Shown: positions 1-64,000 of the stretch, piece by piece
Layout: each line of letters starts with the position of its first letter
Numbering within the stretch: the first letter of the stretch is position 1
Source of the DNA: Candidatus Melainabacteria bacterium 17Bon1m
Lineage (GTDB): Bacteria > Cyanobacteriota > Vampirovibrionia > Obscuribacterales > Obscuribacteraceae
NCBI GenBank assembly: GCA_032128875.1
Contig: JAVLKG010000001.1
Span: 1 to 64,000, forward strand
Direction of reading: 5' to 3'
DNA: 64,000 nucleotides
The notes under the pieces: model-generated
Database searches by the model: none
What the model was told of the DNA's origin: nothing
The model's input: only the letters and a program-made list of their open reading frames with translations
Translations under genes and position numbers: made by a program

Positions 1-68
1 TTTCTCTCGCCTTGATTCAACACGACGAATAGATAATCCATTCGAAGCTGTCAAGGCCATCATAAAAG

Positions 69-186
69 GGGAGCCGCATCGTACACAGTAGGGGCGCCGC
101 ATCGTGCACTGTATGGGAGCCGCATTGTACACCGTACGGGAGCCGCATGCGGCTCCCTGACTGGGAAGCGCATGCGCTTCCCCTAC
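69..186. repeat. Cluster of GTAG-type REP-like palindromes with 23-bp tandem units
   Basis: GGG(A/C)GCCGCAT starts at 69, 92, 115 and 138 (period 23). Perfect palindromes GGGAGCCGCATGCGGCTCCC (138-157) and GGGAAGCGCATGCGCTTCCC (163-182), the latter followed by CTAC. Confidence 0.75.
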
Positions 187-264
187 CGTCGCCAGGCATG
201 GGAAAAGCACCATTCCGAAATTGCTAGGTCGCCCGTATGATGGCATTCTCAACATCATCCAGAA

Positions 265-996
265 GTGCGACCCATGAAAAATTCTTCGCTTACAGCCATT
301 CTATTGCTGATCATGCTGGTTTGCAGCACGAGCCCGTCACTGGCGCAGTACCAAAATCAGAACAACTCGTCATCGTCGAATACGATGCCCATGCAGTTCA
401 TGGCTCCCAACTACTGGGGCGATGCGCGAGTGAAGAATCGTTCGACTGCGACAAACAATCAGCAGTCTAACTCCGCGCCGCCCTCGAGCGGTGGACGCAG
501 CGGCGGAGGCGGCGGAATCAGTCCGTACATGTTTATGGGACCGGCGATGATGGTCCCCGCTATGTTGCGCCGAAGCACAGGGCATATGCACCCAAATCAC
601 AAGCCGCGCAAGGCTAACGACGAAGATGAAAACGATTCAAAGCAAAAGAAGAAAAAGAAGCATTCGAAAGAACGTTCCGTGAACGACGATAATAACATGC
701 CTGATCCGATGTATCCGACGCAAGGCATGTCTGCCCTGTCGAGGAAGACGCTCGACATGCAAAACGGAAATAGCTCTCCGCAGATAGATGATCCACGCCT
801 GCGCGTTACAGGCATTATGCAGGACGAAGAAGTATCAGCTCAAATGCAAACACCTGGGCAAGTGCAAAGTATTGCGCCTCTACATCCGGAACAATTTCAA
901 GTTCAATCGCAGGCGCAGCAGCAATTGGAAGCACCCGTTCGTGCGCAGTTGCCCACAACCGGAAGTGACGATCAGGCTCCAGGCGTTGGATTTTAG
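265..996 (+). CDS. Secreted low-complexity hypothetical protein
   Basis: 243-aa ORF with signal-peptide-like N-terminus and N/S/G/Q/K-rich tracts; start may be 274. Confidence 0.7.
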   Translation: MRPMKNSSLTAILLLIMLVCSTSPSLAQYQNQNNSSSSNTMPMQFMAPNYWGDARVKNRSTATNNQQSNSAPPSSGGRSGGGGGISPYMFMGPAMMVPAMLRRSTGHMHPNHKPRKANDEDENDSKQKKKKKHSKERSVNDDNNMPDPMYPTQGMSALSRKTLDMQNGNSSPQIDDPRLRVTGIMQDEEVSAQMQTPGQVQSIAPLHPEQFQVQSQAQQQLEAPVRAQLPTTGSDDQAPGVGF

Positions 997-1025
997 AAGA
1001 GCAGCGCAAATCTACTTTTAAGCAG

Positions 1026-1502
1026 CTAGTATCTCTCGCCTACGTCTCGGTAAATGTGTAAAATCGAGGCTACTAAATCTGCCGTCAATGCTCCAGGATC
1101 GTCTTGATCTGCGAGTGAGACAACCTCGAATGCGATGCGGAAAACAAGTACGCCTACACGTATTGAGTAGTAAACATCACCATCCGATTTACTGTACGGA
1201 GATGACTCGTAAGCAATTAGTTGCTTGTCCCCGAATTGGGTGTCAATTTTGAGTTTTGTCCCCATGTGTTCGAGTCTTGCGATTTCGTCTTCCATAAGAG
1301 CAGCTGCACTATTAGGGTGTGAAAATTCAATGACCATTAAGGAGAAGCTGGAAACCTTTGAGTTCGGATCTTCGCTATCGAAGTTTTCCAAAATGATTGC
1401 TCTTCCATTTCTGGCACGCAAGTCATAAAAGCACGTGAATGACTCGCCAACTGCATACGCAATGCGAAATGGAAACGTACTAGGAATTTTAGGAACTGAC
1501 AT
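1026..1502 (-). CDS. Hypothetical protein
   Basis: 158-aa ORF directly downstream of pcp; no recognised motif. Confidence 0.65.
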   Translation of the reverse strand: MSVPKIPSTFPFRIAYAVGESFTCFYDLRARNGRAIILENFDSEDPNSKVSSFSLMVIEFSHPNSAAALMEDEIARLEHMGTKLKIDTQFGDKQLIAYESSPYSKSDGDVYYSIRVGVLVFRIAFEVVSLADQDDPGALTADLVASILHIYRDVGERY

Positions 1503-1527
1503 CAGCTAACCTCAATCTTAGGTTTCT

Positions 1528-2187
1528 CTACAAAGACAGGGCTATTATTTGCTCAACGGCATCTAGCATTTTCGTTATTCCGTGCCCTTTTGCTGCACTC
1601 TTAGCCAATTTCGCGGCTTTTAGAGACTTTGAGTACGTACGCGGCAAGGGCAGATGCACAAATAGCACGTTCGCAGGTTTAGCCTGCTTTTCCAGATACC
1701 GCAGGCATTTGAAGTACACTTCATTGCAGATGAACGTTCCTGCGTGGTTCGAAACCTCGCACAGGACGCCGTTCTGAGCCAGTGTCTTGCTCATCGCTGC
1801 CACGGAAAGACCCGTCTTCAGAGCGTCTGGTGCGCCTTTCTCGATTAATTCGTCTAAGTACTGATGCCCGCCATTGTCCTTGATACGGTAGTCTCGGATG
1901 TTTAGAGCGAACCGTTCTAACGAAATCTTTTCGCGCTTAGCCGCTACACCTGTCAGTATTACGGCATCGTAAACGTCCTTGTTGCCGTCCAGTTTGCGCT
2001 TAAGCTTGCCCCACGCCTTGTTGCAGCAGGTTGGCAGTACGAGGGTGTCCAGTAGAACCTCCCCCTTCCTACCTGGCAACTTTATTGAGCCACCCAGCGA
2101 CTCCACAACAATCTGGCTAGGGTTGGAGTCGAGGTTGTCGAAGGCGTCGAAACCCGCCACCAGTACTCGTTTGGGCTTGGATGGCAA
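1528..2187 (-). CDS. pcp: Pyroglutamyl-peptidase I (peptidase C15)
   Basis: VLVAGFDAF..NPS, ISLERFALN, SNHAGTFICNEVYF (catalytic Cys) and FVHLP. Confidence 0.9.
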   Translation of the reverse strand: MPSKPKRVLVAGFDAFDNLDSNPSQIVVESLGGSIKLPGRKGEVLLDTLVLPTCCNKAWGKLKRKLDGNKDVYDAVILTGVAAKREKISLERFALNIRDYRIKDNGGHQYLDELIEKGAPDALKTGLSVAAMSKTLAQNGVLCEVSNHAGTFICNEVYFKCLRYLEKQAKPANVLFVHLPLPRTYSKSLKAAKLAKSAAKGHGITKMLDAVEQIIALSL

Positions 2188-2284
2188 GGGGGCTCTCCTC
2201 TGGCTTCCCGCAAAAGCTTGTAAACACTCTCTTCTGTAGCTCGTAGGCGTTTACGCCTCTTAGTGTAGAATATCTTTCACCCAC

Positions 2285-2370
2285 GCCGAAGTGGCGAAAT
2301 GGCAGACGCAGTTGACTCAAAATCATCCGCCTTCACGGGCGTGTCGGTTCGACTCCGACCTTCGGCACCA
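2285..2370 (+). tRNA. tRNA-Leu (anticodon CAA)
   Basis: GCCGAAG/CTTCGGC acceptor stem, D arm, anticodon loop CT-CAA-AA, long variable arm, GGTTCGACTCC T loop, encoded CCA. Confidence 0.96.
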
Positions 2371-2419
2371 ATCTTTCTCAGACTTCATAAAACGATTTTT
2401 GGTATAGGCAAATGGCTCC

Positions 2420-2481
2420 TGTGAAGCCAATGTGAATCCAAATAATCGAGTTTTTGATGTGCCTTTATCCGTGTGAATCCA
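2420..2481 (+). repeat. Three TGTGAA(G/T)CCA direct repeats downstream of the tRNA
   Basis: Copies at 2420-2429, 2431-2440 and 2472-2481. Confidence 0.6.
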
Positions 2482-2586
2482 GTTTGCCTGTGCGGGTTGG
2501 TTTTTGCTTGTTCGTGGTGAAACTAACTGGGCGAGATCCTAAGCTGTTTCGTCTAAAACCCTTGGTATCAAATCTGGTGCACGCAG

Positions 2587-3816
2587 ATGCAGTTCACGAA
2601 GCGATTTTTGTTGAAGTTATTGGTGCTTGAGTGTTTAACCTCTGATGCAGCTGCATATGCAAAGGAGGCAGCGAGCGAACAGAGTTTGTCGCCAACTCAT
2701 CATTCTGGTACCTCAAGTCCTTCATCCGCGTTGTTAACTGTTGTTCCAGGCTCTTTAGAAGTGGAGCGCAATGAACTAGCGAAGAAAATTCAATCAGCCA
2801 GGGAGAAAGGGATCGGAATCCAAGTTTACGTAAACCTTTTTCAGGAAATTGAAAAGATGGTCGTGGCAGATCGACCGGCTGAATCAATAGAGTCGAAACT
2901 TGAAAATGTTGATAAGGCACTTTCCGCTCAATTGTTTGCTATCGAGCAGGCTAGACGCAATCGAGTTTTGAATCGTAAGCAGGAAGTATTTGCGGATTTG
3001 AAACAAGCGCGCCTTTATGTTCTTTCTCTGGTAAATGCTGATCGAGCCATGTACAAATTATCTCCGGTTGCGCTTGACGCTGTTGCAACTCTAGCAGCGC
3101 AACGACATGCTGATGAGATGTCCTCAATTGGCTATCTGTCGCACTGGGATGTAGCTGGCAAGAAACCGGACCAACGATATTCTGAAGCCGGTGGGACTCA
3201 CAGTACCGGAGAAAATTGCGCTTACACTTTTTCTAATCGTATTACTAGCAATAATCTGTTTTCGAGTCGGGACCTAGATGCACTGGAGTCGTCTTTTATG
3301 GATGAGATTCCTCCAGGCGATGGTCATCGAAGGCAAATTCTTAGGCCTGAACACAACAAGCTTGGAATAGGGCTAAGTTCGCGTACGGATTTGAATGGGC
3401 ATTCACGAGTGAGCTTGGTGCAGGAGTTCATCAATGAATATGGCGTGTATGAGAAGCTGCCAAACAAAATTTTTCGAATGAAGCCATTCGTTGTGTCAGG
3501 CCGTCTTTTTCCGGGGTGTAGGATAAAGTCAATTTCCATTCATTGGGAACTAAAACCAAAGCCAATGACTGTGGCAGAACTTTCTAAGACGCATTCCTAT
3601 GAGTTGCCGGATAGTATTGTCTCTTCGCTGCCAGATGGAAAGTTGGCTACAGGTAAGACCTGGATGAAGGAAGGGAGTCAGCAATTTTCGGTGGCTATAA
3701 CGCCACCTAAAGATTGGCAATCTGGACTTTACTATATTTTGGTTTGGGCCGAGCAAACAAAAGGAAAGGTTCAAAAGGAAATTCTCGTTTCAACAAGAAC
3801 AACCCAACTTGATTGA
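2587..3816 (+). CDS. Secreted CAP (SCP/PR-1) domain protein
   Basis: Signal peptide; LVNADR, AAQRHADEM..GYLSH, GENCA, GHRRQIL and LGIG motifs. Confidence 0.85.
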   Translation: MQFTKRFLLKLLVLECLTSDAAAYAKEAASEQSLSPTHHSGTSSPSSALLTVVPGSLEVERNELAKKIQSAREKGIGIQVYVNLFQEIEKMVVADRPAESIESKLENVDKALSAQLFAIEQARRNRVLNRKQEVFADLKQARLYVLSLVNADRAMYKLSPVALDAVATLAAQRHADEMSSIGYLSHWDVAGKKPDQRYSEAGGTHSTGENCAYTFSNRITSNNLFSSRDLDALESSFMDEIPPGDGHRRQILRPEHNKLGIGLSSRTDLNGHSRVSLVQEFINEYGVYEKLPNKIFRMKPFVVSGRLFPGCRIKSISIHWELKPKPMTVAELSKTHSYELPDSIVSSLPDGKLATGKTWMKEGSQQFSVAITPPKDWQSGLYYILVWAEQTKGKVQKEILVSTRTTQLD

Positions 3817-4042
3817 TTTAGGTTATTTTCTGGAGCGATTCTCTAGCCAGTATAGAGCCATGGCGACCACAGATATGTTTTGGGGTTTGCTAATCGGCGT
3901 TGCCGTTGTTCCTATTGCCTGCCTTTTTGCTTGTGGTGCTATAGCTATTTTTGAAGTTTGCAAACAGCGCCAGCCGAAGCAAATTCTTCAGGAATTTGAA
4001 GAGCAATCTGAAGCCTATGGGTTTGTTGAAGAGTTAGACTAA
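3809..4042 (+). CDS. Small single-TM hypothetical protein
   Basis: Hydrophobic segment; true start possibly the ATG at 3860. Confidence 0.5.
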   Translation: MIDLGYFLERFSSQYRAMATTDMFWGLLIGVAVVPIACLFACGAIAIFEVCKQRQPKQILQEFEEQSEAYGFVEELD

Positions 4043-4064
4043 AGGTAACCAAAGGTGGCAAGTT

Positions 4065-4610
4065 ATGACAATGGAAAGGACAATTGTTGCATTTATCGTT
4101 TTCTCTGCAATCAGCGTGGAGCCAGCGTTGTGTTCAGGTGTTTGCAATTGCCCTGCTGAAATTCCCATTGAGTCATCTAAAAATCAAAAGCCGGTAAAGT
4201 ATGACCTTGCCAGAGCAGCCTGGTATTCCCGTGTTTACCAGTCCTTGAAATTGAAAGTAGATTTGGTGGCAGAAGCGTTTGTTGATTCTTCAATGCGTGT
4301 TATTTGCAAGATAGCAGTGCGGATCGGAGCAGGAAGGAAGATTCTCGATGCTAAAGTACTAGAAAGTAGTGGCAATGTGGAATTTGAGCGTGTCTGCTTA
4401 GCTGCATTAAGCAGCCTTGAAGGTGATGCGTTGCTTGAGCGTCCAAACTCCATTGTTGAAGTCTCGGCATCTGAGATTTTTTCATTCGCTGTTGAACCGA
4501 AAGATCATGTGCTGATTGATATGGATATGTCGCAAGATGAGTTAGATTTGCTCATCAAAATGCCAATTCCGAAAATCAAGGAGCGACTCAATGAGCTTAA
4601 GCGTCTCTGA
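4065..4610 (+). CDS. Exported TonB/TolA C-terminal-like domain protein
   Basis: Signal peptide; GRKILDAKVLESSGNVEFERVCLAAL resembles the TonB_C/TolA SSG motif. Confidence 0.6.
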   Translation: MTMERTIVAFIVFSAISVEPALCSGVCNCPAEIPIESSKNQKPVKYDLARAAWYSRVYQSLKLKVDLVAEAFVDSSMRVICKIAVRIGAGRKILDAKVLESSGNVEFERVCLAALSSLEGDALLERPNSIVEVSASEIFSFAVEPKDHVLIDMDMSQDELDLLIKMPIPKIKERLNELKRL

Positions 4611-4619
4611 AGTTTAGCC

Positions 4620-5093
4620 TTATGACGAAGTCCTTCCGAAGAGTCTCCGCTCGCAGTCGGCAGCAAAAGCGAGGCATGCACGAATATCCTCAATGGTCAG
4701 TTCTGGAAAATCGGAAAGTACGTCTTCGTATGACATTCCTCCCGCCAGGCAATCAAGAACATCGGCAACGGTGATGCGCATGCCGCGTATGCAGGGCTTG
4801 CCGCTTCGTTTGCCAGGTTCAATCGTAATGATTTTTCTGTAGTCCATTTTTTGAATGCTTTGTTGATTTGTCGATTCGGTCGCGCTCGCTTCGCGATCCT
4901 GTTCGTTCAGATCCTTAACTTCTTCAAACTCGCTCATCTTTGGATACTCGTGAATCAATTTGCCATCTCGCACGATGACAATTGCCGTGCCTGTTTCTGC
5001 AGCCAGCTTTCTGGCGCTCTTTGCGGCTCTGAGGAGAGCTGCCATTGAGCCCTTCATGTCAGGCTCATCAAGCTCCGACTGCTCTTTGGTCAT
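4620..5093 (-). CDS. DUF433 domain protein with N-terminal extra module
   Basis: C-terminal GKPCIRGMRITVADVL..DFPELTIEDIRACLAFA is a DUF433 signature. Confidence 0.8.
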   Translation of the reverse strand: MTKEQSELDEPDMKGSMAALLRAAKSARKLAAETGTAIVIVRDGKLIHEYPKMSEFEEVKDLNEQDREASATESTNQQSIQKMDYRKIITIEPGKRSGKPCIRGMRITVADVLDCLAGGMSYEDVLSDFPELTIEDIRACLAFAADCERRLFGRTSS

Positions 5094-5359
5094 TTTCTGT
5101 AATCTCTATTCAATCTATGTCGCTCCAGAATTGTGCCGATGTAAAAAGTTCGAGATGTCTTACATTGCAAGTCGCAATAACTGTTTCTCGTTCATCGGTT
5201 TGTGCGGTGATTGCTTGTGCCGCTAAAATCGCATCAGCATCAAGCTCTGCGTCGCCAGCTGTTGGTTGAGTTGATTACTAGTTTACCAAAGAATATATGG
5301 TTACTGCGAAACAGGGTTTTTAGTTGCTCTATAGCCCGGATGGTACCTTCACCAAAGGG

Positions 5360-6445
5360 TCATCGAGGCCTGATGGGAGCGGCACTAGATCGAATTTTTA
5401 CCAGTTTGCGTGCCTCTTGGATCCGCTGTCTTATGCTCTTAGCTCTGCGCTGAGCGTACTTGTTTGGTGATGAAATAACAGAGTCGATAGTTCTTTCGGC
5501 TTCATCAAATCTTTCGAGATCATTTAAACAAGATGCTTTGATGCACAAAGCATCCAAATAATCGTCCGAGTAGTGAGGTACTTTGGCTGTGTCAAAGCAA
5601 CTGAGCGCGATCATGCATTCGTTCAAGCCTTCACTTGCTTTTCCGAGCATCATCAAGCAAACCGCTTTCGTCGTATGAGGCTTTGGTGTGGATGGGAAGA
5701 GTTTTTCCGCTTCTTCTGCAAGATTTACGGCTAGCATGTATTTCCGCTGTTTGAAAGCTAGAGATGACTTCATTGATAGATGATTGTATTCGTCATACTC
5801 TACTGGACCGCTAATTAGTTTCGGAAGAAACTGTTTCTGGAATTCAACTGAATCATACAACTTGTTTTTTTCTTCGTGGACTTCCATGGCGAATGCTAGA
5901 AGTTCATTGAGATCAACTGGATACTTTGGCGGGTTGCCTAACTTTAGTTTCTTGCTGTATGTCACCCATTCAGGCGAATTTGATATCAAGTTTCCCCAGT
6001 CGGCAGAGTGAGTGATTTCATGCAAGATAGTCCCGAATCGTATTGTTTCCCGGTCTTCTTGGAAGAAGCGATCTGGTATAAACACAGCACCCGCAAAAGT
6101 GCAGGCGGACGGGTTGTAGCCTGGTTCCTTTTGAGTAATTCGGACGAGAGTTAGGGTGCCTGCTCTCTTGAGAAGGCGACCGTACTTTTTTTGAACTCGA
6201 CTCATGTATCCATCAACCATTTTTCTTTCCGGAGCAGTCCAGGACTTGACCGATTTTCTGTCTCTCCATGGATCGAAATGAAGTCCGCCTTCGACTGTCG
6301 CGAAAACCCATGCTGGTTTCTTCTCCGTTTCCGCTTTTAGCGTCGTTACATCAATTTTCGATAGCTCGCTGCTCAGGCTGGTTTGTGTACTTGAGCCTGT
6401 TGTTGCGATGCCTACTATCGCTATCACTATGAGTTTTTTCGACAT
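5360..6445 (-). CDS. Secreted HExxH zincin-like plus TPR protein
   Basis: Signal peptide, LHEITHSAD, downstream ELLA, C-terminal TPR-like helices. Confidence 0.7.
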   Translation of the reverse strand: MSKKLIVIAIVGIATTGSSTQTSLSSELSKIDVTTLKAETEKKPAWVFATVEGGLHFDPWRDRKSVKSWTAPERKMVDGYMSRVQKKYGRLLKRAGTLTLVRITQKEPGYNPSACTFAGAVFIPDRFFQEDRETIRFGTILHEITHSADWGNLISNSPEWVTYSKKLKLGNPPKYPVDLNELLAFAMEVHEEKNKLYDSVEFQKQFLPKLISGPVEYDEYNHLSMKSSLAFKQRKYMLAVNLAEEAEKLFPSTPKPHTTKAVCLMMLGKASEGLNECMIALSCFDTAKVPHYSDDYLDALCIKASCLNDLERFDEAERTIDSVISSPNKYAQRRAKSIRQRIQEARKLVKIRSSAAPIRPR

Positions 6446-6650
6446 TGGAACGTGCTCTTATCAATTTCTGCATTATGCAGAATAGCATCTGTGATTTGTT
6501 GCATGGCTGCACGTAACCAATAACCATTGCTGCGGATTGTAGATCCCTATTAACGCAGAGTGGTATGTCCCTGTACTCTAACTTGCACACTGCTTGCTTG
6601 AAGAACTTTGTTATATTGTTAGGCGTCATCGCAAGCGAGAGAATTCATAA

Positions 6651-8153
6651 ATGATCGGTCATCACAGAAACACAATGGCAAAGGCTGATGTCGTGCTCAT
6701 TGGCGCCGGCATTATGAGCGCTACTCTTGCCACTCTGCTCAAAGAGTTGCAGCCCGATCTAAAAATCAGAGTTTTTGAAACGCTTCAGGGCGCAGCGTTG
6801 GAAAGTTCCAGTGCTTGGAACAATGCCGGCACCGGGCACGCGGCCTTGTGCGAATTGAATTACACGCCAGAGAGAAATGGCGGGGACATCGATATTTCCA
6901 AGGCGTTAGAGATCAATACCGAGTTTGATCTTTCGCGGCAATTTTGGGCTTATATGGTCAAGAAGGGGGCAATCAAAGACCCTCGGATGTTTGTTCATTC
7001 TGTACCGCATATGAGCTTTGTACGCGGCGCGGATAACGTTGCTTACCTGAAGAAGCGTTTTGACGCCTTGTCCGCGCATCACTGCTACACGGGAATGGAA
7101 TTTTCAGCGGACAAAGAGAAGATTCGCGAATGGGCACCACTTTTAATAGAGGGACGAGATGCTAATGAATCAGTAGCGGCAACGCGCATGATTAGCGGCA
7201 CGGATGTTGATTATGGCGCTCTTACTAATTTGCTATTTGATACCCTGTGTGACCAAGAGGGATTTTTTATCCACTACTCCTCGCGCGTTGAAAACCTCAA
7301 GCGCAGCGACGATTCGTCCTGGATATTGACGGTGCGCGACGAGAAAGCCGACACTCATTTCAAGGTTAATGCCAAATTCGTATTCATTGGAGCGGGCGGC
7401 GGAACATTGCCACTGCTTCAAAAATCAGGGATTCCAGAGGCTGATGGTTTCGCTGGATTTCCGGTGAGTGGTATTTGGTTCCGTTGCGACAAACCCGATG
7501 TCGTTGCTCGCCATCATGCCAAAGTATATGGGAAGGCGAGCGTCGGTTCCCCACCAATGTCTGTGCCGCATCTTGATACTCGACACGTCGAGGGAAAAAC
7601 AGCGCTGCTCTTTGGTCCGTACGCTGGTTTCTCTACAAAGTTTCTCAAACATGGTTCGTATCTCGATCTTTTCGCTTCGATCGATCCTGAGAATATATTG
7701 CCGATGCTGGCGGTTGGCAAAGATAACGTTGCTCTCGAAAGGTATCTGGTAGGGCAGGTTTTTGAAACACAGCATGAACGTTTCGAGGCGTTGCAAGAGT
7801 TTTATCCAAACGCATCAGAAAGCGATTGGCGCCTGCAAGTCGCAGGACAGCGCGTTCAGATCGTGAAGAAGCATCCTAGTCAGGGTGGAATACTTCAGTT
7901 TGGAACAGAACTAGTTTTTGCTGCTGATCATTCACTCGCTGCGATGCTGGGCGCGTCTCCGGGTGCATCAACAGCCGTTTGGATTATGCTCCAACTCCTT
8001 GAGCGGTGTTTCAATAGCTCAATCAAAAATGGTTGGTCTGGCACGCTGACTAAGATGATCCCGTCATACGGCAAATCTCTGATTAATGATGCATCGCTGT
8101 GCCAAACGGTTCGTGTCAAGACAGCAGAAGTGCTGAAGCTTCAGAATGTTTGA
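6651..8153 (+). CDS. mqo: Malate:quinone oxidoreductase
   Basis: [41 protein letters not shown] and [11 protein letters not shown]; start may be 6675. Confidence 0.96.
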
Positions 8154-8210
8154 TTTTTAGGCTATTTGAATCTGAAAAATCTGCTTGGTATATGATGCTA
8201 GAAGTACCTG

Positions 8211-8825
8211 TTGGTGCATTTGGAAATGAACGAGCAAACAGATTTTGCACCGGAAGCTCCGAAATCTAAGAATGGTTTGCGTCCATGGATCGGAGTGCAC
8301 CTTGGCGTTGCGAATTCACTGCAGCAAGAGTATGGCAAACAATATGGACCTTCGGTTTTGAAAGTCATGCAATTTAGTCCTGCCGCTCGCGCTGGACTGG
8401 AAGCCAATGACGTATTGCTAAGCATCAATGGCACACGTGTAGATTCTCCAGAGGATTTCTTGCATTGTCTCAGAACTCATTCTGTTGGAACCACGATTAG
8501 CATATTGGTCCGGCGTGGCGATGTCGAACAAGTTGTTGAAGTGGAGATAGGAAGCGACAGCCACATACTGGGTGTTCCTGATTACTATGCCTTGCTTGAG
8601 GTTTCGCCTGATGCATCTGTTGAAGTGATAAAAGAGGCTTTTCTCGTTCAATCAAAGAAGTTTGATCCAGCAAATGTCGAAACCGGCGATCCGTATAAAT
8701 TGAAGCTTGTACGAGATGCCTGGGATACTTTGCACAGAGTGGAAAGTAGGGAAAGGTACGATATCTGGCTAGCGGAGCAAAAGTTGATTACCGAAGGAAA
8801 CTCGAAATTGCTTGACGAGAGCTAG
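8211..8825 (+). CDS. PDZ domain plus degenerate J-domain protein
   Basis: SPAARAGLEANDVLLSING (PDZ); DYYALLEVSPDASVEVIKEAF (J domain) with HPD replaced by DPA. Confidence 0.75.
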   Translation: MVHLEMNEQTDFAPEAPKSKNGLRPWIGVHLGVANSLQQEYGKQYGPSVLKVMQFSPAARAGLEANDVLLSINGTRVDSPEDFLHCLRTHSVGTTISILVRRGDVEQVVEVEIGSDSHILGVPDYYALLEVSPDASVEVIKEAFLVQSKKFDPANVETGDPYKLKLVRDAWDTLHRVESRERYDIWLAEQKLITEGNSKLLDES

Positions 8826-8945
8826 TCAAATACTTTGCTCTCTTTTCGCGCTCGCGCGAAGTTACCTGGAATGAAGTGATGCAATCGGTGGATTGGGGCG
8901 AAGAAAATTGCTTATTTTGCGATATGACTTTTGTCCTGTGAAAAT

Positions 8946-10010
8946 CTAAAAGACAGTCCAGTTTGAGTGCAGAGAGGTACCCTTGGAAGTTCCCGATCCT
9001 GAAAACCAGATGGCAGGACTTTGAATATTACGTACGGCTTTGGTCCCAAACAGTTTTGTGTCAATAAGAATGTCAGGGTCAATATGAAACGTGATGAAGT
9101 TTCCTTTTTCGCGTCCAAAGTACTTCAGTGGATCTCTTGATTTATCATTTACAGCACCTGAAACTTCTACTGGAATCCAACCAATATCCTTTGCAAAAAA
9201 TTCCGCCTTTACGTGTGCCTCTTCAGCACCGACTTGAGCGTTTGCTGACTTTGCCCATCGTCCTATCAAACTTCGCGCGGGAATTCCGTTTGCTCTTAGA
9301 ACCGCAACGAACAACCAAGATAGTCCTCCGCAGTCTGTTGAGTTACCCTGGCACAAACTTGAAACATGCCTGTCTTGTGATACTGAGTAATTGTAGTTGT
9401 ACGAATTTCTGATCGCCATGAACGAGCGCCAGGCGAATTGAAGATCGGATTCTCTATTTTTTCTCAAGGCATTTTCATCAAGCCATTTTTGGAAAATAGC
9501 GTCATTGAAGTTTAGATGGTCGCTCTGAGACAAATACCGAAGTTCCTCAGTTTTGCCTAAAGAAGGAACGAGTTTTTCTGAAGCTCCTGTGACTAAGTTG
9601 CGAGGTGCGAGAAGAACCTGATATTTCACGATTCCTGACAGCTTGTGTTTGTCCTTGCTATCTGAGATCAGAAGCTGCATCAGCTTTCTTTTGGCTGAGG
9701 TTGGTTCAAGTACTGTGGTCGCGTGCTGATTCACTTCGTGCGAGAAAAGGTTAGATGTTGGAGCTGTTTGCGCCTCCAAAACTGGTGCTTGTGGCATGAA
9801 AACGATCCACTTAGTTACGTCGCAATTTGGTGCCGTAATTGTCCAATCGAGTGTGCCAAGAACTTGTTGCACCTTTCCAGTCTGCATATGGCACTTCTCA
9901 AATGGAAAACACTGTGCCGAGCTCGGAACAGAAGGAAGAAGAAGCATTATCACTAGAGCCGCGGAAATTCTGATTTGGAAATCTGTATTCATTAGGATGA
10001 ATGTACCCAT
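8946..10010 (-). CDS. Secreted transglutaminase-like protein
   Basis: TDCGGLSWLFVAVLRANGIPAR, HVKAEF and GWIPVE motifs. Confidence 0.85.
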   Translation of the reverse strand: MGTFILMNTDFQIRISAALVIMLLLPSVPSSAQCFPFEKCHMQTGKVQQVLGTLDWTITAPNCDVTKWIVFMPQAPVLEAQTAPTSNLFSHEVNQHATTVLEPTSAKRKLMQLLISDSKDKHKLSGIVKYQVLLAPRNLVTGASEKLVPSLGKTEELRYLSQSDHLNFNDAIFQKWLDENALRKNRESDLQFAWRSFMAIRNSYNYNYSVSQDRHVSSLCQGNSTDCGGLSWLFVAVLRANGIPARSLIGRWAKSANAQVGAEEAHVKAEFFAKDIGWIPVEVSGAVNDKSRDPLKYFGREKGNFITFHIDPDILIDTKLFGTKAVRNIQSPAIWFSGSGTSKGTSLHSNWTVF

Positions 10011-10095
10011 TATAAAACTGAAATTAGTGACATTTTGAGCGGTTTAAGTATTCATCTGAGAAAATGCATGTGGAACCCTTTGCTTTGGACTTAGT

Positions 10096-10680
10096 ATGAA
10101 GATAGACGCATTACTATTTGATGGTTTTGACGAGCTCGACTTCTTTGGTGTTTTTGAGACTTTGCGGATGGCAGGTTTGTCGGTTGAAACTCATTCTCTG
10201 TATCAGCAAGATGTCGTGACGGCGGCGTATGGTTCGAAGCTAGTGCCGGATGGTGTATATAGCTCTGACTTGAATTCCGACCTTTTAATCGTTCCGGGTG
10301 GAGGTTGGATTTCCAGGTCTCCTAAAGGTGCGTGGACGGAAATTCAGAAAGGCACGATACTGGACGTTGTGAAAGCTTGCCACGCAGCAGGAACAGTCAT
10401 CGCAACCGTCTGCACTGGTTCATTGGTGCTTGGAAAAGCTGGTCTTTTAAAAGATAGAAAAGCAACCACCAATCATGGCGCAGTGAAAGAGCTTGTTGAT
10501 TGCGGCGCAAAATACATTCCCTCGCGTGTTGTCGATGACGGCAACATCATCACCGCTGCTGGTATCACTGCAAGTCTTGATTTGGGACTTTGGCTTGTTG
10601 AGCGCTTTGTTTCTCAACAAGCAGCGCAAGCGGTTTCTGCTGGCTTAGAGTTTGAACGCAGAGGATTAGTCCACAGATGA
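10096..10680 (+). CDS. DJ-1/PfpI family protein
   Basis: FDGFDELD, LIVPGG, TVCTGS and ITAAGITASLD. Confidence 0.9.
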   Translation: MKIDALLFDGFDELDFFGVFETLRMAGLSVETHSLYQQDVVTAAYGSKLVPDGVYSSDLNSDLLIVPGGGWISRSPKGAWTEIQKGTILDVVKACHAAGTVIATVCTGSLVLGKAGLLKDRKATTNHGAVKELVDCGAKYIPSRVVDDGNIITAAGITASLDLGLWLVERFVSQQAAQAVSAGLEFERRGLVHR

Positions 10681-11117
10681 GTGATTTTCTGAGCACACCT
10701 GAGGGCGTTGTTGAATGTCTATATGCAGCGATTTCATTTGAGCCTGGACAAAATCCGAATTATAGTTTGGTCTATACGCTGTTTCACCCAAATGCTCATA
10801 TAACTCCACCTGCAACTGATACGGGCGGTGCTTTAAAAGCACTGAGCGTGGCGGAATTCATCGAACATTTTGACGGGCGAATACAGGACGTTATTGCCAC
10901 TGGTGGTAGGGAAGAGCAAACGAGTGCTCGGACGGAAACATTCCACCGAGTCGCTCACGTTTTTAGCGCCTATAGATTTATGCTTTTAGGCAAAGACGAA
11001 CCGATAGCGCGAGGAATTAATTCATTCCAGCTTGTTTACGAGAACGGGCGTTGGTGGATAATGAGTTTGACATGGGATCGCGCAGAACCCGGGGAATCGA
11101 TACAACTCTTGCGATGA
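10677..11117 (+). CDS. NTF2-like/SnoaL-fold hypothetical protein
   Basis: ATGA overlap with DJ-1 gene; ends RGINSFQLVYENGRWWIMSLTWD. Confidence 0.7.
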   Translation: MSDFLSTPEGVVECLYAAISFEPGQNPNYSLVYTLFHPNAHITPPATDTGGALKALSVAEFIEHFDGRIQDVIATGGREEQTSARTETFHRVAHVFSAYRFMLLGKDEPIARGINSFQLVYENGRWWIMSLTWDRAEPGESIQLLR

Positions 11118-11121
11118 GATT

Positions 11122-11670
11122 GTGCCAATGTCATACACAGAACCAGCGCAGAAGTTTATTCATTCCGTTGTTACGGCAAAGCGCGCCGGAGATATAAGCA
11201 AAGGTATAGATCAGGGACTGAATGCGCTAGTAAACGAACTAAATGTTGATCGCGCTATGGTCTGGCAAGTATGCGGTGATCGGCTTTCTGTCACCAATGA
11301 AGCTTCTCTGAGTGGCTCGAAACTAAATCAATCCAAATTTGATTCGCAAGAGAGCACGCATATTGTTTTGAGTTTTCTGTCTAGGAGCCCTGGCGGAAAA
11401 CCTGTTGTAGCTTGGTCTTTGGAAAGGAACTGCGGTGAGATTGGTTGGAAACCATATTTGGAGCGGTTTTCTGAAATGTCTTCGCATCTCGTAGGGGAGT
11501 TTCGTTGCGATATATTCAGCGGTTTTTTTGCTTTGCAGTCTGCTGAGGCGCGAGAGTGGGCTGCCGAGGACAAAAAAACAGTAGAGGGAATTGCTGAGTT
11601 CTTATCTGTTTTGTTTGTTATGAATCATGAGATGCAAAAGGCTCAGTCCGCGGCCAAAGGCAACGCATAG
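11122..11670 (+). CDS. Stand-alone GAF-like domain protein
   Basis: LNVDRAMVW..GFFALQSAEAREWAAED pattern typical of GAF domains. Confidence 0.65.
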   Translation: MPMSYTEPAQKFIHSVVTAKRAGDISKGIDQGLNALVNELNVDRAMVWQVCGDRLSVTNEASLSGSKLNQSKFDSQESTHIVLSFLSRSPGGKPVVAWSLERNCGEIGWKPYLERFSEMSSHLVGEFRCDIFSGFFALQSAEAREWAAEDKKTVEGIAEFLSVLFVMNHEMQKAQSAAKGNA

Positions 11671-11844
11671 ATGCTAAACAGTGAATTTTGGAGCGGTTTC
11701 GGTCTTTTCTATGGGGCTGCCCCTATGCAAATATACGGTTTGATATAACCGCGCTTGCATTTGCGCCCGTATGATGGCAATAACAGAATTTGTGCGTTTA
11801 AGAGCTTACTGGCGAAGAGCTCTCCTTTGTATTGGAGTCACCAC

Positions 11845-12279
11845 ATGAACAATACACATGCAGCGGGACCCCACCTGCTACTTCGTGATGAGTACACGGA
11901 ATCCAAGGTGGAATCATCAGCAGCAAATACCGACTGGAAGGTCACAGTCGATCGCTTACTCGTTTTGTTATCTATAACTATCATTGGTGTGTTTCTCGCG
12001 TCAGAGCTTAATCCAAATCACTTTATGCTGACTGCTTGTTGGGGATGGTCAGGACTTTGGGTGACCGAACGGCTCTCGCCGAAGAATGCTTACCGCGTTG
12101 CGCCGCTGCTCGTGTTTCTTAATTTGGTTTGTTTTCCCGAGGCGTTCATCGCATTGCCACTAGCTGCGCTGACCGTCGGACTTTCACAAGATTTTCAAGT
12201 TGATGACAGTACGCGAGAGGCAATGCGCTTATCCGGGCTTACAGGTGCCGCACTGACATTATTGTGCATGTTGGCGTAG
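11845..12279 (+). CDS. Multi-TM membrane protein (paralog A)
   Basis: GGAG SD before the ATG at 11845; several hydrophobic helices; similar to 12522..12986. Confidence 0.7.
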   Translation: MNNTHAAGPHLLLRDEYTESKVESSAANTDWKVTVDRLLVLLSITIIGVFLASELNPNHFMLTACWGWSGLWVTERLSPKNAYRVAPLLVFLNLVCFPEAFIALPLAALTVGLSQDFQVDDSTREAMRLSGLTGAALTLLCMLA

Positions 12280-12521
12280 CAAATTCTCTGCGTTTGCTAA
12301 TCCGATAGTATGTGCTTCGGCGGCACTAACTGCGCGTATTTTCGCGGTCTCGCTTTGATCACCGATGCGCAGTAGCCCGAACGGGCTATGGATTCTGCAT
12401 AACTGATTTATCCCAACATCCGTATTCTCTGTTGCGTGTTTTTCAATAAGATGGGATTAGCGGAATTTGACCGGTTAGAGTTCTCAGGCGAGAACTCGGA
12501 AGCCTCATTGGGAGACTGCTT

Positions 12522-12986
12522 ATGAATGGCATACATGCACGTATTAATCCTACGCTCGCGAACGATTCTGACCTCGCTTCGAGTCTGAAGCTGCGCACAC
12601 GCAAATACGCTCAAAGCATTGATATGAAGCGTGTTTTGGTCACGACGTATTTTTTCTGCTCCGGAGTGGTCCTCGCCATGGCAATTGATATTCATATTAC
12701 GATGCTCACCGTTTGCTTTGCGCTCTGCGGACTTTGGGCATCTAAGCGCCTTTCAGCACATAGCTGCAAGATGGTTACACCTGTCTTGATACTTTTAAAT
12801 TTGATTGTCTGGAGAGAAATGTATCTTGCCTTGCCGTTTGCGGCTCTAACCCTATGTCTTGCACACCAGTTCTCCGTCAAAGATAGCTGGCGCAATTTGT
12901 TGAGAACATCAGGAGTTTTGGGCGCCTCGATGTCTATTCTTTATGTCTTTGGAAATGGCGTTCTTTCGAATATCGCTATCTTCTAA
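12522..12986 (+). CDS. Multi-TM membrane protein (paralog B)
   Basis: GGGAG SD; shares GLW..RLS, LNL, ALP.AALT and R.SG..GA with paralog A. Confidence 0.7.
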   Translation: MNGIHARINPTLANDSDLASSLKLRTRKYAQSIDMKRVLVTTYFFCSGVVLAMAIDIHITMLTVCFALCGLWASKRLSAHSCKMVTPVLILLNLIVWREMYLALPFAALTLCLAHQFSVKDSWRNLLRTSGVLGASMSILYVFGNGVLSNIAIF

Positions 12987-14158
12987 TTCGGTAGCAGCTC
13001 GCGGCAAACTTTGAGCAGCATCATGTCGTTGCCATGGCTGGCTAATAGCGACAGGCCAGTCGTTGTTTTTTCCGTCACGGCTATGGGCACGCATACTTCA
13101 GGCAGTCGAGACAGCGGCGACAGCGCGGTGTGATTCATGTTTTGAATTCTATTCTTCAAAAAGACTTCGTCGCTTGCGTCAACTAATGGTGGCAAGTTTG
13201 CAGTTGTCGGCATGCACAAAACCGCGTCGCTGCTGATCAGTTGTTCCATATCGCTTACCACTTTGTCGCGTGCTTGCTTTGCCGCTTCCCACTCTTTCTC
13301 TGTCACTGTGCTCGTAAACTCAAAACGCTCTTTGATCGACGCGCACATTGGGGGATTGTTTTCCCTCAACCATGCACCATAAATTCCCCAGGCTTGCTTT
13401 GCTTGAAAAACTTTATAGAGCGCGGCGAGACTACCCCAGCCGAAGCGCCCCAGTTCTATGTCTTCTACGGCAATGAACTCTTCCGCGAGTTTTTCCACCG
13501 CCCTTTCAAGCGAAGGACGAAGCTCTTTAGCCGTCTCGCTAAACATGTCTTTCGCAATAAATAGTTTCTTGGGAAGGTGTTGAGCTGGTTTCTCATCCAA
13601 TAACACAACACCGCAAGTTTCCAGAAGCAATGCGTCTTTCGTCATCCAACCGACTGCGTCCATTAGTGGCGCAAGTGGTGCAACGCCTTCGAGTGAAACT
13701 CTCCCGTGCGATGGTCTAAAGCCAAAGCATCCACAATAACTTGCAGGAACTCTTATAGAACCGCCCGTATCGGTTCCGAGAGCAAAGTCTGCTAAACCGG
13801 CTGCAACAGCCGACCCAGAACCACTAGATGAACCACCCGGAATGCGATCCGGATACTGAGGATTGTTTGGTGTACCAAAGTGAATATTGATACCATCCAC
13901 GCTAAATGCGAATTCGTCCGAACACGTTTTTCCCACGAGTGTAGCTCCGGCGTTCAGAAGCTTGTCTATTACTGCGGCATTTGCTTTTGCTGCCGAGTGG
14001 GTCTTTGCATAAGTCGGATTGCCAATCCCTGTGACTTCGCCTCTAACGTCGAACAAGTCCTTTGCGAGAAACTTCAAACCGGCGAGCGGCCCTTCTTGTG
14101 CGCCGGGAATGTCGAGTTGTTGAATGATACCGTTGAATCGTTTGATCGCGGTAGTCAT
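12983..14158 (-). CDS. Amidase signature family protein
   Basis: KDLFDV, PGGSSSGS and LGTDTGGSIRVPAS. Start re-assigned to the ATG at 14158, just after the upstream stop. Confidence 0.92.
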   Translation of the reverse strand: MTTAIKRFNGIIQQLDIPGAQEGPLAGLKFLAKDLFDVRGEVTGIGNPTYAKTHSAAKANAAVIDKLLNAGATLVGKTCSDEFAFSVDGINIHFGTPNNPQYPDRIPGGSSSGSGSAVAAGLADFALGTDTGGSIRVPASYCGCFGFRPSHGRVSLEGVAPLAPLMDAVGWMTKDALLLETCGVVLLDEKPAQHLPKKLFIAKDMFSETAKELRPSLERAVEKLAEEFIAVEDIELGRFGWGSLAALYKVFQAKQAWGIYGAWLRENNPPMCASIKERFEFTSTVTEKEWEAAKQARDKVVSDMEQLISSDAVLCMPTTANLPPLVDASDEVFLKNRIQNMNHTALSPLSRLPEVCVPIAVTEKTTTGLSLLASHGNDMMLLKVCRELLPN

Positions 14159-14159
14159 T

Positions 14160-15125
14160 TCAGTTGCCATAACCCTGTCCTGGTGCGCCTTGCATGGGAG
14201 CTCCCTGCATCGAACCGCCTTGCATTGGGCGACCTTGCATTGAGCCACCTTGCATTGTTCCACCTTGTGTTGGAGTGCCTTGCATTGTCCCACCTTGTGT
14301 TGGACTGCCCTGCATTTGAGCTCCTTGCTGATATTGCATCCGAGCTTCTCGCTGCGCCTGGCGCTTTGCCATGAATGCTGCAAAGCTCTCCGCGGTTGAC
14401 GGATCAATAGAGAATGGTTCGAGTCTGTATGCTTGCTCAACTCGGACGATCAAGTCTTCCGGCATTCCAGCGAAGTTGAAACCCTTGATAGATGTGGTTT
14501 TGCGAATGCCCTGTGCGGAAGGTTCAAAACGACCGAAAGTTTCAATCGTTGTTGAGCGGGTTATGACGCCTGTTTCCTTAGAGACGACAATCGCTGGACC
14601 CGTTGCTGTTTCTAAAACGGAGTCATTGCCCGAGTGGAGGAACTTCGAACTTTTGATCATGTTGTATTGAACGTTGCCTTCGGATTGAATCGAATTGCGG
14701 TAGGGGCAGCGATTCAAATGCCATACTCTGCCGGTGGTATCAAGTTGGTGACCATAGTGAAAGGTTCTATAGATCTTCTCCAGCTTGTTAGGCGTCAAGT
14801 GTGTCTGGCTGCGATAATCGATGAAGTCTACGACGAGAGAGCGATCGACGTAAAAAGTTCCTGCGAACCATGGCGGAATGCATATCCAGTCGTCGACCGG
14901 CGTGCCAAGGATCTGTGCTTTCGGGTCGAAGGTTCTCCCAGGCAATAGGCCAGAGGACAGCGGCTCGACTGTTTCTGAATGCTCAACGCCAGCCTTGAGC
15001 ATGGTAGATGTACTGCTGCCCGACTGTTGCGCTTGTACTCTACCGCATGGTGCGACCGCAGGGGCGCCAAACATCATTGCGCCCAAGAAAACGATTAACG
15101 CTGTTCGAATCTGAAAGCCCCTCAT
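14160..15125 (-). CDS. Secreted hypothetical protein with C-terminal QGxx(M/T) pentapeptide repeats
   Basis: Signal peptide; tail QGAQM-QGSPT-QGGTM-QGTPT-QGGTM-QGGSM-QGRPM-QGGSM-QGAPM. Confidence 0.75.
   Translation of the reverse strand: MRGFQIRTALIVFLGAMMFGAPAVAPCGRVQAQQSGSSTSTMLKAGVEHSETVEPLSSGLLPGRTFDPKAQILGTPVDDWICIPPWFAGTFYVDRSLVVDFIDYRSQTHLTPNKLEKIYRTFHYGHQLDTTGRVWHLNRCPYRNSIQSEGNVQYNMIKSSKFLHSGNDSVLETATGPAIVVSKETGVITRSTTIETFGRFEPSAQGIRKTTSIKGFNFAGMPEDLIVRVEQAYRLEPFSIDPSTAESFAAFMAKRQAQREARMQYQQGAQMQGSPTQGGTMQGTPTQGGTMQGGSMQGRPMQGGSMQGAPMQGAPGQGYGN
14185..14325 (-). repeat. 15-bp coding tandem repeat
   Basis: About nine degenerate 15-nt units (CCTTGCAT/CCTTGTGT core on the + strand). 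Confidence 0.75.
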
Positions 15126-15368
15126 ATCGGGGAAGATTATTGCATCGCCTGCGGATTTAATCTATTGGAATGGCGTAATTTGGGCGCCTGTCTCTGCTTG
15201 TGATTCTGGATAGCCAGCCTGGCGCGGGGTTTGGTCATTTAAAGCTTGTTTAGTGTCTGTAAACCCGGAAGGGCGCGCAATAATGGACAGACTGGCGAAT
15301 TTGCGGGCATATAAGTATAAAGGGAGATATCTGCCGACGAAATTCGTCCGTACCGGCATGGGATAGTC

Positions 15369-16562
15369 ATGGGCTCGAGCAAGAAAAACGCCAGCAAATC
15401 GAAAGCCTGTGCGCCGCCTGTTGAAGGCGTTGGGGTTTGCGATGTGGAGTTGAAAGTTGCCGAGGAGCAGGCGGTCGAGACCCCAGCTGTCCAAACTCCC
15501 AAAGCTGAAGCTCCAGCGACTGAAATTCCACCTATAAAAGCTCCAGCTTCTGAAACCCATTCTCCCGAAGTGATAGACAAGTCTGCCAGCGGTCCAGAGC
15601 TTTTTGATAAGCCGGTCGAACCGGCCGCGCCGTCTCCAAAATTGTCTCTTCACGCTTCTGCGATACCGCTCAGCCTGAAACCAGAGATGTCTATAGAGTG
15701 GCCTTTCACTAGAAAACGTCAGGTTTTCAATGTTTTTTACTTCGGTTTGATTTCGCTTCAGTTGTTGGCTCTTGCAAAAACCGGAGCCGCTCCCTGGGTT
15801 GCTTACCCATGTCTTGCATTCGTTGGTCTGTTGACCACTGCGTCTGTTTTTTATCTCTTCAATCATCGTCATCATCAATCATCGGCTGACGAATTCAGTC
15901 CGCGAGTGCGCAGAAGTTTGCGCGCAATTGGTCTGCTAGTGCCCGCTTTCTTAATGTTTGCTCTGGTGCGAACGGAGCCTCCGATACCGGATACGCAGAA
16001 TGTTTTGGATGAAATGGGACTTCCACCGCTAGTTGGTGGGAGTTTCGCGCGCGAAATGACACAGGGCAAGCGAGATTTCAAACGCCATCGTTACAACGAT
16101 GCGTTAAGCCATTTCGAAAATGCAGCACGGCTTGATCCTAATTCAGATGTTGCATTCGCTTGGGTTGCTGAAACAAACGACAGCATCATGAATTTAAGTC
16201 CTGCTTTCGATGCGGCAATGCACGCGATTGATCTGAATCCAAATAATGAGCAGGCACATGTGGTTGCTGCTCATTATTACAACGTGTCGGGCCAATATGA
16301 AAAGGCTAAGGAATTTGCGCAACGTGCAATCTCACTTAACCCTGAAGATGGTGAGGCATATGGATATCTCAGTCAGGCCTACAATGGGTTAGGCGACCCA
16401 GTCAGTGCATTGCCCAACGATAATCTTCACGTAAAGTGGCATTACTATGAGCATCGCGCTTACGAGCAGCGAGCTGACACGTTGGATCGCTTAGGGCGCC
16501 ATAGTGAAGCCAGCTATGTCCGAGAGCTTGCGAAGAAAGTTCGTGAAGTCGGCGTACGCTGA
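15369..16562 (+). CDS. Membrane TPR protein
   Basis: Pro/Glu-rich N-terminus, three TM segments, TPR repeats (AIDLNPNN, AISLNPED). Confidence 0.8.
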   Translation: MGSSKKNASKSKACAPPVEGVGVCDVELKVAEEQAVETPAVQTPKAEAPATEIPPIKAPASETHSPEVIDKSASGPELFDKPVEPAAPSPKLSLHASAIPLSLKPEMSIEWPFTRKRQVFNVFYFGLISLQLLALAKTGAAPWVAYPCLAFVGLLTTASVFYLFNHRHHQSSADEFSPRVRRSLRAIGLLVPAFLMFALVRTEPPIPDTQNVLDEMGLPPLVGGSFAREMTQGKRDFKRHRYNDALSHFENAARLDPNSDVAFAWVAETNDSIMNLSPAFDAAMHAIDLNPNNEQAHVVAAHYYNVSGQYEKAKEFAQRAISLNPEDGEAYGYLSQAYNGLGDPVSALPNDNLHVKWHYYEHRAYEQRADTLDRLGRHSEASYVRELAKKVREVGVR

Positions 16563-16567
16563 ATTTC

Positions 16568-17116
16568 TCAGTCGGCGCCTAAGTCTCGCGTGAATGAAGC
16601 ATTCATGTGAACTTCAGACCGGTTGACATTCAGCTGTTGAACGGTGATGTTAATCACTCGTTCGAGGATTTCTTCCTGCTTGGGGTCGGAGCATCCTAGC
16701 TTTCCTTTATTAAGTGTGATGAGGAGGCGAATTATTTCTTCCACTGTCAATATTTTGATGTCGTATTCAAGGCCAAACAGCTGCTGTGATTTCTTGAAAT
16801 TTGGTGTATCTAAATCAAGGAACATCTGAAGATATGGCCATCCCTCTTCAATTTCTTTGACTGAAATGAGCTCGCTCATTCTTGTTTTGCGCAATATCTG
16901 GCGCCGTTGCAAATTGTAATTCTCTATCAGCGCACGCCTTAGCTTATAGAATATTTTTTGAGTTAAACATTCCTCGGGGGGCGTAACAGCAATTTTTTTC
17001 TGCATGAACCTGACGACATCACCTACCGTCACCATCTTCTCTGCATCTTCATCGGGAATATCAATTCCAAACTCTTCCTCGAATGCCATTACCAACTCGA
17101 CGGTATCAAGTCCCAT
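16568..17116 (-). CDS. Circularly permuted acyl-carrier-protein-like protein
   Basis: Starts [27 protein letters not shown] (ACP C-half) and ends [24 protein letters not shown] (ACP N-half). Confidence 0.8.
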
Positions 17117-17118
17117 GC

Positions 17119-17829
17119 TCAAGCCTCGGTCCAGTTGAGACCATTTGGAAGATCGAGTGCACAGTATTCCAGGTGCAGAACTCGTCGATGATCTGGCGTT
17201 GTTGATTTCGATGAACTGTGCAAAATCAATGGACGCATAAGAATGACATCGCCCTTTTCGGCCGGGCATATCGTGGCGGTCCCCATCTCGACACGGTGAG
17301 AAACCTCTGATGGTTCGATAATTCCGGTGGTATGTGATCCTGCTATGAATTTGATCGCCCCATTTTCTGCCGGACAGCAATCAAGGTGAATTCGCAGTGA
17401 AACTATGTGTTCTAAAATCTCACGCGGAGGTTGAGTGTGTATTGTGCCTTCCTTTATACTCCAGGGTCCGTAACCTTCCGTTTCTATGCGGCTTTCGACT
17501 GCGATTGAAAGATCTTGATGCCACGTGACGTACCAATTTGAGGACGGAGTCTTGTCAAAAAAGATTGAGCGTACAGGTTTCGTTTTCTCTCCCTGAAGCG
17601 CCACTACAATTTCTCGAATTTCTTTTGATTTGGCAAATTCCTTCACTGTAGAGCATTCTTTTAGCAGATTTCGAAATCCTGCAGATACAGCGGACTTTTG
17701 CGATTCTCGAAATGATTCGATTGCCTCTGTCAGCGCTTCAATTTGGGCGTCGGAAAAAGGATTGCGAACGAGTGCGAATCCGTTTTGTTCGAACTCCGTT
17801 ATCACTTTACTCTGTGTCAGAAAAGCCAT
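17119..17829 (-). CDS. Phytanoyl-CoA dioxygenase (PhyH) family Fe(II)/2OG oxygenase
   Basis: [27 protein letters not shown]. Confidence 0.88.
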
Positions 17830-19430
17830 TTTGTTTCCTTGGAATCAGTTGGCCGAGTTCGTCTTTGTAGAGCTGCGAAGTCTTCGGTGTTCTTCGCGGG
17901 GAGCGGCTTTCCAGAAAGATATCTTAATAGTTCAAACTCTTGCAAAAGTTTTTTGTCAGACTCTTTCAGCGTTTCATAGTCGGTGTTTTTTGTGCCTCTC
18001 AAATAGCTCAAATATCTTTTGCGAACCAACTCTTCGTCTTTGCTGTAATAACGACTTGCAGAAGCTTTGTTGACTTCACTCAAAGCACTGTCTATGAATT
18101 TGTTTTTCTCATCGCCTTTCGCTGCTTGAGCCAACCGTTCCCAGCAGATTGAGAAAGCGTGCGATCGTCTTCCATCGGGATTTGGAAATGACTTCGACAA
18201 AAAGTTTTGCAGAAACTCTCTGTCTTCAACAAAGTCAAAGTAATGAGCGGGCTCGAATGAATGTTCAACCAGATATTCGTATGTATAAAAGTCAAGTAAC
18301 GATTGAGGCAGGTTGTCTAGCTTTTCATTGCAAAGTGCCAGGCGAGAGAACATCGAGGCATCGTACTGAACTCGTGAGCATGCAAGCCTGTCGAGAATAG
18401 ACTTTGCATCGCTAAACTTCTCGTCCAATGTAAGCGCATTTGCCAACATTGAAAGGGTTCTCCAATGTAGCGATTCCGTCATTGTGATTTGCGCTTGCTC
18501 GAATAACTCGTTGGCTTTTTGCAACTCTGTTTTCGCTTTTGCTATGTCTTTTTTCTCGTACCAGCACTGCGCCAAAAAGACATGTGGCGAAGGTGCTGAT
18601 TCATCGAGTTTTGCCGCATGCTCAAACTCTGGAATTGCCTCGGCTACCTTATCGTTTCTAAAGAAGAGCCGTCCTGCCATAAAGCGCTTTGCAAATTCGT
18701 GATCCTTTGCATTAGGGTTCAAAAGAGACTCCATAATTGGTGCCGCCTTTTTGTGTTCTATCTTGAATTTTGGGTCAAGAATGTAGCGCGATGCAAATTC
18801 GCACAGTGACTCTTTGAAGCTGGTGCAAGATTCAGTTGATGGCCAGCGTGTTTCAGCGAAGTCTTCTGTCTTCGCATCGAGGAGAAACTGACAGCTGACT
18901 TGCCTTCTTGCGCGCTGGAGAGATGGGCGTGCATAATTTGACCATTCGCGTGAATATGCATTGTGGCGCCCCAGATCTGCCATGTGGACAAGCTCATGCA
19001 AAAGGATACGCTTCAAGTCCTTTTGTTTTTCCGCTCCGTCTGCCACAAACAGCGCACCATCTACCGCTAGAACGTGCGCGTTCGTGGTTTTGCCTAGAAT
19101 ATTCTTGTACGGAATGTATGGACTTTTAAGTAATGGAATTGGCCCGTTCTCAGAGCACAACGCCACCACTCCCGGTGCCTCCTTCTTTAGCTCGTCCAGA
19201 AGTTTTGAAACTACGGCTTTGTCATCCTCTTTCCATGGATGGCTGTCATAGTCAAAGTATTTAATGCCTGATGGAAAAGAGTTTCGATCTGCGCAGTAAT
19301 AGAATTTTGAGTTTGGCTTTCCTTCGTTTTCTTCTTCCGCTATAACAAAGTTTGAGTTTGAACATAGGGCAATCAACGTCGCAACAACGACGATCGAGGA
19401 CCGAGCGCGAAAATTGAAAGCTCTATTCAA
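17817..19430 (-). CDS. Secreted HExxH zincin-like plus TPR protein
   Basis: Signal peptide, LHELVHMAD, ESLCE and TPR-like repeats; TTG start. Confidence 0.72.
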   Translation of the reverse strand: MNRAFNFRARSSIVVVATLIALCSNSNFVIAEEENEGKPNSKFYYCADRNSFPSGIKYFDYDSHPWKEDDKAVVSKLLDELKKEAPGVVALCSENGPIPLLKSPYIPYKNILGKTTNAHVLAVDGALFVADGAEKQKDLKRILLHELVHMADLGRHNAYSREWSNYARPSLQRARRQVSCQFLLDAKTEDFAETRWPSTESCTSFKESLCEFASRYILDPKFKIEHKKAAPIMESLLNPNAKDHEFAKRFMAGRLFFRNDKVAEAIPEFEHAAKLDESAPSPHVFLAQCWYEKKDIAKAKTELQKANELFEQAQITMTESLHWRTLSMLANALTLDEKFSDAKSILDRLACSRVQYDASMFSRLALCNEKLDNLPQSLLDFYTYEYLVEHSFEPAHYFDFVEDREFLQNFLSKSFPNPDGRRSHAFSICWERLAQAAKGDEKNKFIDSALSEVNKASASRYYSKDEELVRKRYLSYLRGTKNTDYETLKESDKKLLQEFELLRYLSGKPLPAKNTEDFAALQRRTRPTDSKETKWLF

Positions 19431-19437
19431 ACGCGTC

Positions 19438-20040
19438 TCAGCTCCTTTTACTCAGCGCTGTTGCAGCTAGTTTTTGCGCGTAACGCCGAACGTCGGCTGG
19501 CCAACCTTCAGTCAACTCGTTGAACTTCGATTCGTCGCCCGCAAATAGTGCACGCGTTGACTCTTCAAAGCCCGGCAAGTTTCCCGCCATCGCGGACATA
19601 AATCTGTACGCAGCCTCCTGTGACTGACGAATTGTATCCTTGTCGGCATTCGCGTGTCTCGCTTCGTCGACCAATTTCCTTAGCGCTACAGATGCGCCGC
19701 CCGGCTGACTATTCAACCAATCCCAGTGCCGCGGCAAGAGTGTCACTTCTCGTGCCACCACTCCCAATTTGGGGCGCCCTGGTCCACGCGATTGCTCCGC
19801 GCTCTTTGCTTCAGTCGATACTGCTTCGCCTAATCGACTTAGAACATCTTTGGAGGTTCCGCGAAAGTCAATTTCGATGGGCTGTGCCGTCTTGTCATCA
19901 AAAATTAGGACAAAGTCCTTTTCGCCACTATCAATCGCTTTCTTGGTCATTTGCGCGACGTGCTTGAGATCGCCTGAGGCGATCATCTTTATTCCGGCGA
20001 AAGATGTGCAGGTCTTTTCTTGGGTTTCCAGAGTATTCAT
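19438..20040 (-). CDS. DUF2239 family protein
   Basis: RGPGRPKLGVVAREVTLLPRHWDWL.QPGGASVALRKLVD and AGNLPGFEE.RALFA. Confidence 0.88.
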   Translation of the reverse strand: MNTLETQEKTCTSFAGIKMIASGDLKHVAQMTKKAIDSGEKDFVLIFDDKTAQPIEIDFRGTSKDVLSRLGEAVSTEAKSAEQSRGPGRPKLGVVAREVTLLPRHWDWLNSQPGGASVALRKLVDEARHANADKDTIRQSQEAAYRFMSAMAGNLPGFEESTRALFAGDESKFNELTEGWPADVRRYAQKLAATALSKRS

Positions 20041-20072
20041 GGCATTGATCCGTGAAGTGTCGTCAATGAATA

Positions 20073-20115
20073 ATTCTACCCGGGTAAAATCGACGTGTCA
20101 ATATTACCCGGGTAA
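20073..20115 (-). promoter_or_regulatory. Sigma70 promoter with two TACCCGGGTA palindromic operators
   Basis: Minus strand TTGACA (20101-20096), 17 nt, TAGAAT (20078-20073); palindromes at 20077-20086 and 20104-20115. Confidence 0.85.
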
Positions 20116-20149
20116 AACCAAGCGTCGAGACTTCAACGTTGCTCACTTT

Positions 20150-20968
20150 TCAGTGTGCTGGATAATTCTTGAGAGCCTGGCTGATTTCTTCATAGAGCTT
20201 CGGCAGCCACACAGGATCGTTGGGAGTAGCTGGAGGCGCTTTAAAGGTACGCAGATCAACGGGGCAGATAATGATCGCGATGTTGTGGTCTTTCGTGTCA
20301 TTGGCAAGAACGAAGAGGTCTTCTGAAGCGACGTCGCCCATTGCCAAACAGCCGACTGACCCATCAGAGCCGTGTATCAAAATATCGCTCCCAGGCTTTG
20401 TTCTGCCGTCGATGCGTGCGTGTGCGAGATCGAAGTCATTTGGATAGTTCAAGCGAAGAGCCAGATGGTATGGCGTATTTGGTTCTAATGACTCAAGCCG
20501 ATAGACGCCTTCTGGTACTTGAAAATCTCCTTCGCGAAGCTTGGGCCCTAGCTTCCCGCTCGCCCCTAATATTGGATAGGTGTGCAAATGCTTGAACACG
20601 CCATCGGCAGAACCGACATAAACCTCAAGTATGCGCTTGTCTTTGAACGCTAGCATTGCCAGTTTTTCTGGAGGATATGCAAAGCTCGCTTCCTGAAACA
20701 TTGCACGGAGCCTAGCTCTTGCGATTTCGCCGTAAGTTTCTATTTGGTCGGCAACTGTTTTCTTGCCCAGCAATGGGCGCATTGCCGGAATCTGCATCAT
20801 CAGTTCGACAATTGGTCCGCGCAGAAAGACTGCCATTGCACCCAATACCGCAACTGCGATGATTCCGATGATCAGACGTTTTTTCAAAGATCCTCGAACA
20901 AAAACAAGTATTGCGCCAAAACTCGTAGCTGCGGTTACTCCGAAGATCAGAAGATTTCTGTACCGCAT
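20150..20968 (-). CDS. L,D-transpeptidase (YkuD) family protein, LdtF/DpaA-like
   Basis: GPKLREGDFQVPEGVY, LNYPN and ILIHGSDGSVGC; two N-terminal TM segments. Confidence 0.85.
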   Translation of the reverse strand: MRYRNLLIFGVTAATSFGAILVFVRGSLKKRLIIGIIAVAVLGAMAVFLRGPIVELMMQIPAMRPLLGKKTVADQIETYGEIARARLRAMFQEASFAYPPEKLAMLAFKDKRILEVYVGSADGVFKHLHTYPILGASGKLGPKLREGDFQVPEGVYRLESLEPNTPYHLALRLNYPNDFDLAHARIDGRTKPGSDILIHGSDGSVGCLAMGDVASEDLFVLANDTKDHNIAIIICPVDLRTFKAPPATPNDPVWLPKLYEEISQALKNYPAH

Positions 20969-21002
20969 CTGTTAGCTCTAGGCAGCCTTTGGAGACTTCC
21001 CG

Positions 21003-22328
21003 CTAGTCCAAATATTCTCGGAGTTTACGAGAACGGTTTGGGTGGCGCAGTTTTCTCAAAGCTTTGGCTTCAATCTGTCTGATACGTTCGCGCGTAACAC
21101 CGAACAGCTGACCGACTTCTTCCAACGTGCGCTGGCGTCCGTCGTCCAAACCGAAGCGCAGGCGCAATACGTCGCGTTCGCGCGGTGCCAGACCAGCCAT
21201 AACTTCGATGATGTCTTCGCGTAGCAATTCCTGCGTTATGCTTGTCGCAGGCGTCGCGGCATCGGTATCTTCAACGAAGTCGCCGAGTTTGGAATCGTCC
21301 TCTTTTCCGACTGGAGTTTCCAGCGAAACCGGCTCTGCCGACATTTTGATAATTTCGCGCAACTTGCTGACGCTGATTTCCATAACCGCGGCGATTTCTT
21401 CTTCGGTCGGTTTTCTGCCTTTGTCTTGCGCCAGTTGCCGTGTGGCTTTCTTGATTTTGTTGATGGTTTCAACCATGTGCACCGGAATGCGGATAGTCCG
21501 CGCCTGGTCAGCGATTGCACGAGTGATTGCCTGGCGAATCCACCATGTGGCGTAGGTGCTGAACTTATAACCGCGCTCGTAATCGAATTTCTCGGCTGCG
21601 CGAATCAAACCTAAGTTGCCCTCTTGAATCAAATCAAGTAACTGCATGCCGCGTCCTGCGTAGCGTTTTGCAATAGACACTACGAGACGCAAGTTGGCTT
21701 GCACCAGTTGGCGTTTTGCAACCGCGCCCTCGGCGCCGCCCTGCTCAATTCTTCTTGCCAGTTCAATTTCCTGGTCCGCTTTCAAAAGTGGAATGGTCCC
21801 AATTTCGCGCAAATACATGCGGATTGGGTCGCCGTCTGTTAATCCGCCCTGCAGGGTCTGGATATTGACGTCTTCTTCTGTAACTTCGTCATCTTCGATG
21901 GCAAAGCCGGCCGCATTTTCCTCCTCGGCTTCCTCGAATTGTTCTTCGTCCCCCTGTGCGGGTTTCTGCTCAAACGTGGAAGAGGTTGATGAAGATTCTC
22001 GTTTGGATGTTGGCTTTTTCGCCATTTTGTCCTTCCTGCCGCCGCCGGCCTTGGTCTCCGCTTTAATGTGCCCCGAGTCAACAGTAGCAAATTTCCGCTC
22101 GGTTAAGGTTTGGGACAGTATATCCCGTAACCTATCCTTAAATCCTATCGGAATCGGGATGTCATTGCGAAAATCCCGAAGCTGCTGACGCACCTTAAGA
22201 CTGTCTGCCCATGACTCGTGGCAGGTTAAACATTGGTCTATATGTTTAAGAACCCCGGCCGTGGTTTCAGTCGTGGCTTGATCGTCCAACATCAGCTCCA
22301 GTAGCGGGATTGCGTCTAGGCAATTCAT
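21003..22328 (-). CDS. rpoD: Zinc anti-sigma (zf-HC2) domain fused to RpoD-type sigma70 factor
   Basis: N-terminal [11 protein letters not shown]; then [35 protein letters not shown] and TRERIRQIE. Possible internal start at 22025. Confidence 0.85.
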
Positions 22329-22330
22329 TT

Positions 22331-22909
22331 TTAGCCTCTTTCACAATTGGGTTGGGAAGGGATATCTTTCGGCGCCTGTGAGCCGGGCGGGTTGCAAAGT
22401 TTTTTCCGCAGCAGTGCCCGGGCTCGAAACAGCCTGGACATGACTGTTCCTTTAGGCACATCCAGAATTTGTGCGATTTCCTCATAGCTTGCGTCGTCGA
22501 TCTCTCGAAGCAACAGTGGAACCTGGAGCTGCTCCGGGAGTGTCGACAGCGCTTTCAATACTTCTGGGTGTATCTCGAACTCGCAGATACCATGCTCTGG
22601 CCCTGGTTGTATCAACGTTTCATCCATTTCAATGGTGTCATCCCATTCAACCGTCTCCACTGTGCGCCCTCCTCTGCGGAAATGGTCACGCACCGTGTTG
22701 ATGAGAATTTTGCTTAACCAGTTTTTGACGCTAGTATCATGGCGGAAGTTATCGAGATTTTTGTACGCCTTTATGTATGTCTCCTGCAAAATGTCTTCTG
22801 CATCATGGGCGTTTCCAACGCGTGAAAACGCCAGTCTAAAAAGTGGTTCTGCGTGCTGCAACGCCAATTCTTCAAAGTTTGCGTAAAGTGGTTGCTTTTT
22901 CGATTTCAT
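22331..22909 (-). CDS. ECF sigma factor (SigH/SigR/RpoE-like)
   Basis: [22 protein letters not shown] and [24 protein letters not shown]. Confidence 0.92.
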
Positions 22910-22937
22910 GGACTGGTTTGTCTCGCTTCTATAAATT

Positions 22938-22965
22938 GAGACGCTGAGCTTTCCGGATTTATTCC
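22938..22965 (-). promoter_or_regulatory. Putative ECF autoregulatory promoter
   Basis: Minus strand GGAATA, 16 nt, CGTCTC, ending 28 nt upstream of the ECF start codon. Confidence 0.6.
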
Positions 22966-23062
22966 CTGTGCATTCTGGACTTCAAGTTGATTAAATTGCT
23001 TTGCAAGAAACGATTGAATCAGCCTTGGCTGTGGTTTATTACTTGTTGGTAAGAGGTTTCAG

Positions 23063-24328
23063 GTGCCAAAACTTCGTCGGTTAGCTGTTTTGATGGTTGC
23101 GCTGGTGCTCTTGCACCCTGCGCCAAGTTGCTTTGCCCAGGGGGCGGAAGAATTTCAGAGAGGCACATCGGCGTACGGACAAAAGAATTACGCGGCTGCA
23201 GTTGGGCATTTCACGCAATCGGCCCAGAAGGGTAACGTCACAGCGACATATTATCTGGCGATGTGTTATCTCGGCTTGAAACAGGAAGCAAAGGCGATTG
23301 AGCTTTTTCAGCACATCAGCAAAAACTTTCCCAGCACTCAAGAAGCCGACTTGGCGAATACATATCTTGGAAGACTTAGTCAGACTCCTGGTGCCGCGGC
23401 AACGCAAGTGTCCACTGTGAAAGCTTCAGCGGAATCGGCTGCTGAAGCTGTTATCGAAAAGGCGGAAAAACTTTCTGAGGCTCAGTGGAAAGCATTGCCG
23501 CAGACTGCCCGAATTCCATTTCAGATGAAGAATGGACACATGTATGTGCAAACGAAGATCAAAGGACGTTACGTCAACATAATTTTCGATACAGGTGCCA
23601 GCATGTGCGGTATCAGCAGAACAGATTTTCCAGATTTGTTTAGCGCCGCGGAAATTGAGAAAGGTCCTGAGATTCCTGTATCGCGTCCGCATGGCGTACA
23701 GCTAATGCATTTGGTCAACGGTGAAGTGTCTGTTGATCGCATCACAAGAAACTGCACTTTCATGGTTACAAATGAACCTGGGGTATCTGTCATTGGTCAA
23801 AATTTCTTCAAAGAATACACGTACGAAATTGATGGCTTTTACATTCGAATGACGAAAGCACCGTATGTGAGTCCGCTCATCGCAAAGGCAAAAGCAGCTG
23901 AAGCGAAGTTGAATGAATTGAAAACGGCTCCGCCGGGAAAAGCAGGAAGTACGCAATCGCGAAGCGCAGCGAATTCATCTTCATCTCCGGTGAAATCCAG
24001 CGACAAGTACACCGTTCCTTTTGAGCGAGAGAAGAACTGTATGATCGTTGAAGTTATGGTGAATGGAAAACCGACTAAAGCAACCTTTGATACAGGATGT
24101 GCGCCGGACGGTCTCGTGATGCCAATGTGGTTTGTCAAGAAACTGGGAATTGAGCACAATTCCGATGGGTATTACGCGGAGCGCGCTGAAATAGGACCAA
24201 TTATCAGAAAATATGCAAAAGTCCATTTTGCTAACGGTTTGGATTGCATTCTTATCGGTCCGAAGTTTTTCGGTGATCGCCCCTATACCGTTGATCCCAC
24301 TAACAATGTGATCAAGTTCCAGTATTAG
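23063..24328 (+). CDS. Secreted TPR protein with two retropepsin-like aspartic protease domains
   Basis: Signal peptide, TPR, IIFDTGAS..VIGQNF and ATFDTGC..LIGPKF. Confidence 0.82.
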   Translation: MPKLRRLAVLMVALVLLHPAPSCFAQGAEEFQRGTSAYGQKNYAAAVGHFTQSAQKGNVTATYYLAMCYLGLKQEAKAIELFQHISKNFPSTQEADLANTYLGRLSQTPGAAATQVSTVKASAESAAEAVIEKAEKLSEAQWKALPQTARIPFQMKNGHMYVQTKIKGRYVNIIFDTGASMCGISRTDFPDLFSAAEIEKGPEIPVSRPHGVQLMHLVNGEVSVDRITRNCTFMVTNEPGVSVIGQNFFKEYTYEIDGFYIRMTKAPYVSPLIAKAKAAEAKLNELKTAPPGKAGSTQSRSAANSSSSPVKSSDKYTVPFEREKNCMIVEVMVNGKPTKATFDTGCAPDGLVMPMWFVKKLGIEHNSDGYYAERAEIGPIIRKYAKVHFANGLDCILIGPKFFGDRPYTVDPTNNVIKFQY

Positions 24329-24504
24329 CTGAAGGTAAAAGGAGGAGATTCCTTTGTGCCGTTGTTTCAGGGTTAAGTGTTCGAGATGCAAGGCGTAAAA
24401 GGAGGACGTCTTGCTTGAGGGCAGGAATCTCCTCATTTAGTATCGCACTGTGTCGCTTGCAAAATGCTTTCTGTGCCAGAAGCGGTCGACGCATGGCGTC
24501 GCTC

Positions 24505-25887
24505 CTACTTCTTGCCGTTTAACTGTGGGAAATCTACTGAAATAACTGTTCCACATTCGCCATTTGGGCTGTCGATGGAAATTTTTGCATTGTGCGCGTT
24601 GGCAACTTCGCGGACGATGGAAAGTCCAAGCCCACTGCCACTACCTGAGGTGCCGTCGATTCTGTAAAATCGCTCGAATACTTTGCTTCTTTCTTCCTCG
24701 GGAATCCCGCTTCCTGTGTCTATGACTCGCAATGTGATGTGATCGCCTTTCTTAATTTGCACTTTTACTTTTCCACCGTTTGGCGTATAGAGCAGTGCAT
24801 TTTCCACAAGATTGCTGACGAGATTTCTCAGTCCGGTTTGTTCACCATAAACAACAGCTGGCTCCTGCGATGATTCATAAACCAGCTCCAGGTCCTTCAA
24901 TACTGCGCGTTCTACTAGTTCGGCCGTGACGTCAGAGGCAACGAAGTTGAGATCGACTTGTGTCTTTTGACTCGTGTTTTGATCGCTGTTATCGGTTCGA
25001 GCCAACGCCAACATTTGTCCAACAAGCCGTGAGGCGCGGTCTATGCCTGTGTCGATTTCTTTGACGACGTGCTTCAGATCTTCCTTGTCATTCATCTCAA
25101 TACCGATGCTCGAGTATGTTTTTAAACCCGCCAGCGGTGTGCGCAATTGATGCGCAGCATTTGCAATAAATCGTTGGTGCGCTTTCAAGTCTTCGCGCAA
25201 CCGTGACAATAATTGGTTGATTGCATCCACCAGCGGAAGTACCTCTTCGGGCACTTCTGCATCAGAAACCGCACTCAAGTCGGAGCGAGAGCGACTGCGA
25301 ATCTGCGCTTGCAAAAGTCCGAGTGGAGTGAGGATTTTTGTGACACCATACCAAACAGCAATAAGACCAACAATCAGCACAAGTAATTGTGGTATCGCAA
25401 TGCTCGCCAGTAATTTTTGTTGAAAGAGTGATCTGACTTTGGTCGTCTCTGCCACTTGTACAATTACGGTATCGCCGCCGGGCTCGTCTACGTCAACCTT
25501 AATTTGTGCGATGCGGACTTCTTTGCCGTTGAGTTTTACAGTCGCAAGCTGTGGCTCGCCGAGTTGTAAATTGCTCTTCGGCTCTGGCATGTCGGCATCG
25601 CCAGTGATTCTTTCACCGTCGCTTCCTACGACGCAGTAATAAAATCTGTCCGAAACGTCGTGCTTTAAAATTGCAATTGCGGCAGGTGGAAGATCGGCAG
25701 TTACTTTTCCGTTCTTCACGCGTAATCTGCCGACGACTGAGTCGGCGGAGCTGATCAAATCCTTGTCGAATGACTCGCTGGAATATGATGACACCAGCCA
25801 GTAACTAACGATTGCACTGGCAATGAACAGTCCAATAAGAACGGGCATGAAAAGGATAAGTAACTGCTTGCGAATCGAAACTCTCAT
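24505..25887 (-). CDS. Sensor histidine kinase (TctE/QseC-like)
   Basis: Two TM, HAMP, NAAHQLRTPL, NLVENALLY, DTGSGI and GSGLGL. Confidence 0.93.
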   Translation of the reverse strand: MRVSIRKQLLILFMPVLIGLFIASAIVSYWLVSSYSSESFDKDLISSADSVVGRLRVKNGKVTADLPPAAIAILKHDVSDRFYYCVVGSDGERITGDADMPEPKSNLQLGEPQLATVKLNGKEVRIAQIKVDVDEPGGDTVIVQVAETTKVRSLFQQKLLASIAIPQLLVLIVGLIAVWYGVTKILTPLGLLQAQIRSRSRSDLSAVSDAEVPEEVLPLVDAINQLLSRLREDLKAHQRFIANAAHQLRTPLAGLKTYSSIGIEMNDKEDLKHVVKEIDTGIDRASRLVGQMLALARTDNSDQNTSQKTQVDLNFVASDVTAELVERAVLKDLELVYESSQEPAVVYGEQTGLRNLVSNLVENALLYTPNGGKVKVQIKKGDHITLRVIDTGSGIPEEERSKVFERFYRIDGTSGSGSGLGLSIVREVANAHNAKISIDSPNGECGTVISVDFPQLNGKK

Positions 25888-26549
25888 TTCTTTTCGAGTA
25901 CGTACCCAAAGCCGCGCACAGTGTTGATCGAAACATCAGCTGATTCCAGCTTTTTGCGCAATCTGTGAATGACGATTTCGACAGCGTTTTCGCTGGACTC
26001 ATCCTTCCAATCCGATACTTGTTCAACAAGGAGGCGTTTGTTCACAACTTGCCCCGCCTTCGACATGAGTGCGTGCAGAATGCAGGATTCTTTTGGCGTG
26101 AGGTCTAATTCTTGCTCGTTGAGATGCAGGCGACCGCTATTTGTGTTCAACTTCAGCGAGCCGAACTCTAATTCAAGCTGGTTGCGCCAGTGGCTCTTTC
26201 TCAAGACGGCACGCATGCGAGCTTCTAATTCTCTGAAATCAAAAGGTTTAACGAGATAGTCGTTGGCACCAATGTCGAGCCCGTTGATTCTGTCTTCAAC
26301 TCTATCTCTGGCCGTGATGACAATTACAGGCATATCTTCGCCGCGCTTACGCAGTTCGCTGAGGACGTTGGTTCCGTCCATGCCCGGCAATCCGAGGTCG
26401 AGCAGCACGAGGTCATATGGCGCGCTCATAAGCGCGGCATTTGCTTCCGTACCGGTGCGCACACCATCTACTGTGTAGTCTTTGTGCTTAAGGGCGTGCG
26501 AGAGAGCGGACAACAGATACTCATCATCTTCAGCCAATAGTACTCGCAT
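25884..26549 (-). CDS. OmpR-family response regulator (TctD/QseB-like)
   Basis: MRVLLAEDD, LLDLGLP, DYLVKPF and TVRGFGY; GGAGGA SD before the ATG at 26549. Confidence 0.93.
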   Translation of the reverse strand: MRVLLAEDDEYLLSALSHALKHKDYTVDGVRTGTEANAALMSAPYDLVLLDLGLPGMDGTNVLSELRKRGEDMPVIVITARDRVEDRINGLDIGANDYLVKPFDFRELEARMRAVLRKSHWRNQLELEFGSLKLNTNSGRLHLNEQELDLTPKESCILHALMSKAGQVVNKRLLVEQVSDWKDESSENAVEIVIHRLRKKLESADVSINTVRGFGYVLEKK

Positions 26550-27088
26550 GGTGAAATCCTCCATATCTGTCGTGTTGCCTTGAGCTGCCTGTGTTCGATT
26601 GCAGAGCCTGCAGAGGCGAAATGCCCAAAAGTCAGGTCTGTAATGGATTGTAGGGGATTGACGTGCCAATACGACCGCCAAGCGCTCAATTCAATGATAA
26701 CGGATCTCAATATGCGTTTTCTTGCGGAGAGCTTGCAAACTGGCAGGGGCGCCCACGAACCACATTAATTCTAGGCGTTTGCCGACATCAGATTTTTAAA
26801 ACTACTTGGTTGAGAAGTCCAGTCTGTGACTTGGTTGTGTGAGTCATGCATGGGGTAGATAGGGCGGCTCTACTTACTCTGTGGAATTGCACCTTTTCCG
26901 CCATTCTGGGCTCGGATAGGATGTCTTGACTCCCCAATTCCGGCGCCTTTGCATTGCCGGACCAGAGAATATGAGCCCCACTTCGAAGACGGTACAAATC
27001 ATTTTGAGTCGTTTGAGTGCCTCTGACCACACCAAGCAGTGAGTTGTGACAGAGCAGTCCTTAAACGATCTGATACTCGGAGGCGTTT

Positions 27089-27523
27089 ATGAAAGAAGAG
27101 CTTATTTGGGCTTTGGTATTTGATTATCCGCGCGTATACATAGGCGCGCGCCGAAAGTATGAGATGGCCAGCTTTCAAGGTATAAGCTGTGGCGACGGAT
27201 GGGAGTCTATTGTGAGATGGTTATCGGCGGGAATAGAACGGCTGATCGAGCAAGAGCCCGAGGAAGAGCGCGAGTTTTATCGCTGTATTGAGGTGCGCGA
27301 ACGCTTTGGCGGGCTTGAGTTTTACATGAATGACGCTACACCTGAGATGGCAAAACTAGTGCGTGTAGCTGTGGCGGAGAGCTTTTGTCATTGTGAGTTC
27401 TGTGGCAACCCTGGGACCTTGAGGCAAGATGGAAGGCGTGGTGCTAAAACCCTTTGTGACGCATGCAGGGGGAAAGTAGTAGTACTTCCACTACCTGCAC
27501 AAGTGCCCACACCGATGAGTTAG
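27089..27523 (+). CDS. Hypothetical protein with C-terminal CxxC..CxxC, phage-like family
   Basis: GGAGG SD; CGDGW, ERFGGLEFY, CEFCG.PG and TLCDAC. Confidence 0.7.
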   Translation: MKEELIWALVFDYPRVYIGARRKYEMASFQGISCGDGWESIVRWLSAGIERLIEQEPEEEREFYRCIEVRERFGGLEFYMNDATPEMAKLVRVAVAESFCHCEFCGNPGTLRQDGRRGAKTLCDACRGKVVVLPLPAQVPTPMS

Positions 27524-27589
27524 TGTTATCCGTTAAAATCTAACAGTTTCTGGGAGAATATGCTCACTGAGTTCTCTTGAATTCAAAAC

Positions 27590-27614
27590 GGGCGATGCCT
27601 GGCATCGCCCCTAC
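27590..27614. repeat. Single GTAG-type REP-like palindrome
   Basis: GGGCGATGCC-T-GGCATCGCCC followed by CTAC. Confidence 0.7.
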
Positions 27615-27631
27615 GCGAAAGGCAAGCAGCT

Positions 27632-28369
27632 TTGGATTTCCTAAACGAAATTGCGCATCGACCGTATTTGTTGCCTGTGACACCATATGTGATGTCACAG
27701 GTATGGCGCAATTTATTGTTTGCGCATTGGCGAGTTGATGCAACGTCACTTCAAAAACTCATTCCTGCGCCATTGGAAGTAGATACCTTTGACGGTTCTG
27801 CGTGGCTGGGTGTGGTTCCTTTCCGTATGTGCGAGGTCAAGGGGCGGATTATGCCCTTTCACGTTGATTTTTTGGAACTCAATGTTCGCACTTACGTTAA
27901 GTACGGCGATAAGAAGGGTGTTTACTTTTTTAGCCTCGATGCAGATCATGCGCCATCCGTCTGGGGGGCTCGTATTTTCTATGGGCTGCCGTACTTTAGA
28001 GCGAAGATGACTTACGAAAACAATAATGGTGTGATCAAGTACACGTCGAAGCGGTTAGGGCGTGGTCCATCTGCGGAATTTTCGGCAGTTTATGAACCGA
28101 CTGGAGCTGCGGAAATCTCTTCACCCGGAAGTCTTCAGCATTTTCTGACAGAACGATACTGTCTCATGATTTCGCACTTGGGTCATGTTCTGCGCACCGA
28201 CATTCATCACGGACCGTGGCTTTTGGCGCCCGCTCGCGCCGAGATCTCAATCAATTCGATGCCTTCTCCTCTAGGTTTTACCTTTGACACGCCGCCTGAT
28301 TCGCTGCTCTATGCCGCGGAGATGAGAATGGTCAACTGGCTGCCCTCTCGGGATGTTTTAGAACCATAA
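27632..28369 (+). CDS. YqjF/DUF2071 family protein
   Basis: WRNLLFAHW, WLGVVPFRM, FLELNVRTYV, GVYFFSLDA and FLTERY. Confidence 0.88.
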   Translation: MDFLNEIAHRPYLLPVTPYVMSQVWRNLLFAHWRVDATSLQKLIPAPLEVDTFDGSAWLGVVPFRMCEVKGRIMPFHVDFLELNVRTYVKYGDKKGVYFFSLDADHAPSVWGARIFYGLPYFRAKMTYENNNGVIKYTSKRLGRGPSAEFSAVYEPTGAAEISSPGSLQHFLTERYCLMISHLGHVLRTDIHHGPWLLAPARAEISINSMPSPLGFTFDTPPDSLLYAAEMRMVNWLPSRDVLEP

Positions 28370-28404
28370 TCAAAACATCTTCCAGGTGGTACATATACTT
28401 AGAC

Positions 28405-29934
28405 ATGATCTTGGAGCTACGTACCATTACATCGGAACCTAAACTTCCAGCCGCTGGTAAATCAAGAAGTTCTGCTATCGACTCGTGGGCGAGCGAAGCA
28501 GGAACGGACGTGCATGAAATCGAATACACGCACCAGACAGAGGAAGGCTTTTTGGCTGCCTTTCTCAAATTCTTGGATCAGATTTCCGACAAGAAAAGTT
28601 TTGATCCGCGCAGCACGATAATTCTCTGTTTGGGTTTGATTTGTGTTTTTGTCCTTTATCCTGTACAAACAGTCTGCTGGACAGCAGGCGCTATGGCTCT
28701 AGTTGGCTTGTTGCTCCTCGCTTCGGGATTGTTTTCCAATTACCCGATCATCACGTCGCAAGAAGGCATTACGTGGTCGCCTTTGCACGCGCTGAGCTTG
28801 AACGGCAGGTTTACAAGAAAGTGGAGTGAAATCAAAGCCATTGAATTCACCTATGGGCGCCAGATATCCAGCACTCCAGACAGCATTTGTATTGCATACA
28901 AAGACGGTTGTGATGTGCAATTGCGCCTGGCTGGTTTCACTAAGAAAAACCTGGAATTGTTATTGTTGATGATTCGCAACCGCTGTCCAAATGCACGATG
29001 GTTGCCTGAGGATGAGCGGGTCAGAATGAATGTCGCTTTGTCAGCCACGCCTACAAGTCAAATTTCATTCACCGGCTTGTGGTTGGATGAAATCGGATCG
29101 CGATTGGGAAGCACTGCTTTTGTACCGCTCGACCCAGGTACGGAGTTGCAAGACGGCCGCATCAAAGTAGTTGGTCAAATTGCGCTCGGTGGCTTGTCTG
29201 CCATTTATTTAGCACAGACAAATGACAAGAAAACGTGCGTCCTGAAAGAGTCCGTTGTTCCCTTCTCGTCGGAGGATGCCGCGCGCAAGGTTGCGCTCGA
29301 CTTGTTCAAACGTGAAGCACAGTTGCTTGCGCGTATCGATCATCCGCGCATTGCGCGCATCTATGATTTCTTCATCGAAAACGACCACCACTTCTTGCTG
29401 ATGGAATTTCTTGAAGGAAGAAATTTGCGTCAATATGTTCAGGAGCATGGTCCACAAAAGGAAACCATCTCTATTATTTGGGCGAAACAGATCGCAGATA
29501 TTTTGACCTATTTGCATGAGATGGAGCCACCGATTTTGCATCGTGATTTGACTCCGGACAATTTGATAGTCGAGGAAGATGGTGCAATTAGCTTGATTGA
29601 TTTCGGGGCCGCAAATCAGTTTCTTAGCACCGCAACTGGTACCATTATCGGCAAAACGTCTTATATGTCGCTAGAGCAGTTTCGCGGCAAATCCAGCCCG
29701 CCCTGTGATATTTACTCTTATGGCTGTACTCTTCAATACCTTCTACTCGGGATTGACCCGGAGCCCTTTTCCTATTCTGCAACTGCCACCGGGCGCAATG
29801 ATTGGAAGACGCTGCAAGAGCTTATTCGTGAATGCAAGATTGAAGATCCGAAAGCGCGTCCCACTGCACGCGTAATCGCTGAGCGACTTGAAATGATTAT
29901 GCGTGAGCGTGCACCAAAGGTGGCTGAAGCATGA
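28405..29934 (+). CDS. Membrane Ser/Thr protein kinase
   Basis: N-terminal TMs; GGLSAIY, HRDLTPDN, DFG and DIYSYG. Confidence 0.9.
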   Translation: MILELRTITSEPKLPAAGKSRSSAIDSWASEAGTDVHEIEYTHQTEEGFLAAFLKFLDQISDKKSFDPRSTIILCLGLICVFVLYPVQTVCWTAGAMALVGLLLLASGLFSNYPIITSQEGITWSPLHALSLNGRFTRKWSEIKAIEFTYGRQISSTPDSICIAYKDGCDVQLRLAGFTKKNLELLLLMIRNRCPNARWLPEDERVRMNVALSATPTSQISFTGLWLDEIGSRLGSTAFVPLDPGTELQDGRIKVVGQIALGGLSAIYLAQTNDKKTCVLKESVVPFSSEDAARKVALDLFKREAQLLARIDHPRIARIYDFFIENDHHFLLMEFLEGRNLRQYVQEHGPQKETISIIWAKQIADILTYLHEMEPPILHRDLTPDNLIVEEDGAISLIDFGAANQFLSTATGTIIGKTSYMSLEQFRGKSSPPCDIYSYGCTLQYLLLGIDPEPFSYSATATGRNDWKTLQELIRECKIEDPKARPTARVIAERLEMIMRERAPKVAEA

Positions 29935-31418
29935 GCATTTCGCATTCAAAGAATAAGAAGAACGCGGGACTGCGTTGCATCATTGTCGAAACAGTGGACA
30001 ACAAACAGCCTCAAGATTACAAGCATATGTATCTCAAGCTGACCATCGGCTTTTCCGTCGCATTCGCATTTGTTTTCTACGCGCATCAGGGTGCACTGAT
30101 TGGGCTATGGAATCTTCTGGTTCTGAATTTTGCTCGCGATTGGTGGTTGTTGTTGCTTGCCGCTACTCTCTTTGGAATAGGTGTTGTTGTTGACGAGAAG
30201 AACAGAGATACACGTGGGCTCTTGCGCATAACTAGAGTAGACACAAAGGGAATTGTGTTGGGACGTCCCGGGCAGAAGAAGACCGAGGCGACTTTTTTCA
30301 TTCCGTGGAACATGCTCACCTGTGTCGAAAGTGGTGTCGATGAATCAGGCAAACAGCCGCAGGAGTTTGTGTTGCTGCGCATGGGAAACTATCTCGCATA
30401 CAAGTTGCGACGAGATATCGGATTTAACTGGATAGATGAGCAAACGCTCTTGACCAAAGCGCGTCAACACGCCCCTAATGCGAAGTACTTGATTGAGCGC
30501 AGTCCGACGGATGTGAAGCGCAATGATGCGAGGTACACGAACATTTGGTTGCAGTATCTTGCACCATCAGGAAAGCGGGAGCGTAAAGGTCACCTTCAAC
30601 GAGGCGATACGCTCAATCGAGGCAGATTCGAAATCGTCAAGGTGCTTGGTGCTGGTGGTCAGGGCACTGCCTACCTGGCTAAAGTTTTGGACGGACCTGG
30701 GGTTGATATTTCTGATCGCTTGGAAGAAGGAAAGCTTGTTGCAATCAAGGAATACATCTTGCCGATGCATGCTAACGATGGGTTGACCACGCGTCTCAAA
30801 GATTCGCTGGATAACGAAGCGAAGATACTGTCTGCCATCGATCATCCCAACATCGTGACCTTGTATGACTGCTTTGTTGAAGACCATCGTGGCTACATGG
30901 TCCTCGAATACATCGATGGAGCCTCGCTGCGAGCGCACATAAAGGAAACAGGACCGGCAAAAGATCTTCTTGTTGTCTGGTGGGCGCTTGAGGTCTGTTC
31001 AATTCTTCGCTATTTACAGGGATTGAAACCACCAATCGTGCACCGCGATTTGACGCCGGATAATTTGATCTGGAAAAGTGACAGGCATATCAAACTCTTC
31101 GACTTTACTGTTGCGCATAAATTCGATGCGCAACGTCTTGCTACAGTGGTAGGCAAGCAGTCCTACATGGCACCCGAGCAGGTGAAAGGCATGCCGTGTC
31201 CACAGAGCGATATTTATTCTCTGGGCGCCACCATGTATTTCTTATTGACTGGCGAAGACCCTGAGCCTCTATCAGTTGCGAGTCCGCGCGCTGTGAATCC
31301 AGAGGTAAGTGAAGAACTAGATCGGATCGTTCAGCGTTGTATGCAATTTGATTTGAAGAAGCGATATACAGATCCAAAAGAGATAGAGAAGGATTTGAGC
31401 GCGATAGGGGCGCCTTAG
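29931..31418 (+). CDS. Membrane Ser/Thr protein kinase
   Basis: ATGA-coupled to the previous kinase; GAGGQG, AIKE, HRDLTPDN, DFT, YMAPEQ and DIYSLG. Confidence 0.9.
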   Translation: MSISHSKNKKNAGLRCIIVETVDNKQPQDYKHMYLKLTIGFSVAFAFVFYAHQGALIGLWNLLVLNFARDWWLLLLAATLFGIGVVVDEKNRDTRGLLRITRVDTKGIVLGRPGQKKTEATFFIPWNMLTCVESGVDESGKQPQEFVLLRMGNYLAYKLRRDIGFNWIDEQTLLTKARQHAPNAKYLIERSPTDVKRNDARYTNIWLQYLAPSGKRERKGHLQRGDTLNRGRFEIVKVLGAGGQGTAYLAKVLDGPGVDISDRLEEGKLVAIKEYILPMHANDGLTTRLKDSLDNEAKILSAIDHPNIVTLYDCFVEDHRGYMVLEYIDGASLRAHIKETGPAKDLLVVWWALEVCSILRYLQGLKPPIVHRDLTPDNLIWKSDRHIKLFDFTVAHKFDAQRLATVVGKQSYMAPEQVKGMPCPQSDIYSLGATMYFLLTGEDPEPLSVASPRAVNPEVSEELDRIVQRCMQFDLKKRYTDPKEIEKDLSAIGAP

Positions 31419-31596
31419 GCGTTCTTAGGACCTTATAGGCGCGCATAGGAATGCCTCAGCCCTGACACTGGAGCGCTGCATCTCCTTTAACGCCAGGGGC
31501 GCCCGATTTTTGGCGTTTTCGTATTTTCCCCACTTACAAGGTGTGACCAAGTCTGTAGGATGGTCGTTATCCCGGCACAAAATAGGTTTATACAAG

Positions 31597-32385
31597 ATGG
31601 GCAACGACGTTCCCCGTGAGATGAGCGCACTCGCTCAGAACGAAGTCACATTCGCCGTACTTCGTGATTCAGTTGTCGACGACATGTTGACCAATGGAAA
31701 GGAAGCCGTCCTTCGCAGCAAAGTCACACCGCTCGCCGGTGGCGGCATGCGGGTGGAGACTTCCGGTCCCGTCGATGCGATGCTGAAAGACTTCACTGTT
31801 CAAGGCACTGTGACAGGTGAGAGCGTTGCGTTTAACCCGTTCCAATCCGGCTTTCGTTTGCCGAGTCCAGGGACGCACGTCGTCGGTAATTTTACTGTTG
31901 GAAACATGAAGGGGCAGGTGCTCGAGCGTGATAAGTTTGAATTCTTCGGCTCTGAAAAGAACTATCAATTCGACCGCGCTGATTTAGCCACCATTGGCAT
32001 AACCCGTACTGATGCAAGCGGCAAGGTGATTCAAAAACTCAATCCTGCTATTTCCGAAGAAAAGATCCAGGGCGGTCGCTATGTCTATGACGCTAACAAT
32101 CAGCCTGTGCGTGTAGCTCGCCTGAGCGAAGGTGATGCGAATTGCGGCAAGGAAAACATCTCCAATCCGGGCAATCGCCGCACTGAATGTAACTGGCTCG
32201 TCGATGACAGCTCTACCAAGATGACCTACTCGTACAACCAAACATACGACCGTGGAGATTTGCGTAGCGTCATTCGTGTGGGTGAAACACCGAAAGCGGT
32301 TGTTCATCAAATTCCTGAGTACGACAAGCAAGGCAATTTGATTGGCGTGACCACAAGCATCAGACCGGTAATCGTTAAAAAATAG
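31597..32385 (+). CDS. Hypothetical protein
   Basis: Long ORF of unknown family; ATG at 31597 preferred over TTG at 31510. Confidence 0.7.
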   Translation: MGNDVPREMSALAQNEVTFAVLRDSVVDDMLTNGKEAVLRSKVTPLAGGGMRVETSGPVDAMLKDFTVQGTVTGESVAFNPFQSGFRLPSPGTHVVGNFTVGNMKGQVLERDKFEFFGSEKNYQFDRADLATIGITRTDASGKVIQKLNPAISEEKIQGGRYVYDANNQPVRVARLSEGDANCGKENISNPGNRRTECNWLVDDSSTKMTYSYNQTYDRGDLRSVIRVGETPKAVVHQIPEYDKQGNLIGVTTSIRPVIVKK

Positions 32386-32434
32386 CCGCGCCCTATGCGC
32401 ATAAAATAGCCGCACATAGCATGGCAGGATACAG

Positions 32435-32517
32435 GTAATCGGCGGAACGCGACCACTCGTTCCGCCAATTACTTTGCGAGCCAAGCAAACTGGCGAAACG
32501 CGACCACTCGTCTCACC
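32435..32517. repeat. Duplicated hairpin between convergent genes, possible terminator
   Basis: GGCGGAACG-CGACCACT-CGTTCCGCC at 32441-32466 and a degenerate copy at 32492-32517. Confidence 0.6.
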
Positions 32518-32679
32518 AACGACTTGGAAGAAATCCGTTTTAGTCGCGAGGCGTTCATCAGTGTATGTCCTGGCACCGCATTTTAAGTCGGTAGCGCCTC
32601 TATCACCGCTCCGCTCGCGAACGATTTAATACTAGTGGTCCAATGTTGCCCGAAGGTTGCCAAATTTTGAGTCCTTTTC

Positions 32680-35640
32680 CTACGCGCGGTTGGGGAAGAA
32701 GACTGTGAACGTTGCGCCATTGCCTGTTGAGGAAGTGACGGTAATACTTCCGCCGTGCGCTTCTACAAGCATTTTGCAAATGTGCAGCCCCAGCCCAGCC
32801 CCCGCGATTGGGGCGGTTGTTGAGCCTGTGTGTTCAGAGTTGGAGTCATTATCCTGGCGAACCTTTTTTGTTGCTTGTTCGAATTTTTGGAATATCTTTG
32901 CTTGATCCTGTTCGCAGATTCCCGGGCCTTGGTCTGCCACACTGAGTCTGACTCCCGAGCCTTCCCTGTTCGCGCTTAATATTACCTGGCTGCCGTTGGG
33001 TGAAAATTTGATGGCGTTGCTTACCAAATTGACCAGAATCTGAAGAACTCTTTCGCGGTCGCCATATGCTTTGAGGTCTGATGGTTCGTTCACCAGTTTT
33101 ATCGATTTAAGGTCGGCGAGCAATTGCAAGGCAGTAATGGTCGAGGAGAAGACATCATTTACCGCAAACTCTGAAGCGTTTAACCGAAGTGAATTCTTGT
33201 CCAGCATCTCAATATTGGTGAGGTCATCGACAAGCGCACCGAGGCGGCTGAGTTCTGTCACTGCGTTGCGAATGTTGGTAGCGGCTTTGTCCGGCAGAGG
33301 TTGGTCGGAAGTTTCAAGGACTTTCGCTATTTCCTCACTTGTTTCCAAAATAGGATTCTTCAATTCTTCGCGCAGCAGCGAGAGAAGTTCCAGCCTTTGA
33401 TTTTCCAGCATCCTCAGCTCGAGCGCTGAATCGTAAATGTATTTGTCGAGCAATGCAATTTCATCTGTACCTCTCTCAGGAGCTTGAAGCGGTTCGGCGC
33501 TGTTTAATCGCTTTGCGTTGCCGATTGCGTTGTATAAATGCATTGTCAGTAGACGGCTTAGCAGTCTGTTTGCGAAGACTGTGCTTACAGTCACCATCAG
33601 AATTCCAAGCAACAAGATTGTAATCGCTTTCTTGCGATCGCGTAATTCTGAAGAGCGGTCATCTAAGAGCAATTTCTCTCGCTCACGAACGAGCCGTGTC
33701 CGGTAGAAATACATCTCTTCCGGCAGGCCCTGTCCTATTGACGGTAAGGCATTGAATCTGTCCTTTAACTCGTGTGATTCTGAAGTGAGAAAGCCCTGCT
33801 CAGTTGTTTGAATGTCTTTCATTTGCTTTTGCAAACGTTTGAGCATTTCTTTCTCTTCTTGGTCAGAACCTTGCTCAAATATTGCGGCCAGCTTATTCAA
33901 GCTGGCTTGGGTGGCTGCAACATATTGCAGCCTGCGCACAGCAAACTCCGCGCTTCTGGTCATGTTGAACATCATGGTGCAAATGCCGGAATACATGTGT
34001 CCGGCGTGAATGTTGTTGAGGTATTGAAGAATTTGATATGAGCGATATTCTCTTTGAATTTCGTTTTGCGAACTGTCAATCATTTGGCTGAGCATCCATA
34101 GCATGGTGCAGCAGATGATTGCAGGCACGATAATCAACGCAAGACCTGCTTCTGCGATTCTGGAGCGTTTTACCGAGAATTCCGTGTTAACAGGGCTCGC
34201 AGGATTTGCTGGATTCAGACGATTCACATGATTTGCAGAACCATTACTTTCACCAGTTGATTTTGGCGTTTGACCGCCTGCTGGTGCTGTTTGCTTGGGA
34301 AAAATCAGAGTTGTCTGTTCTGTCTCTGCACCAATAGCAATACCGCATTTTTCAGCCAGAGTTGCTGCCAGAGAGGCTTTAATTCCTTCGTGGTATGCGC
34401 CTCCCTTGTGTAATGCAGGTGCAATAGTCACGGCAAGCTGATCGTATTTGTCAGTCGTGAATGCTATTGTGCTTTTCTCTTGAAGCGACAAGCATGCGAT
34501 TATGCGCGCTGCAAATTCCAGATCTGAGCAAAACTCCAAGTCCAAGTCGTCATTGGAGAAGTGTAGCGAGTCTGGCTTCAACTGTCTTTTTTCTTGCAGC
34601 AGCTCTATCAATTCTGCAAGACTGTATCTATCGAAGTGGAGATTGAGCTTGTCGGCTTTCGCGCGCTCGAGGTCCAAAACATCATTTACGAGAGTAGCCA
34701 GGTCCTTGCATTTTTCTACTGGTCGGGCGAGTATAGCATTTGCTTTATCGCTGATTTGACCATATGCGCCATCTCTCGCGAGCGTGAGAATACCGCCGAT
34801 TGATGTTAGGGGGGCGCGCAGATCGTGGCTTACCGCTTGGATCAAATCTTCCTTGAAGTTGCGCAGGCTGAACAGTTTTTCTGCTGAAACTGCAATAGCT
34901 TGATCTAGCTCGCTAAGCTCATCTTCGCCACCTAAAAGTGAATGAGGCTTTTGGCCTGATTTTACCTGGTTGACGTGAGCGTAAATTTTGGTTAGGCGAA
35001 AGAGCAAAACCCGCGAACCCCAGAGTGCTGTCAATCCAGTCAATGCAACGCAGATTGCGAAAAATAGAGAAATGAGTTTTCTTATCTTCACGGAATGGCC
35101 GGAGAATGATTCTTGCGTTACGGGCTCAGTGCGCAACTTCTCAAAGCAGGTACCCATAGGATTTAGCCACTGATTGACCGACACATAGATTTGGGCTTTT
35201 AGAATCGGATTGAGTTCGTTGTTGAAATAACTAACAGCATCTTTTCGCATCAGCAAATAAACGCCGTGGTTGCACTGGTCGATTCTTCTCAGCAGTAGCT
35301 CTGTATCACGGGCATACTCCGGATGATTGCGCGTGAGCTCTGTCAGCGCCTGTTTCTTTTGAAACACTTGCTGCATAGACCAGTTGTACCGCTGTGATAG
35401 CTCTGGGCGCTTTGTGATGCTGTAGAAAAACGAAGTGTAAGCGCTCTCGATATGCACGCGCTGCAGGTCGTCGAGAACAGCTAGAATCCGCCGTCTGTAC
35501 ACGAGGTCGGCGAGGTTGTTGTTGACTTTACTAACTTCTCGGTAGAGAAATGCACTTATGCCGATTTGGAAAACCAGAGGCGCTACGATCAGAATCAGGA
35601 GTTGGTCGCGAATCTTTAGTTTTGGAAGCTTTAGATTCAC
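32680..35640 (-). CDS. Tandem (duplicated) membrane histidine kinase
   Basis: Two TM-sensor-TM-HAMP-DHp-CA modules; VSHDLRAPL in the first; NLVSNAIKF, DQGPGI and GAGLGL in the second. GTG at 35640 is the likely start. Confidence 0.85.
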   Translation of the reverse strand: MNLKLPKLKIRDQLLILIVAPLVFQIGISAFLYREVSKVNNNLADLVYRRRILAVLDDLQRVHIESAYTSFFYSITKRPELSQRYNWSMQQVFQKKQALTELTRNHPEYARDTELLLRRIDQCNHGVYLLMRKDAVSYFNNELNPILKAQIYVSVNQWLNPMGTCFEKLRTEPVTQESFSGHSVKIRKLISLFFAICVALTGLTALWGSRVLLFRLTKIYAHVNQVKSGQKPHSLLGGEDELSELDQAIAVSAEKLFSLRNFKEDLIQAVSHDLRAPLTSIGGILTLARDGAYGQISDKANAILARPVEKCKDLATLVNDVLDLERAKADKLNLHFDRYSLAELIELLQEKRQLKPDSLHFSNDDLDLEFCSDLEFAARIIACLSLQEKSTIAFTTDKYDQLAVTIAPALHKGGAYHEGIKASLAATLAEKCGIAIGAETEQTTLIFPKQTAPAGGQTPKSTGESNGSANHVNRLNPANPASPVNTEFSVKRSRIAEAGLALIIVPAIICCTMLWMLSQMIDSSQNEIQREYRSYQILQYLNNIHAGHMYSGICTMMFNMTRSAEFAVRRLQYVAATQASLNKLAAIFEQGSDQEEKEMLKRLQKQMKDIQTTEQGFLTSESHELKDRFNALPSIGQGLPEEMYFYRTRLVREREKLLLDDRSSELRDRKKAITILLLGILMVTVSTVFANRLLSRLLTMHLYNAIGNAKRLNSAEPLQAPERGTDEIALLDKYIYDSALELRMLENQRLELLSLLREELKNPILETSEEIAKVLETSDQPLPDKAATNIRNAVTELSRLGALVDDLTNIEMLDKNSLRLNASEFAVNDVFSSTITALQLLADLKSIKLVNEPSDLKAYGDRERVLQILVNLVSNAIKFSPNGSQVILSANREGSGVRLSVADQGPGICEQDQAKIFQKFEQATKKVRQDNDSNSEHTGSTTAPIAGAGLGLHICKMLVEAHGGSITVTSSTGNGATFTVFFPNRA

Positions 35641-35644
35641 TACG

Positions 35645-36322
35645 CTAGCTCTTGCTATTGATCCGATAACCCAAGCCTTTGGATGTTTCAATGAAAGATG
35701 CCTGACCTTCGACGTCCATTTTTCTTCGCATTTTGGTAATGCAACTGCGCAGTGCTACTTCCGTTGCTTCTGAATCAGTGTCCCAAACACGCGCCATCAG
35801 TGCTTCTGCTGTGAAATAGGTGTCTGGGTGACGCATGAGAAATTCGAGCAGAGCGAGTTCGCGTGGTTGCAACCTTACAAGAGAATCGCCGCGTTTCACC
35901 ACACCGGAATTGGTATCAAGCTGCATTCCCGCGATGTTTAAAACATCATTTGTCATTTGCTGTGGGCGTTTCAACAAAGCCTTCACGCGAATAACCAACT
36001 CTCGGACATCGAATGGCTTTGTCAAATAATCATCGGCACCGACTGCAAAACCTTTTTCCTTGTCGTCCATAGATGCGCGAGCAGTCAGGAAAAGGACTGG
36101 AGCCTGTTCGCCCTGATTACGAAAGTGTCCGCAAAGTTCGATGCCTGACTTGTGCGGAAGCTCCCAGTCGAGCACCAGCAATTCATAGCTGCCTGCGTCG
36201 ATGAAAGCCATACCGCTGCGACCGTCTTCGCACTCGTCGACAACGTGACGTTCAGCCTGCAGCGTGTCTTTCACCAGCTGTCGCAACATCGGGTCATCTT
36301 CGACTATAAGTATCTTAGCCAT
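35645..36322 (-). CDS. OmpR-family response regulator
   Basis: KILIVEDD, VLDWELP, DDYLTKPF and KGLGY. Confidence 0.93.
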   Translation of the reverse strand: MAKILIVEDDPMLRQLVKDTLQAERHVVDECEDGRSGMAFIDAGSYELLVLDWELPHKSGIELCGHFRNQGEQAPVLFLTARASMDDKEKGFAVGADDYLTKPFDVRELVIRVKALLKRPQQMTNDVLNIAGMQLDTNSGVVKRGDSLVRLQPRELALLEFLMRHPDTYFTAEALMARVWDTDSEATEVALRSCITKMRRKMDVEGQASFIETSKGLGYRINSKS

Positions 36323-36396
36323 AAAGTATGTTTAGCACAGATTTATACTCTGATTAGTGAAAGTTTTCGTGTTTCTAACTATGCAATTTCTCTACC

Positions 36397-38412
36397 CTAA
36401 TGAGACCGCTTAACTTCGGTTAGCGGCCAGATCTCACACATTTCTTTTTCGAGCTCCGGCGTGATTTCTTCAGGAAATTCCGGTCGATATCGGAGGTTCA
36501 TAGTTTTCAGCACATCAATCGCGTCTCTGACGGTGACTCCGCATTTGTCCACAGCGATGGACTGAAGGTTTTTTAGAGGAGTCAAGTAAGCCAGTCCTTT
36601 CTTGGTGATTTTGAGGTTGTAGCCAATATTGAGTTCTTGCAGATTAGGCATCGTTGCTAGATCTTTAAGGTCTTCATCACACACATCCGAGCCTGTAAGC
36701 GATAGAAAGTGCATTGACCTCGAACCTTTGAGCGCTTTGATTATTTTGCCGCCTTCTCTCAAGTGACAAGCCCTCAAGAACTCTAGATGCTTGATGCAAT
36801 CCATGTTGTTGAGACCTTTCCATGTGACATCTGTTCCGTCGATATTCAAAGACTTGAGAGGCAGCGTCTTGATGTAGCCGAGTCCGGTGTCAGTGATTTT
36901 GCAATTTTTGATGCCCAGTCCTTTGAGCTTTTTGAGGTGGCTGACATACACCATCTCATCGTCTGAGAGCGGCGCTTGCGCTGTGATTTTGTATGCGTAC
37001 CCTGCGTCGGTCAAACTGGCATCTTTGAAGTCTAATATCGCGATGTCGTCCTCCGCGAAGTTGTTCATGAATTGTGGGTGTGAAAGAAAAAGAGAGTTAG
37101 GGACAAACTGCAATTCCCTGTCAGCCGAGATCGTAACTAGCCCTCTGGCATCTTTAGTCACGCGCTGCCCTTGTGCGGTGAAAACAATTCGCCCAATTGA
37201 GAAACTCTCGGGAAAGTTGAATATGCGAAACTTTCCGTCTTGCGAAATTTTTGACCAGGGCAATCTCGGTAAATCCGGTGCATGTTCAATTGGCTTTTGG
37301 GATTGCATTTGGTTGTAGCAAACTATTGCAAGCATGCCTAAAACACCGGTGAAAAGAACGCATGCTGCGATGAGAAGATACTTTGTTTGCGGATTTGTTT
37401 GTCTTTTTTCCGGCACCACGACAGCTTTGTTGAGAATGGCGGTGCCTGTTAAACCCTTTTGAACACCAATTAGAATTTGCGCGACATCGAGCAAGCTTTG
37501 AATGCGTTTGTCCGGATCTTTTTCCAGCATGTTTGCAACGAGGCTTTCGACTTCATCCGGAAACTCTCTTCCCATCGAAGCTTCTTTCAGTGTGAGCGGC
37601 ATCTCGCTTTGATGTTTCATTATCGTCGCGATGGATGTTTCACCAGAAAAAGGTGGAGCACCCGTCAACACCTCGAACATCACACAACCCATAGAATAAA
37701 TATCCGAGCGATGATCGACTGTTTTGCCAAGGCATTGCTCTGGGCTCATGTAGAAAGGGCTGCCAAAGATTTCTCCGGTGCGTGTCAGCGAATCTGTTTC
37801 GTTGAGTCCGCGGTGCAAAAGTTTTGCAATCCCGAAATCGAGAACCTTCACATGTTCGTTTTCAGAATCGATGCCCGGTGTTGTTAGCATGATGTTGGAC
37901 GGCTTAATATCGCGATGAACGATATTGTGATTGTGTGCGTATCCCAGCGCGAAGCACAGCTCGACGAAGATCTTGATTGCCACATCGAGTGGCATGACGC
38001 CGGCTGTTTTCAAAACTGACGACAGCGTTCTACCTTGGACAAAATCCATTACCAGAAATGGTTTTACATTGTCGATAAAACCGAAGTCCCGGACCTTCAC
38101 CAATCCAGGATGGTCGAGTTTTGCCAGTAATTTCGCTTCAGCGTGAAAACGCTTGATTGATGATTCTGAAAACTCCGTGCCGGCAAGAGTTTTGAGCGCC
38201 ATCTGTCTGTTGAGCAAGACTTGCTCTACTTTGTAGACAACTCCCATGCCGCCTTCGCCAATGCTGTCGACCAGGCGGTATTTGCCTTCAACCATTGTGC
38301 CGATTGATAGCGATGAGCCAGGCATTTTGCCAAACGGATTCGAAGCGTCAAGTGTGCGCTCGTCGCTTGTCTCGCCTTCCCAGCTTTTGTTCGTCTCGTC
38401 GTTTGGCGGCAT
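36397..38412 (-). CDS. Ser/Thr kinase with TM and extracytoplasmic LRR domain
   Basis: GEGGMG, HRDIKPSN, DFG, YMSPEQ; TM; LRR repeats (ITDTGLGYI, ITKKGLAYL). Confidence 0.9.
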   Translation of the reverse strand: MPPNDETNKSWEGETSDERTLDASNPFGKMPGSSLSIGTMVEGKYRLVDSIGEGGMGVVYKVEQVLLNRQMALKTLAGTEFSESSIKRFHAEAKLLAKLDHPGLVKVRDFGFIDNVKPFLVMDFVQGRTLSSVLKTAGVMPLDVAIKIFVELCFALGYAHNHNIVHRDIKPSNIMLTTPGIDSENEHVKVLDFGIAKLLHRGLNETDSLTRTGEIFGSPFYMSPEQCLGKTVDHRSDIYSMGCVMFEVLTGAPPFSGETSIATIMKHQSEMPLTLKEASMGREFPDEVESLVANMLEKDPDKRIQSLLDVAQILIGVQKGLTGTAILNKAVVVPEKRQTNPQTKYLLIAACVLFTGVLGMLAIVCYNQMQSQKPIEHAPDLPRLPWSKISQDGKFRIFNFPESFSIGRIVFTAQGQRVTKDARGLVTISADRELQFVPNSLFLSHPQFMNNFAEDDIAILDFKDASLTDAGYAYKITAQAPLSDDEMVYVSHLKKLKGLGIKNCKITDTGLGYIKTLPLKSLNIDGTDVTWKGLNNMDCIKHLEFLRACHLREGGKIIKALKGSRSMHFLSLTGSDVCDEDLKDLATMPNLQELNIGYNLKITKKGLAYLTPLKNLQSIAVDKCGVTVRDAIDVLKTMNLRYRPEFPEEITPELEKEMCEIWPLTEVKRSH

Positions 38413-38553
38413 AGTGCTCCGCGGTGAGATTCCAGCCTTTCTGAAAGCCAGGCTTCGAACAGATTCTTTATACCCGCCTGTAGCCTATTTACGCCCCTTA
38501 ACTGTTGTATGGTACGTTACTTAGAAGTACTGGCTTAGAAGACCGGGGCCGGA

Positions 38554-39510
38554 ATGAAGCTGATAAATAAAGCCGAAACTGCATTTTTGGTCGCGTTGCC
38601 GCTTGCTTTCATATGGGTTTTGTTTTTTGTGACCCTGCCCGCATCAGCCGGCGATAAACCAGTGGTTTTGAACTTTCCCAAGCCTGCCATTGGGCGATAT
38701 TGCATTATTCGAACTGCGAGAGATCCTATGGACGACACTATAGTTCGCCGGGACGATTGGGCGACCGGACGAATTACTGTGCCGCCAGGTTGCTTGATGA
38801 GTCTGACGCTAAACTACAACGGCGGGCAAAATACAAAATTTCTCCGCACCCTGCCTCCTGGCACTCTGCGCGGTTTGGTATGTCGAGATTTGGAAATTGA
38901 TGACAAAGCAATTGCGGACATGTGCACTCAAAAAGGCCTTGTGATACTCAATTTGCAGGGCGTGGACCTTACAGACCAAGGCGCAAAGCATCTCAGTCCG
39001 TTGAAAGAGCTGCGGAAGCTGAGCCTTTGCGACACGCTGGTAAGTCCGAAGGGCCTTGCGGTGCTGCGCAACATGCCCTTGTTGCACAACCTGAACCTCT
39101 CGCGCCTGGCACTGGGCGAAGCTGTGGATAAACCCTTAGAGCCGTTGAAAAACCTCTTCTTGCTTGAGTTGACAGGGACACAGTTGACGGACAAAGCTGT
39201 GATTGAGCTGCCTTTCTTTCCGAAGTTGCAATCTCTTGTTCTTCGCCGCAATAACTTGACGGATAAGTGCATTGATTCCTTGCGCAAGTACAAAACATTG
39301 CGCTCGCTGGATCTCACCGATACCAATGTGACAATTGAAGGATTGAAGCGATTGAAAGCCTTACCGAAATTGCGTGACGTTACTGTTCGAATGAGAGATA
39401 TTAAGACTGCAGACAGAGCTCAGTTGAAGAAATTGATGCCGCGTGTGGAGATTCACGATGGTTCGCGCGAGCAGGTCGTTCCGACCGAAATATTTGCCCC
39501 ACTGCACTGA
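38554..39510 (+). CDS. Secreted leucine-rich repeat protein
   Basis: Signal peptide; repeats of the form LxxLxLxxTxxTDxxxxxL. Confidence 0.85.
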   Translation: MKLINKAETAFLVALPLAFIWVLFFVTLPASAGDKPVVLNFPKPAIGRYCIIRTARDPMDDTIVRRDDWATGRITVPPGCLMSLTLNYNGGQNTKFLRTLPPGTLRGLVCRDLEIDDKAIADMCTQKGLVILNLQGVDLTDQGAKHLSPLKELRKLSLCDTLVSPKGLAVLRNMPLLHNLNLSRLALGEAVDKPLEPLKNLFLLELTGTQLTDKAVIELPFFPKLQSLVLRRNNLTDKCIDSLRKYKTLRSLDLTDTNVTIEGLKRLKALPKLRDVTVRMRDIKTADRAQLKKLMPRVEIHDGSREQVVPTEIFAPLH

Positions 39511-39537
39511 GCTGTTGAACTAGAAAGAGAGTTGTAA

Positions 39538-40539
39538 ATGTGCAACAATCATCGCTGGTTTGAGCGTTGGTGGCTATTGCCAAAGGAAGCTATGAGAATA
39601 AATTTGCTGAGCTCGTGCTTGATTTCACACGCTCTTTCTTGTTCCCTCGTTTACGCAAAAGATGCTGCTCCAGCAGAAGCAATAGGCACCGTGAATGGTG
39701 TCAAGATAAAGATGCAACCGCAATTTCAAGAGGTTAACGATAAGTTTCGCGAGCTGTACTCCGAAACCCGCACACGGACAATAAAGAAGTCTCAGCCGAT
39801 TATCGTAGCCGTCAATGATGTGCTTAGTTTGCACGATGGTTCGACCAAAGAAACCACGCAAATAATTTCGGAGAAGTACACACTTCTGAAATCGGTAGAC
39901 CACATTGTGCTGGCTACTTTTGTTGCGCTGGAGCTTGACGCGGATCAGATTCTCAGTGAAGTGAAAGTAAAACAGATTCAGGAATTGAAGAGGCTTTCCG
40001 AGAAAGCGTCGGCATCTTTGGATGCAACCGGACTCAAAGGCGATTTGCTAGAACGGCAGAAGCAGTTGATCAATATGTCTCTCAAGTTTCAGAGTACAGT
40101 GATTGCAGAGCGGCGTGTTACTGCTGATGCATTGACCTCTTTCTGTCGCGACAGCGAGAAGATGGTTATGCAGAATGTTGATGATGCTGTAGCCGACCAA
40201 TTGCTTGCAATTGATACTCAGGTGCGGCAATGGCGAAAACAGCTAGGAGCTGAGCGCTGGGAAGGGTTGAATGTTGTGGTTGTGAGCGGACATATGCCGC
40301 GCGAGCGCAATACCACCATGCAGTATTTTGGAAAATTGTTGAAGGTAAAACGAGAGGGCGCGCGCCTCTATTACTGCGAAGGTCTATCAGAAGAGTCTGA
40401 CGGGTTAAACCTTGTTGGCACGCATATTCTCGACAGGAAAATTGCGGTCGCGTTTTTCAAAGATGAATGGCGTATGCACCGTGATTTGCTCAGTGACGGC
40501 GCAGCGAAATACTTGAGTAAGCACCCACCGCTGAAATAG
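39538..40539 (+). CDS. Secreted hypothetical protein
   Basis: Signal-like N-terminus from the ATG near 39592; mostly helical. Confidence 0.7.
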   Translation: MCNNHRWFERWWLLPKEAMRINLLSSCLISHALSCSLVYAKDAAPAEAIGTVNGVKIKMQPQFQEVNDKFRELYSETRTRTIKKSQPIIVAVNDVLSLHDGSTKETTQIISEKYTLLKSVDHIVLATFVALELDADQILSEVKVKQIQELKRLSEKASASLDATGLKGDLLERQKQLINMSLKFQSTVIAERRVTADALTSFCRDSEKMVMQNVDDAVADQLLAIDTQVRQWRKQLGAERWEGLNVVVVSGHMPRERNTTMQYFGKLLKVKREGARLYYCEGLSEESDGLNLVGTHILDRKIAVAFFKDEWRMHRDLLSDGAAKYLSKHPPLK

Positions 40540-40628
40540 TTCAAGGGCGAAGTAATTCTGTAAGCCACCTGCTTAGTTTAGCTATGAAATTTTCTCTGAA
40601 ACTTAGCTATGCAATTTAGCTTTGTAAA

Positions 40629-41696
40629 TTAGCGGCCTCTGAATCCGCCGCGTCTGCCGCTTCGACCTTCGGCTCCGCCGAGGCGCCCGCCGCCGTTATT
40701 TGCGCCGCCGAAACGTCCACCACCTTCGTTTCCGCCACCAAAACGACCGCCATTGGCGCCCTGGTTAAGCGCCGCACCCTGGTCGTTTCCATCGCGGTTT
40801 CCGAACCTTCCGCCCAAACGTCCGCCGCTATCTCCGTCATTGCCCTGACCGCCCTCTGCGCCGCGACCAAATCTGCCGCCGGTGCGTCCGCCGCCTTCTG
40901 CCTGCTCGCTGCCTTCGCGATTACGCATACCATTCATACCGTTTGCAGCTGCTGCGTCCTGCGCATTGTTTGCGCGCTGCCCATTCGCTTGATTAGCCCA
41001 TTGATTGCGGTTTTCCCAGTTGCCTTGCTGATTCCACTGGTTCATTACGGCAGCATTTTTTTCGCTGTTGTTGACATAAACTTGATTGCCACCGGCGTTT
41101 ACATAGTAGGGCTTGTTGTTTGTGGCATTGCGATACATCGGAACCCCGTAAGGCACTCCGTGATAGTAGTCATTGTTGTTGTACATAGAATTCGAAATTG
41201 CCGCGCCGGCCATTGCTCCTCCGGCAGCTGCCAGTCCTGTCCCCACCATTCCCATACCGCTGCTACTTCCTGAATTTCCAGAACCCGAGTAGTAGTTGTT
41301 GACTTGCTGCGGCTGCGATTGCTGCTGTTGTTGCGGCTGCTGCTGAGCCCCATGTGACCCGTAGAGGCGGTTGAGGTAGCCTTGCAATTGTGCCGCGGTT
41401 ACTTCCACTGGTTGGTTGTTGCGGTCGGTGTACCAGTAATTGCTGGCTTGGTCGCGATAGATGGCAACTTGTTGTGTGCCGGGCGGAAGTCCAGCTCCGG
41501 GCAACGGCAGCTTCGGACCAGCTTTTGTCTGGACGTATTGCTGACCCGAGCTGTCTGTGACGACCTGGTAGAGAGTCATGCTGGTCTGCCCTACCGGTTG
41601 CGCATCTTGCTGCGCCATAACATCGACGGCGAATGTCAGAGACAGTGTGACTGCAAGACTGATTGCCAGAACGGTGGATTTTGTAATTCTTTGCAT
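40629..41696 (-). CDS. Secreted Q/N/G-rich protein with GGRFG repeats
   Basis: Signal peptide, poly-Q tract, N-rich region, C-terminal GGR(F/L)GG repeats. Confidence 0.75.
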   Translation of the reverse strand: MQRITKSTVLAISLAVTLSLTFAVDVMAQQDAQPVGQTSMTLYQVVTDSSGQQYVQTKAGPKLPLPGAGLPPGTQQVAIYRDQASNYWYTDRNNQPVEVTAAQLQGYLNRLYGSHGAQQQPQQQQQSQPQQVNNYYSGSGNSGSSSGMGMVGTGLAAAGGAMAGAAISNSMYNNNDYYHGVPYGVPMYRNATNNKPYYVNAGGNQVYVNNSEKNAAVMNQWNQQGNWENRNQWANQANGQRANNAQDAAAANGMNGMRNREGSEQAEGGGRTGGRFGRGAEGGQGNDGDSGGRLGGRFGNRDGNDQGAALNQGANGGRFGGGNEGGGRFGGANNGGGRLGGAEGRSGRRGGFRGR

Positions 41697-41842
41697 GGCT
41701 TTCTCTTTTGTGTAGTGACGTCGGTGAGCGTTTTCCTTTGTCGCCAGACGGCGATAGCTGCGATCACGTAGATCTTATCGATCGGATCGCTGAAAGGAAG
41801 TCCCCAGTTGCGCCATTATATCGCAAAAGTCTCGGCTCTTTG

Positions 41843-43579
41843 CTACCTCTGGGAGGCACCAGAAATCTTCTGTTTCAGAAGTTCGACTGCATTCTGGAGT
41901 TGAATGTCTTCATTCTTGCCGGAAGAGCGCTCGACCAGCTCGACGATGCCGTCTTTGAGCCTCTTTCCAATATTGATTCGCAGCGGAACCCCAATCAAAT
42001 CGTTGTCGGCAAACTTGAATCCCGGTCGCTCAGCGCGGTCGTCAAGCAAAACGTCGATTCCGCAAGACGTCAGGTCTTTATACAGCTTCTCGCCTGCGGC
42101 AAGAGCTTCTTCGTCTGCGCCATTGATGACGTTGACGATGACATCATAAGGAGCCAGGGCTTGCGACCAGACAATTCCCTTTTTGTCGTGGCTGCCTTCC
42201 ACTGCTGCTGCAAGCATGCGCTCCACGCCTATGCCATAACTTCCCATTACTATCGGTACTTTTTCGCCGGAAGAAACAAGCACGCTCGCGTCCATAGTTG
42301 TCGAATAGCGTGTACCAAGTTTGAAGATGTGACCGATCTCCAGCGATTTCTCGACTGCTAAAGTGCCACCACATTTGATGCAGGCATCGCCCGTCTTTAC
42401 GCTGCGAAAATCGCTCCAAGCTGTCGCCTCGATATCTCGCTCGATGTCCACGCCTTTGTAGTGGAAATCGTCATGGTTGGCTCCTGTCACCATATTAGAG
42501 CGACCTTTGAGAGCGCAATCAAGAAATATCTTTGTGATTTTGCCTTTCGCTGATGACGGTTTTACACCCACTCCTCCGAGCGAGCCGGCGTGTGCGCCCA
42601 TGGCGCTGAAAATCTCCTGCTCTTCTGCTGCGCGAACAGTTTGCGCACCCAAGAAATCCATGAGTTTGGTCGTGTTGAGCTCGTGGTCTCCACGCAGGAG
42701 CACAAGAACCAACTGATCGTCGGCAGAATAGACAAGTGTTTTGATCTGATTCTTCGCTGCTCCTATTTCTGCAAAGTTTGCTAGTTGCTCTACTGTTCTC
42801 AAACCCGGAGTCGGAAATTTTTCGAGTTGTGATTTCCCATTGCCAAAATCGTATTTGTCGAAAGCCGCAACTGCTTTCTCTACGTTCGCCGCGTAACCAC
42901 ACTCTTTGCACAGGACGACCATGTCTTCGCCTGCTTCGGTGAGCACCATAAACTCTGTCGAAGCACTTCCGCCCATTGCGCCAGAGCTTGCTTCGACTGC
43001 GACGAATTGCAAGCCGGCACGTCTGAATATCTTTTCGTATGCGGCTTTGTGCAGATCGAAACTTTTATCAAGTCCTGCGGAATCCACATCAAATGAATAC
43101 GAATCTTTCATTGTGAACTCACGCACTCTGAGCAAACCTGATTTCGGACGCAATTCATCGCGAAATTTTGTTTGAAATTGATACCAAATCTGCGGGAGTT
43201 GGCGGTAGGAGTTGAGAGCGTTTCGCGCGATTGAAGTAAAGACTTCTTCGTGCGTCACGCCTAGCACATGGTCAGAACCTTTGCGATCTTTGAGGCGAAA
43301 CATGATATCGCCCATAGTGCCCAGTCTTCCCGATTCTTCCCACAGTTCGGTCGGGTGCAGTGCCGGCAGAACAAACTCTTGTCCGCCAATGGCATTCATC
43401 TCTTCTCTTATGATATTTATGATCTTGAGACGTACCCTTTGGGCAAGCGGAAGCAGGCTATAGATGCCAGAACCCAGCGGGCGAATGTAACCTGCGCGCA
43501 TGAGTAATTTGTGGCTGGCTGTTTCAGCTGCAGCCGGATCTTCTTTCAACGTCGGAATGAAAAGCTGTGACCATCGCAT
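41843..43579 (-). CDS. proS: Proline--tRNA ligase (bacterial type, with INS editing domain)
   Basis: SHKLLMRAGYI, THEEV, KFRDELRP.GLLRVREF.MKDSYSF, GHIFKLG and MGSYGIGVER. Confidence 0.97.
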   Translation of the reverse strand: MRWSQLFIPTLKEDPAAAETASHKLLMRAGYIRPLGSGIYSLLPLAQRVRLKIINIIREEMNAIGGQEFVLPALHPTELWEESGRLGTMGDIMFRLKDRKGSDHVLGVTHEEVFTSIARNALNSYRQLPQIWYQFQTKFRDELRPKSGLLRVREFTMKDSYSFDVDSAGLDKSFDLHKAAYEKIFRRAGLQFVAVEASSGAMGGSASTEFMVLTEAGEDMVVLCKECGYAANVEKAVAAFDKYDFGNGKSQLEKFPTPGLRTVEQLANFAEIGAAKNQIKTLVYSADDQLVLVLLRGDHELNTTKLMDFLGAQTVRAAEEQEIFSAMGAHAGSLGGVGVKPSSAKGKITKIFLDCALKGRSNMVTGANHDDFHYKGVDIERDIEATAWSDFRSVKTGDACIKCGGTLAVEKSLEIGHIFKLGTRYSTTMDASVLVSSGEKVPIVMGSYGIGVERMLAAAVEGSHDKKGIVWSQALAPYDVIVNVINGADEEALAAGEKLYKDLTSCGIDVLLDDRAERPGFKFADNDLIGVPLRINIGKRLKDGIVELVERSSGKNEDIQLQNAVELLKQKISGASQR

Positions 43580-43625
43580 AATGTGTGACCTCTGCGCGAA
43601 TTAGTTATTGGAAAAATGGTTCTGC

Positions 43626-43653
43626 AAAAGCGACCTCGTATCTCACGAGATCG
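43626..43653 (-). terminator. Putative attenuator terminator in the proS leader
   Basis: Minus strand CGATCTCGT-GAGAT-ACGAGGTCG then CTTTT (9-bp stem with one G-U, short U tract). Confidence 0.6.
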
Positions 43654-43679
43654 AGCCTTGTCGCATCGGAACGCAAAGA

Positions 43680-43739
43680 CTAACCCGTGGTGCGAGGTCG
43701 CGGGCTAGGGGGTGGTCCGAATGTGACATGTGTATGCAT
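43680..43739 (-). CDS. Putative proline-rich leader peptide MHTHVTFGPPPSPRPRTTG
   Basis: ATG to TAG, 19 aa, codons CCA CCC CCT AGC CCG CGA CCT; ends 100 nt upstream of proS. Confidence 0.7.
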   Translation of the reverse strand: MHTHVTFGPPPSPRPRTTG

Positions 43740-43745
43740 ACGTTC

Positions 43746-43774
43746 AGTTTTGACGACAGAAAAACTTCTGTCAA
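43746..43774 (-). promoter_or_regulatory. Putative sigma70 promoter of the proS leader
   Basis: TTGACA (43774-43769), 17 nt, AAAACT (43751-43746); leader ATG begins 7 nt downstream. Confidence 0.55.
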
Positions 43775-43845
43775 TACTTTTTCGCCGTCTGCAAACGGTA
43801 GTTGTTACAAACCAATTCCGATTCCGAGCCGACCGCAAATCCAAA

Positions 43846-45030
43846 TTAGCGCATTGCATTGTCGAGATCGCGAATGGTGTAGTCGAGATCCTTTAGCTCG
43901 CGGTACGAGCTGTCGAGTTTGCTTTCGAGCGAACCAGCTGCGCTTGCAGCTTCGGAAGTGTTGTCGCGTTTCAATTCAGCGATACGCCGTTTTAAATCCT
44001 CGGCGTCTCGCGCTATAGCTTCATATTTAGCTTCTGCATTTGTCCTTTGAACTTTCAGCGTGTTGTATGTCTCCGGACTCAAGTTACTGGCTTCGGCCGA
44101 CTGCGAAGCGACGCTAGCCACTACCAGCGTCGTGGCTACAACTGCTATGTATGTTTGCAGCACTTCCTTAAAGCGCTTGCTGAATTTCGTTGGAGTCAGT
44201 CCGGCCAGACGCGCTTTCAGTGCATCGAGAATTGCGTGCCAGCCAGCCATCACCTCTGCCATCGCTTCTGTGGGCAGTTGGCTGTGAGTCAAAACGAGTG
44301 TTGTCTGATCGCCGACCGACGTGACTTGCATGGAGACTTGGGTGGCTTTGTCGCTCCCGGGCTCTCCCCATGAGTATGCCAAAGCACGCAGCGGATCAAT
44401 GAAGGTGACAGTGCCTTCGACGCTTTCGAACTTTCTGTCGCTTTCAACGTCGCTATTGTCGAATTGAAGTTTTACCTTGCCGCCGAACCGTTGGTCGATA
44501 CTTCCTTCGCCAAGCCATTCAGGCAGACATTCTGAGGACGTAAGATACTGCCAGACCTTCTCTATTGGAGCGGGTAGCACTCTCTCGAATCGGCATGTCG
44601 ACTCATCAATGATTTTACCGAGCTCGTTGATCATTGGAGCCGTCGACCCAATGAGCTTGGGCTCGTCTTTCGGCGGAGCAATAACAGTGACCTTGGTCGT
44701 TCCTGCTTCGTGTTTTGCTGTTGCCAAAAGTTGTTGTGCTTCCGCCAGCTCTGAGGCGTTTTTCGACAATAGTTTGTGTGCTTCTGCGATTTGCTGGGCG
44801 CTGTCGATCATGAGTTTGTGCGCGAACTCGCTCGTGTCCTTCATCTCTTGTATGTCTTTGCCCATCGTGACCATCGAGCCTTCGAGCGCGCTGACGCGTT
44901 CTAGCATATTGGCGTCGATTGCCGATTCTCCTTTCCCCTTTTTGTTTTCTATGTAAGCCATCAGCGGTTTTTTCATCACGATGGCAATCCAAAACAGCCA
45001 AAAGCCACCGACAGCAAGAATGCCTTCCAT
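43846..45030 (-). CDS. Membrane-anchored SRPBCC/AHSA1 domain protein with coiled coils
   Basis: RFERVLPAPIEKVWQYLT..LAYSW..AGWHAILDAL; N-terminal TM; second hydrophobic segment near the C-terminus. Confidence 0.8.
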   Translation of the reverse strand: MEGILAVGGFWLFWIAIVMKKPLMAYIENKKGKGESAIDANMLERVSALEGSMVTMGKDIQEMKDTSEFAHKLMIDSAQQIAEAHKLLSKNASELAEAQQLLATAKHEAGTTKVTVIAPPKDEPKLIGSTAPMINELGKIIDESTCRFERVLPAPIEKVWQYLTSSECLPEWLGEGSIDQRFGGKVKLQFDNSDVESDRKFESVEGTVTFIDPLRALAYSWGEPGSDKATQVSMQVTSVGDQTTLVLTHSQLPTEAMAEVMAGWHAILDALKARLAGLTPTKFSKRFKEVLQTYIAVVATTLVVASVASQSAEASNLSPETYNTLKVQRTNAEAKYEAIARDAEDLKRRIAELKRDNTSEAASAAGSLESKLDSSYRELKDLDYTIRDLDNAMR

Positions 45031-45217
45031 GGTTTGTCCTCGACGGAAAGATGAGATAGACCTTCTTCAGTATATGTATGGGTGCGTGATTGAAAAGTGA
45101 AGTCTTGTACTTTGTAACGCGGCAGGAGTGGGAGAAACCACACTTACCGGAGGCAGGCGTTTCCAGGCAAAAACCGGAAAGTTCCGCAGTGACTGCCAAA
45201 GAGCCGGGCGTGGTTGC

Positions 45218-45254
45218 AAAAAAGGAAAGCCCCGCAATCACTTGCGGGGCTTCC
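45218..45254 (-). terminator. Intrinsic terminator of the MBOAT/SGNH operon
   Basis: Minus strand GGAAGCCCCGCAA-GTGA-TTGCGGGGCTTTCC followed by TTTTTT. Confidence 0.85.
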
Positions 45255-45319
45255 TTCCAAACCAGGCACATCGACCGCCAAAACGATTGAAGTGACCTGA
45301 GACCTTAAACTCTATTCAC

Positions 45320-46648
45320 CTATCTCCAGTGATTGTCGACTGCGCTGGTTTGCACGTTAGTGCGCAGTTCGGCTGGAACTTGCTGCGGAAGTGCGGCAGC
45401 CGAAAGTTGGGGAGACGAGCTGATTTTTGCAGCGATGATTTTGAACAACCTCGTGCCGCCAGAGGCATTGAGGTGAACGGTATCAAGATAGTCGGTGATG
45501 ATGAATCTGAAATCGTCCGACAAGTCTATGTAATCAGCACCATATTTAGTGCAGGTTGAGCTGAGGTATGTTTTGAAATCGTGCCAAAACGTGTCAGGAA
45601 GAATCGAGCGATTTGGATACGTGGCCGGCATATTCACGACCAGGACTTTGATGTTTTCCTCTTTGAGCTTTGCAAGAAACGCATTGAAGAATTTCTTCTC
45701 TCGCGGGAAAAGTGCTGTCTTTGGATTTTTGTAGCGATTTAGATATTCAGGCATGTTGTCCTGAAAGCCGTAGGGCATCGGATACGGAATCAGCCATTCG
45801 CCTTTGCGAATATCTTTCCCTCCACCCAAGAAAACCTGCATCACAGAACGTTTTACATTCAAGTGAGAAACCAACGTTCGCGGATGCTCACCAGGCTTTT
45901 GCCCAATTCTGGAAATCTGACTGGCGATTTCCGCTAGTTTTGCGTTCATCCGTTTGAGGGGGACATACTGATGGAAAGTCCAATCTAAGTAAGCAAACGG
46001 GTCCGAAAATGAGGCTTTGGCTAAATTACCGAGGCTGACATAGCGCGAGAAAAATTGAAAAGGCTCAGTGTCAGCCGGTGCGGTGACAGTGTTGTCGATG
46101 AAATCGCGCGGGTTGACGCCGATGATGACTAGCTGTGGTTTGTTGTCTGGCTTGAAAAGTGCGCTGGACATCAAGTAAGCATCAGACGCCATAGAGCCTG
46201 GAATTGAGGCGTTGTAGACTTCTGTTCTGCCACCGAGCTGTTGTTTGATGTCCTTTTCTAAAGTCGCTGCATGGCGGTCGACAACGCAGTCGCGGAAGTT
46301 TTTCGTTGTCTGTGTATCTGCTGAAAAAGTGGCTGACCCGATCAATGAACTGCCGAACATTACTACCGGGGGAGCTTTCTCCCGCATCAAATAATCTCGC
46401 GCCACCCAAAACGACCAGGTGCCTTCCTGGCTGGATTCTTCCGAACTCTTGCTCAGGGTTTCCTTGCTGAGTCCGCTTGTGCGCTCACTGAGCGCACCGA
46501 TTGCCATTAGATTGATAGCACCAAAGGCAACCAGGGCGGAGATAAAACCACAGGCAAAGAGCTTCTTCTTCGAAGAACTCTGCTTAGTGTTCTTCTGCGT
46601 GTCTTTCTCTTGAGTGCTTCTCAATTGCTCAGAGTTAGATTCAGTCAT
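45320..46648 (-). CDS. SGNH-like (DUF1574/DltD-like) membrane-anchored protein
   Basis: GSSL, PGSMASDAY, GVNPRDFID and DTVHLN. Confidence 0.8.
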   Translation of the reverse strand: MTESNSEQLRSTQEKDTQKNTKQSSSKKKLFACGFISALVAFGAINLMAIGALSERTSGLSKETLSKSSEESSQEGTWSFWVARDYLMREKAPPVVMFGSSLIGSATFSADTQTTKNFRDCVVDRHAATLEKDIKQQLGGRTEVYNASIPGSMASDAYLMSSALFKPDNKPQLVIIGVNPRDFIDNTVTAPADTEPFQFFSRYVSLGNLAKASFSDPFAYLDWTFHQYVPLKRMNAKLAEIASQISRIGQKPGEHPRTLVSHLNVKRSVMQVFLGGGKDIRKGEWLIPYPMPYGFQDNMPEYLNRYKNPKTALFPREKKFFNAFLAKLKEENIKVLVVNMPATYPNRSILPDTFWHDFKTYLSSTCTKYGADYIDLSDDFRFIITDYLDTVHLNASGGTRLFKIIAAKISSSPQLSAAALPQQVPAELRTNVQTSAVDNHWR

Positions 46649-46666
46649 GGGATTTTTTCACTTCCA

Positions 46667-48046
46667 TTACTGAACGTGATTCGGCTTGGAATTGGCTACG
46701 GCTTGATGACGTTCCAGATCTTGGCCTGAAAGTGCAAACGCCTGGCGTGTGCGACCCGACAGCGAAATAATATTGACGAGCTGATCGAAGAACTTCTTGC
46801 CGCCGTACGCGTTCAGGTGAACGGAATCATGGAAGTCTTGCTGTGAATAATTGGATGGTGTGCACATATCGTAGAAGGCGATGTTGTTCTTCATTGAAAA
46901 AATGTGCAGGTCGCCCAGGAATTGAAGGTAGCGCTTAGGTCCAAGCAAATTGATGTTGAAGCTTGTGATCGGCATGTTGACGAGGACAAGCTCGATGCGT
47001 TCTTTCTTGCAGAATTTAGCGATTTCTTGCAAGAAGTAAAACTGCGAGCGATAGACATATTTGTCCGGATGTTTGTAGCGCTCGACGTATTCGGGCGCAT
47101 TGTTGATCCAGCGTTTGCGTGCCTCTGCTTCGCTAATTGGTCCGGTCATTACTGCCTGCGGGCGAATCTCGCCGGGCAGGTAGCTGGGCAAAAGTTTGAT
47201 GCGGTTCCACCACGTGAATGGATGATCTGTCTTGGGGCAAGCCACCAGCTTGTTTACCACGTTTTCCGAGCCTTCCTTGAACTTCAACTGGAAGTCGGCC
47301 GCGTGCTCGCTTATGTAAAACGTGCGGTTGATGAACCACTCTAATCTTGTGTAAGGCGTTCTAAACACATTGGCTGCGACATCATCGATGTTAACGATGC
47401 GGCGCAGGAAGCGAAAAGTCTCAGTATCAGCGGCGCTGGACATTGTGCTGTCGATAAAATCTCGAGGCGCGACACCGTATACAACCACGTCTGGGCGGTT
47501 TGATGTGGCAACCATCGCCTTCAGTGTCATGTATGCGTCAGATGGCATTTGACCCGGGATAGATAAATTCAAGCAATTGAACGTGCCACCGAATCTGGTG
47601 ACGAGGTTGTCCGACAGATACTTGGCTTTGTGATATTGCGAGAGGTCGAGCGTCTTATTCAAGTAGTTGGCATCTACGCCTGCTACTGCGCTAACCATCA
47701 GCGACGAGCCCAAAAGCGCCACGTTGTGAACGTGCGAAGACTTCTTCATGTCGTTGAATCCCCACCATGTCCAACCTCTGTAGAGGTAGTCGTAGGGATC
47801 AAATTCGATCGGATTGTAGAATGACAGTGCGAAGTTGCCCAGGCAGAAAAGCAGCAGCGCCCAGGTCGTCGCTGCCCGCATGCCGCTTGCGCGGGGCTTT
47901 TCTGGAGGAAGCTTGTCGGTGGCGCGACGGCGGAACATGGTTTGATTTTCGCCGCCCATTCTTTCGTCTTGAACTACGCGTTTGAATGCTTCAGCAGAAC
48001 CCTGAGTATCCAGATTCTCTTTAGTGTCGTGAGGAGCAGCGGTCAT
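46667..48046 (-). CDS. SGNH-like (DUF1574/DltD-like) membrane-anchored protein
   Basis: GSSLM, PGQMPSDAY, GVAPRDFID and DSVHLN. Confidence 0.8.
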   Translation of the reverse strand: MTAAPHDTKENLDTQGSAEAFKRVVQDERMGGENQTMFRRRATDKLPPEKPRASGMRAATTWALLLFCLGNFALSFYNPIEFDPYDYLYRGWTWWGFNDMKKSSHVHNVALLGSSLMVSAVAGVDANYLNKTLDLSQYHKAKYLSDNLVTRFGGTFNCLNLSIPGQMPSDAYMTLKAMVATSNRPDVVVYGVAPRDFIDSTMSSAADTETFRFLRRIVNIDDVAANVFRTPYTRLEWFINRTFYISEHAADFQLKFKEGSENVVNKLVACPKTDHPFTWWNRIKLLPSYLPGEIRPQAVMTGPISEAEARKRWINNAPEYVERYKHPDKYVYRSQFYFLQEIAKFCKKERIELVLVNMPITSFNINLLGPKRYLQFLGDLHIFSMKNNIAFYDMCTPSNYSQQDFHDSVHLNAYGGKKFFDQLVNIISLSGRTRQAFALSGQDLERHQAVANSKPNHVQ

Positions 48047-49305
48047 AGCTGTCCTCCCTTCAGTCCTGCGATGTGACTGTTTGTCGGATCTAGTGCAGAC
48101 AGAACGCGTCTGTCTGTGGCTGCGCGTTCGGCAATGATATCCAGCAGTTTCATGCCGCCGCCGGAATGCAGGTGGACTGTATCCATAAAGTCATTGAGTG
48201 CAAATTGCTTGGAATCGCCAAGATCGATGAATGTCGCATCTTTTGATTGAGCCAGAACCTTCAGGCATTTCTTGTAAGAATCCCATGTGCCTTTCTCCAG
48301 CAAGTCGCGATTGATGTCTGTAATCGGCATCGAAATGAGAATTACTTGCGTGCCACGTTCGCGCGCAGTGTTCATCAAGTCGGCGAGAAACTTCATTTGA
48401 TGGCAGTACGTGCGCCAGTTAAGGTGTGCGTAGCGCTTCTTATATTCATTCAAGTTGGCGTTATCGAATGTCCGAGTCTCGGGCGTTGTTGGACGGAAAA
48501 ATGCTTCGTTGGCGGCAATTTCCGTTTGCTTGTAAGACGGAAAGAGCCGTCTGCGATCGCTGATGGTGAATGGTTTATCTGTTTGCGGCTTTGGCAAAAA
48601 CTCATTAATCGCCGCGGTAACAGCGCGCTCTGCGGACACGCTCATGTCTAACTTGTGTCCGTAAGGATAAACAAGTTGAGCCAGCTCGAAATTGAGCCTT
48701 TGATCCCACTCAGGCGCAATCAGATGTCTGTGCGATGTAACATCGCCGAATCTACTTAAGCATTGATACGGATCGGTGGCGGCAGGGCTTGGCAGCAAGC
48801 TATCCATAAAATCACGAGGACCGACTCCATATACGATCACATCGGGTCGCTTCTCTCCTTTGAGGAGAAACTTCGTGATGAGGAACGCGTCAGATGGCAT
48901 CTCTCCAGGCAATCCGAAGTTGAAAGTTTTCACTTTCTGCCCGGTTTTTTGCTGGAATTGATCTTCGAAATACTGAGAGTTGTGGTGACGTGAGCCGTCG
49001 ATTGGACGATTCAAATAGTCCGCATCCACTCCGGCAACCGGAACCAACATGAGCGAGGAGCCCATGAATACAAACTGCGGGCGACCTTGTTTGTCTGAGA
49101 GAAATTCGTCCACAGCCCAACCTGTCCAAGTCTTAATTGGATAGTCGGTGGGCGCAATGTTTCCGAGTTTGGTCATCGCCAGAAGCGATGAGACCGCTGC
49201 GAAAAGCGCTACAGATATGAAGAATTTACTTCTCAAGATTCCCATTAAACCATTCCGTTTGCCTTTGCCCGGCTGTGTCCTAAGCGATGCTGTAGAACTC
49301 AACAC
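48043..49305 (-). CDS. SGNH-like (DUF1574/DltD-like) membrane-anchored protein
   Basis: GSSLM, PGEMPSDAF, GVGPRDFMD and DTVHLH. Confidence 0.8.
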   Translation of the reverse strand: MLSSTASLRTQPGKGKRNGLMGILRSKFFISVALFAAVSSLLAMTKLGNIAPTDYPIKTWTGWAVDEFLSDKQGRPQFVFMGSSLMLVPVAGVDADYLNRPIDGSRHHNSQYFEDQFQQKTGQKVKTFNFGLPGEMPSDAFLITKFLLKGEKRPDVIVYGVGPRDFMDSLLPSPAATDPYQCLSRFGDVTSHRHLIAPEWDQRLNFELAQLVYPYGHKLDMSVSAERAVTAAINEFLPKPQTDKPFTISDRRRLFPSYKQTEIAANEAFFRPTTPETRTFDNANLNEYKKRYAHLNWRTYCHQMKFLADLMNTARERGTQVILISMPITDINRDLLEKGTWDSYKKCLKVLAQSKDATFIDLGDSKQFALNDFMDTVHLHSGGGMKLLDIIAERAATDRRVLSALDPTNSHIAGLKGGQL

Positions 49306-49309
49306 GTTC

Positions 49310-50767
49310 TTAGAATTGGAAATAGATGAATCTGGGCGAGCTGTCCGGTGTAAAGATTGTGAGCAAGCACATCAATGCCACCATGACAGTGACTTGCACT
49401 GCCCAGGGAGGGCTTTGGTAGAACTTCTTGTCGTTCAACCAGTTGATGACGAATGTCGAAACCATGAGTACCGGCAAGATAAGCACCAGAGCCGGGAAGA
49501 TGATCGGATCTCTGATTTGCAATATCGCCAATTGCGATGCACTGAAGTTGAGCAGTGCAGTCGGGGCTTCGAACAATTTGCTGAGGACTGCTCCGCAGAT
49601 CTTCATGTCGTCGGCGCGGAAGAAAACCCAGCCGATGCAAACGACGTGGAAAGTGAAGACCACTGACGCCCAGTGATAAACCTTCGATTTAAGAAGCTTT
49701 TCGTGGATGCCAATCTTTTGCATCACTGCTTCGTATTCACGGTGCAGGATGAGAACGATACCTTGATATGCGCCCCAGGCGAGGTAGTGGAAAGCGGCTC
49801 CGTGCCACAGTCCGCCCAGTGCCATGGTGATGATAAGGTTGCGATTGGTCAGCCATTTGCTTCCTCTAGAGCCGCCCAGCGGAATGAAGAGGTAATCGCG
49901 CAGCCAGGTTGAAAGGCTGATGTGCCAACGGCGCCAGAAGTCGGAAACGTTGGACGCAATATACGGCAAATTGAAGTTGATCGGTACTTTGTAGCCGAAG
50001 AGCAGGGACGAACCTCTGGCAATATCTGTATAGCCCGCAAAATCGAAGAAGATTTGGAAGGCGAACGCGTATGTGATCAACCACATATCTAAGGATGAGA
50101 ATTGTTCGGGGTGAGCAAATCCTGCTTGAACAACCAGCGCCAGGTTATCGGCGATAAGAACCTTTTTGGCTAAACCCATCAATATAAGCTGCATGCCTTC
50201 ATCGACATATTCCCATTTGAATTTGACGGGAATGTGCAACTGAGGCACGAAGTCTTGATAGCGCTTGATCGGTCCAGCAATCTGGGTTGGGAAGAATGAA
50301 GGGAACAGTGCAAAATCGAGGAAGTTTTTCACTACCGGCTTGCCACGGTAAACCTCGATTGCATAGTGAATGAATTCGAAAACGAAGAATGAAATACCGA
50401 GAGGAAGAATGATGTGCAGGTGGGGCTCTTTCCAATCAACGCCAACCACACCCAATGTTGCTTTGACCGCATCCATTGTGAAATAGGCATATTTGAAAAT
50501 CGCCAACACAATTAAGTTGAGTGCAACGGTGAAGCCGAGAATGACTTTCTTTCTCTTTTGCTCCGTCGCTTTCTCAATGAACGGAACGATAAGGAAGTTC
50601 GCCAACGTCAAGCCGAAAATCAGCAGACCATAGATTGGACGCCACGACATATAAAAGACGTAGCTAGCCACCAGTAGCAGTGGCACGCGGAATCTGTGGG
50701 GCGTCAACCAGAACAGAAGAAATACTGTTGGCAGAAACACCAGGTATTGCAGACTGTTGAATAGCAA
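49310..50767 (-). CDS. MBOAT O-acyltransferase (AlgI/PatA/DltB family)
   Basis: LPLGISFF, IAGPI.R, DFAGYTD, FWRRWHISLS.WLRDY, GLWHGA and FIYFQF; AAGGAG SD with TTG start. Confidence 0.93.
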   Translation of the reverse strand: MLFNSLQYLVFLPTVFLLFWLTPHRFRVPLLLVASYVFYMSWRPIYGLLIFGLTLANFLIVPFIEKATEQKRKKVILGFTVALNLIVLAIFKYAYFTMDAVKATLGVVGVDWKEPHLHIILPLGISFFVFEFIHYAIEVYRGKPVVKNFLDFALFPSFFPTQIAGPIKRYQDFVPQLHIPVKFKWEYVDEGMQLILMGLAKKVLIADNLALVVQAGFAHPEQFSSLDMWLITYAFAFQIFFDFAGYTDIARGSSLLFGYKVPINFNLPYIASNVSDFWRRWHISLSTWLRDYLFIPLGGSRGSKWLTNRNLIITMALGGLWHGAAFHYLAWGAYQGIVLILHREYEAVMQKIGIHEKLLKSKVYHWASVVFTFHVVCIGWVFFRADDMKICGAVLSKLFEAPTALLNFSASQLAILQIRDPIIFPALVLILPVLMVSTFVINWLNDKKFYQSPPWAVQVTVMVALMCLLTIFTPDSSPRFIYFQF

Positions 50768-51588
50768 GCTACTTCTCCTTAGTTCCCAGGAACCGTTCTG
50801 ATAACCAACACGACATCAATCGACATTACCGATTTGCTTTTGCGATTTGTTTTTTCAATTCGTATGAGCTTTTACCGGTTTGTTTACCGATTTGTTTTAT
50901 CGGTGTTAACTGCCAATGCGAAAGTCAGTTTTTCGAAATTGCTGAAGCTTTCTTCTCTGTTGTCGCTTTTGCAAATCCCAATATCGATGAGAGTTTTGCA
51001 AAGTTATCAATGGCACACGCCATTGTAAAAGCTGGATTTCAAGAATGTCTACCCGACACGTATTGTCTTAACCTAAAAAGGTTATAGGAACATGTGGAAA
51101 CTCTTGAATCCCAATCTTCCAAAGCCGCCGCTGGCGGGAAAAACGAGCGCCTGACATCGAGCTGTGATTTGAGTTGCCAGGAGGGTTGGTTGTAATGAGA
51201 CTGGTTGCAATGTGGTATGTCCGTCTCATAATGCATTTTTCGTGCTTCTTACAGTTAAAGGTACATACAAAAAAGATATATGTGCATGCAGAATTCACGA
51301 CCTATGCCTGTCATCACCCGTGATACCACTCCTTCAGAATCAATGCCTTAAGCAATTTGAATGTGGGCGAAAGCCTGCACAGTTGACGTTTTCACGTGAC
51401 GCAGTTTGCGATTCTCATGGGATGATACGATCAAATTTCACGCATCTGATGATGTAAGATTTTTCTAGATTTTTATTGCATCATCCGAATTCATGAACAG
51501 GCGCCCGTGGCACTTCTGGGCCCTTTTAGTTTTCGTCGAAAATTGCGAAAAATGATTTTCTTGAATATTTGGGCGTTTCGAGACGCGG

Positions 51589-51720
51589 GAAATGAAATAC
51601 TTTTCTAGAAAAATATTTCATTTCTCAAAAGCGAAATTGAATTGTGCAATACCGGAAATTGAATTGTGCAATACCGGAAATTGAATTTTGCAATGCCGAG
51701 AAATGAATTGCGCAACGTCG
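51589..51720. repeat. 36-bp near-perfect palindrome plus four tandem 22-bp repeats
   Basis: Palindrome at 51589-51624; GAAATTGAATTGTGCAATACCG at 51633 and 51655, a variant at 51677 and a degenerate copy at 51700. Confidence 0.85.
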
Positions 51721-51773
51721 CAATTTTGAGGACGTTTTGAATGTTCTATTCAGAACGCGTCTCTAAAGCGCTA

Positions 51774-52490
51774 TTACTCGCCCTGTCCTTTTGCGAAGCC
51801 ATCCGGAATCAATTGATAGCCACCGCCGTAAACGGTTTTGATGTACTTGCGCTCAGGCGTTTCTAAGCGCGTTCTAAGGTGGCGGATATGCACACGGATA
51901 GTGTCGACGTCATCGTCGGGAGCATAGCCCCAGACTTCCTCCAACAGTTTGCCGGTGGAGACTGTCTGACCGTGATGCTGCATGAGGCAGTGAAGAATTT
52001 CGAATTCGGTAGGCGTCAGTTTGACCATCCGCTCTTTCACCTTCGCTTGAAGGTTTTCCGGAATGAGAGTGATCTCACCTGCGTGCAGGATTTCCGGCAA
52101 GGTTGCTGACTGTGGCACGCCGCCCGAACGTCTTAGAAGGGCTCTGATGCGCACCTGCAGTTCCGGAATCTCAAATGGCTTGACCAGATAGTCGTCGGCG
52201 CCGGAATCGAAACCAGAGACTTTGTCCTTGGTCATTCCGAGAGCGGTCAGCATAAGAATTGGAATTGGATGGGTTTGAGGATTTTGACGCAGGCGCTGGC
52301 AGACAGTGAAGCCGTCCAAGTCAGGCATCATGACGTCAAGAACGACGAGATCGGGACGATTCTGTTGCGCCAGCGCCAGTCCTTTGTGACCGTCGCTTGC
52401 GGTGGTTACTTGATGTCCCAATAGTTCTAGGTTGATTTTGACGAGTTCGGCGATTGCTGCGTCGTCGTCAATAACGAGTATTCTTGACAA
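51774..52490 (-). CDS. rpaA: RpaA-like OmpR-family response regulator
   Basis: [44 protein letters not shown] and YIKTVYG match cyanobacterial RpaA as I recall it. Confidence 0.8.
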
Positions 52491-52518
52491 CTTGTTCTCC
52501 TCAAGAGGTCTTAGTAGA

Positions 52519-53637
52519 TCAGGCTTGACCTACGACCGACAATTTTACTGGAATTTTCATCGGCCGCCCGCCCCGCAAAATCTGTAATGTCACTTCCTGC
52601 CCAGGCTTTTTCGTCTCGATTGCGGTCCACAATTCGTCAACAGAGCGAACTACGCGGTTATCTATGGCTTGGATGACGTCGGCAAGATTTACATCAAGAG
52701 CACGGAAAGTAAATGGACCTTGTTGGTAGACCACCACTTTAGGACCTGACAAACCCGCCTGAGCGGCCGGTCCCTTTGGATCTAGTTTGATAATTCGCAA
52801 GCCGCTATCGACTGGAGCGACGACAAGAATGCCAAGGTCTGGACGAATGATGCGGTGATTAGCAATGAGCTCCGGCACAATACGCTTCGCCACATTCACC
52901 GGAATGGCAAGTCCAATCCCTGCAGACTGTCCGGTCCGCGACAGAATTGCCGTGTTGATGCCTATCAATTTGCCACTTGTATCGAGCAGCGGACCACCCG
53001 AGTTGCCAGGGTTGATGGCTGCATCTGTCTGAATAATTCCTTTGATCAAGCGCCCGCTTTCCGTGCGCATCGTTCTTCCCAAGCTGGAAATAATTCCCTG
53101 CGTGAGAGTTCTTTCCAAACCAAAAGGGTTTCCAATTGCAAATACTCGACGGCCAACCTCCAAAGTTGAGGAATCGCCATAAGGAATTGGAGACAGAGTT
53201 TTTCCAGTTGGTACGGTCACTTTGAGAACAGCCAGATCGCTGTCTGGATCAACGCCCACGACGGTCGCAGGAAGCACCGTGCTGTCCCATAGAGTAGCTC
53301 GGATGTTTTTGAACCCTTCGACAACGTGGTTGTTGGTGACTATAAAACCGTCTTCGCTGACGATAATTCCAGAACCGGCGCCTTCTTTCGGCGCGAAGTT
53401 GTAGTAGATGTCTTCCGAAGATGCCGATGATGCGATGTTTACAACGCCCTTGTTGCAGTTTTTGTAGACGCGGATATTCACTAGCTCGTCAGGCGTCAAG
53501 TTTGCGTGAGCAGGTGCCGGCTTCTTAAGATCCGCTACACCAGCCGCATTTGCGACTTGTGTCTGGACCTGCGTTGCCGCCAACGCAATAAGCGATGTAC
53601 CAATCGCCGCCATCCATTTTTTCGACACTTCAATCAT
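52519..53637 (-). CDS. htrA: HtrA/DegS family serine protease with one PDZ domain
   Basis: TNNHVV, DLAVLK and [16 protein letters not shown]. Confidence 0.92.
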
Positions 53638-53771
53638 GTTGTGTATTTGTCCTTGAGCTCTTTATTTTGAAGACTCGGGTTTTGAATCTGACTAAATCTG
53701 AAGACTCTTTGCTCTTACTTTTGATCCGGATTTTGGGTTAGGTTTTTCTGATGTTCCGCCGATTAAACGAA

Positions 53772-54461
53772 TTATGCAGCCGAGCCGGTTTCGGTTCCCT
53801 TGCCTTCTGGCGTGGCGTCATTGCCTGCGGGCGGATCTTTCGGTTTTTGTCCGATTTTTGGTTCGGTGCCTTCCATCAAGCGTTTGACATTGGCTTTATG
53901 TCTCCAGGTCACGTAGACAAGCGCTATGAAGCCGTAGGCGATGTGCGCCGCCGGATCATGAAAGAGCCAGAAATAAACAGGCAACATCCAGACCGCACCG
54001 ATTGAGGCAACGGAGACGATTTTCGTTATCCCTAAAATCGAAAGCCATGTTGCAAACAATACTCCGCCTACAAGTGGATTGAGAGCAATTACTGTTCCCA
54101 AGCCAGTCGCAGCGCTCTTACCGCCCTGAAAGCCCAGAAAAATAGATTTGCTGTGACCAACTAAAGCGGCAACAGCACACAGCGGAGCGCACGTATGGGT
54201 GAGTCCCAAAATGCTCCAGTCGGCTCTGCCGCCGTCAAAATAAACTGCTGCTGCAACAGGCGCATAGCCTTTGAAAATGTCGAAGAGAAAAACGAAAAGA
54301 GCAGGTCCTTTGCCGACGCAGCGCAACACATTGGTTGCGCCCGTTGATTTACTGCCGTGTTCGCGAATGTCGATGCCTTTGACCGCTTTCGCCACCCAAT
54401 AACCGGTAGGAATTGAGCCGGCTACAAAGGCAATCACAATCATCAGAATGAAGGTCGCCAA
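53772..54461 (-). CDS. plsY: Acyl-phosphate glycerol-3-phosphate acyltransferase
   Basis: [30 protein letters not shown] and RHKANV.RL.G.E. Confidence 0.95.
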
Positions 54462-54466
54462 GGCGT

Positions 54467-55891
54467 TTATTTCTCCTTCTTATCTCTGGTGGCGATGCGG
54501 ATTGGTGTGCCGACAAACCCAAAGGCTTCACGCAATTTTCGCTCTAGGTACACTTTATAACTGTTGGTCAAAAGTTTGCTGTCATTGACGAACAGAATGA
54601 AGGTTGGCGGTCCGACCGATACTTGTGTTCCGTAATAGACTTTCAAGCGTTTTCCGCGCTTTCCGGAAGGCGGCGGAACAAGCGCTACAGCTTCGGCGAT
54701 GACTTGATTGAGAAGTCCCGTCGAGATGCGACGTTGCGTCTCTGCGAAAGCGGCTTCGGCTACATCGAGGATTTTCGTCAAGCGCTGTTTTGTTTCTGCG
54801 CTTGTGAAAACGACAGGAGCAAAGGCAAGCATTCGCAAGTCCGTTTTCACCATTTCGGTGAACTCGTTCATGAGCTTCGATGTTTTGTTTTCGATGAGGT
54901 CCCACTTGTTGACGACGACAACGCATGCGCGCCCGGCTTCGTCAATTTTTGCGCCAATTTTTTGATCTTGATCGGAGATATCTTGCGTTGCGTCCATGAC
55001 GAATACAACGACCTCCGAGCGAGAAATCGCCCGCAGCGATCTAACGACAGAGAAGGCTTCGATGCCGTAGTCGACCTTCGATTTGCGCCTGATGCCGGCG
55101 GTGTCGACGAGAGTTAATTCGCGACCCTTGTATATTATGGTCGAGTCGATGGCATCACGGGTGGTGCCAGGGATATTGGTGACGATAGAGCGCTTTTCGC
55201 CAATCATCGCGTTTATGATGGATGATTTGCCGACGTTTGGTTTTCCGACAATGGCGATTGCGATCTTGCTTTGGATTTCTGCAAGTCTTGCTTCTTCCTC
55301 TTTCGCTTGTATCTCCGCGGTTTCTGCGTCAGCAAGGCGTTCGGTTTTTGATTTTTTGACCTTGCCGTTTTTCTTAGGAGACTCGTGCTCTGGATTGATC
55401 AAGCTGACGATTTTGTCTAGAACATCGCCGACGTCTCCTGAGCCACGCATCGCGGAAACCGGCATGGGATCTCCCAACCCGAGCTGATAGAACTCAAGGA
55501 CGTTAGGTTCGTCTTTGGGATCGTCGATTTTGTTGACGGCGACAATGATAGGCTTTTTCGACCGTCTCAAAAGGTTTGCCACATCTTCGTCGGCGCCGTT
55601 CAGTCCGGCTTTGCCGTCCACCATGAAGATGATCAAGTCGGCTTCGCTGACAGCCAAGCGCGCTTGATCGTACACCTGCGTTGTGATTTCGTCGGTTGAT
55701 TCAGTGAGAATCCCGCCCGTGTCTACAAGGACGAATTCCTGTCCGCACCATTCGGTTTCTCTGTAGATCCGATCGCGCGTCACACCCGGCTGGTCGTCGA
55801 CAATGGCGTGCTTGGCGCCAACGCAGCGGTTGAAAAATGTTGATTTACCGACGTTTGGCCGCCCCACAATGGCGACCACATGCTTGGTCAT
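54467..55891 (-). CDS. der: Ribosome biogenesis GTPase Der (EngA)
   Basis: Two G domains (GRPNVGKS, GKPNVGKS), DTGG/DTAG and a KH-like tail. Confidence 0.97.
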   Translation of the reverse strand: MTKHVVAIVGRPNVGKSTFFNRCVGAKHAIVDDQPGVTRDRIYRETEWCGQEFVLVDTGGILTESTDEITTQVYDQARLAVSEADLIIFMVDGKAGLNGADEDVANLLRRSKKPIIVAVNKIDDPKDEPNVLEFYQLGLGDPMPVSAMRGSGDVGDVLDKIVSLINPEHESPKKNGKVKKSKTERLADAETAEIQAKEEEARLAEIQSKIAIAIVGKPNVGKSSIINAMIGEKRSIVTNIPGTTRDAIDSTIIYKGRELTLVDTAGIRRKSKVDYGIEAFSVVRSLRAISRSEVVVFVMDATQDISDQDQKIGAKIDEAGRACVVVVNKWDLIENKTSKLMNEFTEMVKTDLRMLAFAPVVFTSAETKQRLTKILDVAEAAFAETQRRISTGLLNQVIAEAVALVPPPSGKRGKRLKVYYGTQVSVGPPTFILFVNDSKLLTNSYKVYLERKLREAFGFVGTPIRIATRDKKEK

Positions 55892-55948
55892 TGATTCCTC
55901 TTCGCGTCATGTGCTCGGCAAATTTGGCTGAATTTGAGAATAGAAAGC

Positions 55949-58237
55949 CTATTTCTCTGTCGGACCCTTGCCTGGGGGCTTGCCGCCGGGACCGCTCTTG
56001 GGACCACCGGGACCCCATTTCTTGCCGAGCTTTGGCGCTTGATCATACAGCCATCTAAGGATAGTGTCCTTGGCAGTATTTAGGTAAATAGCCGATTCGG
56101 TATCTCCACCTTGATCAGGGTGCACACCGGGACTGGTTATTTGCTTCTTCCAGGCATCCGTAACAGATTCTATGGTCATCTCTTCCGGGCGAACGCCAAG
56201 CAGCATGCAAGCTTTGCGGATTTCCGGCGGGACCTGACGGACGAAACCTTGCGTGGGCGCGGATTGCGCGGCACTGGGGCCGGGAGGCGGAGGGCTGCTG
56301 CCCTGCGGAGCGCCCGTTTGACCGACTGATGCCGTAGGAGCTTCTGCCGGCGCCTGTCCTGTTTCCCCTGGTTTGGGTCTGGCTTTTCCGCCGATAAATT
56401 TGCTGCCCAGACCTTTCGGCTCAGACTTGTCCGCGGCAGCCGCCGGAGCGCCAGTACTCATCTGATGGGCTTCTCGGGGTTCTGATGACATTTCTTTGGC
56501 CTGACGGATCCTGTTTTTGATCAAATCTCGCAATTCGTCATCTGACGGGGCATTGCCCTCTGGCGACAACTGTACGTCCTGAATGATTTCTATGTCTTCC
56601 AGGTTGCTATAGTCGTCAAGACCTTCGAAGATATCCATCGAGTCGAGGTCGAAACCGCTGCCCTGCTGACCGCCGTCAGCGTATTCAGGTTCTTGAACTG
56701 CCCCGTAGTTGTCTTGAACATCTTGTCCGAAGGCGTTCTGCGCAGGTTGACCGTAAGCGTCATGTCCGCCCTGTCCGTAGGAGTCTTGGGCTCCCTGTCC
56801 GTATGAGTCTTGGGCTCCCTGTCCGTAGGAGTCTTGGGCTCCCTGCCCGTAGGAGTCCTGGGCTCCCTGCCCGTATGAGTCCTGGGCACCCTGCCCGTAG
56901 GAATCCTGCGCTCCCTGTGCATAAGCATCGCTGGAGCCTGGGTTGTAGGAATTCTGCATTCCTTGCCCATATTCGTCTTGGACGCCTTGCCCGTAGGCTG
57001 TTCCGGCTCCTTGACCAAATGCGTCCGGCTCCTGGGTGGACTCATCGTGAGTTTCTATATATTGTTCGCCGCTGGGCTGATATTGCTGGCCGGGATCTTC
57101 AAACTTCGCCCAGTTGTCGCCTGTCAGCGTCTCGGATGGCAAGGTTTGAATCTCGTCGATGTGACGCTCATCGATATCCCCATTGGTTTCTATGGGCACG
57201 CGCACTCTTTCTTTCTTGGGCGCCGGGGGCGGAGGAGGCGACGGGGGTTGGCTTTGCTGGATTTGTTTTGAAAAATCCTTCAAAGACTTAGCTCTGAAGT
57301 GATAGACCGTCTCAAGGTCTTTCCATGAAAGCTCGAGCATCGGATTGAATTCGCTTGCGACAAAAGGTCCGGACCGTGCAGCGTTAAACACCTTTTGCGA
57401 ATAGCTGTCTCCGAAAGACGCGCTCTGGTCTTCGACTGCGCTCAAAAAGACAGCCGTCGGTATTCCAGATTCGAGCCCCTGAGCAGGTGCGTTTGCTTCG
57501 GCCTCTGCTTCGCTCAGACTTTCCATGACTTCTGCCGGCTCATGCTCAGCGGCAATATCCTTCTTTTCTTGCCTCTCTGCTGCCAGCAATTCGGCTTCGC
57601 CAATGACGTCGGGTGTATCCCAGCCCTCGTCTTCGCGAGTAACTTTTGCGGCTGTCGGCGGCTCTGGTGCTCCGCCCACGAGCTCAGGCACATAACCAGT
57701 GTTGGACAGCTGGATGACGTTCGCCTCGCCTGTGACTGTGCCAGACACCTTCTTCTTCGCCTTGCGCTCCATTTCCAGGTCGATGTCGCCATCTCCCGCA
57801 AGCGCTCTGGCTGCTTCTTGAGCTGCGATTTCTTGCGCTTTCTGTTTTTTGCCCTCGATGACACCCAGCTTGTGCCCCAGGTCGTACTGGGTCTGCTGTT
57901 GCATGGTCAAAACTTCATTCTGAATTTGCAGCTGCCGAATGCGGCTTTCCAGATTTTTAACTTCCGCCTGATACTCCGAGATGACATCGGTATTGACCAC
58001 GAGCGGGCTGCCGCGCTCCTTGATGATCAGATCCATGTATTCAGTGACGCTGTAAACAGCACGAGCGCTAACTTTCGCCTCGTCTGCGACCGTGAAAGGA
58101 TTGACATCCAAACCCTTGTCTTTGACTGCCTTGAGTGCAGCCAGTAAGGTTTCTTTGTCGACTTCTGGTTTGCTGCTCGTTTCGTTCACCATCTGTTGCC
58201 GGTTTTCCCATCCGCCATTTTGGGCTGCTACAAACAT
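55949..58237 (-). CDS. Large disordered protein with SYGQGAQD repeats and C-terminal J domain
   Basis: Coiled-coil N-terminus, acidic linker, repeats, then ACMLLGV..HPDQGG..LNTAKD. Confidence 0.8.
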   Translation of the reverse strand: MFVAAQNGGWENRQQMVNETSSKPEVDKETLLAALKAVKDKGLDVNPFTVADEAKVSARAVYSVTEYMDLIIKERGSPLVVNTDVISEYQAEVKNLESRIRQLQIQNEVLTMQQQTQYDLGHKLGVIEGKKQKAQEIAAQEAARALAGDGDIDLEMERKAKKKVSGTVTGEANVIQLSNTGYVPELVGGAPEPPTAAKVTREDEGWDTPDVIGEAELLAAERQEKKDIAAEHEPAEVMESLSEAEAEANAPAQGLESGIPTAVFLSAVEDQSASFGDSYSQKVFNAARSGPFVASEFNPMLELSWKDLETVYHFRAKSLKDFSKQIQQSQPPSPPPPPAPKKERVRVPIETNGDIDERHIDEIQTLPSETLTGDNWAKFEDPGQQYQPSGEQYIETHDESTQEPDAFGQGAGTAYGQGVQDEYGQGMQNSYNPGSSDAYAQGAQDSYGQGAQDSYGQGAQDSYGQGAQDSYGQGAQDSYGQGAQDSYGQGGHDAYGQPAQNAFGQDVQDNYGAVQEPEYADGGQQGSGFDLDSMDIFEGLDDYSNLEDIEIIQDVQLSPEGNAPSDDELRDLIKNRIRQAKEMSSEPREAHQMSTGAPAAAADKSEPKGLGSKFIGGKARPKPGETGQAPAEAPTASVGQTGAPQGSSPPPPGPSAAQSAPTQGFVRQVPPEIRKACMLLGVRPEEMTIESVTDAWKKQITSPGVHPDQGGDTESAIYLNTAKDTILRWLYDQAPKLGKKWGPGGPKSGPGGKPPGKGPTEK
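56769..56936 (-). repeat. 24-bp coding tandem repeat (QDSYGQGA)
   Basis: Six near-identical 24-nt units from 56769 plus degenerate flanking units. Confidence 0.9.
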
Positions 58238-58434
58238 CCATAAGCCCTAAAGCTTAGATACCCCATTTCAAGGGATTTTCAAAAGGTTGCGGAGGCCTTT
58301 CTCAATATCTTAACTGCTTTTACTCACTGGTGAAAATTATTATTCTTGTGCGAGTCTATTGAACAGATTTCCACTTGAGAAGGCGGACGAAACTCCCTCG
58401 GAAGTTTGAACCGAGGCAGAGGAGAAAGAAGCGG

Positions 58435-58725
58435 ATGCAGGTTTTGGCCAAGCTCAAAATTCATGGACGAGTTCAGGGCGTGTTCTTTCGTCAGTCTACG
58501 CGCGAGAAAGCCCGTGAACTGGGACTTTCAGGCTGGGTTAGAAACATGCCCGATGGAACCGTTGAGGCCCTGGCTACGGGGCCGGAGAATGTTGTAAACG
58601 AACTTATCGCCTGGTGCCAGCACGGACCAGCTTATGCACGAGTCGATAGAGTCGACGTCGCAGTTTCGACGCTTGAAGACGCACATTGCGAGCCGGTTCC
58701 GGTCGGGCAGTTTGAAATCACCTGA
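58435..58725 (+). CDS. acyP: Acylphosphatase
   Basis: GRVQGVFFR, GWVRNMPDGTVE and HGP.ARV; start re-assigned to the ATG at 58435. Confidence 0.93.
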   Translation: MQVLAKLKIHGRVQGVFFRQSTREKARELGLSGWVRNMPDGTVEALATGPENVVNELIAWCQHGPAYARVDRVDVAVSTLEDAHCEPVPVGQFEIT

Positions 58726-58790
58726 GTGTCTAAGCGTGCACGAACTTTGCTGCACGTCTAGACTTTTGCCGACGAATAACAAAATCCGTT

Positions 58791-61019
58791 TTAGGAATTG
58801 TCGGCAAACTCTCTTGAGCCTGGCCCTTCAAAGAGTCTATATGCCTCTTTTACCAGCGTATTTTTTTCAACCGGCTCCGACGATGATGACTTCGGCGGTG
58901 CAGAACTCAGTGGTGTGTGCTCCCGTGGCTTCTGTGCGGGATTGCCGGAGCCACCCTGTCTCTGTGGCGCACCCGCAGGGCCCCCTGATTGTTGACTAGA
59001 ATGCGAATTCGAAGATGCGCCTGAAGGAGCATTATTGGGCGCTGAAGATTGGGCGGATGCAGGACGCTCCGCCGCGTATGCTTGAGGTTCAGGCTTTCCC
59101 GGCGAAGTACCGGCGGATGGAGCTCTGGGTCGTGGTTTCGTTTCCGGCGCCACAGTCATTGGCTTGATCTTCACTTGCAGATCTCTGCCGGTAGCTTGAG
59201 CAGCCGCTCGAATATAATCTATCTTTGTTTCCAGCGTTTTGAGCAGCATCTCTTTAACGCCGATGACCAGCTCATCTCGAGTAAGAGTAAGCGGGGCGCA
59301 CATCGATTGTAAAAGTGAATAGGTCGGTTTATGACGCTCTTGTAGTTGATCGAGAATCGCTGACCATACTTCGTCGATTTCGGTAAATGCCGTTGGTGCA
59401 GCCGGTTCTGCATACTCTTCTTCGGATTCTTCGTAAGTGACGATCGACTCGGGAACGATACTTTCTTGCGACGCGTCGGCGGTTGCTACGGCAGAACCTT
59501 CGTGATGCTCTGCAGCCGCATAATCCGGAGCCGGTGCAGCTTCGCTCTGCATTGGTGTCGAAGCGTAAGGCGCCGCATTATCGCTAGAAGCAGTTGCGGC
59601 AGGCGAAGCTTCCTGGACGGACGCAGCCGGTGATGAAGCTGCCGGAGATGCCGCAGCCGGCGCAGCTGCATGTTGTGCCGGAGCCGGCGCATGAGATGGA
59701 GTCGGAGCGTGAGATTGTGCCTGCATGTGAGATGCAGCGGGCGCACCGTGTGAAGGTGGCGGCGCACTATAAGATGGACTCGGCGCATGCGATGATGGCG
59801 CGTGTGACACAGGAGGAGCCGATGGAGGTCTCGGCGCCGGTCTCTGAGCGTGCATCGCCTGTGGTGGCACACCCGATGCCAGTCGAGATTCGAGATCCAC
59901 AACTTTGTCTTTCAATTGTCGCAGCTCTGTAATTTCCAGTCTATGGCACAAAGACAGCAAGCCGATTTCGAGGGCGAGGGCTGATTGAGTAGAACGGCGG
60001 CAACTTTGTTCTAGCGACGATAATTGCTCGACCATTTGAGCAAGTTCTGTTCTGTCAAACAATTGAGACTGTTCTGTCAGTGCCTGCAAATAAGATGGAG
60101 AGCCCATCACGGGGATCTTCAATTGCGCTTTTGCAAGATTGAGAAAGTGTTTTGATAGTTCCAGAGCAATGAGCGCTGGTTCTCTGCCCTCACCGAGCAA
60201 ACTGCTGGCAGCCTGTAAAACCGGCTCAGCGGCGCCTTCTTTTATTGCTTTGCTGAAATCGAGCAACACATCTTCTTTGACCGAACCCAACATCAGAAGC
60301 AAATCGTCCAGCTGAACTTGCTTATCTTTTGTCGCCAGCAGCGAGGCTTGATCCAGCAACCCGAGCGCGTCTCTTAGTCCACCGCCCGAGCGGCGAGCGA
60401 CGAGATCGATTGCCGCATCGTCAATATTGATGTCTTCTTTGGTCGCGACATTGCGCAGATGCACAGCCAATTCATCATGGTTGATGAGCTTGAACATCAA
60501 GCGTTGGCATCTGCTGATAATGGTTGGCGGAACCTTGTGCTCTTCGGTGGTTGCCAGAATGAATATAACGTTGGGCGGTGGCTCTTCAATGGTTTTCAAA
60601 AGAGCGTTAAACGCTTCTTTCGTGAGCATGTGGCATTCGTCGATGATGTAAATCTTGTAGTTGCCGCCGACCGTTATCGGCGCGCGTTCTATAAGAAGCC
60701 TGGCGTCATCCACGCTGTTGTGCGACGCCGCGTCGATTTCGATGACCGCAGGCGAATTGACTTGCTTTACTTCTATGCAGGAAGTGCACTCCAGGCATGG
60801 AGTGGGCGTCGGACCCTTCTGGCAATTAAGTGACTTTGCCATAATCCGGGCTGATGACGTCTTGCCGCAACCACGCGGACCAGTGAAAAGGTAAGCGTGC
60901 GCTACACGATCGTGCTCGATTGCATTGGTCAGCGTCCGCACAACCGATTGCTGACCAACCAGATCGCCAAGCGACTGCGGTCTATATTTAAGGTATAGCG
61001 GTTCGTATGTGCTTGCCAC
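58791..61019 (-). CDS. dnaX: DNA polymerase III subunit gamma/tau
   Basis: KYRPQ, GPRGCGKTS, EIDAAS, IDECHML and LKTIEEPP; Pro/Ala-rich linker. Confidence 0.96.
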   Translation of the reverse strand: MASTYEPLYLKYRPQSLGDLVGQQSVVRTLTNAIEHDRVAHAYLFTGPRGCGKTSSARIMAKSLNCQKGPTPTPCLECTSCIEVKQVNSPAVIEIDAASHNSVDDARLLIERAPITVGGNYKIYIIDECHMLTKEAFNALLKTIEEPPPNVIFILATTEEHKVPPTIISRCQRLMFKLINHDELAVHLRNVATKEDINIDDAAIDLVARRSGGGLRDALGLLDQASLLATKDKQVQLDDLLLMLGSVKEDVLLDFSKAIKEGAAEPVLQAASSLLGEGREPALIALELSKHFLNLAKAQLKIPVMGSPSYLQALTEQSQLFDRTELAQMVEQLSSLEQSCRRSTQSALALEIGLLSLCHRLEITELRQLKDKVVDLESRLASGVPPQAMHAQRPAPRPPSAPPVSHAPSSHAPSPSYSAPPPSHGAPAASHMQAQSHAPTPSHAPAPAQHAAAPAAASPAASSPAASVQEASPAATASSDNAAPYASTPMQSEAAPAPDYAAAEHHEGSAVATADASQESIVPESIVTYEESEEEYAEPAAPTAFTEIDEVWSAILDQLQERHKPTYSLLQSMCAPLTLTRDELVIGVKEMLLKTLETKIDYIRAAAQATGRDLQVKIKPMTVAPETKPRPRAPSAGTSPGKPEPQAYAAERPASAQSSAPNNAPSGASSNSHSSQQSGGPAGAPQRQGGSGNPAQKPREHTPLSSAPPKSSSSEPVEKNTLVKEAYRLFEGPGSREFADNS

Positions 61020-61148
61020 AGAATTTGGACCGTACGCGCCCAGCCAGTCTTGCGCCGTTTGAAACGAGACGCTTTACCCATGGATCCTAACCGATCAAGG
61101 GCAGTGATTTAAACAGATATACGAGAGCTTAGCTAAAAAAAGTGGGAT

Positions 61149-61916
61149 TTACTTCTTAGGCTCGTTTTTCTGGTCCGTCGATTTTTGGTCGGCCTTTCCA
61201 TCCGGCTTGGCGCTTGAGGATGTGCCCGCTGCGGCGCTGTTGCTCATTCCCGATTCCATCCTCACTCTTTCTTCCTGGACGATTTGGGCAACAATCGACT
61301 TGACTTTCGGCGTTACTACTTCGCCTGTCATCTGGGCCGACTCTTGCATTACTTGCGGCAAAACATCGAGAGCCTTCTTGCCAGCTTCTGTCTGATAGAA
61401 GTCAGAAATGTCATTCAACTCTTTTGCTGTGAAGTACTTGTCATAGACCTGTGTCGAAATCGACTCGAGTACGTCAGGAAGATTTATTTCTTTGGGAAGC
61501 AATTCTCTGTAGCGGCTAAACATGCGGGTTGATGAGGCGACAACTTGCTGCATCAGCTCGTTTTTCTGCTGGTCACCATATCGAGGATCTTCTTGGATGG
61601 AGCGGGCCAAATTTAGTTCGAAACTCTTCTGCCCTTGCGCCAAAAGCATGTCATACATCTTGTCGGCCACTTGAGGAAGACGAGTAACATCCATTAATCG
61701 CCTGATTGCATCTCTCTTTTCCGGTGACAGTTTTGCTTGAGCTGCGGTCGTTGCCGGCATGTTTGCTTCCGAAGGCGCTGGCGTCGTGGAAGGTGGAGCC
61801 GCTGAAGCCGATCTTTGGCAGCCAATTGAAATTGTCGTTGAAACCAGGACCACCAAAGATATACGGCACAAATCTCTGTGACTCATTTTCCCCTCCGCAG
61901 AATTCAAACAAATCAT
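61149..61916 (-). CDS. Exported DUF2059-like protein
   Basis: YDKYFTAKELNDISDFYQTEAGKK..LPQVM; start may be the downstream MSHR. Confidence 0.75.
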   Translation of the reverse strand: MICLNSAEGKMSHRDLCRISLVVLVSTTISIGCQRSASAAPPSTTPAPSEANMPATTAAQAKLSPEKRDAIRRLMDVTRLPQVADKMYDMLLAQGQKSFELNLARSIQEDPRYGDQQKNELMQQVVASSTRMFSRYRELLPKEINLPDVLESISTQVYDKYFTAKELNDISDFYQTEAGKKALDVLPQVMQESAQMTGEVVTPKVKSIVAQIVQEERVRMESGMSNSAAAGTSSSAKPDGKADQKSTDQKNEPKK

Positions 61917-61980
61917 ACCTGATTTGCTTCATCCCTTAGATTGCGTTGGAAAACTCTACTTTGCGATGAATTGGAAAACT

Positions 61981-63525
61981 CTATTTCGCGTTGAAAATGA
62001 GCAGGCTCACGACTTTAGGCGCTGTCGTCTTGCTGGTGTATGCCAATTGGAAGCTCACCTGGCTGATTGGATAAACGTAGTTTTGGCCGCCTCTGGATTG
62101 TGGTTCGGAGAGGATAAAGGCTGGTTCGCCAAACTTTTGTTTGACGGTAGCAAGGTCGTCTCCCAGCTTCACGCCGAAGTCTTGCGAGATGAGTGTTGTG
62201 TCGAAAATTCTAATCGCCTCTACTTGTCCATTGCGTGAATAAATTTGCAACGAGACTTCGTCGTTGCCTGCCTTTTGCAGTGACCAGACAGACCAGTCGT
62301 TGACTTTTGTCTTGTTGAGCTGACCCTTGCCGGCAAGGGCTTTGTTGGTTTCTGATTCGGAAGTTCCAAGGCGAACAAGAGGAATGCCCGTCACCACGCT
62401 TGGTGGCAGCAAAGCAATTTCGATCGGCTTGCCTTTATCGAAAGCATCAGCGTGGGACTGCTTTGGCGAAGACATCGACAAAATTGAGTTGTCCCGACCG
62501 AGGAATTCTCTGACATGTTTGAAAAGACTCGGCTCTGCCGGTGGTCTTTGAGCAACCATATTACCTTCGGCGACCCCGCCAAAAGGTTGTGACATTGGTG
62601 CAGCCGGTGCAGGCGGAACAGGGCGAGCAGTTGACGCTATCTTTTCAGATGGTTTTGCTACTTCTGACGCGGAGGATTCTTCGTCACCCATGGACGAGAA
62701 TTGAGAACCGCTGCCGGCCTTGTCATATTCCGTGATAAGCGGATTGGTCGAAATTACCTTGGAGGCTTTCTGCTCGTTGCGAAAAGCGGCGCCGGGGGCA
62801 TGGCGTTCGTCTGCGGGTTGATTACGAGCGGCGTTTGCATACATATTACCGCCGGCTCCTGCTTGAGCGCGGCCCACATTTTGCGCTAGTTGCTGTGCTT
62901 CTTCCAGCTTTTTGGCGACGTCGAACAATTTACTGCTCGAGGCTGTCAGACGTTGTCGGGCTTCGGGCGAGAGCCGATTGGTAATTTCGGTCGTGTCGAA
63001 ATTTTGAATGCCTCTACTGTTTGATACTTGATACGCGTTTGGTATGCTCGCGCCTGCGTTTGTGCTGGGCAGACCTGCGCCTATTGAAGCCGAACGGCTC
63101 ATTTTGCCCATAGGCTCTGCCATCGCCAGCGTTGTTTTTCTGTCGGCTTTGACTTTCGCTCTCGTCTTTTCCTTCAATGAGCTTTCCGGCGGTCTGATGG
63201 CGAGAAGTTGATCTGTTGTACCCGCGCTGGGAGAAGGCGCCGCGAGTGGGCTTTGCTGATACTGGAATGTTTGCTTGTTGCGAGACATAGCAATTTGAGG
63301 CAAATTGCGCATACGGCTGAGAATATCTTCGAGCAGTTTCACTCCCGCATGCGGTGGAGAAATGCGGGAGTGGTGAACGGCTACTTTAGCAACTGGAGCG
63401 GACTTTTGCGGAGCTGCACCGGCAATGTTTGCCAGCGAGATGGAGACAGCGATCAACAAAGTTGCGCTTGCGCTGATTTTGTTTACCGTAGATCGATTTG
63501 CTTTTGATCTGCTCTGTCTATTCAT
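61981..63525 (-). CDS. Secreted hypothetical protein
   Basis: Signal peptide, long low-complexity region, C-terminal repeats RLGTSE.E / GVKLGD..VKQKFGEP. Confidence 0.7.
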   Translation of the reverse strand: MNRQSRSKANRSTVNKISASATLLIAVSISLANIAGAAPQKSAPVAKVAVHHSRISPPHAGVKLLEDILSRMRNLPQIAMSRNKQTFQYQQSPLAAPSPSAGTTDQLLAIRPPESSLKEKTRAKVKADRKTTLAMAEPMGKMSRSASIGAGLPSTNAGASIPNAYQVSNSRGIQNFDTTEITNRLSPEARQRLTASSSKLFDVAKKLEEAQQLAQNVGRAQAGAGGNMYANAARNQPADERHAPGAAFRNEQKASKVISTNPLITEYDKAGSGSQFSSMGDEESSASEVAKPSEKIASTARPVPPAPAAPMSQPFGGVAEGNMVAQRPPAEPSLFKHVREFLGRDNSILSMSSPKQSHADAFDKGKPIEIALLPPSVVTGIPLVRLGTSESETNKALAGKGQLNKTKVNDWSVWSLQKAGNDEVSLQIYSRNGQVEAIRIFDTTLISQDFGVKLGDDLATVKQKFGEPAFILSEPQSRGGQNYVYPISQVSFQLAYTSKTTAPKVVSLLIFNAK

Positions 63526-63596
63526 TTATTGTCCCGTACTGTCCTGGTCTGTGTCATCCTTTCAACTCTATTTTGTACATGATCCTATCGCTGGCA

Positions 63597-64000
63597 CTAT
63601 GTGCTGGCTTTAGTTTCTTGTGACAATTTTGATTCCCAGTCGTCCAACTCCGACTGATTGATGAGACCGCGCTTGGTTGATAAGAAGACGGCGCGACATC
63701 TTTGATTGAACTCGGTATCGTGCGATTCGCCACGTCCCGGTATTCCAAGTTTGGCATACAGAGACTTGAGTCGGCTTTGTACAGCTTTCTCTGTTAAGTA
63801 CAAACGTTTGGCAATCGCGTGATCAGTCATGCCCAGCGCGATACAGACAAGTGCTTCGTATTCGGCTGTTGTTAAGTTGGTGGCTCTGTTTTGTGTGCGC
63901 TGAATGACCCGAGCGATACCAGGGTGAATCCAGCAATCGCCGGACAAAACAGCTTTGGTCGCTTCTACGACTTGCTCGTTGGACGCGTTTTTCAAAACGT
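63597..64000 (-). CDS. NarL/LuxR-family response regulator (5' end outside the window)
   Basis: LTTAEYEAL..IALGMTDHAIAKRLYLTEKAV..LYAKLG HTH motif. Confidence 0.8.
   Translation of the reverse strand, partial: VLKNASNEQVVEATKAVLSGDCWIHPGIARVIQRTQNRATNLTTAEYEALVCIALGMTDHAIAKRLYLTEKAVQSRLKSLYAKLGIPGRGESHDTEFNQRCRAVFLSTKRGLINQSELDDWESKLSQETKAST

Follow-up and report, generated by a model that had tools for sequence, protein, structure and literature searches.

A candidate proline-codon leader-peptide attenuator upstream of proS in Obscuribacteraceae

The proS upstream region and its leader ORF

The window analysed here is the whole stretch of 64,000 nucleotides from Candidatus Melainabacteria bacterium 17Bon1m (contig JAVLKG010000001.1, positions 1 to 64,000), and all coordinates refer to it. 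The host genome is 7.55 Mb in size with 50% G+C. On the minus strand, an intergenic gap of 266 nt separates an SRPBCC/AHSA1-domain gene (ending at 43846) from proS (43579-41843). The ProS protein matched the profiles NF006625 (734.7 bits, cut-off 558) and TIGR00409 (613.3 bits). The main features of the gap and its downstream gene are the following.

43769-43774, minus strand: -35 box TTGACA, invariant in the 13-genome alignment of the genus.
43746-43752, minus strand: -10 region, CAAAAC or AAAACT; in relatives the position reads xACAAT or xATAAT, e.g., GATAAT or CATAAT.
43680-43739, minus strand: leader ORF MHTHVTFGPPPSPRPRTTG, 19 codons plus TAG; start codon (ATG), stop codon (TAG) and frame are unchanged in 13/13 genomes of the genus.
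43707-43715, minus strand: Pro codons 9-11 (CCA CCC CCU), the putative regulatory codons, as judged from conservation in the genus and from folding.
43701-43703 and 43695-43697, minus strand: further Pro codons of the leader, read from the sequence.
43589-43593, minus strand: Shine-Dalgarno (SD) sequence of proS, AGAGG, kept in the genus alignment.
41843-43579, minus strand: proS, bacterial-type proline--tRNA ligase of 578 aa (NF006625, TIGR00409), the proposed regulated gene.

The promoter is made up of TTGACA (43774-43769), a 17-nt spacer and AAAACT (43751-43746), followed by GAACGT and then by the leader ATG (43739-43737). Reading of the sequence confirmed the minus-strand geometry given in an initial annotation of this DNA (TTGACA-17-AAAACT with an ATG 7 nt on). 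The A of the leader ATG is the seventh base after the -10 hexamer, which leaves no room for an SD sequence. The leader transcript is apparently leaderless, with a transcription start site (TSS) predicted at the AUG or one base earlier, so that the leader would be translated as a leaderless mRNA. This geometry is deduced from promoter spacing only: the ATG lies 34-37 nt from the -35 start in 36 loci of the family (see below), a range that was itself a search criterion. The -10 hexamer of the window agrees with the consensus at 3/6 positions. A consensus promoter and terminator scan of the window listed neither the leader promoter nor the leader terminator, because the -10 and U-tract thresholds were not reached. 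In three RNA-Seq libraries of one sample the locus was found on single contigs of 7-24 kb with flat depth; neither a TSS nor a 3' end can be read from them, and they are not proof of transcription.

The leader ORF reads atg cat aca cat gtc aca ttc gga cca ccc cct agc ccg cga cct cgc acc acg ggt tag. Its stop codon is at 43682-43680 and the ORF lies 100 nt upstream of proS. Pro accounts for five of the seven codons from 9 to 15 (CCA, CCC, CCU, CCG and CCU), i.e., all four Pro codons are used; the initial annotation had described the 19-aa ORF, its five Pro in seven codons and its four-codon usage correctly. Among the 13 genomes of the genus, Pro is found at codon 9 in 13/13, at codon 10 in 12/13, at codon 11 in 13/13, at codon 13 in 10/13 and at codon 15 in 13/13. 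Codons 9-11 have undergone three synonymous changes and one replacement in these genomes.

Predicted alternative folds and ribosome-masked switching in the window

Downstream of and overlapping the leader ORF, minimum-energy folding predicted a set of competing strands.

43701-43708, minus strand: region 1 CUAGCCCG, the 5' arm of a 1:2 hairpin that sequesters region 2 in the free RNA (minimum-energy fold).
43693-43701, minus strand: outer antiterminator strand GCGACCUCG, whose partner is the terminator 3' arm CGAGGUCGC (minimum-energy fold).
43680-43690, minus strand: region 2 CCACGGGUUAG, which contains the stop codon and has region 1 or the terminator 5' arm as partner (minimum-energy folds).
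43631-43653, minus strand: putative terminator hairpin (regions 3 and 4), CGAUCUCGU GAGAU ACGAGGUCG, -11.9 kcal/mol.
43623-43630, minus strand: U-rich tail CUUUUGCA, with 4 U only, too few for the consensus scan.

The full sequence of the terminator hairpin is CGAUCUCGUGAGAUACGAGGUCG (43653-43631, -11.9 kcal/mol). A spacer of 26 nt, able to form a small stem, lies between the leader ORF and the terminator, and 45 nt run from the U-rich tail to the SD sequence AGAGG and the proS ATG. The tail is CUUUU throughout the genus; in other genera it contains 5-8 U.

In the minimum-energy fold of the free RNA, region 1 CUAGCCCG, whose codons include Pro11 and Pro13, is paired with region 2 (CGGGUUAG, in which the stop codon lies), and the terminator is formed. 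With a ribosome placed on Pro9 or Pro10, the GCGACCUCG-CGAGGUCGC and CACGGG-CUCGUG pairings appear together in the minimum-energy structure: CACGGGUU is bound to the terminator 5' arm and GCGACCUCG to the 3' arm. The hairpin at 43655-43680 is the central stem of this ribosome-stalled (antiterminator) fold. The hairpin with CUUUU and the two alternative pairings proposed earlier were thus all found, both pairings within one predicted fold. Compared with shuffled sequences, the whole leader fold reached a z-score of -2.44 (4/200 shuffles as good), which is moderate only.

We then modelled the effect of a ribosome by masked folding. The folded leader ended with the terminator hairpin, the stretch from -15 to +12 of the A-site codon was forced to be single-stranded, and the probability of the terminator helix was read. 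In the window, this probability was 0.95 for the free RNA. It was 0.01 with Gly8 in the A site, 0.00 with Pro9, 0.00 with Pro10 and 0.80 with Pro11; for the codons after Pro11 it was at least 0.93, and at the stop codon 0.95. The result was the same for masks ending at +7 to +13 nt. The initial annotation held that a ribosome stalled at PPP leaves the antiterminator free. The model supports this for Pro9 or Pro10 as the A-site codon (0.00); at Pro11 the terminator is already predicted to form (0.80).

Leader layout and strand pairing across the family

Bacterial-type ProS was found in 59 of 104 family genomes (search at E <= 1e-60), and the upstream regions of all 59 proS loci were read. The leader layout consists of TTGAC[AT], an ATG 34-37 nt from the -35 start, and a 12- to 30-codon ORF in which 2-5 Pro codons cluster. 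It was present in 36/59 loci and in 12 of the 17 proS-bearing genera, namely in 13/13 genomes of the genus and in 23 genomes of 11 other genera. The distance from the -35 start to the ATG was 34 nt in 4 loci, 35 nt in 18, 36 nt in 13 and 37 nt in 1; TTGAC[AT] and the ATG spacing were selection criteria for the 36 loci, and the genomes, all from a single family, do not count as independent samples. In each of the 36 leader-bearing loci, a hairpin and its U-rich tail lie 26-87 nt ahead of proS. A conserved Pro-codon uORF in relatives, which the initial annotation had listed among its checks, therefore exists in 36/59 family loci from 12 genera. The layout was absent from 22/59 loci, and one further locus (L031) is cut off by a contig end. 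In g32 (14 genomes), proS directly follows a TPR-like gene and has no leader. If the leader arose once, it would have been lost in g32, g5, g35, g40 and g44; gains on several occasions would be the alternative. The same layout detector found 0/71 among non-family (other-phyla) proS loci and 0/6 among loci of other families of the class. The leader is more than a chance arrangement, because the layout occurs in 36/59 family loci vs. 0/77 control loci.

Outside the genus the leaders are no longer alignable; what they still share is where they start, a cluster of Pro codons and the architecture. Leader peptides of other genera include MTYAAHHRTAPPPPPSEQGACVACGTG, MLQTQNTAPSPKPFNPALRW.., MIRFDYAPSPPVPFS, MKSKRPQFPPPHF.., MMNASDRRPPATPKLLWG and MFRNSTPPAPSNPTIPVG. 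Counted with one representative per genus (12 genera), Pro was the commonest leader residue, at 43/271 codons or 15.9%, compared with 4.8% in the genome's long ORFs (binomial p 7e-12). In the same 12 representatives, CCN occurred 43 times in frame vs. 20 and 24 times in the other two frames. When each leader was shuffled at the nucleotide level, in no individual case did the in-frame CCN count reach significance (P 0.09-0.65). The Pro codons may themselves cause the C-rich composition of the leaders. A search with the actual leader elsewhere in the genome gave only the self-match, i.e., it is single-copy. An actinobacterial "Pro leader" (..AEPECLTNCAVGAPPLEPG..) upstream of proS in ~10 MAGs was rejected as a candidate, the DNA being the C-terminal end of the upstream gene.

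Within the genus, 91.3% and 94.0% (antiterminator) of alignment cells were paired in the two folds, vs. 33-54% in slid controls. By helix, the paired fraction was 99.1% for the outer antiterminator helix (helix 1), 96.6% for the region 2 antiterminator helix (helix 2, one pair changed on both sides), 86.8% for the region 1 helix (helix 4) and 96.6% for the terminator helix (helix 6). Covariation in the genus was not significant, with one doubly changed pair per structure and with shuffles equalling the scores in 49-121/500 cases, because the variation is too low. The initial annotation had asked for a test of covarying stems in relatives; within the genus the stems are kept, but their covariation is too weak to serve as proof. 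In the alignment of g13 the helices shift register between sequences.

Pairing between genera was compared by duplex energy. Duplexes of the uORF 3' part with the terminator 5' arm had a mean of -15.4 kcal/mol for cognate and -12.1 kcal/mol for non-cognate combinations, and 1/20,000 permutations was as good. For six terminators, the cognate uORF strand was the best of 12 partners. As calculated from the sequences, this cognate strand preference is the cross-genus equivalent of compensatory change. The duplex z-scores of g1 against shuffles were weak (-0.4 to -2.5).

Masked folding of the family leaders was scored with a switch criterion of P(terminator) <=0.2 at a Pro codon and >=0.7 at the stop, which 19-23 of the 36 leaders reached. 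The equilibrium model showed no switch in the other 13-17 of 36 (all 3 g3, both g46, L032, L037, L044, L058, L061, and others). The failing g3, g46, L032, L037, L058 and L061 leaders have a uORF segment complementary to the terminator 5' arm at -12.3 to -18.8 kcal/mol; for L044 this complementarity is only -3.8 kcal/mol. Since most failing leaders keep such an arm-complementary segment, a kinetic switch may be missed by the equilibrium model. In the eight genus representatives with a definable switch, Pro occupied 19/48 of the codons from -5 to 0 relative to the switch vs. 10/128 elsewhere (Fisher p 2e-6).

Taken together, these data make it very unlikely that the locus is unregulated, i.e., that an ordinary promoter and 5' UTR are accompanied by a chance ORF and a chance hairpin. 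Such a reading would fit the fold z-score of only -2.44 and the absence of promoter and terminator from the consensus scans. It is at odds with the layout in 36/59 family loci and 12 genera vs. 0/77 controls, with the Pro enrichment, with Pro codons at the predicted switch and with the cognate strand pairing.

Instead of ending transcription, the hairpin could act on translation or mRNA stability, through a 5' UTR that is refolded by leader translation and exposes or hides the RBS of proS (translational attenuation), or Rho could end transcription in its place. The U tract is only CUUUU in the whole genus, in the full-length fold CUUUUGC is able to pair with GCAGAGG of the SD region, and strands containing CCUC are complementary to GAGG, all of which would suit such a mode of action. 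Other genera, however, have strong U tracts (e.g., UUUUUUG, UUUAUUUUUUU and UUUUUUUUCG), and the hairpin, 26-87 nt ahead of proS, is not on its SD sequence. The pairing of U tract and SD is moreover not switchable, because it is possible in both alternative folds. We therefore regard control by translation, mRNA stability or Rho as improbable.

The invariance of some bases in the genus raises another explanation, namely an untranslated RNA element (a riboswitch, a T-box-like tRNA sensor or a ProRS-bound operator) in which the ORF is incidental. ACGGGTTAGTCTTTGCG and TTCGGACC are invariant in 13/13 genomes, including one whose ProS is 69% identical, and such nucleotide conservation exceeds what coding for a 19-residue peptide needs. 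The dual use of the bases in two folds, added to coding, would explain this invariance. Across genera it is the ORF, the start position and the Pro cluster that are conserved and not the sequence, and the Pro codons show synonymous changes. In Rfam searches, 42500-45000 gave nothing relevant with E allowed up to 10, and the 17 related loci searched gave no match at gathering score; the T-box (RF00230) was among the families without a match in both. An untranslated element of this kind appears highly improbable to us.

Proposed mechanism and comparison with known systems

We propose that the bacterial-type proS is preceded by a classical four-region ribosome-mediated transcription attenuator, apparently leaderless, which senses Pro-tRNA. 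Judged from sequence comparison and modelling, we put the probability of this reading at roughly 0.78. The evidence is wholly in silico, and the proS attenuator is supported by layout conservation, Pro enrichment, thermodynamic switching and cross-genus co-variation of strands. From it we infer the TSS, leaderless translation, termination at the weak U tract and the response to proline starvation. On these comparative and thermodynamic grounds the interpretation in the initial annotation is supported, with the refinements on Pro11 and EF-P given here.

In the proposed mechanism, transcription would start at the leader AUG or one base earlier and the 19-codon ORF would be translated leaderless. 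When charged tRNA-Pro is ample, the ribosome would pass the Pro codons to the UAG and cover region 2 (CACGGGUUAG) and most of GCGACCUCG. With the ribosome at the UAG, the terminator hairpin (43653-43631) would form and RNA polymerase would halt at CUUUU ahead of proS. When Pro-tRNA is scarce, the ribosome would wait at Pro9 or Pro10 as the A-site codon, so that region 1 is masked and GCGACCUCG and CACGGGUU are free. These two strands would then bind the terminator 3' and 5' arms, respectively, and the polymerase would read into proS. If no ribosome is present, region 1 would pair with region 2 and the terminator would form. In lineages with PP or PPP, limiting EF-P would slow Pro-Pro bond formation and hold the ribosome at Pro9-Pro10 (P and A site, respectively), which may also induce proS.

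Pro codons are decoded slowly, and consecutive Pro codons need EF-P whereas separated ones do not. An efp gene is present in the genome. The leader ORF could therefore be viewed mainly as a sensor of EF-P or polyproline stalling, as proposed for Salmonella mgtL/mgtP-type leaders, with proS going up when EF-P falls. PPP occurs in the window and in g26, PPPPP in g4 and PP in g6, g11 and g46; a ribosome halted at Pro9 (P site) and Pro10 (A site) gave a terminator probability of 0.00; and the genome carries efp. On the other hand, only separated Pro is found in g7, g10, g3, g33, g31 and four of the six g13 leaders (APSPKP, APAP, PSAPDLP, TPSP), and the window's terminator probability at the canonical PPP stall, where Pro11 is the A-site codon, is 0.80. 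The regulated gene also encodes the Pro-tRNA-charging enzyme, which matches a charging sensor. A leader that is mainly an EF-P sensor is thus unlikely. Because many genera have non-consecutive Pro codons only (APAP, PSP), the conserved signal is probably Pro-tRNA supply; judging from the leader sequences, EF-P sensing is possible, at most as an add-on in PP/PPP lineages, and is not the conserved feature. Of the two inducers suggested in the initial annotation, low Pro-tRNA fits the conserved Pro clusters; low EF-P is compatible with the sequence of the window, but given the separated Pro in several genera it would be an optional extra.

The host genome also encodes a second, archaeal-type ProRS (TIGR00408, 595.6 bits, cut-off 437), which is found in 68/104 family genomes. 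A link between the leader and this enzyme was considered and dropped, there being no association: the archaeal-type ProRS is present in 22/36 leader-bearing and 13/22 leader-less genomes. The upstream region of the second ProRS, read by eye, shows no obvious Pro leader. Upstream of 11 other class I/II synthetase genes (PF00587, PF00133, PF00579), a pattern search found no promoter-plus-ATG short ORF. A leuA-like gene is preceded by a Leu-rich ORF that follows the same apparently leaderless plan. As a tentative and rather doubtful extension, the leader might be ancestral to the whole family and render the editing-competent bacterial-type ProRS inducible, in a division of labour with the archaeal-type ProRS lacking the editing insertion. 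In the 22/36 leader-bearing genomes with both enzymes, low Pro-tRNA, or EF-P-limited slowing at Pro-Pro, would then turn on the bacterial-type enzyme when mischarging of tRNA-Pro is likeliest.

In the literature searched, leader-peptide attenuation is undescribed for proS or in Melainabacteria/Obscuribacteraceae. To our knowledge, this lineage is known from metagenomes only. The proS leader is a concrete, testable candidate regulatory element for Obscuribacteraceae, and its predicted architecture suggests that these bacteria translate leaderless mRNAs. Because Pro codons are slow and consecutive ones depend on EF-P, the leader could serve as a natural reporter for tRNA-Pro charging and EF-P function. 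With 12 genera, diverged sequences and one layout, it also offers a natural variant set for dissecting which features matter.

Amino-acid operons and a few synthetase genes (pheST, cysS, trpS) are textbook cases of leader-peptide attenuation. In E. coli pheM-pheST, an SD-led leader ORF with Phe codons and antiterminator/terminator hairpins control an aminoacyl-tRNA synthetase gene. The proposed proS leader has in common with it a short ORF rich in cognate codons, alternative hairpins and a synthetase gene. It differs in that pheM-pheST belongs to Gammaproteobacteria, uses Phe and is SD-led, whereas here the codons are Pro, the ORF is predicted to lie at the 5' end of the transcript and the host belongs to the Obscuribacteraceae.

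In Deinococcus deserti, leaderless leader peptides were predicted before tRNA-synthetase and amino-acid genes, and attenuation was proposed (PMC4007540). In the cysS leader of this species the TSS is at the AUG of a short ORF, which is rich in the cognate residue and upstream of an aminoacyl-tRNA synthetase gene (PMC4007540), an arrangement like that predicted for the proS leader. D. deserti belongs to another phylum, and the main text of the report names cysS and trpEGD, without proS, prolyl or proline (PMC4007540). The statement in the initial annotation that leader-peptide control of proS has not been described stands for the literature searched, in which none was found; the list of 14 Deinococcus leaders (PMC4007540, table S9) might include proS. 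The uORFC-8-2 of Rhodobacterales cysS is a conserved uORF with tandem cognate codons and a terminator with a U run, presented from comparative genomics only (PMC8632094). Like the proS leader, it combines a cognate-codon uORF and a terminator before an aminoacyl-tRNA synthetase gene; unlike it, it has Cys codons, is found in Alphaproteobacteria and, in the part of the report that deals with it, is not described as leaderless (PMC8632094). Mycobacterial polycysteine leaderless short ORFs are reported as attenuators of downstream genes (10.1101/834739). Their leaderless design and the control of downstream genes by translation speed at the codons of one amino acid resemble what is predicted for the proS leader; they differ in using Cys, in acting on cysteine-related operons and in belonging to Actinobacteria (10.1101/834739).

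Pro codons are used in the Salmonella leader ORFs mgtL (mgtA) and mgtP (mgtCBR), which link alternative stem-loops to the speed of the ribosome and to EF-P (PMC3641672, PMC6460261). Those leaders are SD-led, precede Mg2+ transport and virulence genes and respond to combined signals, whereas the gene here is proS and the principle alone is shared (PMC3641672, PMC6460261). The prolyl-tRNA synthetase of Firmicutes is listed with "T-box(15)" (PMC2836559, Table 1). The Firmicutes proS T-box and the proposed leader have a common logic, in that proS is induced by uncharged tRNA-Pro via an antiterminator/terminator (PMC2836559). The T-box senses uncharged tRNA by direct RNA-RNA contact, whereas in the proposed attenuator the sensing would go through the ribosome.

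An inverted repeat and a predicted pairing in the proS leader

In the proS leader promoter, a perfect inverted repeat occupies the spacer separating the -35 box from the -10 box. The U tract is complementary to the ribosome-binding region of proS. The three segments are as follows (window coordinates):

43755-43772, on the plus strand in the terminator scan: perfect 7-bp inverted repeat GACAGAA-N4-TTCTGTC
43624-43630: U tract CUUUUGC, complementary to GCAGAGG
43589-43595: GCAGAGG, which includes the proS Shine-Dalgarno sequence, complementary to CUUUUGC

The inverted repeat was present in full or in part only in the closest relatives (proS loci L002, L003, L005 and L012), and it could serve as an operator or have no function. 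CUUUUGC and GCAGAGG are both conserved across the genus and are paired in the minimum-energy fold of the full-length leader. This predicted pairing may provide an extra translational layer for proS, or it may be incidental.

Possible transfer of proS, possible loss of its leader, and a second synthetase

At the protein level, the leader-controlled ProS shares 53-58% identity with its counterparts in Actinomycetota and Myxococcota (L078-L149), but only 42-46% with bacterial-type ProS from other families of its own class (L020-L026). These values hint at horizontal transfer as the route by which the family acquired the gene. One genus (g32; 14 genomes, L038-L054 and L059) lacks the leader; there, proS begins 30-60 nt downstream of a TPR-like gene, an arrangement which suggests that the attenuator was lost as proS joined another transcription unit.

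The genome that contains the window also encodes a second prolyl-tRNA synthetase, of 493 aa:

Contig C8, 116443-117921 (441-1922 of locus L150), minus strand: archaeal/eukaryote-type prolyl-tRNA synthetase (TIGR00408, 595.6 bits)

No Pro leader was visible by eye in the region upstream of this gene. The archaeal/eukaryote type was detected in 68 of the 104 family genomes vs. 59 for the bacterial type, and many genomes carry both.

Short ORFs upstream of other amino acid genes

Two short ORFs elsewhere in the same genome were each followed by a hairpin and then a longer gene:

Contig C12, ATG at 42963 (L152), minus strand: MFNRSTTTMVMPMPSGRGEHLPHVRMSS, with TTT and three Met
Contig C14, ATG at 10507 (L151), plus strand: MQMNLATALLLSLGLDLGNLLLSEIT, with 10 Leu

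MFNRSTTTMVMPMPSGRGEHLPHVRMSS is preceded by TTGACT...CATAAT and followed by a hairpin (-20.8 kcal/mol) with UUUUUGUU; a cystathionine gamma-synthase family gene lies 8 nt past it. This ORF is a possible Met/Thr-responsive leader. For the Leu-rich ORF, a promoter-like site (TTGACA...CAGAAT) is located 5-8 nt upstream of the ATG, a hairpin (-16.5 kcal/mol) with UUUCUGUU lies downstream, and 39 nt beyond the hairpin is an isopropylmalate-synthase-like gene (582 aa; NF002086, 305.9 bits, under the cut-off). The MQMNLATALLLSLGLDLGNLLLSEIT element is probably a leaderless leucine attenuator in the style of the proS leader.
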